Part shown: positions 1 through 31,327 of the stretch, one piece after another
Numbering within the stretch: the stretch's first letter is position 1
How the letters are laid out: the number at the start of each line of letters is the position of its first letter
Source of the DNA: Patescibacteria group bacterium
Lineage (GTDB): Bacteria > Patescibacteriota > Minisyncoccia > Phycocordibacterales > CAIRYW01
DNA length: 31,327 bases
Assembly (NCBI GenBank): GCA_030917145.1
Contig: JAUPVJ010000041.1
Location: 1 to 31,327, forward strand
Direction of reading: 5' to 3'
Notes under the pieces: generated by a model
The model's input: only the letters and a program-made list of their open reading frames with translations
The model's database searches: none
What the model was told of the DNA's origin: nothing
Program-made: the position numbers and the translations under genes

Positions 1-3
1 GAT

Positions 4-45
4 AAACAAAAAACCACCAGACTTTCGTCCGGTGGTTTTTTGTTT
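4..45 (-). terminator. Intrinsic terminator (bidirectional-type) downstream of the acidic protein gene
   Basis: Inverted repeat aaacaaaaaaccacc(4-18)/ggtggttttttgttt(31-45) around gac-tttc-gtc. On the minus strand this gives a GAAA loop and a U-tract. Confidence 0.85.
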
Positions 46-51
46 TACCTC

Positions 52-789
52 CTACAGCTCATCCTCAGCATCTTCTGCAAGCTCTCTTGCTTCCTCGGCT
101 CGGTCTACTGCCTCGTCGTAATCCTCATCGTCATAAGCATCCTCGGCATCATCTAATCGATCTTCTGCTTCATCTAAGAGATCCCACGCTTCATCCACAT
201 CATCACCATCGTCATCTGCGTCTTCGATCATGTCTCGTGCGTCTTCTATAGCATCTCTTGCCTCATCTATTGCATCTTCTGCTTCATTATCGTCACTGTC
301 ATTACTGTCGTCATCAATTTCATCTATTGCATCGTTTGCTAGGTCCTGCGCGTCGTTTGCGAAGTCTACTGCATCAGCATAATCTTTGTCGTCATATGCG
401 TCCTCTGCGTCATCTAAGGCCTCACGAGCGTCGTCTAGGAGGTCATCTGCGTCCCCAGTGTCTTCGTTGTCGTCTTCTGCTTTATCGTGTTCGTCTTCGG
501 CATCTTCTATGGCATCTTTTGCATCTTCGATTGCATCTTTGGCGTCAGACTTATCGTAATCGTTGTTGTAGTTATTGTTGTAATAATAACTACCTCCTCC
601 ACCTTTTAGTACTCGAATCTCATTTTGTAATGCATTTATGTATTGTTGCAAAAGGGAAATAAGTTGTGCTTGGGATGCAATTATTGAAGCATTGCTTTGT
701 GATTGCGCATTTGCTTTTCCTGCATTTGCTGTAAACACAAATAGGAACGCCATTGAAAAAAGAACTGTATTTAATATATTTTTTTTCAT
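52..789 (-). CDS. Secreted hyper-acidic protein with two 77-aa helical repeats
   Basis: Signal peptide MKKNILNTVLFSMAFLFVFTANA, short coiled coil, Y/N linker, then repeats at aa 82-158 and 169-245. 84 of the last 165 residues are D/E. Confidence 0.85.
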   Translation of the reverse strand: MKKNILNTVLFSMAFLFVFTANAGKANAQSQSNASIIASQAQLISLLQQYINALQNEIRVLKGGGGSYYYNNNYNNDYDKSDAKDAIEDAKDAIEDAEDEHDKAEDDNEDTGDADDLLDDAREALDDAEDAYDDKDYADAVDFANDAQDLANDAIDEIDDDSNDSDDNEAEDAIDEARDAIEDARDMIEDADDDGDDVDEAWDLLDEAEDRLDDAEDAYDDEDYDEAVDRAEEARELAEDAEDEL

Positions 790-811
790 CTTTTTATTAA
801 TTAGTTGATAA

Positions 812-1528
812 CTATTTTTTCTCTGTTGTTGTAGCTGATTTTGTTTTCAAGAGATCGAGAGCTTCTTTTGTCTCTTTAGGGTAAATTTTTTGTAAGATTT
901 TTTCCATTTCTTCTTTGTCTTTAAAACCATTGATTGTCTCGTCTCCAATTACAACGATCGGAAGAGGTTCTTTGATTTTAAATATAGTTGCAAGTGTTTT
1001 TACTGCAGAGAGATCTAGGTTGTAGTCGAAAGAGTATACTCGTAGTGCAGGGTACTTTTCTCGCAGGTATGTAAGGACTAGACTTGTTTTCTGGCAGTCT
1101 TGGCAATTTTTCTCATTTCCGTAAAAGTAAAAGGCGAACATGAATTTCTTTCCACATCTCTCACTAATTCTTTTCATTAAAATATAGTCTTTGATTTCAA
1201 GTAGGGAATAGAATTTTTTTAGCTCAATTACTTCTTTGTTTTCAGCTCCTAAGTTTTGTGCGCTAAATTCGATTCTTTCAGCCAGGGAATTGAGCTCGTC
1301 TGAAAGCACGGAGCTTCCTACGTCTTTGCAAGAAAGTTCTGAGAGTAGTGAGAATTGAGTCTCTGAAGAAAGGATACTTGTTGAAATTGAATCTTGGATG
1401 CGTTTGATCTCGTAGATCCTTTTGTTGTTGAAATAGTTGCTTGCGTATAGAGCTGTTGAAAAAATTGCTCCTGTGATAGCAAAGACTATTGCGTACTTTT
1501 TCCAATCAATATGTTTAGAATTATTCAT
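812..1528 (-). CDS. Membrane-anchored thioredoxin-fold (CxxC) protein
   Basis: N-terminal TM helix; FYFY...CQDC motif, LRVYSFD and a P-x-V-V-I strand typical of the Trx fold. Confidence 0.7.
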   Translation of the reverse strand: MNNSKHIDWKKYAIVFAITGAIFSTALYASNYFNNKRIYEIKRIQDSISTSILSSETQFSLLSELSCKDVGSSVLSDELNSLAERIEFSAQNLGAENKEVIELKKFYSLLEIKDYILMKRISERCGKKFMFAFYFYGNEKNCQDCQKTSLVLTYLREKYPALRVYSFDYNLDLSAVKTLATIFKIKEPLPIVVIGDETINGFKDKEEMEKILQKIYPKETKEALDLLKTKSATTTEKK

Positions 1529-1534
1529 TTGTTT

Positions 1535-2758
1535 TTATCTCCATGGAGCGTGTTTACCGACTAAATTATTATAGACTGATTTAATAAGCCAAAAAGGCGC
1601 TATAAGAGAGTATAGAAGAATAAAGTACAATGCGTCAATGGAAAACCTCCATTTTCCATTTGTAAATTTTGAAGCATAAGTCACGATGAAAAGGGTCATG
1701 AAGAAAAGTAAGAGACCAAGTATTGAAATTGTGTTTGTGTTTAAGAAAAACCATTCAAAATTTCCGAATTGTGGCATCGAGATTCCAACAGTTTTCCATT
1801 TTAAGATATGATCCACAAGGCTTTGAATAAATCGAATTAAGTTTGAAACAAGGAAAATCAGCGTGACAAAAAGCCCCACTACAGCAATAGGTAAAATAAA
1901 CACTCCAAGATCACCATATTTTTTATTGAAAACCATTTCTTTATAGTCAATTAGGTTTCCAAGAAAACCACTAGTCCACCGCACTCTTTGTTTGTAGAGT
2001 TTTTTGATTGTCTCAGGGCCTACTGTGTACACGAGGGCTCCGTCTGCATTTTCAATTTTAAGCCCGTGTTTTTGCATACGCATCGCAATTTCCATGTCTT
2101 CTGTGTTGTGTGCGTGTTTAAAAAGTCCAATTTTTGTGAAAACTTCTTTTCTAAAAAAAGAAAATGGTCCAGGTGTGATGTGTACCGCATCAATAATTGA
2201 AAGAATTCTTCGCAGTAAATTACCATACTCATATTCTGCTTTTTGCATTTTTTGTAAGATATTTTTTGGTTTGTGAATTACGGTCGAAGGTGTTACTGCC
2301 ATTGTCACAGGGTTTTTAAATTTTCTCATGATTCGCAGGAGTGCGTCTGGCATTACAAAAGAGTCTGCGTCGAGACAACCTACGAAATCTGTCTTTGCAT
2401 TTTCAATTGCATAGTTTAAAACTGTAAATTTTCCACCATTTTCTTTTGTGTGGACTTCAATCATCGGGTGATTTTTGTAGACTTCAAGGGCTTTGAGTGT
2501 GCCGTCAGTGGAACCGTCGTCTACGACCATAATATGTAGATTTTCTTTTGGATATTCAAGGTTGAGAATTGATTCGACTGTGCCTAAGACGGTTGTTTCT
2601 TCGTTAAAACACGGGACGATTACAGTCACAGGTGGTGTGTAGTCGTCAGCAACCTCTTCTTTTTTTCTACCTTCAAAAAATGAGATCAGTAAAAAAACCT
2701 CGAAATAGAGGGTAAAAAAAATAAACGTATAGCTGATCCCTTGTAAAACCGCGTCCAT
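1535..2758 (-). CDS. Processive glycosyltransferase family 2 (PgaC/IcaA/cellulose synthase-like)
   Basis: VIVPCFNE, VDDGS, LDADS, TED and QRVRW motifs; N- and C-terminal TM helices. Confidence 0.9.
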   Translation of the reverse strand: MDAVLQGISYTFIFFTLYFEVFLLISFFEGRKKEEVADDYTPPVTVIVPCFNEETTVLGTVESILNLEYPKENLHIMVVDDGSTDGTLKALEVYKNHPMIEVHTKENGGKFTVLNYAIENAKTDFVGCLDADSFVMPDALLRIMRKFKNPVTMAVTPSTVIHKPKNILQKMQKAEYEYGNLLRRILSIIDAVHITPGPFSFFRKEVFTKIGLFKHAHNTEDMEIAMRMQKHGLKIENADGALVYTVGPETIKKLYKQRVRWTSGFLGNLIDYKEMVFNKKYGDLGVFILPIAVVGLFVTLIFLVSNLIRFIQSLVDHILKWKTVGISMPQFGNFEWFFLNTNTISILGLLLFFMTLFIVTYASKFTNGKWRFSIDALYFILLYSLIAPFWLIKSVYNNLVGKHAPWR

Positions 2759-2879
2759 TTGTTTTTGTATTATACATCATTTTTCTCTTTTTGAAAACCA
2801 TTTATGTTGAAAATCTTTTTGTTAAAAAAAGCTGGAATTTCTTTGTCTTTAGCTATACAATTGGGATTCAAATAAATAA

Positions 2880-3584
2880 ATGGAAAACAAGAAAGGGCAC
2901 AGCCATATCATCAGTCAGGCAATAGACGACATCATTCGGATCATGGGAGAGATCGGTTTTTCCGCTGTTGCAGGACCAGAAGTAGAAAGTGAGTTTTATA
3001 ATTTTGATGCACTAAATTTTCCAAAGAATCATCCAGCAAGAGATATGCAAGACACTTTTTGGGTAAAGCAATCTGAAAGTGAAAAAGAAAAACTTCTTCT
3101 TCGTACTCACACTTCACCAGTTCAAATTCGTTATCTTGAAAAGCACAAACCACCATGTGCAATTATTGTGCCTGGAAAAGTTTATAGAAATGAGGCCACA
3201 GACGCGACTCACGAAGCACAGTTTTACCAAGTGGAAGGTTTGTATGTTGCAGAAAAAGTTTCGATGGCAGAGTTGAAGGGGACACTGCTTCATTTGTTTA
3301 AGGGCTACTTTGGAGAAGACACAGAGATCATCATGCGACCTTCATTTTTTCCTTTTGTGGAACCTGGAGTTGAGGTGGCGATGAAATGGAAAGGACGAAC
3401 TCTTGAAATGATGGGAGCAGGCCTCGTGCATCCAAATGTTTTGCGATCTGCTGGGATTGATCCGGAAAAGTACCAAGGTTTTGCTTTTGGTGGAGGAATA
3501 GATCGGATGGTGATGATTAAATATGGAATCGATGATATTCGTATGCTTTATAACGGAGATTTGCGATTGGTTAATCAGTTTTAA
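2880..3584 (+). CDS. pheS: Phenylalanine-tRNA ligase alpha subunit (N-terminally shortened)
   Basis: NFDALNFPKNHPARDMQDTF, LLRTHTSPVQ, FYQVEGL, RPSFFPFVEPG, GFAFGGGIDR. Confidence 0.97.
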   Translation: MENKKGHSHIISQAIDDIIRIMGEIGFSAVAGPEVESEFYNFDALNFPKNHPARDMQDTFWVKQSESEKEKLLLRTHTSPVQIRYLEKHKPPCAIIVPGKVYRNEATDATHEAQFYQVEGLYVAEKVSMAELKGTLLHLFKGYFGEDTEIIMRPSFFPFVEPGVEVAMKWKGRTLEMMGAGLVHPNVLRSAGIDPEKYQGFAFGGGIDRMVMIKYGIDDIRMLYNGDLRLVNQF

Positions 3585-3592
3585 ATTTAAAG

Positions 3593-5560
3593 ATGAAAAT
3601 AAGTTACAACCTATTACAAACATATTTCGATAAAAAACTTCCAGATGCAAAAGAAGTGATCTCTTTGCTTGAGCGTCATTTGGCAGAAGTAGAAGATGTC
3701 GAAGAAAAAGGTGACGACACTGTTTTTGATGTAAATATTTTGCCGGATAGAGCGCCTTACGCTCTGGGACACGAAGCGATTGCTTTTGAGCTTTCGGCTT
3801 TGCTTGGTGAAGATTTTGAGAAGCGAGAGTTTGCGACTTTAAGCGCGGATCTGCTAAAGATCGACGCCTCTGTCGATGAAGCTACACTTTGTGATCGACA
3901 AATTTTTGTAAAAATCGAAAATGTAGACAATGAAAAAGAAACTCCTTTGGAAATTAAAAAAGTTTTAGAAAGTCTTTCTCAAAGATCAATAAGTTTTCTT
4001 GTAGATCTCACAAACTTTGCAATGCTAGATGTTAGACAACCTCTGCATATTTTTGATGCAGAGAAGGTTATAGGAAAAATTACTATTCGAAAAGGGAAAG
4101 AGGGCGAGAAAGTTACCACTCTTGACGGTAAAGACCTTGCTGTCGATGAATCAATGCTTGTTATTGCAGATGAAGAAGGTCCACTCGACATTGCTGGAAT
4201 TAAAGGTGGAAAGAAAGCGGAAGTAACCAAGACCACAAAAAATATCATTTTGACAGCTTCTCATTTTGACGCAGTTTCAATTAGACAAACCTCACAAAAG
4301 GTGGGAATTAAAACAGATGCTTCAAAGAGGTTTGAAAACAACATAAGTGCTAAATATGTAGAGGTTGGCGCCATGGTCTTTTTAAAGCTTTTGGAAAAAT
4401 ACTGCCCAGAGTCAAAAATTGTTTCATTTATAGATATCAATAATTTTACAGATAAGGAAAAAAATATTTCTGTACCACATGAGTTTATAGACGAAAAAAT
4501 AGGGGTGAAAATTGGTGCTACGAAAATTGAAGAGATTCTACAAAAAATTGATCTAAAAGTTTCGCTTACTGACGGTGTCTTTGAGGTGGTGGTACCTGAG
4601 TACCGAAAAGATTTAAATATAAAGGAAGATATTGTAGACGAAATTGCTCGAACCCTTGGGTACGATGCTGTAGAAGCGACACTGCCTCAAATAAAAGAAA
4701 AAGGAGAGAAAGAGAAAATTTTCAATCTTTCAAACAAAGCAAGAAATTTTTTAAATTCACTTGGTTTTTCTGAAATCTTTACACACGCCCTCCTCGAAAG
4801 TGGGGAAGTTGCTTTGGCAAACCCACTAGCAAGCGACAAGGCTTATTTACGTACAAACTTGAGCTTTTCTTTAGAAAAAGCTCTAAAGGAAAATATTTAC
4901 TACGCTGATCTTTTGGGTTTGTCTCAAGTTAAGGTTTTTGAAATTGGAAAAGTTTTCAGAAAGGACCGTGAGTTTACTTCGCTTTCCGTAGGGATCGGTT
5001 TTAAAAAAGCTTCCAAAGGAGAAAGTGTAAATGAAGAAATAAAAAAAGTAAGAGATTTATTTGTCGAAACTTTTGGATCAAAGGCTCAAACTTTGTGTAC
5101 TGTGGACGACAGTGGGGGGATTATAAATCTTTCTGGAAAACAAATTGGGGTTATAAATAATCTCGACGGAATTTTTGAAATTGATTTCGATGCTTTCATT
5201 GAAGAATTACCAAATGAAGAAATTTCTCTTGAGAGAAATTTCAGTTCTGAAAAAATGAAGCGCATCTCTTCATTCCCGTTTATTACTCGCGACATTGCTT
5301 TCTTTGTACAAGGGGAAGTTCACAAAGAAGAAGAGTTAAAAGAAAATTTAAAAAACTTAGCAGGAGAAAATTTACAAAATATTTATCTCTTTGATTTGTT
5401 TGAAAAGAAAAACAAAGAAACAGGAATTGTGGAAAAAATTTCTTATGGATTTAGACTTGTCTTTCAGTCTTTCGAAAAGACTCTTACCGATGTCGAAGTT
5501 GAGCCAATTGTTGCTCAGATTTATGACGATCTAAAATCTAAAGGTTTTGAAATTAGATAA
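3593..5560 (+). CDS. pheT: Phenylalanine-tRNA ligase beta subunit (lacks B2 OB domain)
   Basis: VDLTNFAML..QPLHIFD, TDASKRFE, VPEYRKDLNIKEDIVDEIAR, and C-terminal FDX-ACB domain (FPFITRDIAF); directly follows pheS. Confidence 0.96.
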   Translation: MKISYNLLQTYFDKKLPDAKEVISLLERHLAEVEDVEEKGDDTVFDVNILPDRAPYALGHEAIAFELSALLGEDFEKREFATLSADLLKIDASVDEATLCDRQIFVKIENVDNEKETPLEIKKVLESLSQRSISFLVDLTNFAMLDVRQPLHIFDAEKVIGKITIRKGKEGEKVTTLDGKDLAVDESMLVIADEEGPLDIAGIKGGKKAEVTKTTKNIILTASHFDAVSIRQTSQKVGIKTDASKRFENNISAKYVEVGAMVFLKLLEKYCPESKIVSFIDINNFTDKEKNISVPHEFIDEKIGVKIGATKIEEILQKIDLKVSLTDGVFEVVVPEYRKDLNIKEDIVDEIARTLGYDAVEATLPQIKEKGEKEKIFNLSNKARNFLNSLGFSEIFTHALLESGEVALANPLASDKAYLRTNLSFSLEKALKENIYYADLLGLSQVKVFEIGKVFRKDREFTSLSVGIGFKKASKGESVNEEIKKVRDLFVETFGSKAQTLCTVDDSGGIINLSGKQIGVINNLDGIFEIDFDAFIEELPNEEISLERNFSSEKMKRISSFPFITRDIAFFVQGEVHKEEELKENLKNLAGENLQNIYLFDLFEKKNKETGIVEKISYGFRLVFQSFEKTLTDVEVEPIVAQIYDDLKSKGFEIR

Positions 5561-5565
5561 AATGA

Positions 5566-5588
5566 AACCTCCTTTTTGAGGGGAGGTT
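5566..5588 (+). terminator. Hairpin terminator after pheT, shared with the convergent small ORF
   Basis: aacctccttt-ttg-aggggaggtt stem with G-U pairs. Confidence 0.7.
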
Positions 5589-5754
5589 AGTTTAGTCCGT
5601 AATTAAAGATTGCGGAATCAAATAAGGCTGTTCTTGTTGGGGCAAATATTTCCAGGACCCTTAGCTGGTGGATTGGGTTTGTGGCTGTAAAAGCAGCCTG
5701 TAGGATCCCATTGAGGCGAGCCACTTCCTCAGGTGAAAGAACATGATGTTGCAT
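5587..5754 (-). CDS. Small hypothetical protein, 55 aa (not in ORF track): MQHHVLSPEEVARLNGILQAAFTATNPIHQLRVLEIFAPTRTALFDSAIFNYGLN
   Basis: Hand translation. Own promoter TTGACT-17-TATGGT ending 8 nt before the ATG; the stop codon overlaps the hairpin at 5566-5588. Confidence 0.6.
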   Translation of the reverse strand: MQHHVLSPEEVARLNGILQAAFTATNPIHQLRVLEIFAPTRTALFDSAIFNYGLN

Positions 5755-5762
5755 ACTTTTAA

Positions 5763-5791
5763 ACCATACAATTTTTAATTATAAAAGTCAA
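5763..5791 (-). promoter_or_regulatory. Sigma70-type promoter for the 55-aa ORF (leaderless type)
   Basis: Minus strand TTGACT(5791-5786), 17-nt spacer, TATGGT(5768-5763). Confidence 0.6.
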
Positions 5792-5796
5792 ATCAA

Positions 5797-5840
5797 AAAA
5801 AACAAGCCGGTTTTGCTTTCGCAAAACCGGCTTGTTTTTT
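5797..5840 (-). terminator. Perfect 20-bp inverted repeat terminator of the YceI gene
   Basis: aaaaaacaagccggttttgc-tttc-gcaaaaccggcttgtttttt; GAAA loop on the minus strand. Confidence 0.9.
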
Positions 5841-5857
5841 AGGATGCTTAGTTTTTT

Positions 5858-6502
5858 TTAATTCGCCACAAAATCAAAGTAAAGATTTACTTCGTCAGCG
5901 ACTTCTGCCACAAATGATACCTCTGGAATTGTTAGTCCAAAATCTTTGTATTTGATTGTTGTCTTTGCACTTCCTACAATGCTCCCATCTTCTGTTTGTC
6001 GAGCTTGCGTATCAAAAATCACTTTCTTTGTTACGCCTGCAATTTTTAGATTTCCTTCAACTGTAAAAGTGTAACTTTCTAAAGCTTTTGGTTCTGCTGG
6101 GAGTCCTGTAACAGTTTCGGGAGTAAATACGATAAATTCATTTGCTACATCATCAGTTTTTAAGATAAATCGATTGATCGCTCTGTCTCTCCCTTCTGAT
6201 TCAGTCTTTAAAGCTCGAGCATTGATTTTTATTTCGCTTACTTTCGGTCCCTCAGAAGTAAAAGTAATTTTTCCAGATACATTGGTTGTTGATCCCACAA
6301 CTGTAAAAGGAGACCCTCTAAGTACTTCGTAGATTTCAAAACGCGCTTTTGATTTTTCAGAAATAATAGTTTTTTCACCAGAAACTGTTTCTGTTTTTTC
6401 TGCAATGGTATTTGTTGGTGCAGGGGTCGGTCTAAAAGCGTACGCTAAAAGCCCAAGAGCGATTAATATAAGTCCTAAAACAATAAGTGATATTTTTTTC
6501 AT
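5858..6502 (-). CDS. YceI-like lipid/polyisoprenoid-binding protein, membrane anchored
   Basis: SKARFEIYEVL..FTVVGST, SEGRDRAI, GNLKIAGVTKKV, DFGL pattern of the YceI beta-barrel; N-terminal TM/signal. Confidence 0.88.
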   Translation of the reverse strand: MKKISLIVLGLILIALGLLAYAFRPTPAPTNTIAEKTETVSGEKTIISEKSKARFEIYEVLRGSPFTVVGSTTNVSGKITFTSEGPKVSEIKINARALKTESEGRDRAINRFILKTDDVANEFIVFTPETVTGLPAEPKALESYTFTVEGNLKIAGVTKKVIFDTQARQTEDGSIVGSAKTTIKYKDFGLTIPEVSFVAEVADEVNLYFDFVAN

Positions 6503-6624
6503 AGATTTTTTTTACTTACTAACGGCTACATTTTAGCATATTTGAAACTTAGAAAAATACAGAAAATTGAGGTATAATTTGATCTCTAGGAGAGTTAAAA
6601 GTTTACCACCTAATAAAAAACTAT

Positions 6625-6930
6625 ATGTTATTTTTTCTAATTTTAGGGTTGCTTCTTGGGTCAGTTACAGTAATTTTTGCACTACAAAACACTGAAATTA
6701 TTACAGTTTCTTTTTTTAATTATGAATTTTCTGGATCTTTGGCTTTAATCCTTTTGCTCGCTGCGCTTTCTGGTGTGGTGGTCTGTCTTTTTCTTAGTGT
6801 TCCGGAAATGATAAAAAGTCATCTAAATTTTAGAGCATTAAAAAAACAAAACAAAAATTTGGAAGAGGAGCTAAATCTCTTAAAAACGAGTGTGAGTCGA
6901 TTGCCTAAAGACGGCGAAGTTAAGTTGTAG
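6625..6930 (+). CDS. LapA/DUF1049-family small membrane protein
   Basis: VIFALQNTEIITVSFF motif, two TM helices, C-terminal coiled coil. Confidence 0.8.
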   Translation: MLFFLILGLLLGSVTVIFALQNTEIITVSFFNYEFSGSLALILLLAALSGVVVCLFLSVPEMIKSHLNFRALKKQNKNLEEELNLLKTSVSRLPKDGEVKL

Positions 6931-6938
6931 TTTTTGAA

Positions 6939-7226
6939 ATGTCTTTTCCGGAGCAATTTTTTGTATACATTGTAAAATGTTTCGATGAGACTTTTTATAT
7001 TGGATCTACAAACGATCTAGAAAAACGCATCTATGCTCACAATTTTCTAAAGTCCGGTGCGCACTACACAAAGATTCGCAGACCAGTAGAGCTTGTGTAC
7101 TTTGAAGAGGTAAAAGATCTCTCGTCTGCGCGTAAAAGAGAAGCGAAAATTAAAAAGCTAAAAAGGGAAGAGAAGATCCTTTTGATTAAGAAAAATCAAA
7201 AGAAGTTAAAGACCGATCGAACTTAA
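6939..7226 (+). CDS. GIY-YIG nuclease (UPF0213/YazA-like)
   Basis: FFVYIVKC.D.TFYIGSTNDLEKRIYAHN...GAHYTKIRRPVELVYFE...ARKRE. Overlaps the 3' end of the convergent gene by 21 nt. Confidence 0.92.
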   Translation: MSFPEQFFVYIVKCFDETFYIGSTNDLEKRIYAHNFLKSGAHYTKIRRPVELVYFEEVKDLSSARKREAKIKKLKREEKILLIKKNQKKLKTDRT

Positions 7227-7976
7227 AAAAGTTTTTAACTCCTCTCCTTGTAGTTGTCGGAAATGCCCAGATGGTAAATCCCCGAGAGTTACATTCATGA
7301 TTCTTTCTCTTTTTAAGGTGTCCACGTCGTTAAAAAGGGCAGAGCACATTCTTCTGATCTGGTGTTTTTTTCCTTCAGTAAGGGTCACTCTAAAAGTAAA
7401 ATCGTCTATGATTTTCACCTTACATTTTTCTGTTTTGTAACCTTCTATATTTACTCCAGCCTCCATTTTTTCTTTGAAGTTGTTTCTTAGCTTCAATTTT
7501 GTAGTCACTAAATATTCTTTCTCGTGAGAGTGCTTTGGGTTTAAAAGTCTGTCAGTCACACGCCCGTCGTCTGTCAAAATCATGAGCCCTGTAGAAGACT
7601 TGTCGAGTCGTCCAATTGGAAAAACGCCTTTCATGTTGAAGTTTCCACTTAAGTCTTTTGCGATGTCTTTTTGTCCAAACTGAGGCGAGTGGGTAATAAC
7701 TCCGTACGGTTTATTGTAAGCAAAGTATCGAAACTCTTTTTTTACCTGTCCTCCACGTAGTTCCACTTTATCTTTATCAGTTACTTTGTCACCTAAAACT
7801 GCGCGTCTGCCGTTTATAAAAATCTGATTTTTTGAGATCAAATCATCAGCACCACGTCGAGTGGAATAACCATGCAAAGCAAGGTATTTGTTGATCCGGA
7901 GTCCTTCGGACTTGTTTTGCTCCTTGTTTTTTGTGGGAGCTTTGGTGGGTTTAATTTTTGGTGTTGGTTTTTTCAT
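7206..7976 (-). CDS. rRNA pseudouridine synthase, RsuA/RluB/RluF family (RluF-like)
   Basis: S4 domain RINKYLA..STRRGAD; NKPYGV, GRLDKSSTGL, HEKEY, EGKKHQIRRM. Start revised to ATG 7976, which follows an extended -10 (TGcTATACT). Confidence 0.92.
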   Translation of the reverse strand: MKKPTPKIKPTKAPTKNKEQNKSEGLRINKYLALHGYSTRRGADDLISKNQIFINGRRAVLGDKVTDKDKVELRGGQVKKEFRYFAYNKPYGVITHSPQFGQKDIAKDLSGNFNMKGVFPIGRLDKSSTGLMILTDDGRVTDRLLNPKHSHEKEYLVTTKLKLRNNFKEKMEAGVNIEGYKTEKCKVKIIDDFTFRVTLTEGKKHQIRRMCSALFNDVDTLKRERIMNVTLGDLPSGHFRQLQGEELKTFLSSIGL

Positions 7977-8007
7977 TGTTTTTGCGAGTATAGCACAAAG
8001 GTCTTCA

Positions 8008-9297
8008 TTATTTGTTTTTTGACGCATTTTCCCCAGCAATAAACCCGGTAGTCCAGCAAAGCTGTAAACTGTAGCCACCACTAGGTCGATCGATGTCTAA
8101 AATGTCTCCAACTACAAAAAGGTTTGAATATTTTTTAGATTTCATTGTTTTAAAATCAATTTCCGTCAAAGCGACTCCTCCAGAAGTTATGATTGCTTTT
8201 TCTTCACCTAAAAGGTTTACAACTGTAAGACGCAGATCTTTTAGTAAGTACACAAATCTTTTTCTTTCATCTTTATTTAGACTGTGTGCAAAAACTTCTT
8301 TGTCGAATTTTCCTACCTCTAACACCGCGTTTAAAACAGCTGTCGGTAAAAAGTCCGGAAGAGCATTTTTAAACTTTTTGTTTTGGTTTTCTTCAAAGAT
8401 TTTTAATATTTTTTTGTCTAGACTTCCGTGGTCAAGTGTGGGGAAGAGATCAAGTGAGATTATTGTCTCTCCGTATTTCACCATCTCGCCGATGTCTTTA
8501 CTCATGTTTAAGATTAAAGGTCCACTTAAACCAAAGTGTGTAAAAAGAATTTTTCCTTTGTTTACAAGTTGAGCTGTGTTGTTTTGGAAGACGCTTACTT
8601 TTACGTTTGGAAGACTTGTTCCTTGAAGTTTCTTGCTCCAGGCTTCTTTGGTTTCAATTGGTACAAGAGAGGGGGTTGGTGTTTTTACGCTGTGACCGAT
8701 TTTTGAAAGCCACTTAAAGCCATCTCCAGTTGAGCCAGTTTCTGGGCGTGAAAGTCCACCTGTACTTAAAATAAAGTTTGAGCCTTTTATTTTTGTTTTA
8801 TCTTTCAGCGTAATTTCTTTTATTTTCTCTCCTTCTGTGATGATCGAAGCAACTTCGCTTGAAAGCAAAACTTCCACACCTCCTTCTTTTATGTATTTTT
8901 TTAAAGTATTTAAAACAGACTCTGATTTGTTGGAAACTGGGAAAACTCTTTTTAAGTTTTCTACTTTTACTTCAAGTCCTTTCTTTGCGAAAAGCTCTAA
9001 GGTTTCTTTTACTCCAAATTGTGAAAAAGGGGAGAAGAGAAACTTGTCACTTTCACCGTATTTTTTTAGAAGAGTACGGGTGTCGTATTCAGCATTTGTG
9101 ACGTTGCATCTTCCTCCTCCTGTGATCAAAAGTTTTTTACCAAGATGTGTATTCTTTTCGATAAGTAAGACTTTAGCTCCCAGCTCTCCTGCACGCCCCG
9201 CAGCCATCATCCCTGCCGGCCCACCACCAATAACCACTACGTCATATGTGGCGGTGCTATTTTTTAGCTCTTCGATTTTAGGGGTTTTTACGGGCAT
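8008..9297 (-). CDS. HI0933/YhiN(BaiN)-family FAD-dependent oxidoreductase
   Basis: GGGPAGMMAA, GKKLLITGGGRCNVTN, TGGLSRPETGSTGDG, LFTHFGLSGP, GGYSLQLCWTTG. Confidence 0.93.
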   Translation of the reverse strand: MPVKTPKIEELKNSTATYDVVVIGGGPAGMMAAGRAGELGAKVLLIEKNTHLGKKLLITGGGRCNVTNAEYDTRTLLKKYGESDKFLFSPFSQFGVKETLELFAKKGLEVKVENLKRVFPVSNKSESVLNTLKKYIKEGGVEVLLSSEVASIITEGEKIKEITLKDKTKIKGSNFILSTGGLSRPETGSTGDGFKWLSKIGHSVKTPTPSLVPIETKEAWSKKLQGTSLPNVKVSVFQNNTAQLVNKGKILFTHFGLSGPLILNMSKDIGEMVKYGETIISLDLFPTLDHGSLDKKILKIFEENQNKKFKNALPDFLPTAVLNAVLEVGKFDKEVFAHSLNKDERKRFVYLLKDLRLTVVNLLGEEKAIITSGGVALTEIDFKTMKSKKYSNLFVVGDILDIDRPSGGYSLQLCWTTGFIAGENASKNK

Positions 9298-9321
9298 TGG
9301 GGTGCTTTCTTAGTTTTCAGG

Positions 9322-9350
9322 ATTATACTATTTTTTTGAGTGTAAGTCAA
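9322..9350 (-). promoter_or_regulatory. Near-consensus sigma70 promoter of the HI0933-family gene
   Basis: Minus strand TTGACT-17-TATAAT. Confidence 0.8.
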
Positions 9351-9424
9351 TGTTATTTTAAGTGTCTTATTTTTAAACTCCACTGCAAAATACTCACATG
9401 TCAATCGTGTAATAGGGTACTTAA

Positions 9425-12455
<3,031 letters not shown>

Positions 12456-12462
<7 letters not shown>

Positions 12463-12493
12463 AAAATCCCCCGAAAGGGGGATTTTTTAATTA
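12456..12493. terminator. Bidirectional terminator between the CapA and CARDB genes
   Basis: Perfect 17-bp stem taattaaaaaatccccc-gaaa-gggggattttttaatta. Confidence 0.92.
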
Positions 12494-12498
12494 TTTTT

Positions 12499-14247
12499 TT
12501 AGTTGTCTATTTCAACACGTTCAGAGTCTTCGTTGTTGCTTTCACTTTTTTCTTTTACATCAGTGTCGCTGTCCACTTCAACTGTTAGTGTTTGTTTGCC
12601 TCTTTTTGGATCATCGATTCCGACTAGAAACACTCGTCTCTCACCGGGAGCAAAAGAAGAAACATTTTTGATTTGGTAATTGTCGTTGTCATCATTTGGA
12701 AGACGAACTTCGATCTCAAAAGTTCCCGTACTTTCTCCGCCAGTATTTTCTACTTCGAAACGCACACCCACTGTGTCGTTGTTGTCGATATTGTTGGTTT
12801 CTCGGAAACTATTTCCATTTAAAGTTCCGACCGCTAAAATTCGTACTTTTAAATCAGCTTTTCCGGTAGAGTAGTTGTAATTGTACCCTCCATTATAATT
12901 GTAGTTATTGTTTGAATAGCTTCCAACATTCGGTACAGGAATCAAAAGAGTGTTGTTGCCTGCGTTTAAGTCGCTTGAAGAGATCAATGTGATTGAGATT
13001 TGATTTGCACTCCCATCAAATTGGTCAAAGCCCATAGTCATTTCATAAACATCTCCAGGTCGAAGACTTGGCTGATTTAGAGATGAGAAGTTTTTATCTG
13101 CAAAGTTTGCTGTTGGAAGTATTGAAGAGATACCCCAAGCTCCAGATGGTGAAGTTCCGATATTTTTTACTCGAAGACGCACCAACACTCTATCTCCATA
13201 TTGTGCTCCAGAAATATCCCTTAGTTGTGCATTTGAAGTGTTCATAACACTTGCTTGTACAAGGGAAATTGAGAGATCTGGATTTCCATAATAAGTAGGA
13301 GTAGATGGCGCAGAAGAATATGATCCTGTATTTGTTGTAGTTACAGGTTTCGTTGTGTTTGTTGTGGGAGCGTCGTAACTTCCTATGGTCGCAGATGTGG
13401 GTGTAGTTGTAGAAACCGGAGCTTCGTAATTTGGATTATAAAGCGTACCTGTAGTTGTAACTTTTGTTTCGGTTTCTTTCTTTTGCACTACAGAAACTTT
13501 TTCTGTGTCGCTTGAGATTAGTTTTTCTTGATTCTTGTCAAAAAAAGAAATTGTCATAGGAAGAGTAAGTTTCGAAGCAGAATTTGAAGAAACATAAAAT
13601 CCGTACTCACCTGTAGCTACGTTTGGAAGAGGGAAGCTTGTGCCACAAACAACAGGCTTTTTATCTCCACCTACGGCATCGTAAAAGACCGTAAGGCCTG
13701 GTGTACATGCAAAACTCCAGAAGTATGTACCTTCTTCAGTTGAGGGGTTTTTCCATTTGAAAGTTAGTTTTTCTCCACTTGCAATTTCATTGGGCTCATC
13801 TACAAAAGAAACTTTGTTTCCTCCAAGCAGAGTTGAAAAGTAAGTTGTTGCACCAGAAATCGCTTTCGGTACGAAACGCACAATTGCGATACTTGCAATA
13901 AGAAGTATGATTATTACTAGAAGAAAAATTAGAGGTTTGATGTACTTCATAATCTCAGATTGTTTTTCTTCTGAGGTGTTGCCGTGAGCACCGTGAGAGT
14001 CGTGACCGTGATCGCTTGCGTGAGCGTCGGCACTGTGATCAATGTGCTTTTCTCCATGAGAGTGACTTGAAGTTATTTCATGAGAGACCTCACTTGATTG
14101 TCCTGGATAGAGATTTTTAGATATCAAAATTTCCTTTAGGCTGTTTTGTTCATTTTCTTTGAACAAGTCTAAAGAGTCATGGTTTCCGTTTCCATTATTT
14201 CCGTTACTATTCCATCCGTTTTGATGTGAGTCGTGTGAATTTTGCAT
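12499..14247 (-). CDS. Single-pass surface protein: His-rich cytoplasmic tail, TM helix, Ig-like domain, T-rich linker, two CARDB-like domains
   Basis: TM PLIFLLVIIILLIASIAIV; PDLSISL..VRLRVKNIG; ADLKVRIL..VRFEVENTGG..TLTVEVDSDTDVKEKSESNN. Confidence 0.8.
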   Translation of the reverse strand: MQNSHDSHQNGWNSNGNNGNGNHDSLDLFKENEQNSLKEILISKNLYPGQSSEVSHEITSSHSHGEKHIDHSADAHASDHGHDSHGAHGNTSEEKQSEIMKYIKPLIFLLVIIILLIASIAIVRFVPKAISGATTYFSTLLGGNKVSFVDEPNEIASGEKLTFKWKNPSTEEGTYFWSFACTPGLTVFYDAVGGDKKPVVCGTSFPLPNVATGEYGFYVSSNSASKLTLPMTISFFDKNQEKLISSDTEKVSVVQKKETETKVTTTGTLYNPNYEAPVSTTTPTSATIGSYDAPTTNTTKPVTTTNTGSYSSAPSTPTYYGNPDLSISLVQASVMNTSNAQLRDISGAQYGDRVLVRLRVKNIGTSPSGAWGISSILPTANFADKNFSSLNQPSLRPGDVYEMTMGFDQFDGSANQISITLISSSDLNAGNNTLLIPVPNVGSYSNNNYNYNGGYNYNYSTGKADLKVRILAVGTLNGNSFRETNNIDNNDTVGVRFEVENTGGESTGTFEIEVRLPNDDNDNYQIKNVSSFAPGERRVFLVGIDDPKRGKQTLTVEVDSDTDVKEKSESNNEDSERVEIDN

Positions 14248-14273
14248 ATTTTTAAAATATATTGATTACCAGC

Positions 14274-14302
14274 ATTATATTGCGTTTACGCTAAAATGTC
14301 AA
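14274..14302 (-). promoter_or_regulatory. Perfect consensus promoter of the CARDB gene
   Basis: Minus strand TTGACA-17-TATAAT. Confidence 0.85.
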
Positions 14303-14310
14303 GTAATTAA

Positions 14311-14339
14311 TTGACTTTGACCTTAAAAAATGATATAAT
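14311..14339 (+). promoter_or_regulatory. Promoter of the sortase gene (leaderless type)
   Basis: TTGACT(14311-16)-17-TATAAT(14334-39) with TGn; ATG follows 7 nt later. Confidence 0.8.
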
Positions 14340-14346
14340 TAAAAAA

Positions 14347-15015
14347 ATGAAAAAAAGCTTTAAAAATAACAATAAAACTGATTACGTCGTATTTATACTA
14401 TGGTTTGTGGTAATTTTTGCGCTCTCTTTTTCTTTGCTTTTTACTCTCGGTCTAGTGCCAAGTGAGCTTTCAGAAGACGGAGGAAACTCGTTTTTAAGCA
14501 ACCTTCGTACCAAAACAATTGAAAATGTTTCAAATTTAGATGGAGAAATTAAAAATACTCCAAGGGAAAAAGGGGAAGAGCCACTGCGGGTTTATATTCC
14601 CAAAATTGGCACCGATGTTACAATCTCAAATCCAAAAACAACCGATGTTGTGGTCTTAGACGAATATCTGAAAAAAGGAGTTGTGCGATACGATGGCTCT
14701 GGCCTTTTAGGCGATGGAAATATGCTTCTTTTTGGACACAGCTCAAGTCTTGCTCAAGTTGTAAACAAAGCGTACAAAGCTTTCAATGGATTTCCAAAGC
14801 TTGTGAAGGGTGATTTGGTTTACATAGATTCAGAAAATTTTCGATATGTTTATAAAGTTGAAACTGTAAAGACTGTGGATTCAACTACTGCTCTTGTAGA
14901 ATTTTCTTCAGATAAAAACATGGTCACTCTTTCTACTTGTAACACCTTCGGTAAAAAACAAGAAAGAAATATAGTAGAAGCAGTCTTCTCTCACAAAGAA
15001 TCAAAAACTTTGTAA
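14347..15015 (+). CDS. Sortase-family transpeptidase
   Basis: N-terminal TM; catalytic His (LFGHSS), TLSTC and Arg (ERNIV). Start revised from TTG 14311, which lies in the -35 box, to ATG 14347. Confidence 0.88.
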   Translation: MKKSFKNNNKTDYVVFILWFVVIFALSFSLLFTLGLVPSELSEDGGNSFLSNLRTKTIENVSNLDGEIKNTPREKGEEPLRVYIPKIGTDVTISNPKTTDVVVLDEYLKKGVVRYDGSGLLGDGNMLLFGHSSSLAQVVNKAYKAFNGFPKLVKGDLVYIDSENFRYVYKVETVKTVDSTTALVEFSSDKNMVTLSTCNTFGKKQERNIVEAVFSHKESKTL

Positions 15016-15020
15016 AAAAT

Positions 15021-15047
15021 AAAACCCGCAAAATCTATGCGGGTTTT
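15021..15047. terminator. Bidirectional terminator
   Basis: aaaacccgca-aaatcta-tgcgggtttt; the loop contains the stop codon of the convergent ORF. Confidence 0.85.
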
Positions 15048-15325
15048 TTGTCGAGGTCCATCATGCTCATGTTCTTTGGAAAGATCAAGGAGAAGCGTGG
15101 AGCTTTTCTGCCTAGTTGGCTTTCAACGAGTCTCATTAATTCTGCAATTCGGAGCCCCTCATTGTCTGGTAAAGCGTTCCACTCCCTGACCAGAAGGGGT
15201 GCCAACGTTCTTTTGAGTATGTTGGCGGATTCTCTAGTGAGCGGGGCGTTGAAGAGAATCATGAACAGGATTTTACCTTTCTTGAGGACAGGCAAAATCT
15301 CCACAGGGTCTTGTTTTTTAGCCAT
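15035..15325 (-). CDS. Small hypothetical protein (96 aa, MAKKQDPVEILP...)
   Basis: ORF track, start revised to ATG 15325. Preceded by TTTACA-16-TATGTT with TGn; higher GC than the flanks. Confidence 0.6.
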   Translation of the reverse strand: MAKKQDPVEILPVLKKGKILFMILFNAPLTRESANILKRTLAPLLVREWNALPDNEGLRIAELMRLVESQLGRKAPRFSLIFPKNMSMMDLDKKPA

Positions 15326-15372
15326 AGCTAAAACAAAACATACCATAAGCTTTTTATTTGTAAATACTAAAC

Positions 15373-17109
15373 TTAGAGACTCTTTTCTTTAATTTCTTTT
15401 GCGAGCTTGGAGATTGTTTCGTCTAAAGAGAGATCAAATTTTTCAGTCCGGCCTTCAAGTGTCACTCGTTTGCTTTCTACTTCTTTTTTACCAATGACTG
15501 CAACATATGGAACTTTTTCCATTTTTGCATTTCTGATTTTTTTACCGAGTGATTCGTTTGATTCATCTATTTCATATCGGATGTCGTTTTCAGCAAGGAG
15601 AGATGTAAAGCTTTTTGCGTATTCAATTTCGTTTTCACCAATTGGTACGATCTTTACTTGCACAGGGGAGAGCCAAAGCGGAAACGCTCCAGCAAAGTGT
15701 TCGATTAGAACTCCCATAAATCTTTCGAGCGACCCAGAAATTGCTCGGTGAATCACAACAGGTCTTTCTTTTTCCCCTTTGTTATTTACAAATGAAAGAT
15801 TGAAACGTTCAGGAAGATTGAAGTCGCATTGAATTGTTGCTAGTTGCCATTCACGACCGATTGCATCCTTAAACATAAAATCTAGTTTTGGACCATAAAA
15901 AGCTGCTTCATTTTTTGCTTCTTTGTAAGGTAGTTTTTTTGTTTCGCAGATATTTTTTAGTGTCGCTTCGGCTTTGTTCCAAACTTCATCAGATCCTAGG
16001 TATGCACTTTTATCTTCACCTCGTAGTGACAATCGTACAAAGTATTCGTCGATCATTCCAAAAGTTTCGTAGAATTTTTTTATGATATCCACAATCACAC
16101 CTGCTTCTTCTTCGATTTGTGAGACTGCGCAAAATAGGTGACCGTCGTCTTGTGTAATTGCACGCACTCTTGTGAGTCCTCCTAGTTGTCCAGATTTTTC
16201 ATCTCTGTAAATTGTTGCTGGTTCAAAATATCTTACTGGCATATCCTTGTATGAGAATTGATTGTCCGCAAAAATTTGCATGTGATGAGGACAATTCATG
16301 GGTTTCATTATGAATTTTTCTTCTTTACCTTGAACTCTAAAAAGTTCGTCACCGAACTTTGCTGCGTGCCCTGATGTTTCGTACAGAGCTTCTTTTGCTA
16401 TGTGGGGAGTCCACACACGAGAATATCCTTTTCCTTTGTGTAGTTGCCAAAGAAAATCTTCAATTTCTTTTCTGATGACCATTCCCTTTGGTTGCATGAG
16501 GGGAAGCCCAGAACCAATCAGTGGAGAAAGTGTAAAAAGTTTTAAAGCAGGTCCTAAAATTTTATGATCTCTTTTTCGCGCTTCTTCTTGTTGTACTTCG
16601 TAAGCTTCCAATTCTTCTTTTGTGTTAAAAGCGAGCCCGTAAATCCGAGTAAGCATTTTGTTTTTCTCGTCTCCGCGCCAGTAAGCTCCTGCGATCCGAG
16701 AAAGTTTAAAAGAGTCTGTAGTGATTTCTTTTGCAGGATTTTCTGTGTGTCCTCCACGGCAAAGATCTGTAAAATTGCCACAAGTGTAAAATGTGATTTT
16801 CTCACCTTTGTCTACGATTTCATTGATGAGTTCTAGTTTGTATGGGTTTTGAGAAAAATATTTTTCCGCTTCTTCTTTTGTTTTTTCTTCATGAGAAAAT
16901 TTTTCCCAAGAAGAAAGATTGTCTTTCATTTTCTTTTCGATCTTTTCTAAGTCAGAGTCTGTGATAGGAGAAGGGAATTCAAAGTCGTAATAAAAACCGT
17001 TGTCGATCGCAGGACCGATTGTGTTTTTTGTATTTGGGTAAAGTTCTAAAACAGCACTTGCTAGCAAGTGGGCGAGAGTGTGTCTTTTGTTTTCTATGTT
17101 TGTTTCCAT
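15373..17109 (-). CDS. thrS: Threonine-tRNA ligase (no N-terminal TGS domain)
   Basis: RHTLAHLL, DLCRGGH, GAYWRGDE, KPMNCPHH, LTRVRAITQDDGH, AAFYGPKLD, HRAISGSLERF. Likely start ATG 17109, 7 nt after TGaTATGCT. Confidence 0.97.
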   Translation of the reverse strand: METNIENKRHTLAHLLASAVLELYPNTKNTIGPAIDNGFYYDFEFPSPITDSDLEKIEKKMKDNLSSWEKFSHEEKTKEEAEKYFSQNPYKLELINEIVDKGEKITFYTCGNFTDLCRGGHTENPAKEITTDSFKLSRIAGAYWRGDEKNKMLTRIYGLAFNTKEELEAYEVQQEEARKRDHKILGPALKLFTLSPLIGSGLPLMQPKGMVIRKEIEDFLWQLHKGKGYSRVWTPHIAKEALYETSGHAAKFGDELFRVQGKEEKFIMKPMNCPHHMQIFADNQFSYKDMPVRYFEPATIYRDEKSGQLGGLTRVRAITQDDGHLFCAVSQIEEEAGVIVDIIKKFYETFGMIDEYFVRLSLRGEDKSAYLGSDEVWNKAEATLKNICETKKLPYKEAKNEAAFYGPKLDFMFKDAIGREWQLATIQCDFNLPERFNLSFVNNKGEKERPVVIHRAISGSLERFMGVLIEHFAGAFPLWLSPVQVKIVPIGENEIEYAKSFTSLLAENDIRYEIDESNESLGKKIRNAKMEKVPYVAVIGKKEVESKRVTLEGRTEKFDLSLDETISKLAKEIKEKSL

Positions 17110-17159
17110 AGGGGAAAGCATATCAGATTTTTGGAGTAATAAAAATAGCCTTAAAAGAG

Positions 17160-20100
17160 TTAGATTTTTCTGATCTTTTCTGCAAGGAGAGAAACTCCAC
17201 CATTTCGGAGAGATATTTTTCCTTCGATTGCTATGCAGTTTTCGCCATCAAAAATTTTCTTTGTGTTTTCATAAATTTCAGGGAAAAGCACTACTTCCAT
17301 TGTGGTGCTAAAATCTGCCATTTTTACGAAGGCCATGAGGTCTCCTTTTTTTGTGCGGATTTCTTTCATCTCTGCACAAACTCCAAGTATCATCTGCGCT
17401 TGTCCTTCTTTTGGATTTTCTAAAACTTTTGCAATTGAAATTCCTTTTGATTGCATTTTTTCTCTAAATTTATCAAGTGGGTGCCCAGAAATATAAAGAC
17501 CAAGGAGTTCCTTTTCCCATCTTAATTGTTCGTTTTGAGGAAGAGGCTCACTGTCTCGAAGTGTTATTTTGTCTCCTCCCACAATGCTACCAAAAAGAGA
17601 ATCTTGCGCACTATTTTTTTCATTTTCTCTGTTAAATTCCAAAAGAATATCAATGTTATGAAAAAGTTTTCCACGATCTTCAAAGAGATCGAGCGCCCCA
17701 CACTTTACTAAAGCCTCTAGAGATTTTTTGTTTAGATTTCTGTCTTGAACTCTTTTTAGAAAATCTTCAAGAGAAGAAAATTTTCCACGAGCTTTTCTTT
17801 CTTCGATAATTGCCGCTGCGATTCCTTCACCAAAGTTTTTTACAGATGTTAGTCCAAAGCGAATATTTTCTTTTCCGTTTTCGTCTTTTACAATTGTAAA
17901 TCCTTCAAAGCTTTCGTTTATGTCTGGTGGTAAAACTTGTATCCCGATTCTTTTACATTCAGCTACGGAGATCGCTACTTTGTCGACGTCTCCGGATTCG
18001 TGTGTGAGAACTGAACTCATGTACTCAGCAGGGAAGTTGGCTTTGAGGTAAGCGGTGATGTAAGCCACGCGCCCATAAGACACAGAGTGGGCTTTGTTGA
18101 AGGCGTAAGAAGCAAAAGGTTCAATCCATGTCCAAAGTTCACGTGCTTTTTTCTCGGGCCATTTGCTGTATTCAACACAACCTTTTATAAATTTTTCTTT
18201 TTGCTCCGCCATTTCTTTTGGAATCTTTTTTCCTACAGCTTTTCGGAATTTGTCTACTTCTCCCCAAGTGTAACCTGCGATTTTGTTGGCCATCATCAAA
18301 AGGTCGTCTTGGTAAACCAAGACTCCGTAAGTTTTCCGCAAGATCGGTTCAAGAACTGGATCAAGATATTTTACTTTTGAACTGTCGTGTTTACATTCGA
18401 TGTAAACCGGAATAAATTGCATCGGTCCAGGTCGGTAAAGAGCTACCATCGCATTGATGTCGTGAATTGTTGTAGGTTTAAGGTCAACTAAAAATCTTGT
18501 CATTCCATCTCCGTTTAGCTGGAAAAGATCTTCAGTTTCTCCTCGCGCGAGCATTGCAAAAGTTTTTGCATCGTCGATTGGAATCGTGTCGATATCGATC
18601 TTTGCTCCTTTTAGTTTTTCAGCAAGGCGCAAAGTGTCGGCAATGATCGAAAGGTTTTTAAGTCCCAAGAAGTCGAATTTCAAAAGTCCAGCGTTTTCTT
18701 CGTCGATTGAATACATGTCGTACTGAGTAATAATTTTTCCTTCTCCTTTTGGATCAAATTGAAGAGGGGTAACTTCTGTAAGGGGAATCGGGGCGATCAC
18801 AACTCCCGCAGCATGCACCGAGATGTGTCGTGCACAACCTTCGATTTTTTTTGCCATATCAATAATGTTTTTTACAACCTCATCTTTTTTGTACAATTCT
18901 TTTAGTTCTGCCGCTTCTTCAAGCGCTCGCTCTAAAGTCATTGGAAATCCTTGGCTACCCATTGGTACCATTTTTGCGATTTTGTCTCCGGTTGCTACAT
19001 CGTGTCCGAGAGCTCGCGTGATGTCGCGCACACTTCCACGAGCCGCCATCGTTCCGAAAGTTCCGATCTGTGCTACGTATTCTTTTCCGTATTTTTGTCG
19101 AGCGTACTCTACCATTTCATCTCGACGGTTATCGGCGTAGTCCATGTCGATGTCGGGAGCAGAAGGTCGGTCAGGGTTTAAGAATCGTTCAAAAGGAATT
19201 TCGTATTCAAGCGGGTTGATGTTTGTAATCCCTGAAAGGTAAGTTACAAGCGATCCGGATACAGAACCTCTAATGTTTGAAAGAATAAAGTTTTCTTTTG
19301 CATGTCTTAAAAGATCAGCTACCACCAAAAAGTATGGTGAGTAACCTTTAGTTTTGATTACGCTTAGTTCGTATTCAGCTCGCTCTAAAACTTCCGGAGT
19401 TTTTTCTACGCTCCTTCTTTCAAATCCTGCAAACACGATGTCACGAAAAGCATCGTCGTAAGTTTTTCCTGGAGCCAAATCAATTTTTGGAAACATCCAT
19501 TTTCCAAGCGGAATTTCGAGGTTGCATTTTTCTACAATTTTTTCGCAGTTTGAAAGTGCTTCTGGAATATTTTTAAAAAACTTACTGGCTTCTTTTTGTG
19601 TGATAAAAGAAAAATCCGCCTCGTCGTCGTTTGAACTTGCCGTAAAACTTTTTTGTACAGAAAGGAGTGTTGTGCGCGCTTTTCGATCATCTTTTTCTAT
19701 ATAGTAGACGTCGTGAGCTGCGACAAGTGGAATATTTTCTTTTTTTGCAAACTCCACAAGCTTTTCCATTCTTTCAGGAAAACCGTCAATCTCTTCGTGG
19801 TGTGTAATTTCTATATAAAAATCTTCCCCGTAAACTTTTTTATAAAATTCTGCCCAATCGTGTGCCAACTCCTCATTTCCATTTTTAAGTGCAAGAGAAA
19901 TTTCTCCACTAAAAGAAGGGGATATAGCAACCAACCCTTCAGAGTATTTTTCTATGAGTTCCTTGTCGAGGCGGGGTCGGTAGTAAAATCCTTCAAAATG
20001 AGAATCGGTAACTAGTTTGATTAAGTTTTTGTAACCAACTAAATCTTTTGCAAGTAAAACAAGACGAGTTCTTTTGTTGTCGATTTTTGGTTCGCGGTCG

Positions 20101-20327
20101 AAGCGAGTTCGGTTTGCTACATAAAAATCTACACCAAGAATTGGTTTGATTTCAGCTTTTTTACATTCTTTGTAAAACTCGATCGCTCCGTAAAGGTTTC
20201 CAGCGTCAGTTAAAGCCACAGCTTCCATGCCATTGTCTTTGGTTGCTTTGATGATGTCAGGAATCTTAGGAAGCGCCTGTAAAAGGGAGTAGTGGCTGTG
20301 TAAATGAAGATGTGTAAATTTCGACAT
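17160..20327 (-). CDS. dnaE: DNA polymerase III alpha subunit
   Basis: PHP domain, FERFLNPDR..PDIDMD, SVHAAGVVI, KFDFLGLKNL, ALYRPGP, YAFNKAHS, LGLYISGHP, C-terminal OB fold. Confidence 0.98.
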   Translation of the reverse strand: MSKFTHLHLHSHYSLLQALPKIPDIIKATKDNGMEAVALTDAGNLYGAIEFYKECKKAEIKPILGVDFYVANRTRFDREPKIDNKRTRLVLLAKDLVGYKNLIKLVTDSHFEGFYYRPRLDKELIEKYSEGLVAISPSFSGEISLALKNGNEELAHDWAEFYKKVYGEDFYIEITHHEEIDGFPERMEKLVEFAKKENIPLVAAHDVYYIEKDDRKARTTLLSVQKSFTASSNDDEADFSFITQKEASKFFKNIPEALSNCEKIVEKCNLEIPLGKWMFPKIDLAPGKTYDDAFRDIVFAGFERRSVEKTPEVLERAEYELSVIKTKGYSPYFLVVADLLRHAKENFILSNIRGSVSGSLVTYLSGITNINPLEYEIPFERFLNPDRPSAPDIDMDYADNRRDEMVEYARQKYGKEYVAQIGTFGTMAARGSVRDITRALGHDVATGDKIAKMVPMGSQGFPMTLERALEEAAELKELYKKDEVVKNIIDMAKKIEGCARHISVHAAGVVIAPIPLTEVTPLQFDPKGEGKIITQYDMYSIDEENAGLLKFDFLGLKNLSIIADTLRLAEKLKGAKIDIDTIPIDDAKTFAMLARGETEDLFQLNGDGMTRFLVDLKPTTIHDINAMVALYRPGPMQFIPVYIECKHDSSKVKYLDPVLEPILRKTYGVLVYQDDLLMMANKIAGYTWGEVDKFRKAVGKKIPKEMAEQKEKFIKGCVEYSKWPEKKARELWTWIEPFASYAFNKAHSVSYGRVAYITAYLKANFPAEYMSSVLTHESGDVDKVAISVAECKRIGIQVLPPDINESFEGFTIVKDENGKENIRFGLTSVKNFGEGIAAAIIEERKARGKFSSLEDFLKRVQDRNLNKKSLEALVKCGALDLFEDRGKLFHNIDILLEFNRENEKNSAQDSLFGSIVGGDKITLRDSEPLPQNEQLRWEKELLGLYISGHPLDKFREKMQSKGISIAKVLENPKEGQAQMILGVCAEMKEIRTKKGDLMAFVKMADFSTTMEVVLFPEIYENTKKIFDGENCIAIEGKISLRNGGVSLLAEKIRKI

Positions 20328-20359
20328 GGATAGATTTTAACATACCAAAAAGAATTTGT

Positions 20360-20387
20360 TTGACTTTGAGGGATTGAAGTATAAAGT
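20360..20387 (+). promoter_or_regulatory. Promoter of the 83-aa ORF, divergent from dnaE
   Basis: TTGACT(20360-65)-16-TAAAGT(20382-87). Confidence 0.5.
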
Positions 20388-20408
20388 AGTAGCGAACCAC
20401 CATTCTTT

Positions 20409-20660
20409 ATGACAACTTGTTTTCATTTACATGGAACGCCCGACATTCGGACTCCCGAACTTCTTGCGCTTGTACCTCAACCACCAAGTGTAATGAGGAT
20501 TGAGCCGATCACAAACCCTGAGGGTTTTGTGGTGAGAATCCTTGTGACCTTTAAGGGCTCGATGGACGAAGGTCTAAGTGGTACCCTTGAGCGGTCCGGG
20601 TACCACCAGGAAAAACCTCCCGAGCCAGAGGAGGAAGAAATTGAAAAAGACGGAAGCTGA
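20409..20660 (+). CDS. Small hypothetical protein (83 aa, acidic tail)
   Basis: ORF track; own promoter; TGA lies within a terminator stem. Confidence 0.65.
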   Translation: MTTCFHLHGTPDIRTPELLALVPQPPSVMRIEPITNPEGFVVRILVTFKGSMDEGLSGTLERSGYHQEKPPEPEEEEIEKDGS

Positions 20661-20680
20661 GAAATCAGCTTATTTTTTTT
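20654..20680 (+). terminator. Intrinsic terminator
   Basis: aagctga-gaaa-tcagctt followed by a T-run. Confidence 0.8.
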
Positions 20681-20681
20681 G

Positions 20682-20710
20682 TTTACTTTTATTTTAATGT
20701 GTGGTACTAT
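20682..20710 (+). promoter_or_regulatory. Leaderless-type promoter of the 74-aa ORF
   Basis: TTTACT-17-TACTAT with TGn; ATG 8 nt downstream. Confidence 0.6.
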
Positions 20711-20718
20711 ATAAAAGT

Positions 20719-20943
20719 ATGATACTTGTTCCTTGTTTGGATGATGGTGAGCCTGAGTTTTCAAAAGCTGATTTCGAGGCGTTGTGGAACAACGTTCGCG
20801 AATTTTTGAAGAAGGGGTGGAAGCGCCCATCAGTCGAGCCTCTGTATGGGAGCGACGCAAAACCATTTGGATTGCTGATCGAATCCGAAGGGGCAGCGTA
20901 CCATGTGCTCACTGTCTTTAAGGCGCTGAAGCCTGTTTGTTAA
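20719..20943 (+). CDS. Small hypothetical protein (74 aa, MILVPCLDDGE...)
   Basis: ORF track, start revised to ATG 20719 on the basis of promoter position; followed by a terminator. Confidence 0.65.
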   Translation: MILVPCLDDGEPEFSKADFEALWNNVREFLKKGWKRPSVEPLYGSDAKPFGLLIESEGAAYHVLTVFKALKPVC

Positions 20944-20977
20944 ACACTAAGAGTTTTTACTCATTAGTGTATTTTTT
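20944..20977 (+). terminator. Intrinsic terminator
   Basis: acactaa-gagt-tttt-actc-a-ttagtgt followed by a T-run. Confidence 0.75.
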
Positions 20978-21002
20978 TGTCTGTAAAAGTTACGATATAT
21001 AA

Positions 21003-21608
21003 ATGAGTGAAAGCTTTTTGATCGGAATAGACGAAGCAGGGAGAGGGCCACTGGCCGGACCTGTAGCTATCGGGCTTTTTAAAATCAACAAAGGATCTTT
21101 AAAAAAAGGTTTTTTTGAGAAAAATTTTCCTGGGCTTAAAGACAGCAAGAAGCTTACCGAAAAAAAACGAGAAGAGTTTTTTATCAAACTACAATCTTTT
21201 AAAAAAGATGGAATCATTGATTTTTCAGTTTCTTTAATTTCAGAAAAAATCATCGACCAAAAAGGAATTTCTTTTGCTATAAAGCTCGGAATAGAAAAAT
21301 GTTTGAAAAAAGTAAAAGCTCAAAGTAAGGACGAAATTCTTTTAGACGGAGGACTTAAAGTTTCTCCACTTTTTAAGAATCAAAAGACGATCATAAAAGG
21401 AGACGAAAAAGAGCCTACAATCTCACTTGCTTCGATTTGTGCCAAAGTCACTCGCGACAGGTTCATGAAAAAAGAAGCTTTGAAATACCCCGATTTTGGG
21501 TTTGAGGTCCACAAAGGCTATGGTACTAAGAAACACAGGGAATATATTGAAAAGTTAGGACTCACGAAAATCCACAGAAAAAGCTTTTGTAAAAAGGTTA
21601 GGGTTTGA
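21003..21608 (+). CDS. rnhB: Ribonuclease HII
   Basis: [53 protein letters not shown]. Confidence 0.97.
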
Positions 21609-21618
21609 GCCTTCAAAT

Positions 21619-21646
21619 TTGCCAGATTTTTCTCTTTGTGTATACT
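21619..21646 (+). promoter_or_regulatory. Promoter of rpmF(-nusB-rnc)
   Basis: TTGCCA-16-TATACT; ATG 9 nt downstream. Confidence 0.6.
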
Positions 21647-21655
21647 GTAAATATT

Positions 21656-21865
21656 ATGGTAGTAAGAATGCGACACACCCGGTCACATACCGGCAATAGA
21701 AGAAGTCACCACGCTTTAAAGGCTACGGTCTCAAAGCTGTGTGAAAACTGTGGAAACCCAAAACTTCCGCATGTTGCCTGTGGTAACTGTGGGACCTATA
21801 AAAAGCGGGTAGTTGTTGAAGTTGTTACAAAAGCCGAGAAAAAAGCATCTAAAGCAAAAAAATAA
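21656..21865 (+). CDS. rpmF: 50S ribosomal protein L32 (zinc-ribbon form)
   Basis: [36 protein letters not shown]; start revised to ATG 21656. Confidence 0.95.
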
Positions 21866-21873
21866 AAGTATCG

Positions 21874-21908
21874 TCCCGAAAGGGAATTAAAAAATAAGTT
21901 CTTTAATA
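21874..21908 (+). promoter_or_regulatory. boxB-like GAAA hairpin plus boxA overlapping the nusB start codon
   Basis: tccc-gaaa-ggga (21874-85); GTTCTTTAATA (21898-21908) matches the boxA consensus GYTCTTTAANA, and its last A is the A of the ATG. Confidence 0.7.
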
Positions 21909-22810
21909 TGGCCACTAGGCACCTCTCGAGATCAGTAGTTTTACAAACAATATTTGAGTGGGATTTCAAAGATAAACCCGAAGCCTCTTTTGATGTTGAA
22001 CTAAAAAGAAACCTAGACGAATTCGCTCCAGGTTCTACAGACTTTCCTTTTATAAAAAAATTAGCGGACGGAGTACAAAAGAAATATAAAGATTTAGATA
22101 AAATCATTTCAAAAGCTGCTCCTGATTGGCCTCTAGAAAAAATCGCAAATGTCGACCGAAACGTTTTACGTATCGGTCTTTATGAGCTTCTGTTTTCTGA
22201 TCGTGGAGAAGTGCCGCCAAAAGTTGCGATCAACGAAGCTATTGAGCTTGCAAAAACTTTTGGAGGAGAAACTTCCGGGCGTTTTGTAAACGGAGTTCTT
22301 GGTGCGGTGTACAAAGAACTTGGAGAACCAGGAAAAGAACAAGAATCAAAAAGAAAAAAACTTCCAGAGGTTGCTTTTGAAGACATGGAAATTGAACGAT
22401 TGGTTGGAGCTGTAGTTTACGCTCGCGATGCTCAAAATATTTATCTCGCTTTGGTGCATGACATTTTTGGTCACTGGACTCTTTCAAAAGGGCATAACAA
22501 AGAAAACGAATCAGATGAAGATGCTGTGGTCCGAAAAGTAGAAGAAGAGATGGGGGTTAATGTTCTTCCTGAAGACAAGCTCGGATCAAACGAATATGTA
22601 GCAACGCTCCCAGAAAAAGGCAAAGTACGAAAACAAGTAAATTACTTTTTAGCAAAAACAGATTTTAAAGATTTGAAGCTCGGAGAGTCTGGAGGGCTAG
22701 ATGATGCAAAATGGTTTAAGATTACAGAAATTTTAGATCTAAATTTTTATGACGATATCTTGCCGATAGTTACAAAAGCAATTGGAATCTTAGCATCTAA
22801 GAAGAGCTGA
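21908..22810 (+). CDS. nusB: Transcription antitermination factor NusB fused to a C-terminal NUDIX domain
   Basis: RHLSRSVVLQTIFEWD, DRNVLRIGLYEL, VAINEAIELAKTFG..SGRFVNGVLG; then HWTLSKG..G-x5-E-x7-RKVEEEMG. Confidence 0.92.
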   Translation: MATRHLSRSVVLQTIFEWDFKDKPEASFDVELKRNLDEFAPGSTDFPFIKKLADGVQKKYKDLDKIISKAAPDWPLEKIANVDRNVLRIGLYELLFSDRGEVPPKVAINEAIELAKTFGGETSGRFVNGVLGAVYKELGEPGKEQESKRKKLPEVAFEDMEIERLVGAVVYARDAQNIYLALVHDIFGHWTLSKGHNKENESDEDAVVRKVEEEMGVNVLPEDKLGSNEYVATLPEKGKVRKQVNYFLAKTDFKDLKLGESGGLDDAKWFKITEILDLNFYDDILPIVTKAIGILASKKS

Positions 22811-22817
22811 TTTAAAA

Positions 22818-22885
22818 GTATTTAGTATGTCGTATATAGTATTTGGTATTTATACTTAATACTATATACAAAATACTACATACTA
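22818..22885 (+). repeat. Inverted heptamer-periodic array forming a long hairpin in the rnc leader
   Basis: GTAT at 22818/25/32/39/46 and ATAC at 22852/59/66/73/80; 22823-22850 pairs with 22858-22885 (24 of 28 positions). Confidence 0.8.
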
Positions 22886-22893
22886 TTCACACA

Positions 22894-23580
22894 ATGAATA
22901 CAGACATAATCGAAAAAAAAATAGGAATAGTTTTTAAAGACAAATCTCTTTTGGAGAAGGCTTTTACACACCGCTCTTACTTAAATGAAAACAGAGGTCT
23001 TGGTCTTGAACACAATGAACGTCTAGAGTTTTTAGGAGACGCTGTTTTGGAGCTCGTGGTTACAGACTTTTTGTATAGAAAATATCCAAAAAAACCAGAA
23101 GGGGAAATGACTTCTCTGCGGTCAGCTTTGGTAAACTCTACAATGCTTGCGGAAATTTCAAGTTCTCTAAATTTTAGTGAGTACCTACTGCTTTCTCGTG
23201 GTGAAGCAAAAGACAAGGGAAGAGCAAGACAGTACATCTTGGCAAATACTTTTGAATCAGTCGTTGGGGCAATTTACCTTGATCAAGGTTATGCTGGAGC
23301 AGATAAATTTATTGGAGAATTTCTTTTGCCCAAAATCACAGAAGTAGAAGAAAAGCGCCTTTGGATAGATGCAAAAAGTTTTTTCCAAGAACAAGCTCAA
23401 GAAAAATTTGGTTCTACTCCTCAATATAAAACTCTAAAAGATCACGGTCCTGACCATGACAAGGTCTTTACTGTTGGTGTATTTATCGGCGAAGATCTAA
23501 TCGCTGAAGGAAGTGGAAAAAGTAAACAAGATGCAGAACAAGAAGCTGCGAGGAGTGCACTAGACAAAAAAGGATGGTAA
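22894..23580 (+). CDS. rnc: Ribonuclease III
   Basis: AFTHRSY, NERLEFLGDAVL, EGEMT, ANTFESVVGAIYLD, dsRBD (GPDHDKVF, GKSKQDAEQEAA). Start revised to ATG 22894. Confidence 0.97.
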   Translation: MNTDIIEKKIGIVFKDKSLLEKAFTHRSYLNENRGLGLEHNERLEFLGDAVLELVVTDFLYRKYPKKPEGEMTSLRSALVNSTMLAEISSSLNFSEYLLLSRGEAKDKGRARQYILANTFESVVGAIYLDQGYAGADKFIGEFLLPKITEVEEKRLWIDAKSFFQEQAQEKFGSTPQYKTLKDHGPDHDKVFTVGVFIGEDLIAEGSGKSKQDAEQEAARSALDKKGW

Positions 23581-23600
23581 ATCTTGTAGTACAAGATTTA
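23578..23600. repeat. Palindrome overlapping the rnc stop codon
   Basis: taaatcttgta-g-tacaagattta. Confidence 0.75.
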
Positions 23601-23601
23601 T

Positions 23602-23711
23602 GTCGCAAGAATTTCATTTCCGTAAGGAAATGAAATTTTGCGACTATTTTCGAACCACGGGAATCGTGCAGAAAGATTTCTAGCTCCGTAAGGGGATAAA
23701 AATTTTCTGCA
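23602..23711 (+). repeat. Two related GTAA-tetraloop hairpins (REP-like)
   Basis: 23602-23644 gtcgcaagaatttcatttcc-GTAA-ggaaatgaaattttgcgac and 23667-23711 tgcagaaagatttctagctcc-GTAA-ggggataaaaattttctgca; shared core TCCGTAAGG. Confidence 0.7.
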
Positions 23712-23740
23712 AAAAAATAATCCGTTCTCTATGACGGATT
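23711..23740 (-). terminator. Terminator of the 38-aa membrane peptide gene
   Basis: aatccgt/acggatt stem with the TAG in the loop; the A-run at 23711-17 is a U-tract on the minus strand. Confidence 0.7.
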
Positions 23741-23845
23741 GCGTTCGTGCTCCCTATGAAGACTCCCGAGGGATCTTTGTTGTAGCCAGATTAGGTAGAC
23801 TGCAAAAAGTAGGATTCCCAGCAATTGTTCGGGGTTGAGATTCAT
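23729..23845 (-). CDS. 38-aa single-TM microprotein (not in ORF track): MNLNPEQLLGILLFAVYLIWLQQRSLGSLHREHERNPS
   Basis: Hand translation; 14-residue hydrophobic core LLGILLFAVYLIWL; own terminator and a candidate -10 TAGTAT at 23879-74. Confidence 0.6.
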   Translation of the reverse strand: MNLNPEQLLGILLFAVYLIWLQQRSLGSLHREHERNPS

Positions 23846-23855
23846 GATTTGTGTG

Positions 23856-23883
23856 GGTGTAGTAACTAAAAAAATACTACACC
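23856..23883. promoter_or_regulatory. Operator-like inverted repeat between the divergent microprotein and smc promoters
   Basis: ggtgtagta-N10-tactacacc; overlaps the minus-strand -10. Confidence 0.5.
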
Positions 23884-23927
23884 TATTTTTCTTTTCTGCA
23901 AACATTTTGTGATATCATATACACACA

Positions 23928-26168
23928 ATGTATCTCAAAAACCTCGAAATCAACGGCTTTAAATCTTTTGGCAAAAAGAGTGTTTTGGAGTTTAACACCC
24001 CAATTACTGCAATTGTAGGTCCAAATGGTTCTGGAAAATCAAACGTAGCCGAGGCCTTTCGATTTGTTCTGGGAGAGCAATCTCTAAAAAGCATGAGAGG
24101 AAAAAAAGGTGAAGATTTGATTTTCAGTGGCTCCAATGAAGCTGTGCGAGGAAACCGAGCGAGCGTAAAACTTACTTTTGATAACAAGAAAAAATTTCTA
24201 AATCTAGACTTCGATGAAGTTTCGATTGAACGTGTGGTTTACAGAGATGGTGGAAATGAATATTTGATAAACGGAAGTAAGGTGCGTCTTCGAGACGTGC
24301 TTGAGCTTTTGGCTTCCGCAAACATTGGTTCAAGTGGACACCACATCATTTCTCAAGGAGAAGCGGACAGAATTTTGCATTCAAACCCGAAAGAAAGACG
24401 AGAGATGATTGAAGATGCTTTGGGAATTAAAATCTATCAATACAAAAAAGAAGAGAGTGAAAAGAGACTTGTAAAAACAGAAGAAAATATAAAACAAGTA
24501 GAATCCCTACGAAGAGAGATCGCTCCTCATTTAAAATTTTTAAAAAAGCAGGTAGAGAAACTTGAAAAAGCAGAGGAGCTACGACTTGAGTTTGTAAATT
24601 CTGCCCGAATATATTTTAAAAAAGAAGCGGTCTTTTTACAAAATGCGCGGGAAGTTATTTTAAATAAAAAGAAAGAGCCAGAGCTTGAGCTACGTGTCTT
24701 AGAGCAAAAACTACAAAAATTACGAGAGATGGTTGAAGAGGGTTTGGAAGGGAAAAAAGAAACCCCAGAGATTTTAGATATCGAGAGAAAGCTTGAAGCC
24801 CTTCGTGAGAAAAAAGATGCGGGACTTCGAGAGCTTGGAAAAATTGAAGGAGAGATTTCTTTTGTGCGACGATCAATTCAAAAAGAAGAACATTTGCAAA
24901 GACAAGAGGAGGGTAAAACTGTGCTTTTGACAGATGTTGAAAAAGTAGAAAGAGAAGTGGCTGAAATCGTGAGTGCGGCTTCTCGGGATCAAAGTGAGAG
25001 TTCTTTCATGAGTGCTGTTTCTCGAATTCAGGTCGCTATTCGTAATTTTATTTTACGTCACAAAGACAGTGTAAATTCTAATACCTTGGTTTCGTTGCAA
25101 AAGGAACTAGCAGACTTAGAAGAAAAGAGAAAAGGTCTTGAAAAAAATGTTGCGGATTTAAAGGAAGACGAGGAAAAGTTATTGCGTCATTATGAAGAAA
25201 AGAAAATCGAACTTGAAAAAGTAAAAGACGAAACTCGTGAAGCTGAAAAAGAAATTTTCAGAATTGTCGCTAGGCAAAATGAAATGCATGTCATTTTGGA
25301 CAAACTAAAGTCTGAAGAAAGAGAAATTTTGTACGCGGGCGAAGTCATGAAGTCCGACATAGGGGATTTTGCTAGTGTTGGAGGAGTGGAGGTGATGAAA
25401 TTTGAAGAAGCGATGATTGATTTTCGCGAGGAGCAAAGGAGTGAGCAACTTGAAAGAAAGCGTCATCTTGAGCGATTAAAAATCAGACTCGAAGAAACAG
25501 GGGTTTCTGGAGGAGCGGATATTATGAAAGAGTACAAAGAAGTAGGGGAAAGAGATGCTTTTCTAGCCTCTGAACTCACAGACCTCGATAGTGCTAAAGC
25601 AGATTTAGAAAAACTCATAAAAGAACTTTCAGAAAAACTAGATCAAGAATTTAAAGAAGGTGTGAAAAAAATCAACGATGAGTTTGGAAAATTCTTTACA
25701 CTTATGTTTGGTGGTGGGCACGCAGGACTACGTGTTGTAAAACAAGAAAAAAGAAAGAAGGCTTTGCCGGAAGATGAAGAGGGTCTCGCTCTTGCAGAGG
25801 AGGTAGAAACAGAAGAGGGAATCGACATCGATGTTTCTTTGCCACACAAGAAAATAAAAGGCCTCATGATGCTTTCAGGAGGAGAAAGAGCTTTGACTTC
25901 AATTGCTCTTCTTTTTGCAATTTCTCAAGTAAATCCTCCGCCATTTGTGATCTTGGACGAGACAGACGCAGCACTCGACGAATCAAACAGTCGAAAATAT
26001 GGCGACATGGTGGAATCTTTGGCGAAACATTCAGAGCTTATTGTGATAACTCACAACAGAGAGACTATGAGCCGAGCTGGAGTACTCTACGGAGTAACTA
26101 TGGGTAAAGACGCTGTTTCTAAGGTTTTGGGGATCTCATTTTCAGATGCAGAGGCGGTAGCCAAGTAA
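23928..26168 (+). CDS. smc: SMC-family ATPase, short form (746 aa) with no recognisable hinge
   Basis: MYLKNLEINGFKSF, GPNGSGKSN, ISQG, LSGGE, ILDETDAALD, VITH; rnc-smc synteny. Confidence 0.88.
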   Translation: MYLKNLEINGFKSFGKKSVLEFNTPITAIVGPNGSGKSNVAEAFRFVLGEQSLKSMRGKKGEDLIFSGSNEAVRGNRASVKLTFDNKKKFLNLDFDEVSIERVVYRDGGNEYLINGSKVRLRDVLELLASANIGSSGHHIISQGEADRILHSNPKERREMIEDALGIKIYQYKKEESEKRLVKTEENIKQVESLRREIAPHLKFLKKQVEKLEKAEELRLEFVNSARIYFKKEAVFLQNAREVILNKKKEPELELRVLEQKLQKLREMVEEGLEGKKETPEILDIERKLEALREKKDAGLRELGKIEGEISFVRRSIQKEEHLQRQEEGKTVLLTDVEKVEREVAEIVSAASRDQSESSFMSAVSRIQVAIRNFILRHKDSVNSNTLVSLQKELADLEEKRKGLEKNVADLKEDEEKLLRHYEEKKIELEKVKDETREAEKEIFRIVARQNEMHVILDKLKSEEREILYAGEVMKSDIGDFASVGGVEVMKFEEAMIDFREEQRSEQLERKRHLERLKIRLEETGVSGGADIMKEYKEVGERDAFLASELTDLDSAKADLEKLIKELSEKLDQEFKEGVKKINDEFGKFFTLMFGGGHAGLRVVKQEKRKKALPEDEEGLALAEEVETEEGIDIDVSLPHKKIKGLMMLSGGERALTSIALLFAISQVNPPPFVILDETDAALDESNSRKYGDMVESLAKHSELIVITHNRETMSRAGVLYGVTMGKDAVSKVLGISFSDAEAVAK

Positions 26169-26172
26169 GTTG

Positions 26173-26195
26173 TGATTTTTGTACCACAAAAATCA
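26173..26195. repeat. Palindrome just after the smc stop codon
   Basis: tgatttttgt-acc-acaaaaatca. Confidence 0.7.
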
Positions 26196-26200
26196 TCTTC

Positions 26201-26236
26201 CCTTAAACCTTACCCCTTTCACCTTGGGACCTTCCC
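26201..26236 (+). repeat. Degenerate heptamer array (CCTT core)
   Basis: ccttaaa ccttacc cctttca ccttggg (a)ccttccc. Confidence 0.6.
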
Positions 26237-26243
26237 TATGTGT

Positions 26244-26272
26244 TTGACCATTTTACCCATATCTGCTACTAT
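26244..26272 (+). promoter_or_regulatory. Leaderless-type promoter of rpsP
   Basis: TTGACC-17-TACTAT with TGn; ATG 7 nt downstream. Confidence 0.8.
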
Positions 26273-26279
26273 CTAATCC

Positions 26280-26585
26280 ATGTTAAAAATACGACTTCAA
26301 AGAGTAGGAAGAAAGCACGAACCGGCATTTAAGATCGTGCTTACTGACTCAAAGAACGGAACTAAAAGTGGGAAATTCCTAGAGGTTTTAGGGTCTCATG
26401 ATTTTCGCTTTGGTGAGCCTCAAATCAAAGCTGATCGAGTAAAATACTGGATCGGAAAGGGTGCTCAAGTTTCTGATACTATGCACAATCTTCTTGTAGA
26501 GAAAAAAGTTGTTGAAGGAAAGAAAAGAAATGTACTTCCTCAAAAGACTCCAATCGTAAAGAAAGAAGCAGAAGTAAAAGCATAA
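26280..26585 (+). CDS. rpsP: 30S ribosomal protein S16
   Basis: MLKIRLQRVGRKHEPAFKIVLTDS..GKFLEVLG..YWIGKGAQVSDT. Confidence 0.97.
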   Translation: MLKIRLQRVGRKHEPAFKIVLTDSKNGTKSGKFLEVLGSHDFRFGEPQIKADRVKYWIGKGAQVSDTMHNLLVEKKVVEGKKRNVLPQKTPIVKKEAEVKA

Positions 26586-26717
26586 ACCTCTCTAGGTTTT
26601 TTAAACAAAAACAATTTGAATTTTTGTATTTGTTTATGCTACAATATTTGCATGCAGTAATAGGAATATTTCCTAGTCGCAACTGCGCTGTTTAATAGAA
26701 AGTAAAGACCAAACACA

Positions 26718-27029
26718 ATGGAAAGAGACGCACAGTTTCTAGAATTTGTTGTCAAATCTCTTGTTGACAACCAGGATGCAGTAAAGATTAATAGAACAGT
26801 AGACGAAATGGGAGTTTTGCTCTCACTTTCAGTTGACCCAGCTGATATGGGAAAAGTGATCGGACGAGCAGGAAACACTGCTAAAGCTATCCGAACACTA
26901 CTACGAGTAGTTGGAATGAAAAACAACGCTCGAGTAAATCTAAAAATAAATGAACCAGAAGGTTTTGTAAAAGAAGCAACTTCAACAACAAAAACAATTG
27001 ATGAAGCGATGGAAGACCTTAATATCTAG
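26718..27029 (+). CDS. khpA: KH-domain RNA-binding protein KhpA (YlqC)
   Basis: LVDNQDAV, VDPADMGKVIGRAGNTAKAIRTLL; rpsP-khpA-trmD synteny. Confidence 0.92.
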   Translation: MERDAQFLEFVVKSLVDNQDAVKINRTVDEMGVLLSLSVDPADMGKVIGRAGNTAKAIRTLLRVVGMKNNARVNLKINEPEGFVKEATSTTKTIDEAMEDLNI

Positions 27030-27062
27030 CTTAGAGCTTTCAACTTCTAGCTTTCAAGCTTA
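27028..27062 (+). repeat. Heptamer array after khpA
   Basis: agcttag agctttc aacttct agctttc aagctta; a related copy lies at 28370-28397. Confidence 0.75.
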
Positions 27063-27095
27063 AAAAACAAACTCCGAAAGGAGTTTGTTTTTTTT
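27062..27095 (+). terminator. Terminator after khpA
   Basis: aaaaaacaaactcc-gaaa-ggagtttgtttttt perfect stem. Confidence 0.9.
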
Positions 27096-27096
27096 G

Positions 27097-27124
27097 TTGA
27101 CAGGGATTTGAAAAGGGTTAATAT
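27097..27124 (+). promoter_or_regulatory. Promoter of orphan unit 1
   Basis: TTGACA-16-TAATAT. Confidence 0.6.
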
Positions 27125-27130
27125 TCGACT

Positions 27131-27300
27131 TGGTAGACACTCAGTGGCGAAAGACGATCCCTTTGGCCGTCCCAGGATTGTTCCAGTGAGAGGTTCTTTA
27201 CTTGTCGGTAGTCGACAGCGGCTAACTAGCGATTGCCTATAGGTCTGAGAACCTTGTTTACTAAGACGCTTCCGGAGGGTTTCCTCTGGAAGCGTCTTTC
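27131..27300 (+). ncRNA. Candidate structured small RNA (or 32-codon GTG micro-ORF 27144-27242) with its own promoter and terminator
   Basis: Helices ctcagtgg/ccagtgag, gacgatcc/ggattgtt, aggttct/agaacct, tgtcg/cgaca; ends in a 16-bp hairpin at 27263-27298. No known RNA family recognised. Confidence 0.4.
27263..27298 (+). terminator. Strong hairpin ending orphan unit 1
   Basis: aagacgcttccggagg-gttt-cctctggaagcgtctt (one G-U), followed by a U-rich tail. Confidence 0.8.
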
Positions 27301-27303
27301 ACT

Positions 27304-27331
27304 TTGACTAAATTTTGTTTTAGGGTATTAT
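27304..27331 (+). promoter_or_regulatory. Promoter of orphan unit 2
   Basis: TTGACT-16-TATTAT. Confidence 0.6.
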
Positions 27332-27337
27332 CCTTTT

Positions 27338-27628
27338 CGGCATAAACGGTTAGGGCGCAGACAAACCACCAAAGTGAAATATCTGGAAGTGGTCCTGCAT
27401 TTAGGGTTCGATTCCCTTAGACCGGATCGAGAAATAGTTCTTTGTACCCAGTATAGGTTGGGAGACTACGATATTCCAGTTTCGGCTGGGGTTGAGTCGC
27501 AAATGTAATACCACCTGCAAGGAATGAAAAGTATCCACGCTATCAAAGCTTCGGCTGAGACGAACGGCGGTCTTTTCAAGATTATTGCTAAGCCGGTCGA
27601 TGGCAACATCGACCGGCTTCTCTCTTTT
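27338..27628 (+). other. Orphan transcription unit 2: 44-codon GTG ORF (27374-27508) and/or RNA with a T-loop hairpin
   Basis: Bounded by a promoter and a terminator. ORF MKYLEVVLHLGFDSLRPDREIVLCTQYRLGDYDIPVSAGVESQM; aggg-TTCGATT-ccct at 27403-17. Confidence 0.4.
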
Positions 27629-27629
27629 T
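27590..27629 (+). terminator. Terminator ending orphan unit 2
   Basis: aagccggtcgatg-gcaa-catcgaccggctt perfect 13-bp stem followed by ctctcttttt. Confidence 0.85.
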
Positions 27630-27654
27630 ATATTTATGCTATCTTGGTATTTAT

Positions 27655-27690
27655 GACTTATCACTTATCAACTTTCAACTCATAACTTTC
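27655..27690 (+). repeat. Degenerate heptamer array in the trmD leader
   Basis: ACT cores at 27656, 63, 71, 78, 85. Confidence 0.55.
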
Positions 27691-27692
27691 TC

Positions 27693-28376
27693 ATGGTTTT
27701 CCACATAATCACATTATTTCCCGAACTTCTTTCCGGCTACCTGTCGGACTCTATTTTGGCGCGGGCAATTTCTGAAAAGAAAGTGTCTGTAAAATTTTAT
27801 AATCCTCGAGATTTTGTAAAAGTAAACAAATCACAAAAGGCGAAAGAAAAGCCATATCTACGTGTCGACGACAAACCGTATGGTGGTGGTCCAGGAATGG
27901 TGATTGAAGCACTTCCTATACTAAAAGCAGTTGAGGGCGCAAAAGCAAAAATTAAAAACCAGAAAGCAAAAATAAAAACTATATTTTTTTCTCCAGGAGG
28001 CAAAAAATTTGATACAGCTTATGCCAAAAACGTTTCTAAAAAATTCACAGATATAATTTTAATTTGCGGTCGTTATGAGGGGATCGATGCAAGAGTAAAA
28101 AAGATATTAAAAGCAGAAGAGGTTTCTGTAGGAGATTTTGTACTTACAGGAGGGGAAATCCCAGCAATGATTCTGATCGACTCAATTTCGCGACAAATCG
28201 AAGGGGTCTTGGGTAACTTTGATTCAAGAGAAGAAGAAAGGGTAGCAAGTTCTGAAGTTTACACTCGACCAGAAGTTTTAGAATATAAGGGGAAGAAATA
28301 CAAGGTACCGAAAGTTTTGCTTAGTGGGAACCACAAGAAAATTGAGGAGTGGAGAGGGAAGAAGTTTTCAGCTTAG
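27693..28376 (+). CDS. trmD: tRNA (guanine-N1)-methyltransferase
   Basis: FHIITLFPE, VDDKPYGGGPGMV, ILICGRYEGIDAR, VSVGDFVLTGGE, YTRP, VPKVLLSGNH. Confidence 0.98.
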   Translation: MVFHIITLFPELLSGYLSDSILARAISEKKVSVKFYNPRDFVKVNKSQKAKEKPYLRVDDKPYGGGPGMVIEALPILKAVEGAKAKIKNQKAKIKTIFFSPGGKKFDTAYAKNVSKKFTDIILICGRYEGIDARVKKILKAEEVSVGDFVLTGGEIPAMILIDSISRQIEGVLGNFDSREEERVASSEVYTRPEVLEYKGKKYKVPKVLLSGNHKKIEEWRGKKFSA

Positions 28377-28397
28377 AGCTTCTTGCTTTCAAGCTTT
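28370..28397 (+). repeat. Heptamer array after trmD
   Basis: agcttag agcttct tgctttc aagcttt. Confidence 0.75.
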
Positions 28398-28401
28398 AGA
28401 C

Positions 28402-28432
28402 AAAAAAATAGAGCAAAAGTTTTCCTTTGCTC
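28402..28432 (-). terminator. Terminator of the 54-aa ORF
   Basis: gagcaaa/tttgctc stem; the A-run at 28402-08 is a U-tract on the minus strand, immediately after the TAG. Confidence 0.7.
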
Positions 28433-28597
28433 CTAGGTCTCGTCAGTCTCGTCTGTCGAGTACGTCACAATCATGAAGCTTAGGCGGTCTACCCAAACGC
28501 TTGTTGCGTGGACTTTGATATTTTTACCCTCCAGCCATTTGGAATAGTTTTGGCATAGTTCCGCGGCGCTTCGGCCAGAAAAGAGCTCTGTTTTCAT
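28433..28597 (-). CDS. 54-aa microprotein, Cse60/DUF2758-like pattern (not in ORF track): MKTELFSGRSAAELCQNYSKWLEGKNIKVHATSVWVDRLSFMIVTYSTDETDET
   Basis: Hand translation; promoter TTGACA-18-TAGAGT(TGn) 9 nt upstream, terminator right after the stop. Family call made by eye only. Confidence 0.65.
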   Translation of the reverse strand: MKTELFSGRSAAELCQNYSKWLEGKNIKVHATSVWVDRLSFMIVTYSTDETDET

Positions 28598-28606
28598 AAC
28601 AAATGT

Positions 28607-28636
28607 ACTCTAACACAAATGTTTACATATTGTCAA
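28607..28636 (-). promoter_or_regulatory. Promoter of the 54-aa ORF
   Basis: Minus strand TTGACA(28636-31), 18-nt spacer, TAGAGT(28612-07). Confidence 0.6.
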
Positions 28637-28638
28637 GC

Positions 28639-28667
28639 TTGTGATAAAGTACGGGGAGGGGTATACT
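28639..28667 (+). promoter_or_regulatory. Candidate rpoB promoter, back-to-back with the microprotein promoter
   Basis: TTGTGA-17-TATACT with a G-rich spacer. Confidence 0.5.
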
Positions 28668-28839
28668 TTGCCCACATTCGAGCTGATTGAGTTTTTGAAG
28701 TTTATCGAATTTTTTATATTTAAAAGGAAAGCTTTGTAACTTCTATATTTCAAAAGAGAAAAAAACGACCGGGTTGTTTAACCGTGGCAGTTTCTTTTTG
28801 TTTTGAGTATGCAAAGCCGGACGTAACAAAATAAAGAGA

Positions 28840-31327
28840 ATGGCCAAAGACTTACAAGAAGGCAGACGCGGACTTGGTGAGAGTGCAAACACTCGCAACA
28901 AAAAGTACTTTAGCAGATTTAAAGAGCCACTGACTACGCTCCCAAACCTCATTGAGGGGCAGACAGATTCTTTCAATTGGTTAATTGAAAAAGGCTTGAA
29001 GGAAGTGTTCGATGAGTTTGGAAAAATTTCAGACTACACCGGAAAAAAGTTTGAATTTTCTTTTGGAAAATTTGAACTAGGTCAATCAAAGTCAGATGAG
29101 CAATTTGCTGTTGCAAACAAAGGTAACTACGAAGCTCCTTTGAAAGTGATGGTAAAACTCAAAAACAAAATCCTAAACTCTGAAAAAGAGCAGGAGGTTT
29201 TTATGGCTGACTTTCCAATCATGACTTCAAACGGAACTTTCATCATAAACGGTATTGAGCGAGTAATCGTTCCTCAGCTTGCTCGAAGTTTCGGAGTTTT
29301 CTTTACACAATCAGAAACTTCAAAAGGATTAAACTATTTTGGAGCAAAGATTATCCCTGCTCGTGGAGCTTGGGTAGAAATCGAAACTGACTCAGAAGGA
29401 GTGATGTACGTGCGAATCGACAGGAAAAGGAAGTTTCCTGTAACAGCACTTTTGAAAGCTTTTGGTGCAAAAACTCCAGAAGAGATCACTGCTTTGTTTA
29501 ACAACACTCCTCAAGTAAAAAAATATCTTGAAGCAACTCTTGCAAAAGATCACACAAAAACAGCAGAAGAAGCTGTGATGGAAATTCACAAAAAACTACG
29601 AGACGGAGACATGGCTACAGCTGACAACGCTCGTGAATATGTAACTTCTCTTTTTGATGAAGAGCGTTATGACCTTTCTCGAGTAGGACGACATCGATTC
29701 AATAAAAGATTTAATAAAGGGATGGATGAAAAATCCCTTGGACAAAAAACTCTTTCTCTAGACGATCTAAAATCTATCATTGTAAACTTAGCTGATCTAA
29801 ACAATGCACCTGACGCTGATGCTGACGATATTGATCACCTAGGATCTCGTCGAGTGCGATTTGTTGGAGAGCTTCTACAACAAAAAATTCGAGTTGGTAT
29901 GACTCAAATCAAGAGAAACATTCAAAACAGAATGTCTACAATCGACACAGAGTCTACTTTGCCAATTCAATTTATTTCTCCTCGACCTCTACAAGCTCGA
30001 ATCAAAGAATTCTTCACAACAAACCAACTTTCTCAGTTCATGCAACAAGAGAACGTTTTGACTGAGCTTGAACACTTACGAACAGTTTCTGCTCTTGGTC
30101 CCGGAGGACTTACTCGAGAGCGAGCTGGTTTTGAGGTTCGTGACGTACACTCTTCTCACTATGGAAGAATCTGTCCAATCCACACACCTGAAGGTCCAAA
30201 CATCGGTCTTGTGCTTCACCTTTCTTCATATGCAAGAATCAACGAGTTTGGAATGATCGAAACTCCATATGCAAAAGTAAAAAATGGAAAAGTTACAAAA
30301 GAAGTTTCTTATCTAAACGCTCTTGAAGAAGAAGGCTTTGTAATCGCTCACGCAGGAACTTCTTATGACAAAGCGGGAAATCTTTTAGATGAAAGTATTG
30401 AAGTTCGTGTAAAAGGAAAACCAAGTCTTGTTTCAAAAGAAGAAGTAGAGCTAATCGACGTTGCGACAAACCAAGCGTTTTCAATCGCAACAAGTATGAT
30501 TCCTTTCGTAAACCACGACGAAGCAAACCGAGCGCTGATGGCTTCAAACATGCAGAAACAAGCAACTCCTTGCGTGATCCCAGAAGCTCCTCTTGTAGCT
30601 ACAGGAATCGAAAGAAAAGCAGCTGAAGACACAAAGCGTGTAATTTTGGCTGAAGCAGACGGAGTTGTAGCAGAAGCTGACGCACGAAAAATCAAAGTAA
30701 AATACAAAGAAGCACTTTCAAACGGAAAGAAAGAAGCTGAATATTCTCTTGCACAATTCCAGCGAACAAACCAATTCACCGCTTACCACCAAAGACCACA
30801 AGTCTCTGTAGGGCAAGAAGTAAAGAAAGGAGATGTACTTGCTGACTCTTCTACAACTGTAGATGGAGAAATGTCTCTTGGACAAAACTGTTTGGTTGCT
30901 TTCATGACTCTAAACGGACAAAACTACGAAGATGCGATCGTGATTTCAGAACGCCTTGTAAAAAACAGTAAATTCTCTTCAATTCACATCGAGGAATTTG
31001 TGATCAATGTACGAGACACAAAACTAGGACCCGAAATCACAACTCATGACATTCCAAACGTTGGAGAAAACAAACTAAAAAATCTAGACGAAGATGGAAT
31101 TGTACGAATCGGTGCTGAAGTTCGACCAGGAGATATTTTGGTTGGAAAAATTACACCAAAAGGAGAAACTCAACTTACACCAGAAGAGCGACTTCTTCGA
31201 TCAATCTTCGGAGAAAAATCTCGAGATGTAAAAGACACATCAAAGAGAATGGAAAACGGAAAGAGAGGAAGAATCATCTCTGTAAAAGTTTTCTCTCGTG
31301 AAAAAGGAGACAAACTAGAAAGTGGAA
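28840..31327 (+). CDS. rpoB: RNA polymerase beta subunit, partial (runs off the window end; absent from the ORF track)
   Basis: Hand translation from ATG 28840: LPNLIEGQ, NGTFIINGIERVIV, DDIDHLGSRR, KEFF..QLSQFM, SALGPGGLTRERAGFEVRDVH, TPEGPNIGL, NRALMASNMQKQA, NYEDAIVIS, GDILVGKITPKGE. Confidence 0.98.
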   Translation, partial: MAKDLQEGRRGLGESANTRNKKYFSRFKEPLTTLPNLIEGQTDSFNWLIEKGLKEVFDEFGKISDYTGKKFEFSFGKFELGQSKSDEQFAVANKGNYEAPLKVMVKLKNKILNSEKEQEVFMADFPIMTSNGTFIINGIERVIVPQLARSFGVFFTQSETSKGLNYFGAKIIPARGAWVEIETDSEGVMYVRIDRKRKFPVTALLKAFGAKTPEEITALFNNTPQVKKYLEATLAKDHTKTAEEAVMEIHKKLRDGDMATADNAREYVTSLFDEERYDLSRVGRHRFNKRFNKGMDEKSLGQKTLSLDDLKSIIVNLADLNNAPDADADDIDHLGSRRVRFVGELLQQKIRVGMTQIKRNIQNRMSTIDTESTLPIQFISPRPLQARIKEFFTTNQLSQFMQQENVLTELEHLRTVSALGPGGLTRERAGFEVRDVHSSHYGRICPIHTPEGPNIGLVLHLSSYARINEFGMIETPYAKVKNGKVTKEVSYLNALEEEGFVIAHAGTSYDKAGNLLDESIEVRVKGKPSLVSKEEVELIDVATNQAFSIATSMIPFVNHDEANRALMASNMQKQATPCVIPEAPLVATGIERKAAEDTKRVILAEADGVVAEADARKIKVKYKEALSNGKKEAEYSLAQFQRTNQFTAYHQRPQVSVGQEVKKGDVLADSSTTVDGEMSLGQNCLVAFMTLNGQNYEDAIVISERLVKNSKFSSIHIEEFVINVRDTKLGPEITTHDIPNVGENKLKNLDEDGIVRIGAEVRPGDILVGKITPKGETQLTPEERLLRSIFGEKSRDVKDTSKRMENGKRGRIISVKVFSREKGDKLESG

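Follow-up and report, generated by a model that had tools for sequence, protein, structure and literature searches.

The window analysed here, a stretch of 31,327 nt from the genome of a Patescibacteria group bacterium (G000 in the following), contains the gene cluster rpmF-nusB-rnc, and the 42-nt spacer between rpmF and nusB holds both the boxA-like motif GTTCTTTAATA and, upstream of it, the small hairpin tcccgaaaggga (Table 1). The cluster is conserved in relatives: in 58 of 59 loci nusB is preceded by the L32 gene, and in all 59 it is followed by rnc. The NusB domain of the fusion protein encoded by nusB is canonical as judged by NCBIfam TIGR01951 (124 bits against a cut-off of 88), and alignment to solved NusB indicates that RNA-contact residues are kept or conservatively changed (F122 retained, E81 replaced by D, K121 replaced by R). 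Since the N-terminus of the product aligns with the MANRHLSRS start conserved in all relatives, the start codon of nusB is firm. It is possible that an rpmF-nusB transcript begins at the promoter-like site just 5' of rpmF, and the site scan found no terminator-like site between the two genes. Parts of the stretch are contained in 20 sequencing runs, all as contigs, with small shares in the RNA-labelled runs. An RNA-library contig from one of four sequencing runs compared covers positions 21537-21745 (these are assembled contigs, without transcript ends or strand), a second contig, from a run whose RNA origin is a guess, spans 21775-21996 and bridges the spacer with no listed change within 21866-21907, and a DNA contig (21642-22314) shows no change in the spacer among those listed. 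Because contigs reveal neither transcript ends nor strand, they are no evidence of co-transcription or expression.

Table 1. Features at and around the rpmF-nusB spacer (positions in the window)
Feature	Position	Strand	Remarks
Promoter-like site TTGCCA-16-TATACT	21619..21646	+	Just 5' of rpmF; consensus scan, 10/12 matches; pattern match only
rpmF (ribosomal protein L32)	21656..21865	+	Pfam Ribosomal_L32p 4.5e-15; gene 5' of nusB
Hairpin tccc-GAAA-ggga (tcccgaaaggga)	21874..21885	+	4-bp stem, 12 nt 5' of the motif; status uncertain, not conserved
Full 11-mer GTTCTTTAATA	21898..21908	+	Exact match to GYTCTTTAANA; last A is the first base of the nusB ATG (21908)
boxA core GTTCTTT	21898..21904	+	Part kept in relatives; equivalent to the nucleotides read by NusB-NusE
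nusB-NUDIX fusion ORF, 300 aa	21908..22810	+	Pfam NusB 1.1e-34, NUDIX 8e-12; presumed regulator and regulated gene
Promoter-like site	22811-22840	+	Just 5' of rnc; consensus scan
rnc (RNase III)	22843..23580	+	Pfam; gene 3' of nusB

A sequence-only reading of this DNA had recognised an exact boxA overlapping the nusB start codon, and the 11-mer is indeed present with its final A being the A of the ATG. The exactness, however, refers to GYTCTTTAANA, the boxA consensus defined for gamma-proteobacteria (PMC5725501) against which the motif was scored, whereas the rrn boxA in relatives of this lineage reads differently, namely GTTC[G/C]TTGAAA. The core GTTCTTT ends 3 nt 5' of the ATG in this genome. 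On its own, the 11-mer string is not significant, because about one match per window is expected by chance: the single exact match found on both strands compares with a mean of 0.64 in shuffled windows (49 of 100 shuffles contain at least one), and when one mismatch is allowed there are 8 matches in the window versus 14 expected. The whole MAG (574 kb) contains 10 exact matches to the consensus. Its 43 occurrences of the 8-mer core GTTCTTTA include 38 inside predicted ORFs, and of the five copies outside ORFs only the one at nusB directly precedes a gene start. What is beyond chance, as judged by comparison of sequences, is the position directly before nusB together with the conservation in relatives.

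Conservation of the motif upstream of nusB had been set beforehand as a check, and it is found: the boxA core is the most enriched word there, and no other block of the spacer is conserved. A de novo word count in 30 relatives, covering 100 nt 5' of each nusB gene, ranks GTTCTTTA first among 8-mers (11/30 versus 0.12 expected) and GTTCTTTAA first among 9-mers (8/30 versus 0.04 expected). Given that related genomes are not independent, these and the following enrichment figures make independent events appear more numerous than they are. Across the class, 29 of 152 genomes have GTTCTTT between -60 and +4 relative to the start of nusB (1.6 expected); left out of this count were genomes in which only C-terminal fragments matched (G004, G034), those without a NusB match (G007, G077, G100), and those with nusB at the contig start (G108, G137, G139). 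The core is found before nusB in 13 of 86 families, and in the family of G000 it is present in 13 of 19 genomes, with three further genomes exhibiting the variant GATCTTT. When 59 loci with their flanks (210 kb) are considered, GTTCTTTA occurs 21 times on the sense strand, 15 of these at -48 to -10 from the nusB ATG, and 11 times on the antisense strand with none of the latter within the spacer, so that all spacer copies have the sense orientation. Within the family, GTTCTTTA is the sole block conserved at a level of at least 70% from the rpmF stop codon to the nusB ATG while its distance to the ATG ranges from 8 to 51 nt, and this combination of a conserved block with a variable distance points to selection on the motif itself.

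In the 29 genomes with the core, the motif-to-ATG distance is 7-55 nt, and 14 of them have a motif that starts 7-16 nt ahead of the start codon. Its distance from the rpmF stop codon (22 ± 11 nt) is roughly as constant as that from the nusB ATG (29 ± 17 nt). Positions following the core are less conserved (A at position 8 in 19/29, A at position 9 in 16/29 and T at position 10 in 16/29). In the published crystal structure of NusB-NusE-BoxA, the proteins recognise eight nucleotides, the last of which is the final U of the U-run, and none of the bases beyond it (PMC3177189); the conserved 7-mer GTTCTTT coincides with the bases read by NusB-NusE, and positions 8-11 vary. The element is patchy in its distribution, being absent from 123 of 152 genomes in the class, 3 of 19 in the family and G003, which belongs to the same genus, and it is thus dispensable. 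In other classes of the phylum, the GYTCTTT core was encountered before nusB in one of 26 loci viewed, as GCTCTTTAATC located 4 nt 5' of the ATG.

Comparison with other genes shows how closely the core is linked to nusB. It is absent upstream of rpsJ (0/30) and of rnc (0/59 loci), is found upstream of rpmF in 2 of 57 loci, and does not occur before nusG, nusA or the suhB-like genes of three genomes. In G000 only 3 of 603 genes carry GTTCTTT in the 64 nt upstream, and GTTCTTTA is found there solely at nusB.

The boxB-like GAAA hairpin, which the earlier reading had placed before the motif, is present in the sequence and separated from GTTCTTTAATA by 12 nt (attaaaaaataa), but it is neither conserved nor part of the predicted fold. 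Shuffling of the 42-nt spacer produces a 4-bp stem of any composition in 63% of cases, but a GC-rich one in only 0.6%. The hairpin (21874-21885) lies outside the minimum-free-energy fold of positions 21860-21940; since shuffled versions of these 81 nt fold equally well (z = -0.57), we propose no structured leader. Among the nusB spacers, the hairpin occurs in G000 and the 98% identical G002 only, with the loop in G002 being AAAA and not GAAA, so that a stable, adjacent hairpin which is conserved or covarying, as would characterise boxB, was not found at nusB among the relatives. A search of Rfam over the window yielded no family at gathering score and, near the site, only chance-level matches at E-values up to 10.

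Neither G000 nor any of four genomes of its genus contains a 16S contig, and the comparison with rrn leaders was therefore made with other relatives only. In 14 of 17 such leaders, boxA reads GTTC[G/C]TTGAAA or a variant thereof, that is, 1-3 bases off the nusB site; further forms are GTACTTTGAAA and GTTTTTTGA[AC]A. The rrn boxA of relatives thus features G rather than A at position 8 and often a base other than T at position 5, and the nusB site is nearer to the E. coli consensus than to these rrn sites. It is plausible that one NusB protein binds both the nusB site and the rrn boxA. The rrn leaders of relatives from the family exhibit a hairpin of 6-10 bp located 1-3 nt before boxA, with a GAAA loop in two of them, which confirms the order of boxB followed by boxA that had been assumed for rrn leaders. 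The nusB site resembles this signal in that it has the same core word on the sense strand and, in the G000 spacer, is likewise preceded by a small GAAA hairpin. It differs in that (i) it is situated ahead of a start codon, in the spacer of an mRNA, and not in a pre-rRNA leader, (ii) 12 nt separate it from the hairpin, against 1-3 nt in rrn leaders, and this hairpin comprises 4 bp only and is not conserved, (iii) position 8 is A and not G as in the rrn sites of relatives, and (iv) no boxC-like block follows.

The lineage seems to lack Rho: the RNA-binding domain of Rho (Rho_RNA_bind, PF07497) was detected in none of 21 relatives, 18 of which are at least 90% complete, and in 9 of 14 reference genomes serving as a control. 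NusA and NusG are present in all five genomes checked, G000 included. S10 was identified in 38 of 41 relatives and not in G000, which is 72% complete; an Inositol_P (SuhB-like) homologue was identified in three of five genomes checked, and neither in G000 nor in G001, the latter being 100% complete. Shine-Dalgarno-like 4-mers precede 25 of 604 genes as compared with 53 of 604 in the control window, and none of the 16S tails of relatives contains CCUCC. Without the use of Shine-Dalgarno pairing, initiation must rely on an accessible start region. A role of the motif as an rRNA-pairing enhancer was considered and rejected: AAAGAAC, which would pair with the core, does not occur in the 16S rRNA of 12 of 13 relatives and its single match falls within an inserted stretch, nor does the motif complement the unusual 3' tail of the 16S rRNA. 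The earlier suggestion that NusB could gate transcription into rnc finds no support, as such gating in the manner of E. coli suhB needs Rho (0/21) and a promoter-like site precedes rnc.

We consider it probable, with some reserve, that the site is a boxA mimic through which NusB, probably together with S10, represses its own translation. GTTCTTT(AAT) in the rpmF-nusB spacer would then be a copy of the rRNA-leader site recognised by NusB and S10. Whenever NusB(-NUDIX)/S10 exceeds the nascent rRNA available, it would bind to the site on the rpmF-nusB mRNA, and the bound NusB-S10, being inside the ribosome landing zone, would block initiation at nusB and so establish a negative translational autoregulation. 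That the landing zone would be occupied follows from the core being located 3 nt from the ATG and from the lack of Shine-Dalgarno pairing. Simple occlusion of the start codon cannot be the general mechanism, however, because the distance between motif and ATG varies from 7 to 55 nt; in relatives having the site 22-55 nt upstream, either a looped complex of Nus factors and RNA polymerase, as was proposed for E. coli suhB, or a weaker repression may be envisaged. No Rho step would follow repression, since the lineage seems to be devoid of Rho. From comparative sequence analysis we infer that the site is bound, that the effect is negative and how it comes about. What had been read overall as Nus autoregulation is hence retained with respect to a motif that is conserved and specific for nusB, but not with respect to boxB and the Rho-based gating of rnc.

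It is tempting to speculate further that the NUDIX half might act on RNA tethered through boxA, with the NusB half docking on both pre-rRNA and its own mRNA. In such a scenario, with Rho and Shine-Dalgarno pairing both lost from the lineage, boxA would be a general address tag and no longer an antitermination signal, and the NUDIX half might, for example, remove a 5' pyrophosphate as RppH does and thereby trigger 5' processing or decay. We regard this extension as quite improbable.

Among the alternatives to autorepression, the one that survives best is a conserved cis-element of the spacer which resembles boxA by coincidence and would serve in the processing or stability of the RNA, for instance by marking where an RNase separates the rpmF and nusB messages, or as the site of another RNA-binding protein. 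Single-stranded U-rich motifs are common targets of RNases and other proteins, the similar constancy of the motif relative to the rpmF stop codon and the nusB ATG would fit a 3'-UTR or processing element, the motif is 1-3 positions off the rrn boxA of relatives, and rnc sits downstream. However, the hairpins near the nusB site are too short for RNase III. Moreover, the conserved 7-mer is the very core read by NusB and not a generic A/U-rich word, the downstream gene encodes the very protein that binds such sites, the motif was not found in the other spacers tested, and pairing with rRNA as an enhancer is precluded by the absence of the core complement from the 16S rRNA of 12 of 13 relatives. 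We thus deem a coincidental resemblance unlikely, if still worth bearing in mind.

Unlikely, too, and next in order, is a genuine boxA that acts positively by loading the Nus complex onto RNA polymerase in rpmF-nusB-rnc, in the manner of rrn operons, where it would accelerate elongation or suppress pausing and termination across nusB, rnc and further on. All evidence for the identity of the motif as boxA applies equally to such an element, 58-59 of 59 loci retain the cluster, which encodes rRNA-related functions, and a terminator-like site between rpmF and nusB is missing from the scan. Yet Rho, the main target of Nus antitermination, was detected in 0/21 relatives, the transcription unit is short with a promoter-like site before rnc, and the location of the motif on or beside the start codon in 14 of the 29 genomes (7-16 nt) resembles that of a translational operator. 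In addition, the sole mRNA boxA that has been characterised, the one of suhB, represses (PMC5725501).

A signal acting at the level of DNA, that is, a promoter -10 element (TTTAAT) for nusB or a transcription-factor operator, appears very improbable. TTTAAT does fit the -10 consensus at five of six positions and the motif is situated in an intergenic spacer, but a -10 element located 7-16 nt before the ATG, as in 14 of the 29 genomes, would place the transcription start inside the conserved N-terminal codons, and the identity as a -10 promoter element is rejected on this geometry. Furthermore, many variants (GTTCTTTAT, GTTCTTTC, GTTCTTTT) spoil the -10 element while keeping GTTCTTT, the promoter scan reports no site there, and the motif is strictly confined to the sense strand. 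Likewise disfavoured, and scarcely credible in our view, is the absence of any function, i.e., a chance match that kinship has preserved in an A/T-rich spacer: the relatives are kin and chance predicts one exact match per window, but the 8-mer is kept where its flanks have diverged beyond alignment, the motif recurs in 13 families at differing spacing, and control regions of the same loci give 0-2 matches.

Autorepression of nusB would have conceptual counterparts in the autogenous control of operons for ribosomal proteins and ribosome biogenesis by mimicry of rRNA sites, as is known for S15, L20 and the L4/S10 operon. As in those operons, the proposed scheme has an RNA-binding protein with (pre-)rRNA as its primary target occupy a look-alike site where translation of its own mRNA begins, once rRNA becomes limiting. 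In contrast to these cases, the mimic would be a short single-stranded word of 7-8 nt and not a folded structure, and the regulator would be a transcription and assembly factor fused to a NUDIX domain.

With respect to Nus factors, boxA-mediated translational repression of the Nus factor gene suhB has been described for E. coli and Salmonella, and boxA was predicted before rpsJ and ribH-nusB in gamma-proteobacteria, usually at one Nus gene per genome (PMC5725501). According to the main text of that study, which covered 940 gamma-proteobacterial genomes, boxA does not occur directly 5' of nusB and is found only before ribH in the ribH-nusB operon of six Pseudomonas species; its supplementary list of 407 putative sites might add cases (PMC5725501). 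The site described here shares with the suhB system (i) the location of boxA within 50 nt upstream of the start of a Nus-factor gene (0-3 nt in the present case), (ii) the proposed outcome, which is translational repression by the Nus factors themselves, and (iii) the restriction to a single Nus gene per genome, with rpsJ, nusA, nusG and suhB-like genes being without a site. Several features set it apart. The regulated gene is nusB, and the site touches the start codon, whereas repression of suhB is stated not to occur by Shine-Dalgarno occlusion (PMC5725501). Repression in E. coli needs the full Nus complex including SuhB, whereas no SuhB homologue was found in G000 or G001. The present lineage belongs to a different phylum with tiny genomes of 0.5-1 Mb and is without a Shine-Dalgarno system; the sequence of repression and subsequent Rho-dependent termination that characterises the suhB type finds no counterpart, with PF07497 being detected in 0/21 relatives. 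In agreement with the sequence-only reading, which knew of no such regulation in CPR, we found no description in the literature of a boxA in CPR or 5' of nusB. As read here, the site is a new putative variant of boxA-mediated Nus autoregulation in a lineage apparently without Rho or Shine-Dalgarno sites.

Feedback on Nus factors through boxA had previously been shown for suhB in enterobacteria and predicted within gamma-proteobacteria only; the present site would extend it to nusB and to ultra-small genomes that are far from the model organisms. It provides a natural system in which to ask what role complexes of NusB, S10 and boxA play when there is no Rho to antagonise, and how translation initiation is controlled without Shine-Dalgarno pairing. 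For annotation, Patescibacteria can be searched for a small motif defined as GTTCTTT within the rpmF-nusB-rnc cluster, no more than 60 nt ahead of nusB. The site also offers a concrete and short candidate RNA ligand for the biochemistry of the NusB-NUDIX fusion. If the reading of boxA as a tag for this fusion were true, the boxA at the nusB start would be a translational operator and a decay tag at the same time, and would link the Nus machinery to the chemistry of RNA 5' ends.

The boxA-like motif at 21898-21908 lies on a contig (C41) that is one of 85 in a 574-kb MAG, 72% complete and with 37% G+C. The spacer that holds it reads ...cg-tccc-GAAA-ggga-attaaaaaataa-GTTCTTTAAT-ATG, exactly as the sequence-only reading gave it, and the nusB start codon is secure since the N-terminus aligns with the MANRHLSRS conserved in every relative examined. 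As a bare string, the motif is no more than chance: chance alone would give 0.64 matches to GYTCTTTAANA per window, at least one turns up in 49 of 100 shuffles, and the MAG has ten exact copies, both strands counted. The core 8-mer GTTCTTTA has 43 copies there, 38 of them within predicted ORFs, and only the nusB copy directly adjoins a gene start.

Features around the nusB start, by position in the window
Feature	Position	Remark
rnhB	21003-21608	
promoter-like site TTGCCA-16-TATACT	21619-21646	ahead of rpmF; pattern match only
rpmF (L32)	21656-21865	
rpmF-nusB spacer		42 nt
NusB-NUDIX fusion	21908-22810	300 aa
promoter-like site	22811-22840	ahead of rnc; pattern match only
rnc	22843-23580	smc also in neighbourhood

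A pattern scan found no terminator-like site between rpmF and nusB, and the rpmF-nusB-rnc order is kept class-wide, with L32 upstream in 58 and RNase III downstream in all 59 of the nusB loci considered (from L001-L090). Public RNA libraries yielded nothing but contigs, which do not inform on expression. Because the -10-like TATACT box ends 9 nt 5' of the rpmF ATG (window 21619-21658), the rpmF transcript may have little or no leader. Farther along, a stretch of ∼500 nt at 27097-27625 has no long plus-strand ORF, opens with a promoter-like TTGACA-17-TAATAT, and contains two terminator-like GC hairpins (∼27262-27300 and ∼27590-27625) as well as the tRNA-like T-arm word GGTTCGATTCC near 27404-27416. 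ARAGORN predicted neither a tRNA nor a tmRNA anywhere in the window, and for this stretch, which possibly encodes one or two unrecognised small RNAs, Rfam gave nothing better than chance-level matches.

NusB was found in 40 relatives. Among sampled genomes it was located in 119 of 121 for the class and 122 of 131 for the phylum, and nusB upstream regions were compared for 152 distinct class genomes. When the 100-nt stretches preceding nusB in 30 relatives were searched with no prior motif, GTTCTTTA ranked first among 8-mers (11/30 versus 0.12 expected) and GTTCTTTAA among 9-mers (8/30 versus 0.04). Within -60 to +4 of nusB, GTTCTTT occurs in 29 of the 152 class genomes, spread over 13 of 86 families, versus 1.6 expected from its frequency in the MAG; as kin are not independent, such enrichment ratios overstate the number of events. 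Conservation upstream of nusB, which the sequence-only reading had itself set as the test of its proposal, is thus borne out. In 210 kb of sequence from 59 loci, each taken with its 1.5-kb flanks, GTTCTTTA occurs 21 times on the sense strand, 15 of these at -48 to -10 from the nusB ATG; the 11 antisense copies all fall outside the spacer. In the source family, 13 of 19 genomes carry GTTCTTT, three more GATCTTT and three neither, one of these being a same-genus genome; in the alignment of the 19 spacers, no block but GTTCTTTA reaches 70% conservation from the rpmF stop to the ATG. The distance from motif to ATG varies from 7 to 55 nt (7-16 nt in 14 and 22-55 nt in 15 of the 29 motif-bearing genomes), and in other classes of the phylum the GYTCTTT core was seen in only one of 26 loci viewed (GCTCTTTAATC, 4 nt before the ATG). 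Since flanks have diverged and spacing has varied, selection appears to act on the word itself, and we are confident that the element upstream of nusB is real and under selection. In some genera, AAAGCTAA-type repeats recur in the spacers, including between boxA and the nusB ATG.

At other genes, GTTCTTT precedes rnc in none of the same 59 loci and rpmF in 2 of 57, and the 110 nt before rpsJ are free of the motif (at most one mismatch to GTTCTTT[AG]A) in all 30 relatives. Nor did nusA, nusG or the suhB-like genes of 3 genomes show one upstream. Within the MAG, 3 of 603 predicted genes have GTTCTTT in the 64-nt upstream window, namely nusB, a pilin-like gene and an unknown gene, and GTTCTTTA precedes nusB only. 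Every tuf-rpsJ spacer viewed in relatives (L184-L213) contains a hairpin or palindromic repeat; the S10 start in the rpsJ loci apparently lies 19-34 codons ahead of the Pfam domain, giving a K/T-rich extension, with the choice of start codon provisional.

Neither the MAG nor its genus has an assembled 16S gene. Of 17 leaders from other relatives, 14 carry a boxA-like block (GTTCGTTGAAA, GTTCCTTGAAA, GTACTTTGAAA or GTTTTTTGA[AC]A) 95-320 nt before 16S; the nusB site differs from these by 1-3 bases and, oddly, is the more canonical. In family rrn leaders, boxA follows a hairpin of 6-10 bp at a distance of 1-3 nt, the loop being GAAA in two genomes, so that the boxB-then-boxA order invoked by the sequence-only reading is real there. 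These leaders (L034-L047) run from a -10-like TATAAT through hairpin and boxA to a later conserved AGTGCAAG-like block and a TTTGTTCCGTTC-like block directly before 16S, candidates for the boxB, boxA, boxC and processing-stem element of the lineage. A boxB at nusB itself is not supported: the boxB-like hairpin at 21874-21885 resembles that of rrn leaders, and a GC-rich 4-bp stem arises in just 0.6% of shuffles of the A/T-rich spacer, but it sits 12 nt from the motif, is absent from the predicted fold and occurs only in the MAG and a 98%-identical relative, with an AAAA loop in the latter. It was not counted as a boxB on these grounds of distance, fold and lack of conservation.

The crystal structure paper has the NusB-NusE heterodimer reading 8 nt of BoxA, the last being a U at the NusB-NusE interface, with nucleotides past this U not relevant to recognition (PMC3177189). 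Among motif-bearing genomes, positions 8-11 of the motif are variable. If the interface U corresponds to the last T of GTTCTTT, as we assume from known boxA sequences, the conserved part would be the part that NusB-NusE reads and the variable one the part it ignores. The site could instead be another cis-element that resembles boxA by coincidence, for instance one for RNA processing or stability, or one bound by another protein; its spacing from the rpmF stop, which is roughly constant (22 ± 11 nt), and the mismatch between nusB and rrn sites speak for this reading, which we nevertheless consider unlikely.

The NusB domain scores above the NCBIfam equivalog cut-off and, when aligned with E. 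coli NusB, retains F122, with E81 replaced by D and K121 by R. NusA and NusG are encoded in the MAG; S10 is present in 38 of 41 relatives and was not found on the assembled contigs of this 72% complete MAG. An Inositol_P (SuhB-like) gene occurs in three of five genomes checked and was found neither in the MAG nor in the complete genome of a relative (G001). NusB carries a C-terminal NUDIX domain, and roughly half of the class sample has nusB open frames of ∼290-340 aa, the others ∼145-200 aa. In the translation, the Nudix box has RK where RE is usual, and the domain scores below the cut-off of every NCBIfam NUDIX subfamily.

For suhB, autoregulation of Nus factors through boxA is established, and boxA control has been predicted for rpsJ and, in six Pseudomonas species, for nusB via ribH; the main text of that study, covering 940 gamma-proteobacterial genomes only, reports no boxA directly before nusB (PMC5725501). 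A 2026 paper shows binding of B. subtilis NusB to an rrn sequence resembling boxA, and a term search of its text turned up no mention of autoregulation (PMC13753749). Full-text literature yielded only an unrelated water-microbiota paper for boxA in CPR, Patescibacteria or Parcubacteria, and one unrelated paper for the nusB upstream region, leader, mRNA or autoregulation. The view that boxA at nusB had not been described in CPR is therefore upheld: within the literature searched, there is no account of the boxA that this lineage has next to nusB, and boxA-mediated Nus autoregulation itself is already known.

In the suhB mechanism, translational repression is followed by Rho termination as a second step (PMC5725501). 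The Rho RNA-binding domain (PF07497) was found in none of 21 genomes (among G000-G028, the MAG and relatives), of which 18 are 90% complete or more, and the same search was positive in 9 of 14 reference genomes, these being the nine reference bacteria expected to have Rho. There is hence no basis for a suhB-type Rho step or for the suggested gating of transcription into rnc. That the site is a true boxA with a positive, antitermination-like role seems rather improbable; a promoter or operator, rejected mainly by the geometry of the site, and an element without function are both very hard to credit.

SD-like 4-mers at -20 to -4 precede 25 of 604 genes of the MAG, fewer than in a control window, where 53 of 604 have one. 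In relatives (L031-L060), the 3' tail of 16S reads GGAATATTTCA-like where alignment with the E. coli tail would place the anti-Shine-Dalgarno CCUCC. The organism does without Shine-Dalgarno pairing, a loss of the anti-SD having already been published for a Parcubacteria subgroup (PMC9297842). Translation initiation would then depend on an open start region, so that a NusB/S10 pair on the motif, 3 nt before the ATG, should directly block the 30S subunit, and genomes with the site 22-55 nt upstream might use the looped Nus-RNAP model proposed for suhB or be under weaker control. We lean, with some reserve, towards the motif being a boxA-type NusB/S10 site through which nusB would negatively regulate its own expression.

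Follow-up and report, generated by a model that had tools for sequence, protein, structure and literature searches.

A NusB protein fused to an ApnA-hydrolase-type Nudix domain in Patescibacteria: a conserved nucleotide pocket beside a repeatedly altered catalytic box

The rRNA transcription factor NusB is universal in bacteria, and we know of no described accessory domain of Nudix type on it. In its canonical form (E. coli, Aquifex aeolicus) it is a stand-alone protein of about 140-170 aa. Among Nudix proteins, the bacterial ApnA hydrolases (Aquifex aq_158, structure 3i7u; Thermus Ndx1, 1vc8; Chlamydia CT771, 4ilq) also stand alone and have R-E in the Nudix box; the first Glu of the REUXEE part of that box, or its equivalent, reportedly matters for catalysis, according to data on MutT E53, RppH E53A and C. 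elegans E52Q. Mycobacterial MutT1 is a two-domain fusion whose Nudix half is of the same ApnA/8-oxo-GTP type with a canonical box, and whose partner domain is a histidine-phosphatase enzyme rather than a transcription factor. In characterised Nudix enzymes the box glutamates in general are metal ligands or catalytic residues (PMC2425470). CFIm25 (NUDT21), a eukaryotic Nudix-fold protein without the second and fourth of these glutamates, binds Ap4A with a Kd of 2.4 uM, its hydrolysis being undetectable (PMC2425470).

The window considered here, that is, the whole stretch of 31,327 nucleotides that was analysed, comes from a Patescibacteria assembly and encodes a protein that compares with each of these systems in part. 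The relevant features are:

21908..22810, + strand: nusB-nudix fusion gene, ATG start, 300 aa plus stop; sole NusB gene found in the assembly
21926..22315, + strand: NusB domain, aa 7-136 (Pfam PF01029, TIGR01951), predicted all-helical
22322..22393, + strand: charged flexible linker, aa 139-162, with low pLDDT and the lowest conservation of the whole protein
22403..22747, + strand: NUDIX domain of ApnA-hydrolase type, aa 166-280 by Pfam (about aa 161-297 as a structural domain)
22490..22558, + strand: Nudix box, aa 195-217, with Lys210 at the first-Glu site of REUXEE (from the sequence)
22535..22537, + strand: Lys210 codon AAA (from the sequence)
21003..21608, + strand: rnhB (RNase HII), found ahead of rpmF in this window as well as in three related loci
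about 21665..21865, + strand: rpmF (ribosomal protein L32), conserved upstream neighbour of the fusion
22843..23580, + strand: rnc (RNase III), conserved downstream neighbour of the fusion

The open reading frame at 21908-22810 (+) is intact over its 300 codons and passes from NusB through the linker into the NUDIX domain; relative to a canonical NusB, about 160 aa of linker and Nudix are added at the C-terminus. A first-pass annotation, made from the DNA letters, had proposed such a fusion at this place, and the frame and the profile matches confirm it. Pfam PF01029 (NusB) matches aa 7-136 above its gathering score (E 1.1e-34), the TIGR01951 nusB equivalog of NCBIfam is passed with 124.2 bits against a cut-off of 88.35, and PF00293 (NUDIX) matches aa 166-280 with 45.8 bits against a gathering score of 21.1 (E 8e-12); the match to the NUDIX_2 family of Pfam is below threshold (E 0.12). 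The source assembly (574 kb in 85 contigs, 72% complete) contains five further Nudix matches elsewhere and a NusG gene, the fusion gene being its only NusB match, while S10 and a 16S rRNA gene or rRNA operon are absent from this 72%-complete assembly.

The AlphaFold2 model of the fusion protein, obtained with 114 homologues as input, has two confident domains (mean pLDDT 87.5). Its NusB half is all-alpha, with six helices over aa 4-138 at a pLDDT mostly above 85, and resembles in this the all-helical fold of canonical NusB. Linker residues 141-151 fall below a pLDDT of 50 and are predicted to be disordered. No fixed orientation of NusB and Nudix and no interdomain interface is predicted in this model (pTM 0.57), and co-folding of the two domains as separate chains gave a score of 0.00, which speaks neither for nor against an interface. 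Among 54 metagenomic cluster representatives of the family, the mean pairwise identity is 42% for NusB, 29% for Nudix and 18% for the linker. On the predicted model, a flexible and poorly conserved linker fits tethering better than rigid allostery, and an allosteric sensor model is weakened because the interdomain interface that allostery would need is not predicted.

We determined how far the fusion extends beyond the window. A word-indexed database search with the window protein scored 8000 proteins, the best 120 of which are 288-355 aa long, carry both PF01029 and PF00293 in 119 cases and, where the source is named, come from Paceibacterota/Parcubacteria-type MAGs; more than 8000 database proteins appear to have the two-domain architecture, and an exhaustive search of 50%-identity cluster representatives yielded full-length fusions in about 60 clusters, the most remote of them about 30% identical to the window protein. 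All 8 species-representative genomes of the order to which the window belongs have the fusion, as do no fewer than 18 of the 401 sampled across the phylum, so the lost stop codon confined to a single assembly, which had been named as a possible refutation, does not account for it. One of these 401 genomes (G154, flagged as unpublished) gave a NusB-only match, on which nothing specific depends, and six apparent "read-through" NusB matches in the same survey proved to be ordinary stand-alone NusB followed by rnc. Within the class, 28 of the 81 genomes sampled have this Nudix domain, each of the 28 copies sharing one frame of 280-340 aa with NusB; the next-best Nudix matches in the 81 genomes are unfused paralogues with at most 33% identity and E 1.8e-12 or weaker, and no close stand-alone orthologue of the fused Nudix lineage was found among them. 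In a tree of Nudix domains, the grouping of all fused ones into one clade is not rejected (p-AU 0.79, with tree supports from a quick search). This agrees with, though it does not prove, the view that the fused Nudix domain arose once and was passed down through much of the class. The fusion may therefore be called widespread and, as had been surmised, uncharacterised: no paper describing it was found in the literature searched on NusB with Nudix or in CPR, and the database annotation of these proteins is simply "NusB".

The sole unfused close copies of the Nudix domain that we found lie on a few metagenome contigs. On the two long ones examined (L028, 1998-2919, and L029, 2023-2926), the gene calls divide the fusion into adjoining nusB and Nudix genes; SMC and TrmD are also fragmented on both contigs, and the split genes were rejected as natural forms, being probably sequencing frameshift artefacts.

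By sequence, the best solved relatives of the Nudix half are Chlamydia CT771, Thermus Ndx1 and the Ap4A hydrolases of Aquifex and C. elegans. The predicted model shows the alpha/beta/alpha Nudix fold, with the Aquifex Ap4A hydrolase 3i7u as the nearest solved structure in Foldseek (TM 0.89, rmsd 2.0 A, 28% identity), followed by the Thermus Ap6A hydrolase Ndx1 (TM 0.85) and then by CT771, MutT1 and human NUDT2. Over the three bacterial ApnA hydrolases introduced above, the TM values are 0.85-0.89 and the identities 25-30%; mycobacterial MutT1 is matched at E 1.3e-5 in NCBIfam and at E 1e-8 in Foldseek. The Nudix half is thus closest to the bacterial ApnA hydrolases (Ap4A-hydrolase/MutT1 type), as had been read earlier from its HWTLSKG motif, which lies at aa 189-195; sequence and structure matches agree on this. 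The fold and motifs, being those of ordinary small ApnA hydrolases, would also suit a housekeeping pyrophosphohydrolase of the ApnA/NTP kind whose gene was joined to nusB during genome streamlining, possibly to secure co-expression, with no mechanistic link to antitermination and with Lys210 tolerated or compensated. Gene fusions are common in reduced genomes, and the flexible, poorly conserved linker and the want of a predicted interdomain interface point the same way. We nevertheless regard this explanation as unlikely: this Nudix lineage is fused in 28 of 28 copies, with no close stand-alone orthologue found in the 81 class genomes, and the sole unfused close copies found lie on contigs that carry other broken genes.

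Alignment to the solved Ap4A hydrolases makes K194 the Lys of their W-T-x-P-K-G motif and places K237, K239 and K242 on their Lys-rich loop and Y281 on their C-terminal adenine-stacking aromatic residue, Y230 aligning with the Tyr that follows the box in bacterial ApnA enzymes. The ApnA hydrolases and the fusion have in common W-x-x-[PS]-K-G, the aromatic residue at the C-terminus and, 13 residues beyond the box, a Tyr. In Ap4A hydrolases, the PKG Lys, the post-box Tyr, the Lys loop and the C-terminal aromatic serve in P1-phosphate binding or adenine stacking (PMC4734340, PMC2425470). By alignment the fusion protein possesses the P1-phosphate and adenine-stacking positions of the ApnA subgroup, their roles being taken from the literature. 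Among 40 species-level fusions from reference genomes, W190, K194, W269 and Y281 are each kept in 40/40, and position 230 is Tyr in 33 and Phe in 4 more; among the 54 metagenomic cluster representatives the figures are 96% for K194 and Y281, 93% for W190 and 91% for W269 and Y246.

The most conserved positions are accordingly residues of the nucleotide/phosphate pocket, and they form no separate surface patch. This bears on the idea that the domain is a purely structural protein-protein adaptor in the antitermination complex, without a small-molecule or RNA-end ligand. SuhB in E. coli is an enzyme fold reused as a scaffold, the window organism's assembly has no IMPase/SuhB family gene, and the erosion of the catalytic residues described below, alongside continued purifying selection, would suit such an adaptor. 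Yet IMPase genes occur in 8 of the 28 fusion genomes and in 10 of the 53 others, without anticorrelation with the fusion, so that a replacement of SuhB by the fusion is unsupported; with conservation peaking in the pocket, we consider the adaptor very improbable.

The Nudix box of the window protein reads G195-x5-E201-x7-R209-K210-V211-E212-E213-E214-M215-G216-V217. It departs from the complete box GX5EX7REUXEEXGU in having R209-K210 for R-E, the remaining box positions being present, and the AAA codon at 22535-37 places Lys at the first Glu of REUXEE exactly as the first-pass annotation had claimed. Examination of this position across the family revealed that (i) among the 40 species-level fusions, residue 210 is E in 25, K in 7, A in 4, G in 2, R in 1 and S in 1, the full canonical box occurs in 22/40 (some 55-60%), and E214 and G216 are present in 40/40, (ii) among the 54 metagenomic cluster representatives, Glu210 is found in 12, E201 in 65%, R209 in 57%, E213 in 56% and E214 in 74%, these box figures being sample-dependent and the 40 species-level fusions the less skewed set, (iii) 40 of the 42 relatives that are at least 70% identical to the window protein have Lys210, and of the 121 closest proteins at least 96% retain E201, R209, E213 (or Asp), E214 and G216, and (iv) the residue at 210 varies by clade among K, V, I, A, G, S and E. 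As read from these alignments, Lys210 is a clade trait, fixed in the window's own clade, and not a hallmark of the family; the survey of the E-to-K change that had been called for thus upholds it for the clade and not, given the canonical majority, as a family signature.

A maximum-likelihood tree, with its root placed at the most distant fusions, has canonical deep branches (EREEE); sister pairs differ in their box, and at least 10 changes between E and non-E are required at position 210. The ancestral box was probably canonical, and the family would have begun as a probably active ApnA-type hydrolase tethered to NusB. In two species of one genus (L009 and L011), the fusions are 74-78% identical and the box is E-R-E-E-E in one and D-K-A-K-E in the other, which, judged by alignment, is a very recent and nearly complete loss of the catalytic set with the remaining domain intact. 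For this EREEE/DKAKE pair, dN/dS is about 0.11 in both domains with dS near saturation; pairs in which both members are without Glu210 show 72-73% identity in Nudix against 74-76% in NusB, so the eroded domains are not in general decay; dS being saturated in every pair, all selection estimates are rough. As a control, the RE..EE residues are kept in 16/16 unfused Nudix proteins of the same class; an unfused paralogue occurs in just 12 of the 81 genomes, too patchily for an orthologue-level control, and these proteins serve as a pooled control of box conservation. Repeated catalytic loss in a conserved domain, when unfused Nudix proteins of the class keep these residues without exception, is not what the housekeeping hydrolase discussed above would lead one to expect.

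The comparison with CFIm25 is instructive here. Both proteins place a Nudix fold in a factor linked to RNA processing or transcription, and both lack the same (second) box Glu. CFIm25 differs in that the fourth Glu is also absent, in being a dimer with extra N- and C-terminal elements and in belonging to the NUDIX_2 family of Pfam, and it has no close homology to the fusion. Set against the CFIm25/NrtR type, one of the four Glu is lost here and several in some relatives, and the pocket is invariant. We favour a binding role because the pocket is held, because the first Glu is repeatedly lost and because CFIm25 provides a precedent. Specifically, we give about an even chance to the reading that the Nudix half of the window protein is a module that binds through its pocket, is tethered to the Nus complex and turns its ligand over weakly or not at all. 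A functional NusB would carry, on a flexible tether some 20 residues long, a Nudix domain of ApnA-hydrolase type, and selection would now act mainly on the adenine/polyphosphate pocket and not on fast hydrolysis, given the many independent losses of the first catalytic Glu; Lys is fixed in this lineage, and the metal/phosphate ligands E201, R209, E213 and E214 are kept.

The earlier claim that the domain binds rather than hydrolyses its nucleotide therefore stands in part: the relaxed catalytic constraint and the strict conservation of the pocket fit it for this lineage, whereas three of the four box Glu are intact. With these, Arg209 and Gly216 in place, residual or even substantial hydrolysis is possible, the more than half of species-level relatives that have a canonical box are probably active enzymes, and the core function of the family may still be catalytic, with Lys210 as a tolerated variant.

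Under the binding reading, the Nudix domain, turning its ligand over slowly if at all, would most likely hold a nucleoside-5'-polyphosphate at the antitermination complex of NusB, NusE and boxA. Candidates for this ligand are free dinucleotides of the ApnA type and, on the nascent leader RNA, a 5' end that bears 5'-ppp or an Np(n)N cap; the effect would be the read-out of a nucleotide signal or the holding or marking of an RNA 5' end. What binding does to antitermination we can only infer. In a broader and rather doubtful version, the tethered Nudix domain, which in many lineages, this one among them, would have turned from an enzyme into a pseudoenzyme receptor, reads nucleoside-5'-polyphosphate ends at the Nus complex, either by gripping RNA or through ApnA gating. 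In the former case, the leader end held by its 5'-ppp or Np(n)N group would form a second anchor beside the boxA clamp and bring leader and spacer together for RNase III; in the latter, occupancy by an ApnA alarmone would control NusB function. A large radiation of ultra-small bacteria has fused NusB to a domain of the nucleotide-polyphosphate-binding type and kept the fusion, and in our view the domain is drifting from enzyme to binder. Were it to read ApnA levels or RNA 5' ends, it would couple ribosome biogenesis physically and directly to nucleotide or cap signalling, and the range from canonical through Lys or Val to fully decayed boxes would, if the reading is true, offer a natural series for the study of how pseudoenzymes originate.

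The canonical box in the presumed ancestor and in the majority of fusions also suits a somewhat unlikely alternative, namely an active RNA 5'-end enzyme, RppH-like or decapping, which NusB delivers to boxA-containing nascent leaders and which converts 5'-ppp or Np(n)N caps to 5'-p, licensing 5'-end-dependent pre-rRNA processing beside RNase III. The tether to an RNA-binding factor and the conserved rpmF-nusB-rnc neighbourhood would suit such an enzyme. RppH E53A, the equivalent of a change at the first Glu, is a standard inactive mutant, and this Glu has changed at least 10 times independently in the fusions with the domain meanwhile under purifying selection, which argues against the enzyme, as does a minimal domain of about 135 aa without an RNA-binding extension. 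The match to the RppH equivalog NF001936 of NCBIfam cuts both ways: it exists (E 5e-4), but at 20 bits it remains far below the cut-off of 118. NUDT2 trims PPP-RNA, so an Ap4A-hydrolase-type Nudix can act on RNA 5' ends (PMC8616924).

The rRNA leaders of relatives lend this enzyme some further support. In the 16S leaders of three fusion-bearing relatives with assembled rRNA operons, a boxA-like motif CCTTGAAAATT is conserved in the form (G/A)(T/A)(T/A)CCTTGAAAATT, 100-165 nt upstream of 16S, at about -112 (L072), -98 (L073) and -163 (L074) from the start of that gene. Promoter-like TTGAC(A/G)-17-TATA(A/C)T hexamers, read by eye, precede the motif by roughly 120-165 nt. The motif differs from the E. 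coli boxA consensus and resembles the boxA of Gram-positive bacteria and Aquifex. Near nusB in the window this leader-type motif is absent, and it is not enriched. A boxA-like GTTCTTTAA at 21898-21906 adjoins the nusB start codon. It is one of 21 genome matches to the pattern GYTCTTTAA, of which the reversed form, taken as a control, gives 31, so its frequency is at chance level, and similar motifs upstream of nusB are seen in few relatives and are absent in the closest ones. As judged from these sequences, the leader motif is a plausible boxA of the group and a better candidate than GTTCTTTAA for the real NusB target.

The first-pass annotation had joined a boxA, rpmF and rnc with the fusion into a ribosome-biogenesis control module. 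The boxA drops out of it on the counts just given. The gene order is real and conserved, but the rnhB-rpmF-nusB-rnc-smc arrangement is not specific to the fusion because it is also found around stand-alone NusB in Patescibacteria: six such loci from the phylum sample, one of them in the same class, all have the nusB-rnc core, most have rpmF upstream and some have rnhB or smc.

Two further observations concern the flanks of the gene. The RNase III reading frame is listed from a TTG at 22843, and an ATG near 22896 (MNTDIIEKK...) matches the rnc starts of relatives better and is probably the true start; the AT-rich spacer 22811-22895 (GC about 0.26) is an untranslated leader if rnc starts there. 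Upstream, Rfam gave no match at gathering score in the window and chance-level ones only in 20300-21950. The 675-bp gap between dnaE and rnhB (window 20380-20990) has a GC content of 0.45-0.49 against about 0.37, and it holds ORFs of 83 and 80 aa without a Pfam match and has no Rfam match itself. It folds well below shuffled sequences on both strands (z -4.1 and -5.0), and on the + strand it shows two units, each closed by a hairpin and a T-run after it, near 20665-20695 and 20950-20985; the gap could hold two small genes or structured RNAs.

Follow-up and report, generated by a model that had tools for sequence, protein, structure and literature searches.

A candidate family-less small RNA gene in the hypervariable khpA-trmD spacer of a Patescibacteria group genome

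The locus between khpA and trmD in this Patescibacteria group genome raises the question of whether the stretch that begins directly behind khpA is a new RNA gene, as a preliminary description of the DNA had proposed, or something else. The genomes of CPR bacteria are tiny, and very few regulatory RNAs are described for them; a non-coding spacer of 660 nt with two RNA genes is therefore unusual. The window (the whole stretch of DNA that was analysed, 31,327 nucleotides, contig C41) belongs to an assembly of 574 kb that is 72% complete and from which the genome's own 23S gene is absent. Judged by the names that its TrmD relatives carry, the genome belongs to the Paceibacteria/Parcubacteria of the CPR. 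The genes run nusB-Nudix, rnc, a short smc, rpsP, khpA, a 663-nt gap, trmD and rpoB. The gap itself consists of two tandem promoter-to-terminator units, unit 1 at 27097-27307 and unit 2 (its RNA at 27338-27619), which begins with a promoter at 27304 and closes with a terminator at 27590-27619. Their features are as follows.

27064-27095, + strand: intrinsic terminator of khpA, read from the sequence (14-bp stem, GAAA loop, T-run)
27097-27124, + strand: promoter P1 of unit 1, TTGACA, 16-nt spacer, TAATAT (10 of 12 consensus positions)
27131-27263, + strand: RNA body of unit 1, predicted as a closed three-way junction (MFE of -51.8 kcal/mol, identical to the centroid; z -3.88)
27140-27190, + strand: predicted arm 1, a hairpin with two bulges (CGAAA and CUU) and a CCGUC loop
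27191-27254, + strand: predicted arm 2, a long irregular hairpin (AGGUUCUU/GAGAACCU at its base; apical loop of 7 nt, CGGCUAA)
27264-27307, + strand: terminator hairpin of unit 1 and its interrupted U-tract, from sequence and fold
27304, + strand: promoter of unit 2, TTGACT-16-TATTAT, from the promoter scan
about 27401-27419, + strand: tRNA-like T-arm of unit 2, from the sequence
27436-27528, + strand: complete look-alike of the 23S L1 stalk (H76-H78) in unit 2, from alignment and consensus fold
27590-27619, + strand: 13-bp terminator of unit 2, from the sequence

The khpA terminator, which is kept in the closest species (G002), forms the upstream boundary of unit 1, and P1 lies where it had been placed at first reading, two bases past that hairpin. 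A counterpart of P1 stands at the same place in G002 (TTAACA...TAGTAT), and the -10 region of P1, AGGGTTAAT, is similar to the promoter of one homologue of unit 2, that in G039. Transcription of unit 1 is predicted to start at about 27131. At the far end the 16-bp terminator hairpin noted earlier is indeed found, at 27264-27299, with one G-U pair and a GUUU loop; the U-tract behind it is interrupted (UUUCACUUU), and a strict terminator scan did not list this terminator because the U-run is broken. Its tail overlaps the -35 box of the next promoter.

Between these signals lies a body of 132 nt (the predicted transcript, with terminator, is about 170 nt), the ends of which pair with each other: a closing helix of 9 bp, two of them G-U, joins 27131-27139 to 27255-27263, and both the predicted start and the terminator sit flush against it. 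Folding reproduces the 5' hairpin with its CGAAA bulge that the first reading had drawn, while the domain behind it, drawn at that time as multibranched, is a single long irregular hairpin in the best fold. None of 200 shuffles folds as well as the body, and none of 200 as well as the unit with its terminator (z = -7.25); the reverse complement reaches a z of only -0.11, a strand asymmetry that arises because 9 of the 50 pairs are G-U. The mean probability of the MFE pairs in the body is 0.97, and 3 out of 300 shuffled sequences fold into a closed three-way junction whose ends pair. The genome has 90 intergenic gaps that measure 150 nt or more; if those with a tRNA, tmRNA or rRNA gene are set aside, their best-folding stretch is 27170-27299, which covers arm 2 and the terminator. 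The strand asymmetry of the body (27150) is within the range of the genome's LOOT RNA locus.

That locus (RF03000, 84 bits; G000 contig C57:2415-2544, minus strand; L126 67-196) offers the nearest comparison within the same genome. LOOT RNA resembles unit 1 as a self-contained intergenic unit that is GC-rich for its genome and folds on one strand, but it belongs to a conserved family, whereas unit 1 has neither relatives nor any sequence or covariance-model relation to LOOT. Strongly strand-asymmetric intergenic folds are also seen in the genome (G000) at C46:9811-9960, C65:5225-5414, C68:2506-2635, C43:8906-9035, C35:1545-1674 and C41:7517-7646; these six stretches may be further candidate RNA genes, some of which could overlap known ones. 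Between trmD and rpoB, the minus strand carries a separate self-contained unit at 28410-28636. TG precedes its promoter, TTGACA-18-TAGAGT, and the ATG of a 54-codon frame (28597-28436) follows the predicted transcription start by a few bases, in leaderless style; this frame is absent from the protein collection. The terminator of the unit is at 28433-28410.

Unit 1 belongs to no known family. Searched with the Rfam models at gathering score, the entire window gives no match, and at E <= 10 the region 26950-27750 contains nothing relevant. The Rfam comparison that the preliminary description had called for, with 6S in mind, therefore yields no family, 6S included. Together with a strong, strand-specific fold, a GC content of 0.50 against 0.37 for the genome and the lack of any protein family, this upholds the proposal of a candidate new ncRNA.

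The suggestion of a 6S-like rod, made at first reading from an alternative pairing of the ends (ctcag/ctgag, ggcga/ttgcc), has fared less well. The rod can be drawn, but at -35.3 kcal/mol against -51.8 for the best fold; enforcing it costs 16.5 kcal/mol and leaves it an ensemble weight of about 1e-12. A divergent 6S RNA would sequester RNA polymerase by mimicking an open promoter; the length of unit 1 is roughly right for one, no 6S RNA was found elsewhere in the genome, and 6S shares with unit 1 both its paired ends and its place among the small, abundant-type RNAs of 150-200 nt. Yet RF00013, with its gathering score of 46.4 bits, has no match in the window or the genome and none at E <= 10 in 26950-27750, and 6S is a rod with a central bubble, where unit 1 is an unconserved three-way junction with no such bubble. 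A single-sequence covariance model of unit 1 moreover finds no match among 150 genomes of the order, nor in any of the family's 20 other species; the absence of unit 1 from every relative searched makes it a poor fit to a housekeeping RNA such as 6S. We regard this identity as close to refuted.

Other known classes can be set aside as well. Both tmRNA and RNase P RNA are located elsewhere in the genome, and ARAGORN reports nothing in the window. SRP RNA is rejected, given that neither the small nor the large SRP model matches any of 21 relatives and that Ffh and FtsY were not found. Since unit 2 contains an rRNA look-alike, unit 1 was also examined as a possible rRNA fragment; nhmmer with its filters off, run against the 16S, 23S and 5S rRNA, RNase P RNA, tmRNA and LOOT of the host genome and its relatives, gave nothing below E = 0.3, and no similarity to the relatives' 5S and 23S rRNA. 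The phi29-type packaging RNA and 5S rRNA are built on three-way junctions at about 120-170 nt, and so are similar to unit 1 in shape and size; they differ in that unit 1 has no Rfam match to either and no phage context. It is not a MITE or REP repeat, being single-copy in the 574-kb assembly, itself 72% complete, nor a remnant of rimM or another protein gene, as no frame has a Pfam match. At that level of completeness, another copy or the gene of a partner may lie outside the assembled part. A riboswitch or another family of cis-regulatory leaders is contradicted by the lack of an Rfam match and of conservation, and by what comes next, which is a promoter with an RNA gene. Local alignment of unit 1 with unit 2 is no better than with shuffles, which discounts a tandem duplicate, and membership in the family of unit 2 is rejected because the L1-stalk model matches only 27436-27528 and unit 1 lacks a T-arm. 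Duplex prediction between unit 1 and neighbouring leaders gave nothing above shuffles, a method that we consider uninformative at such lengths.

The 32-codon GTG frame to which the first reading drew attention is present, at 27144-27242, nested within a 44-codon TTG frame whose start lies in the promoter. If it were a gene its product would be an Arg-rich peptide of 32 aa. The frame is open, small basic ORFs follow the same kind of promoter in two relatives (G011 and G015), and the missing Shine-Dalgarno sequence says little, as this signal is weak before the neighbouring genes too. The GUG start, however, sits within the helix at the base of arm 1 in the predicted fold, no frame of unit 1 has a Pfam match, an exact look-up of the peptide in a collection of 15 billion proteins finds it absent, and the frame is not kept in G002. 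The fold signal, moreover, is at the level of RNA and specific to one strand, and we consider a small-protein gene very improbable.

What unit 1 does have is its own promoter and terminator, few open frames and a fold on the + strand only, as would a stand-alone small RNA gene. It has no counterpart sequence in the genomes searched. BLAST against 60 relatives and against 400 genomes of the class (about 460 in total) finds no match, nor does the covariance model in 10 syntenic loci with filters off or in 20 loci with L1-stalk modules, nor nhmmer in about 105 syntenic loci, and the phage and plasmid collections are likewise without a match. With no homologue to compare, covariation and purifying selection are without support.

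The khpA-trmD spacer around unit 1 is hypervariable: mostly 60-150 nt long, it measures between 0 and 1751 nt in 79 relatives, where it carries unrelated inserts and small ORFs. No rimM stands between khpA and trmD in any TrmD-anchored locus, whether from 24 related genomes or from 80 metagenome contigs found with TrmD as query, the top match of that scan being only 74% identical. Five other TrmD proteins (P0121-P0125) are at least 90% identical to that of this genome. Among the relatives whose spacers hold small ORFs or tandem units (loci L015, L019, L028 and L011), G011 and G015 encode Lys/Arg-rich peptides of 36-43 aa, G028 a hydrophobic peptide of about 70 aa, and G012 has two tandem promoter-to-terminator units.

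Comparison with G002, the closest species, delimits the replacement. DNA identity is 96% in rpsP, 94% in khpA and 87% in trmD; it is 73% from the khpA stop to the -10 box and 65% from the second terminator to the start of trmD, and between the -10 box and the second terminator nothing aligns. About 465 nt (27125-27589) are thus specific to the species, with other DNA at that site in its sister. There G002 keeps the promoter and the flanks around one unalignable 118-nt body and a terminator that resembles terminator 2. This body also folds on the + strand only (z -2.77 vs -0.08), and its predicted fold is the same closed three-way junction, flush between start site and terminator, a shape that 10 out of 300 shuffled versions of the G002 unit also take. 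It is an orphan too, with no match in 400 genomes of the order.

Such a pattern could be left by a non-functional relic, foreign or rearranged DNA that landed in a recombination hot spot, perhaps together with unit 2, and we hold this to be a possible, if minor, explanation. It is favoured by the species-specific segment with other DNA in the sister, by an identity that drops to 73% and 65% in the flanks after 94-96% in the genes upstream, by the unrelated inserts among the relatives and by the lack of a homologue in the genomes searched, and recently acquired, non-working DNA can also fold strongly. On the other hand, random or decaying DNA would not keep a fold so strand-specific and so well defined, the sister species retains the promoter, and what replaces unit 1 there has the same rare closed shape.

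Unit 2 is like unit 1 in the style of its promoter and terminator and in its strand, and the two are adjacent within the species-specific segment; it differs in having a T-arm and an L1-stalk module, neither of which is present in unit 1. When the whole variable segment was searched with BLAST, 27450-27514 matched the 23S rRNA genes of three genomes, and the differences between the stalk module and the three aligned 23S copies are compensatory changes. A model of the module finds the 23S copy in most relatives, as well as three matches outside 23S, in G039 (L170), G033 (L169) and G023 (L171); each of these homologues has its own promoter, the GGGTTCGAnTCCC T-arm, the stalk and a terminator, and G023 also has a normal 23S stalk. 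Judged from its sequence, unit 2 is a member of a conserved RNA family that is not catalogued in Rfam. No neighbour like unit 1 lies beside the three homologues or in 17 viral contigs with the stalk pattern, from which it follows that unit 1 is not a partner of the unit 2 family.

That the two units together might form a long 5' region of trmD, with conditional read-through of both terminators, has some points in its favour. From the second terminator (27619) to the start of trmD at 27693 the scan shows no promoter, the only recognisable promoter of G002 lies upstream of its unit and terminator, the second promoter is similar to the trmD promoter of relatives with short spacers, and the U-tract of the first terminator is weak. 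Against such a cis-acting leader, there is no match to a riboswitch or leader family, no convincing antiterminator is seen to compete with the 16-bp hairpin, and a leader that senses a ligand or a protein would be expected to be conserved, which unit 1 is not. Unit 2 is moreover a stand-alone RNA gene, found away from trmD in G039, G033 and G023. We think this arrangement unlikely. The missing promoter and the weak U-run do make some read-through likely.

The stalk look-alike draws attention to the ribosome of this lineage. A search of 25 relatives for ribosomal protein L1 (PF00687) found none, and helix 78 of the L1 stalk is missing from the 23S fragment of G002 (L142). Both results agree with a published account in which some CPR have lost L1 and helix 78 (bioRxiv 10.1101/2022.01.07.475337). 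Unit 2 has a free-standing, intact copy of the stalk despite L1 not being found in the relatives and helix 78 missing in G002. The 23S genes of relatives also carry insertions: a GCGAAT-repeat insert just past the L1 stalk in G377 (L133), and more than 500 extra nt near model position 2650 in the G002 fragment; in G248 (L144) the gene is 4358 nt long.

A second apparent loss concerns the SRP pathway. The RNA models, small and large, have no match in up to 21 relatives, the Ffh M domain (PF02978) and FtsY (TIGR00064) were not found even in complete genomes, and no SRP54 GTPase domain (PF00448) rises above cut-off, again even in complete genomes; the searches covered G001, G003, G011, G021, G023 and up to 21 relatives, and the control genomes all scored. 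A full-text literature search found no report of the absence of the SRP pathway in this order. If real, the order would be without a nearly universal system.

Returning to unit 1, we favour a stand-alone small RNA gene in a hypervariable spacer, confined to this species among the genomes searched, and give this reading a probability of about 0.5. That unit 2, with the same style of promoter and terminator, is a conserved RNA gene implies that such units are real genes in the lineage. Beyond the signals, the strand-specific fold, the lack of a known family and the absence from relatives, all of them observed, we infer transcription, stability and mode of action as follows. RNA polymerase would start at about 27131 from the near-consensus sigma-70 promoter and would stop, at least in part, at the hairpin that ends at 27299; with the weak U-tract, some polymerases would probably run on into unit 2 and trmD. 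The two ends of the body would pair to form the three-way junction with its two long arms, and the terminator hairpin would follow directly, so that both ends would be buried in helices, which suggests a stable RNA. The predicted single-stranded parts are short loops only (CGAAA, CCGUC and CGGCUAA). As a guess from shape alone, unit 1 may act as a folded particle, be it protein-binding, a decoy or a loop-loop kisser, and not as a linear antisense RNA.

We favour rapid turnover of the sequence, or its exchange, at a local hot spot. In genus g7 the units found at this site likewise have 5' and 3' ends that pair with each other (UAGAG/CUCUA), and only the edges are common among them. We put forward tentatively, as an idea that we think improbable, that unit 1, the G002 unit and those of genus g7 belong to one syntenic class of small RNAs. 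Its members would retain their edges (promoter, paired ends and terminator), while the interior is replaced altogether between sister species. If true, such a class would point to diversifying selection or to the exchange of cassettes, for example where these episymbionts are in conflict with phages or with their host cell. If expressed, unit 1 would add a small RNA without a family and, together with its replacement in G002, a case in which shape and signals outlast sequence. The value of the locus lies mostly in the L1-stalk mimic of unit 2 and in the apparent loss of protein L1 and the SRP pathway.
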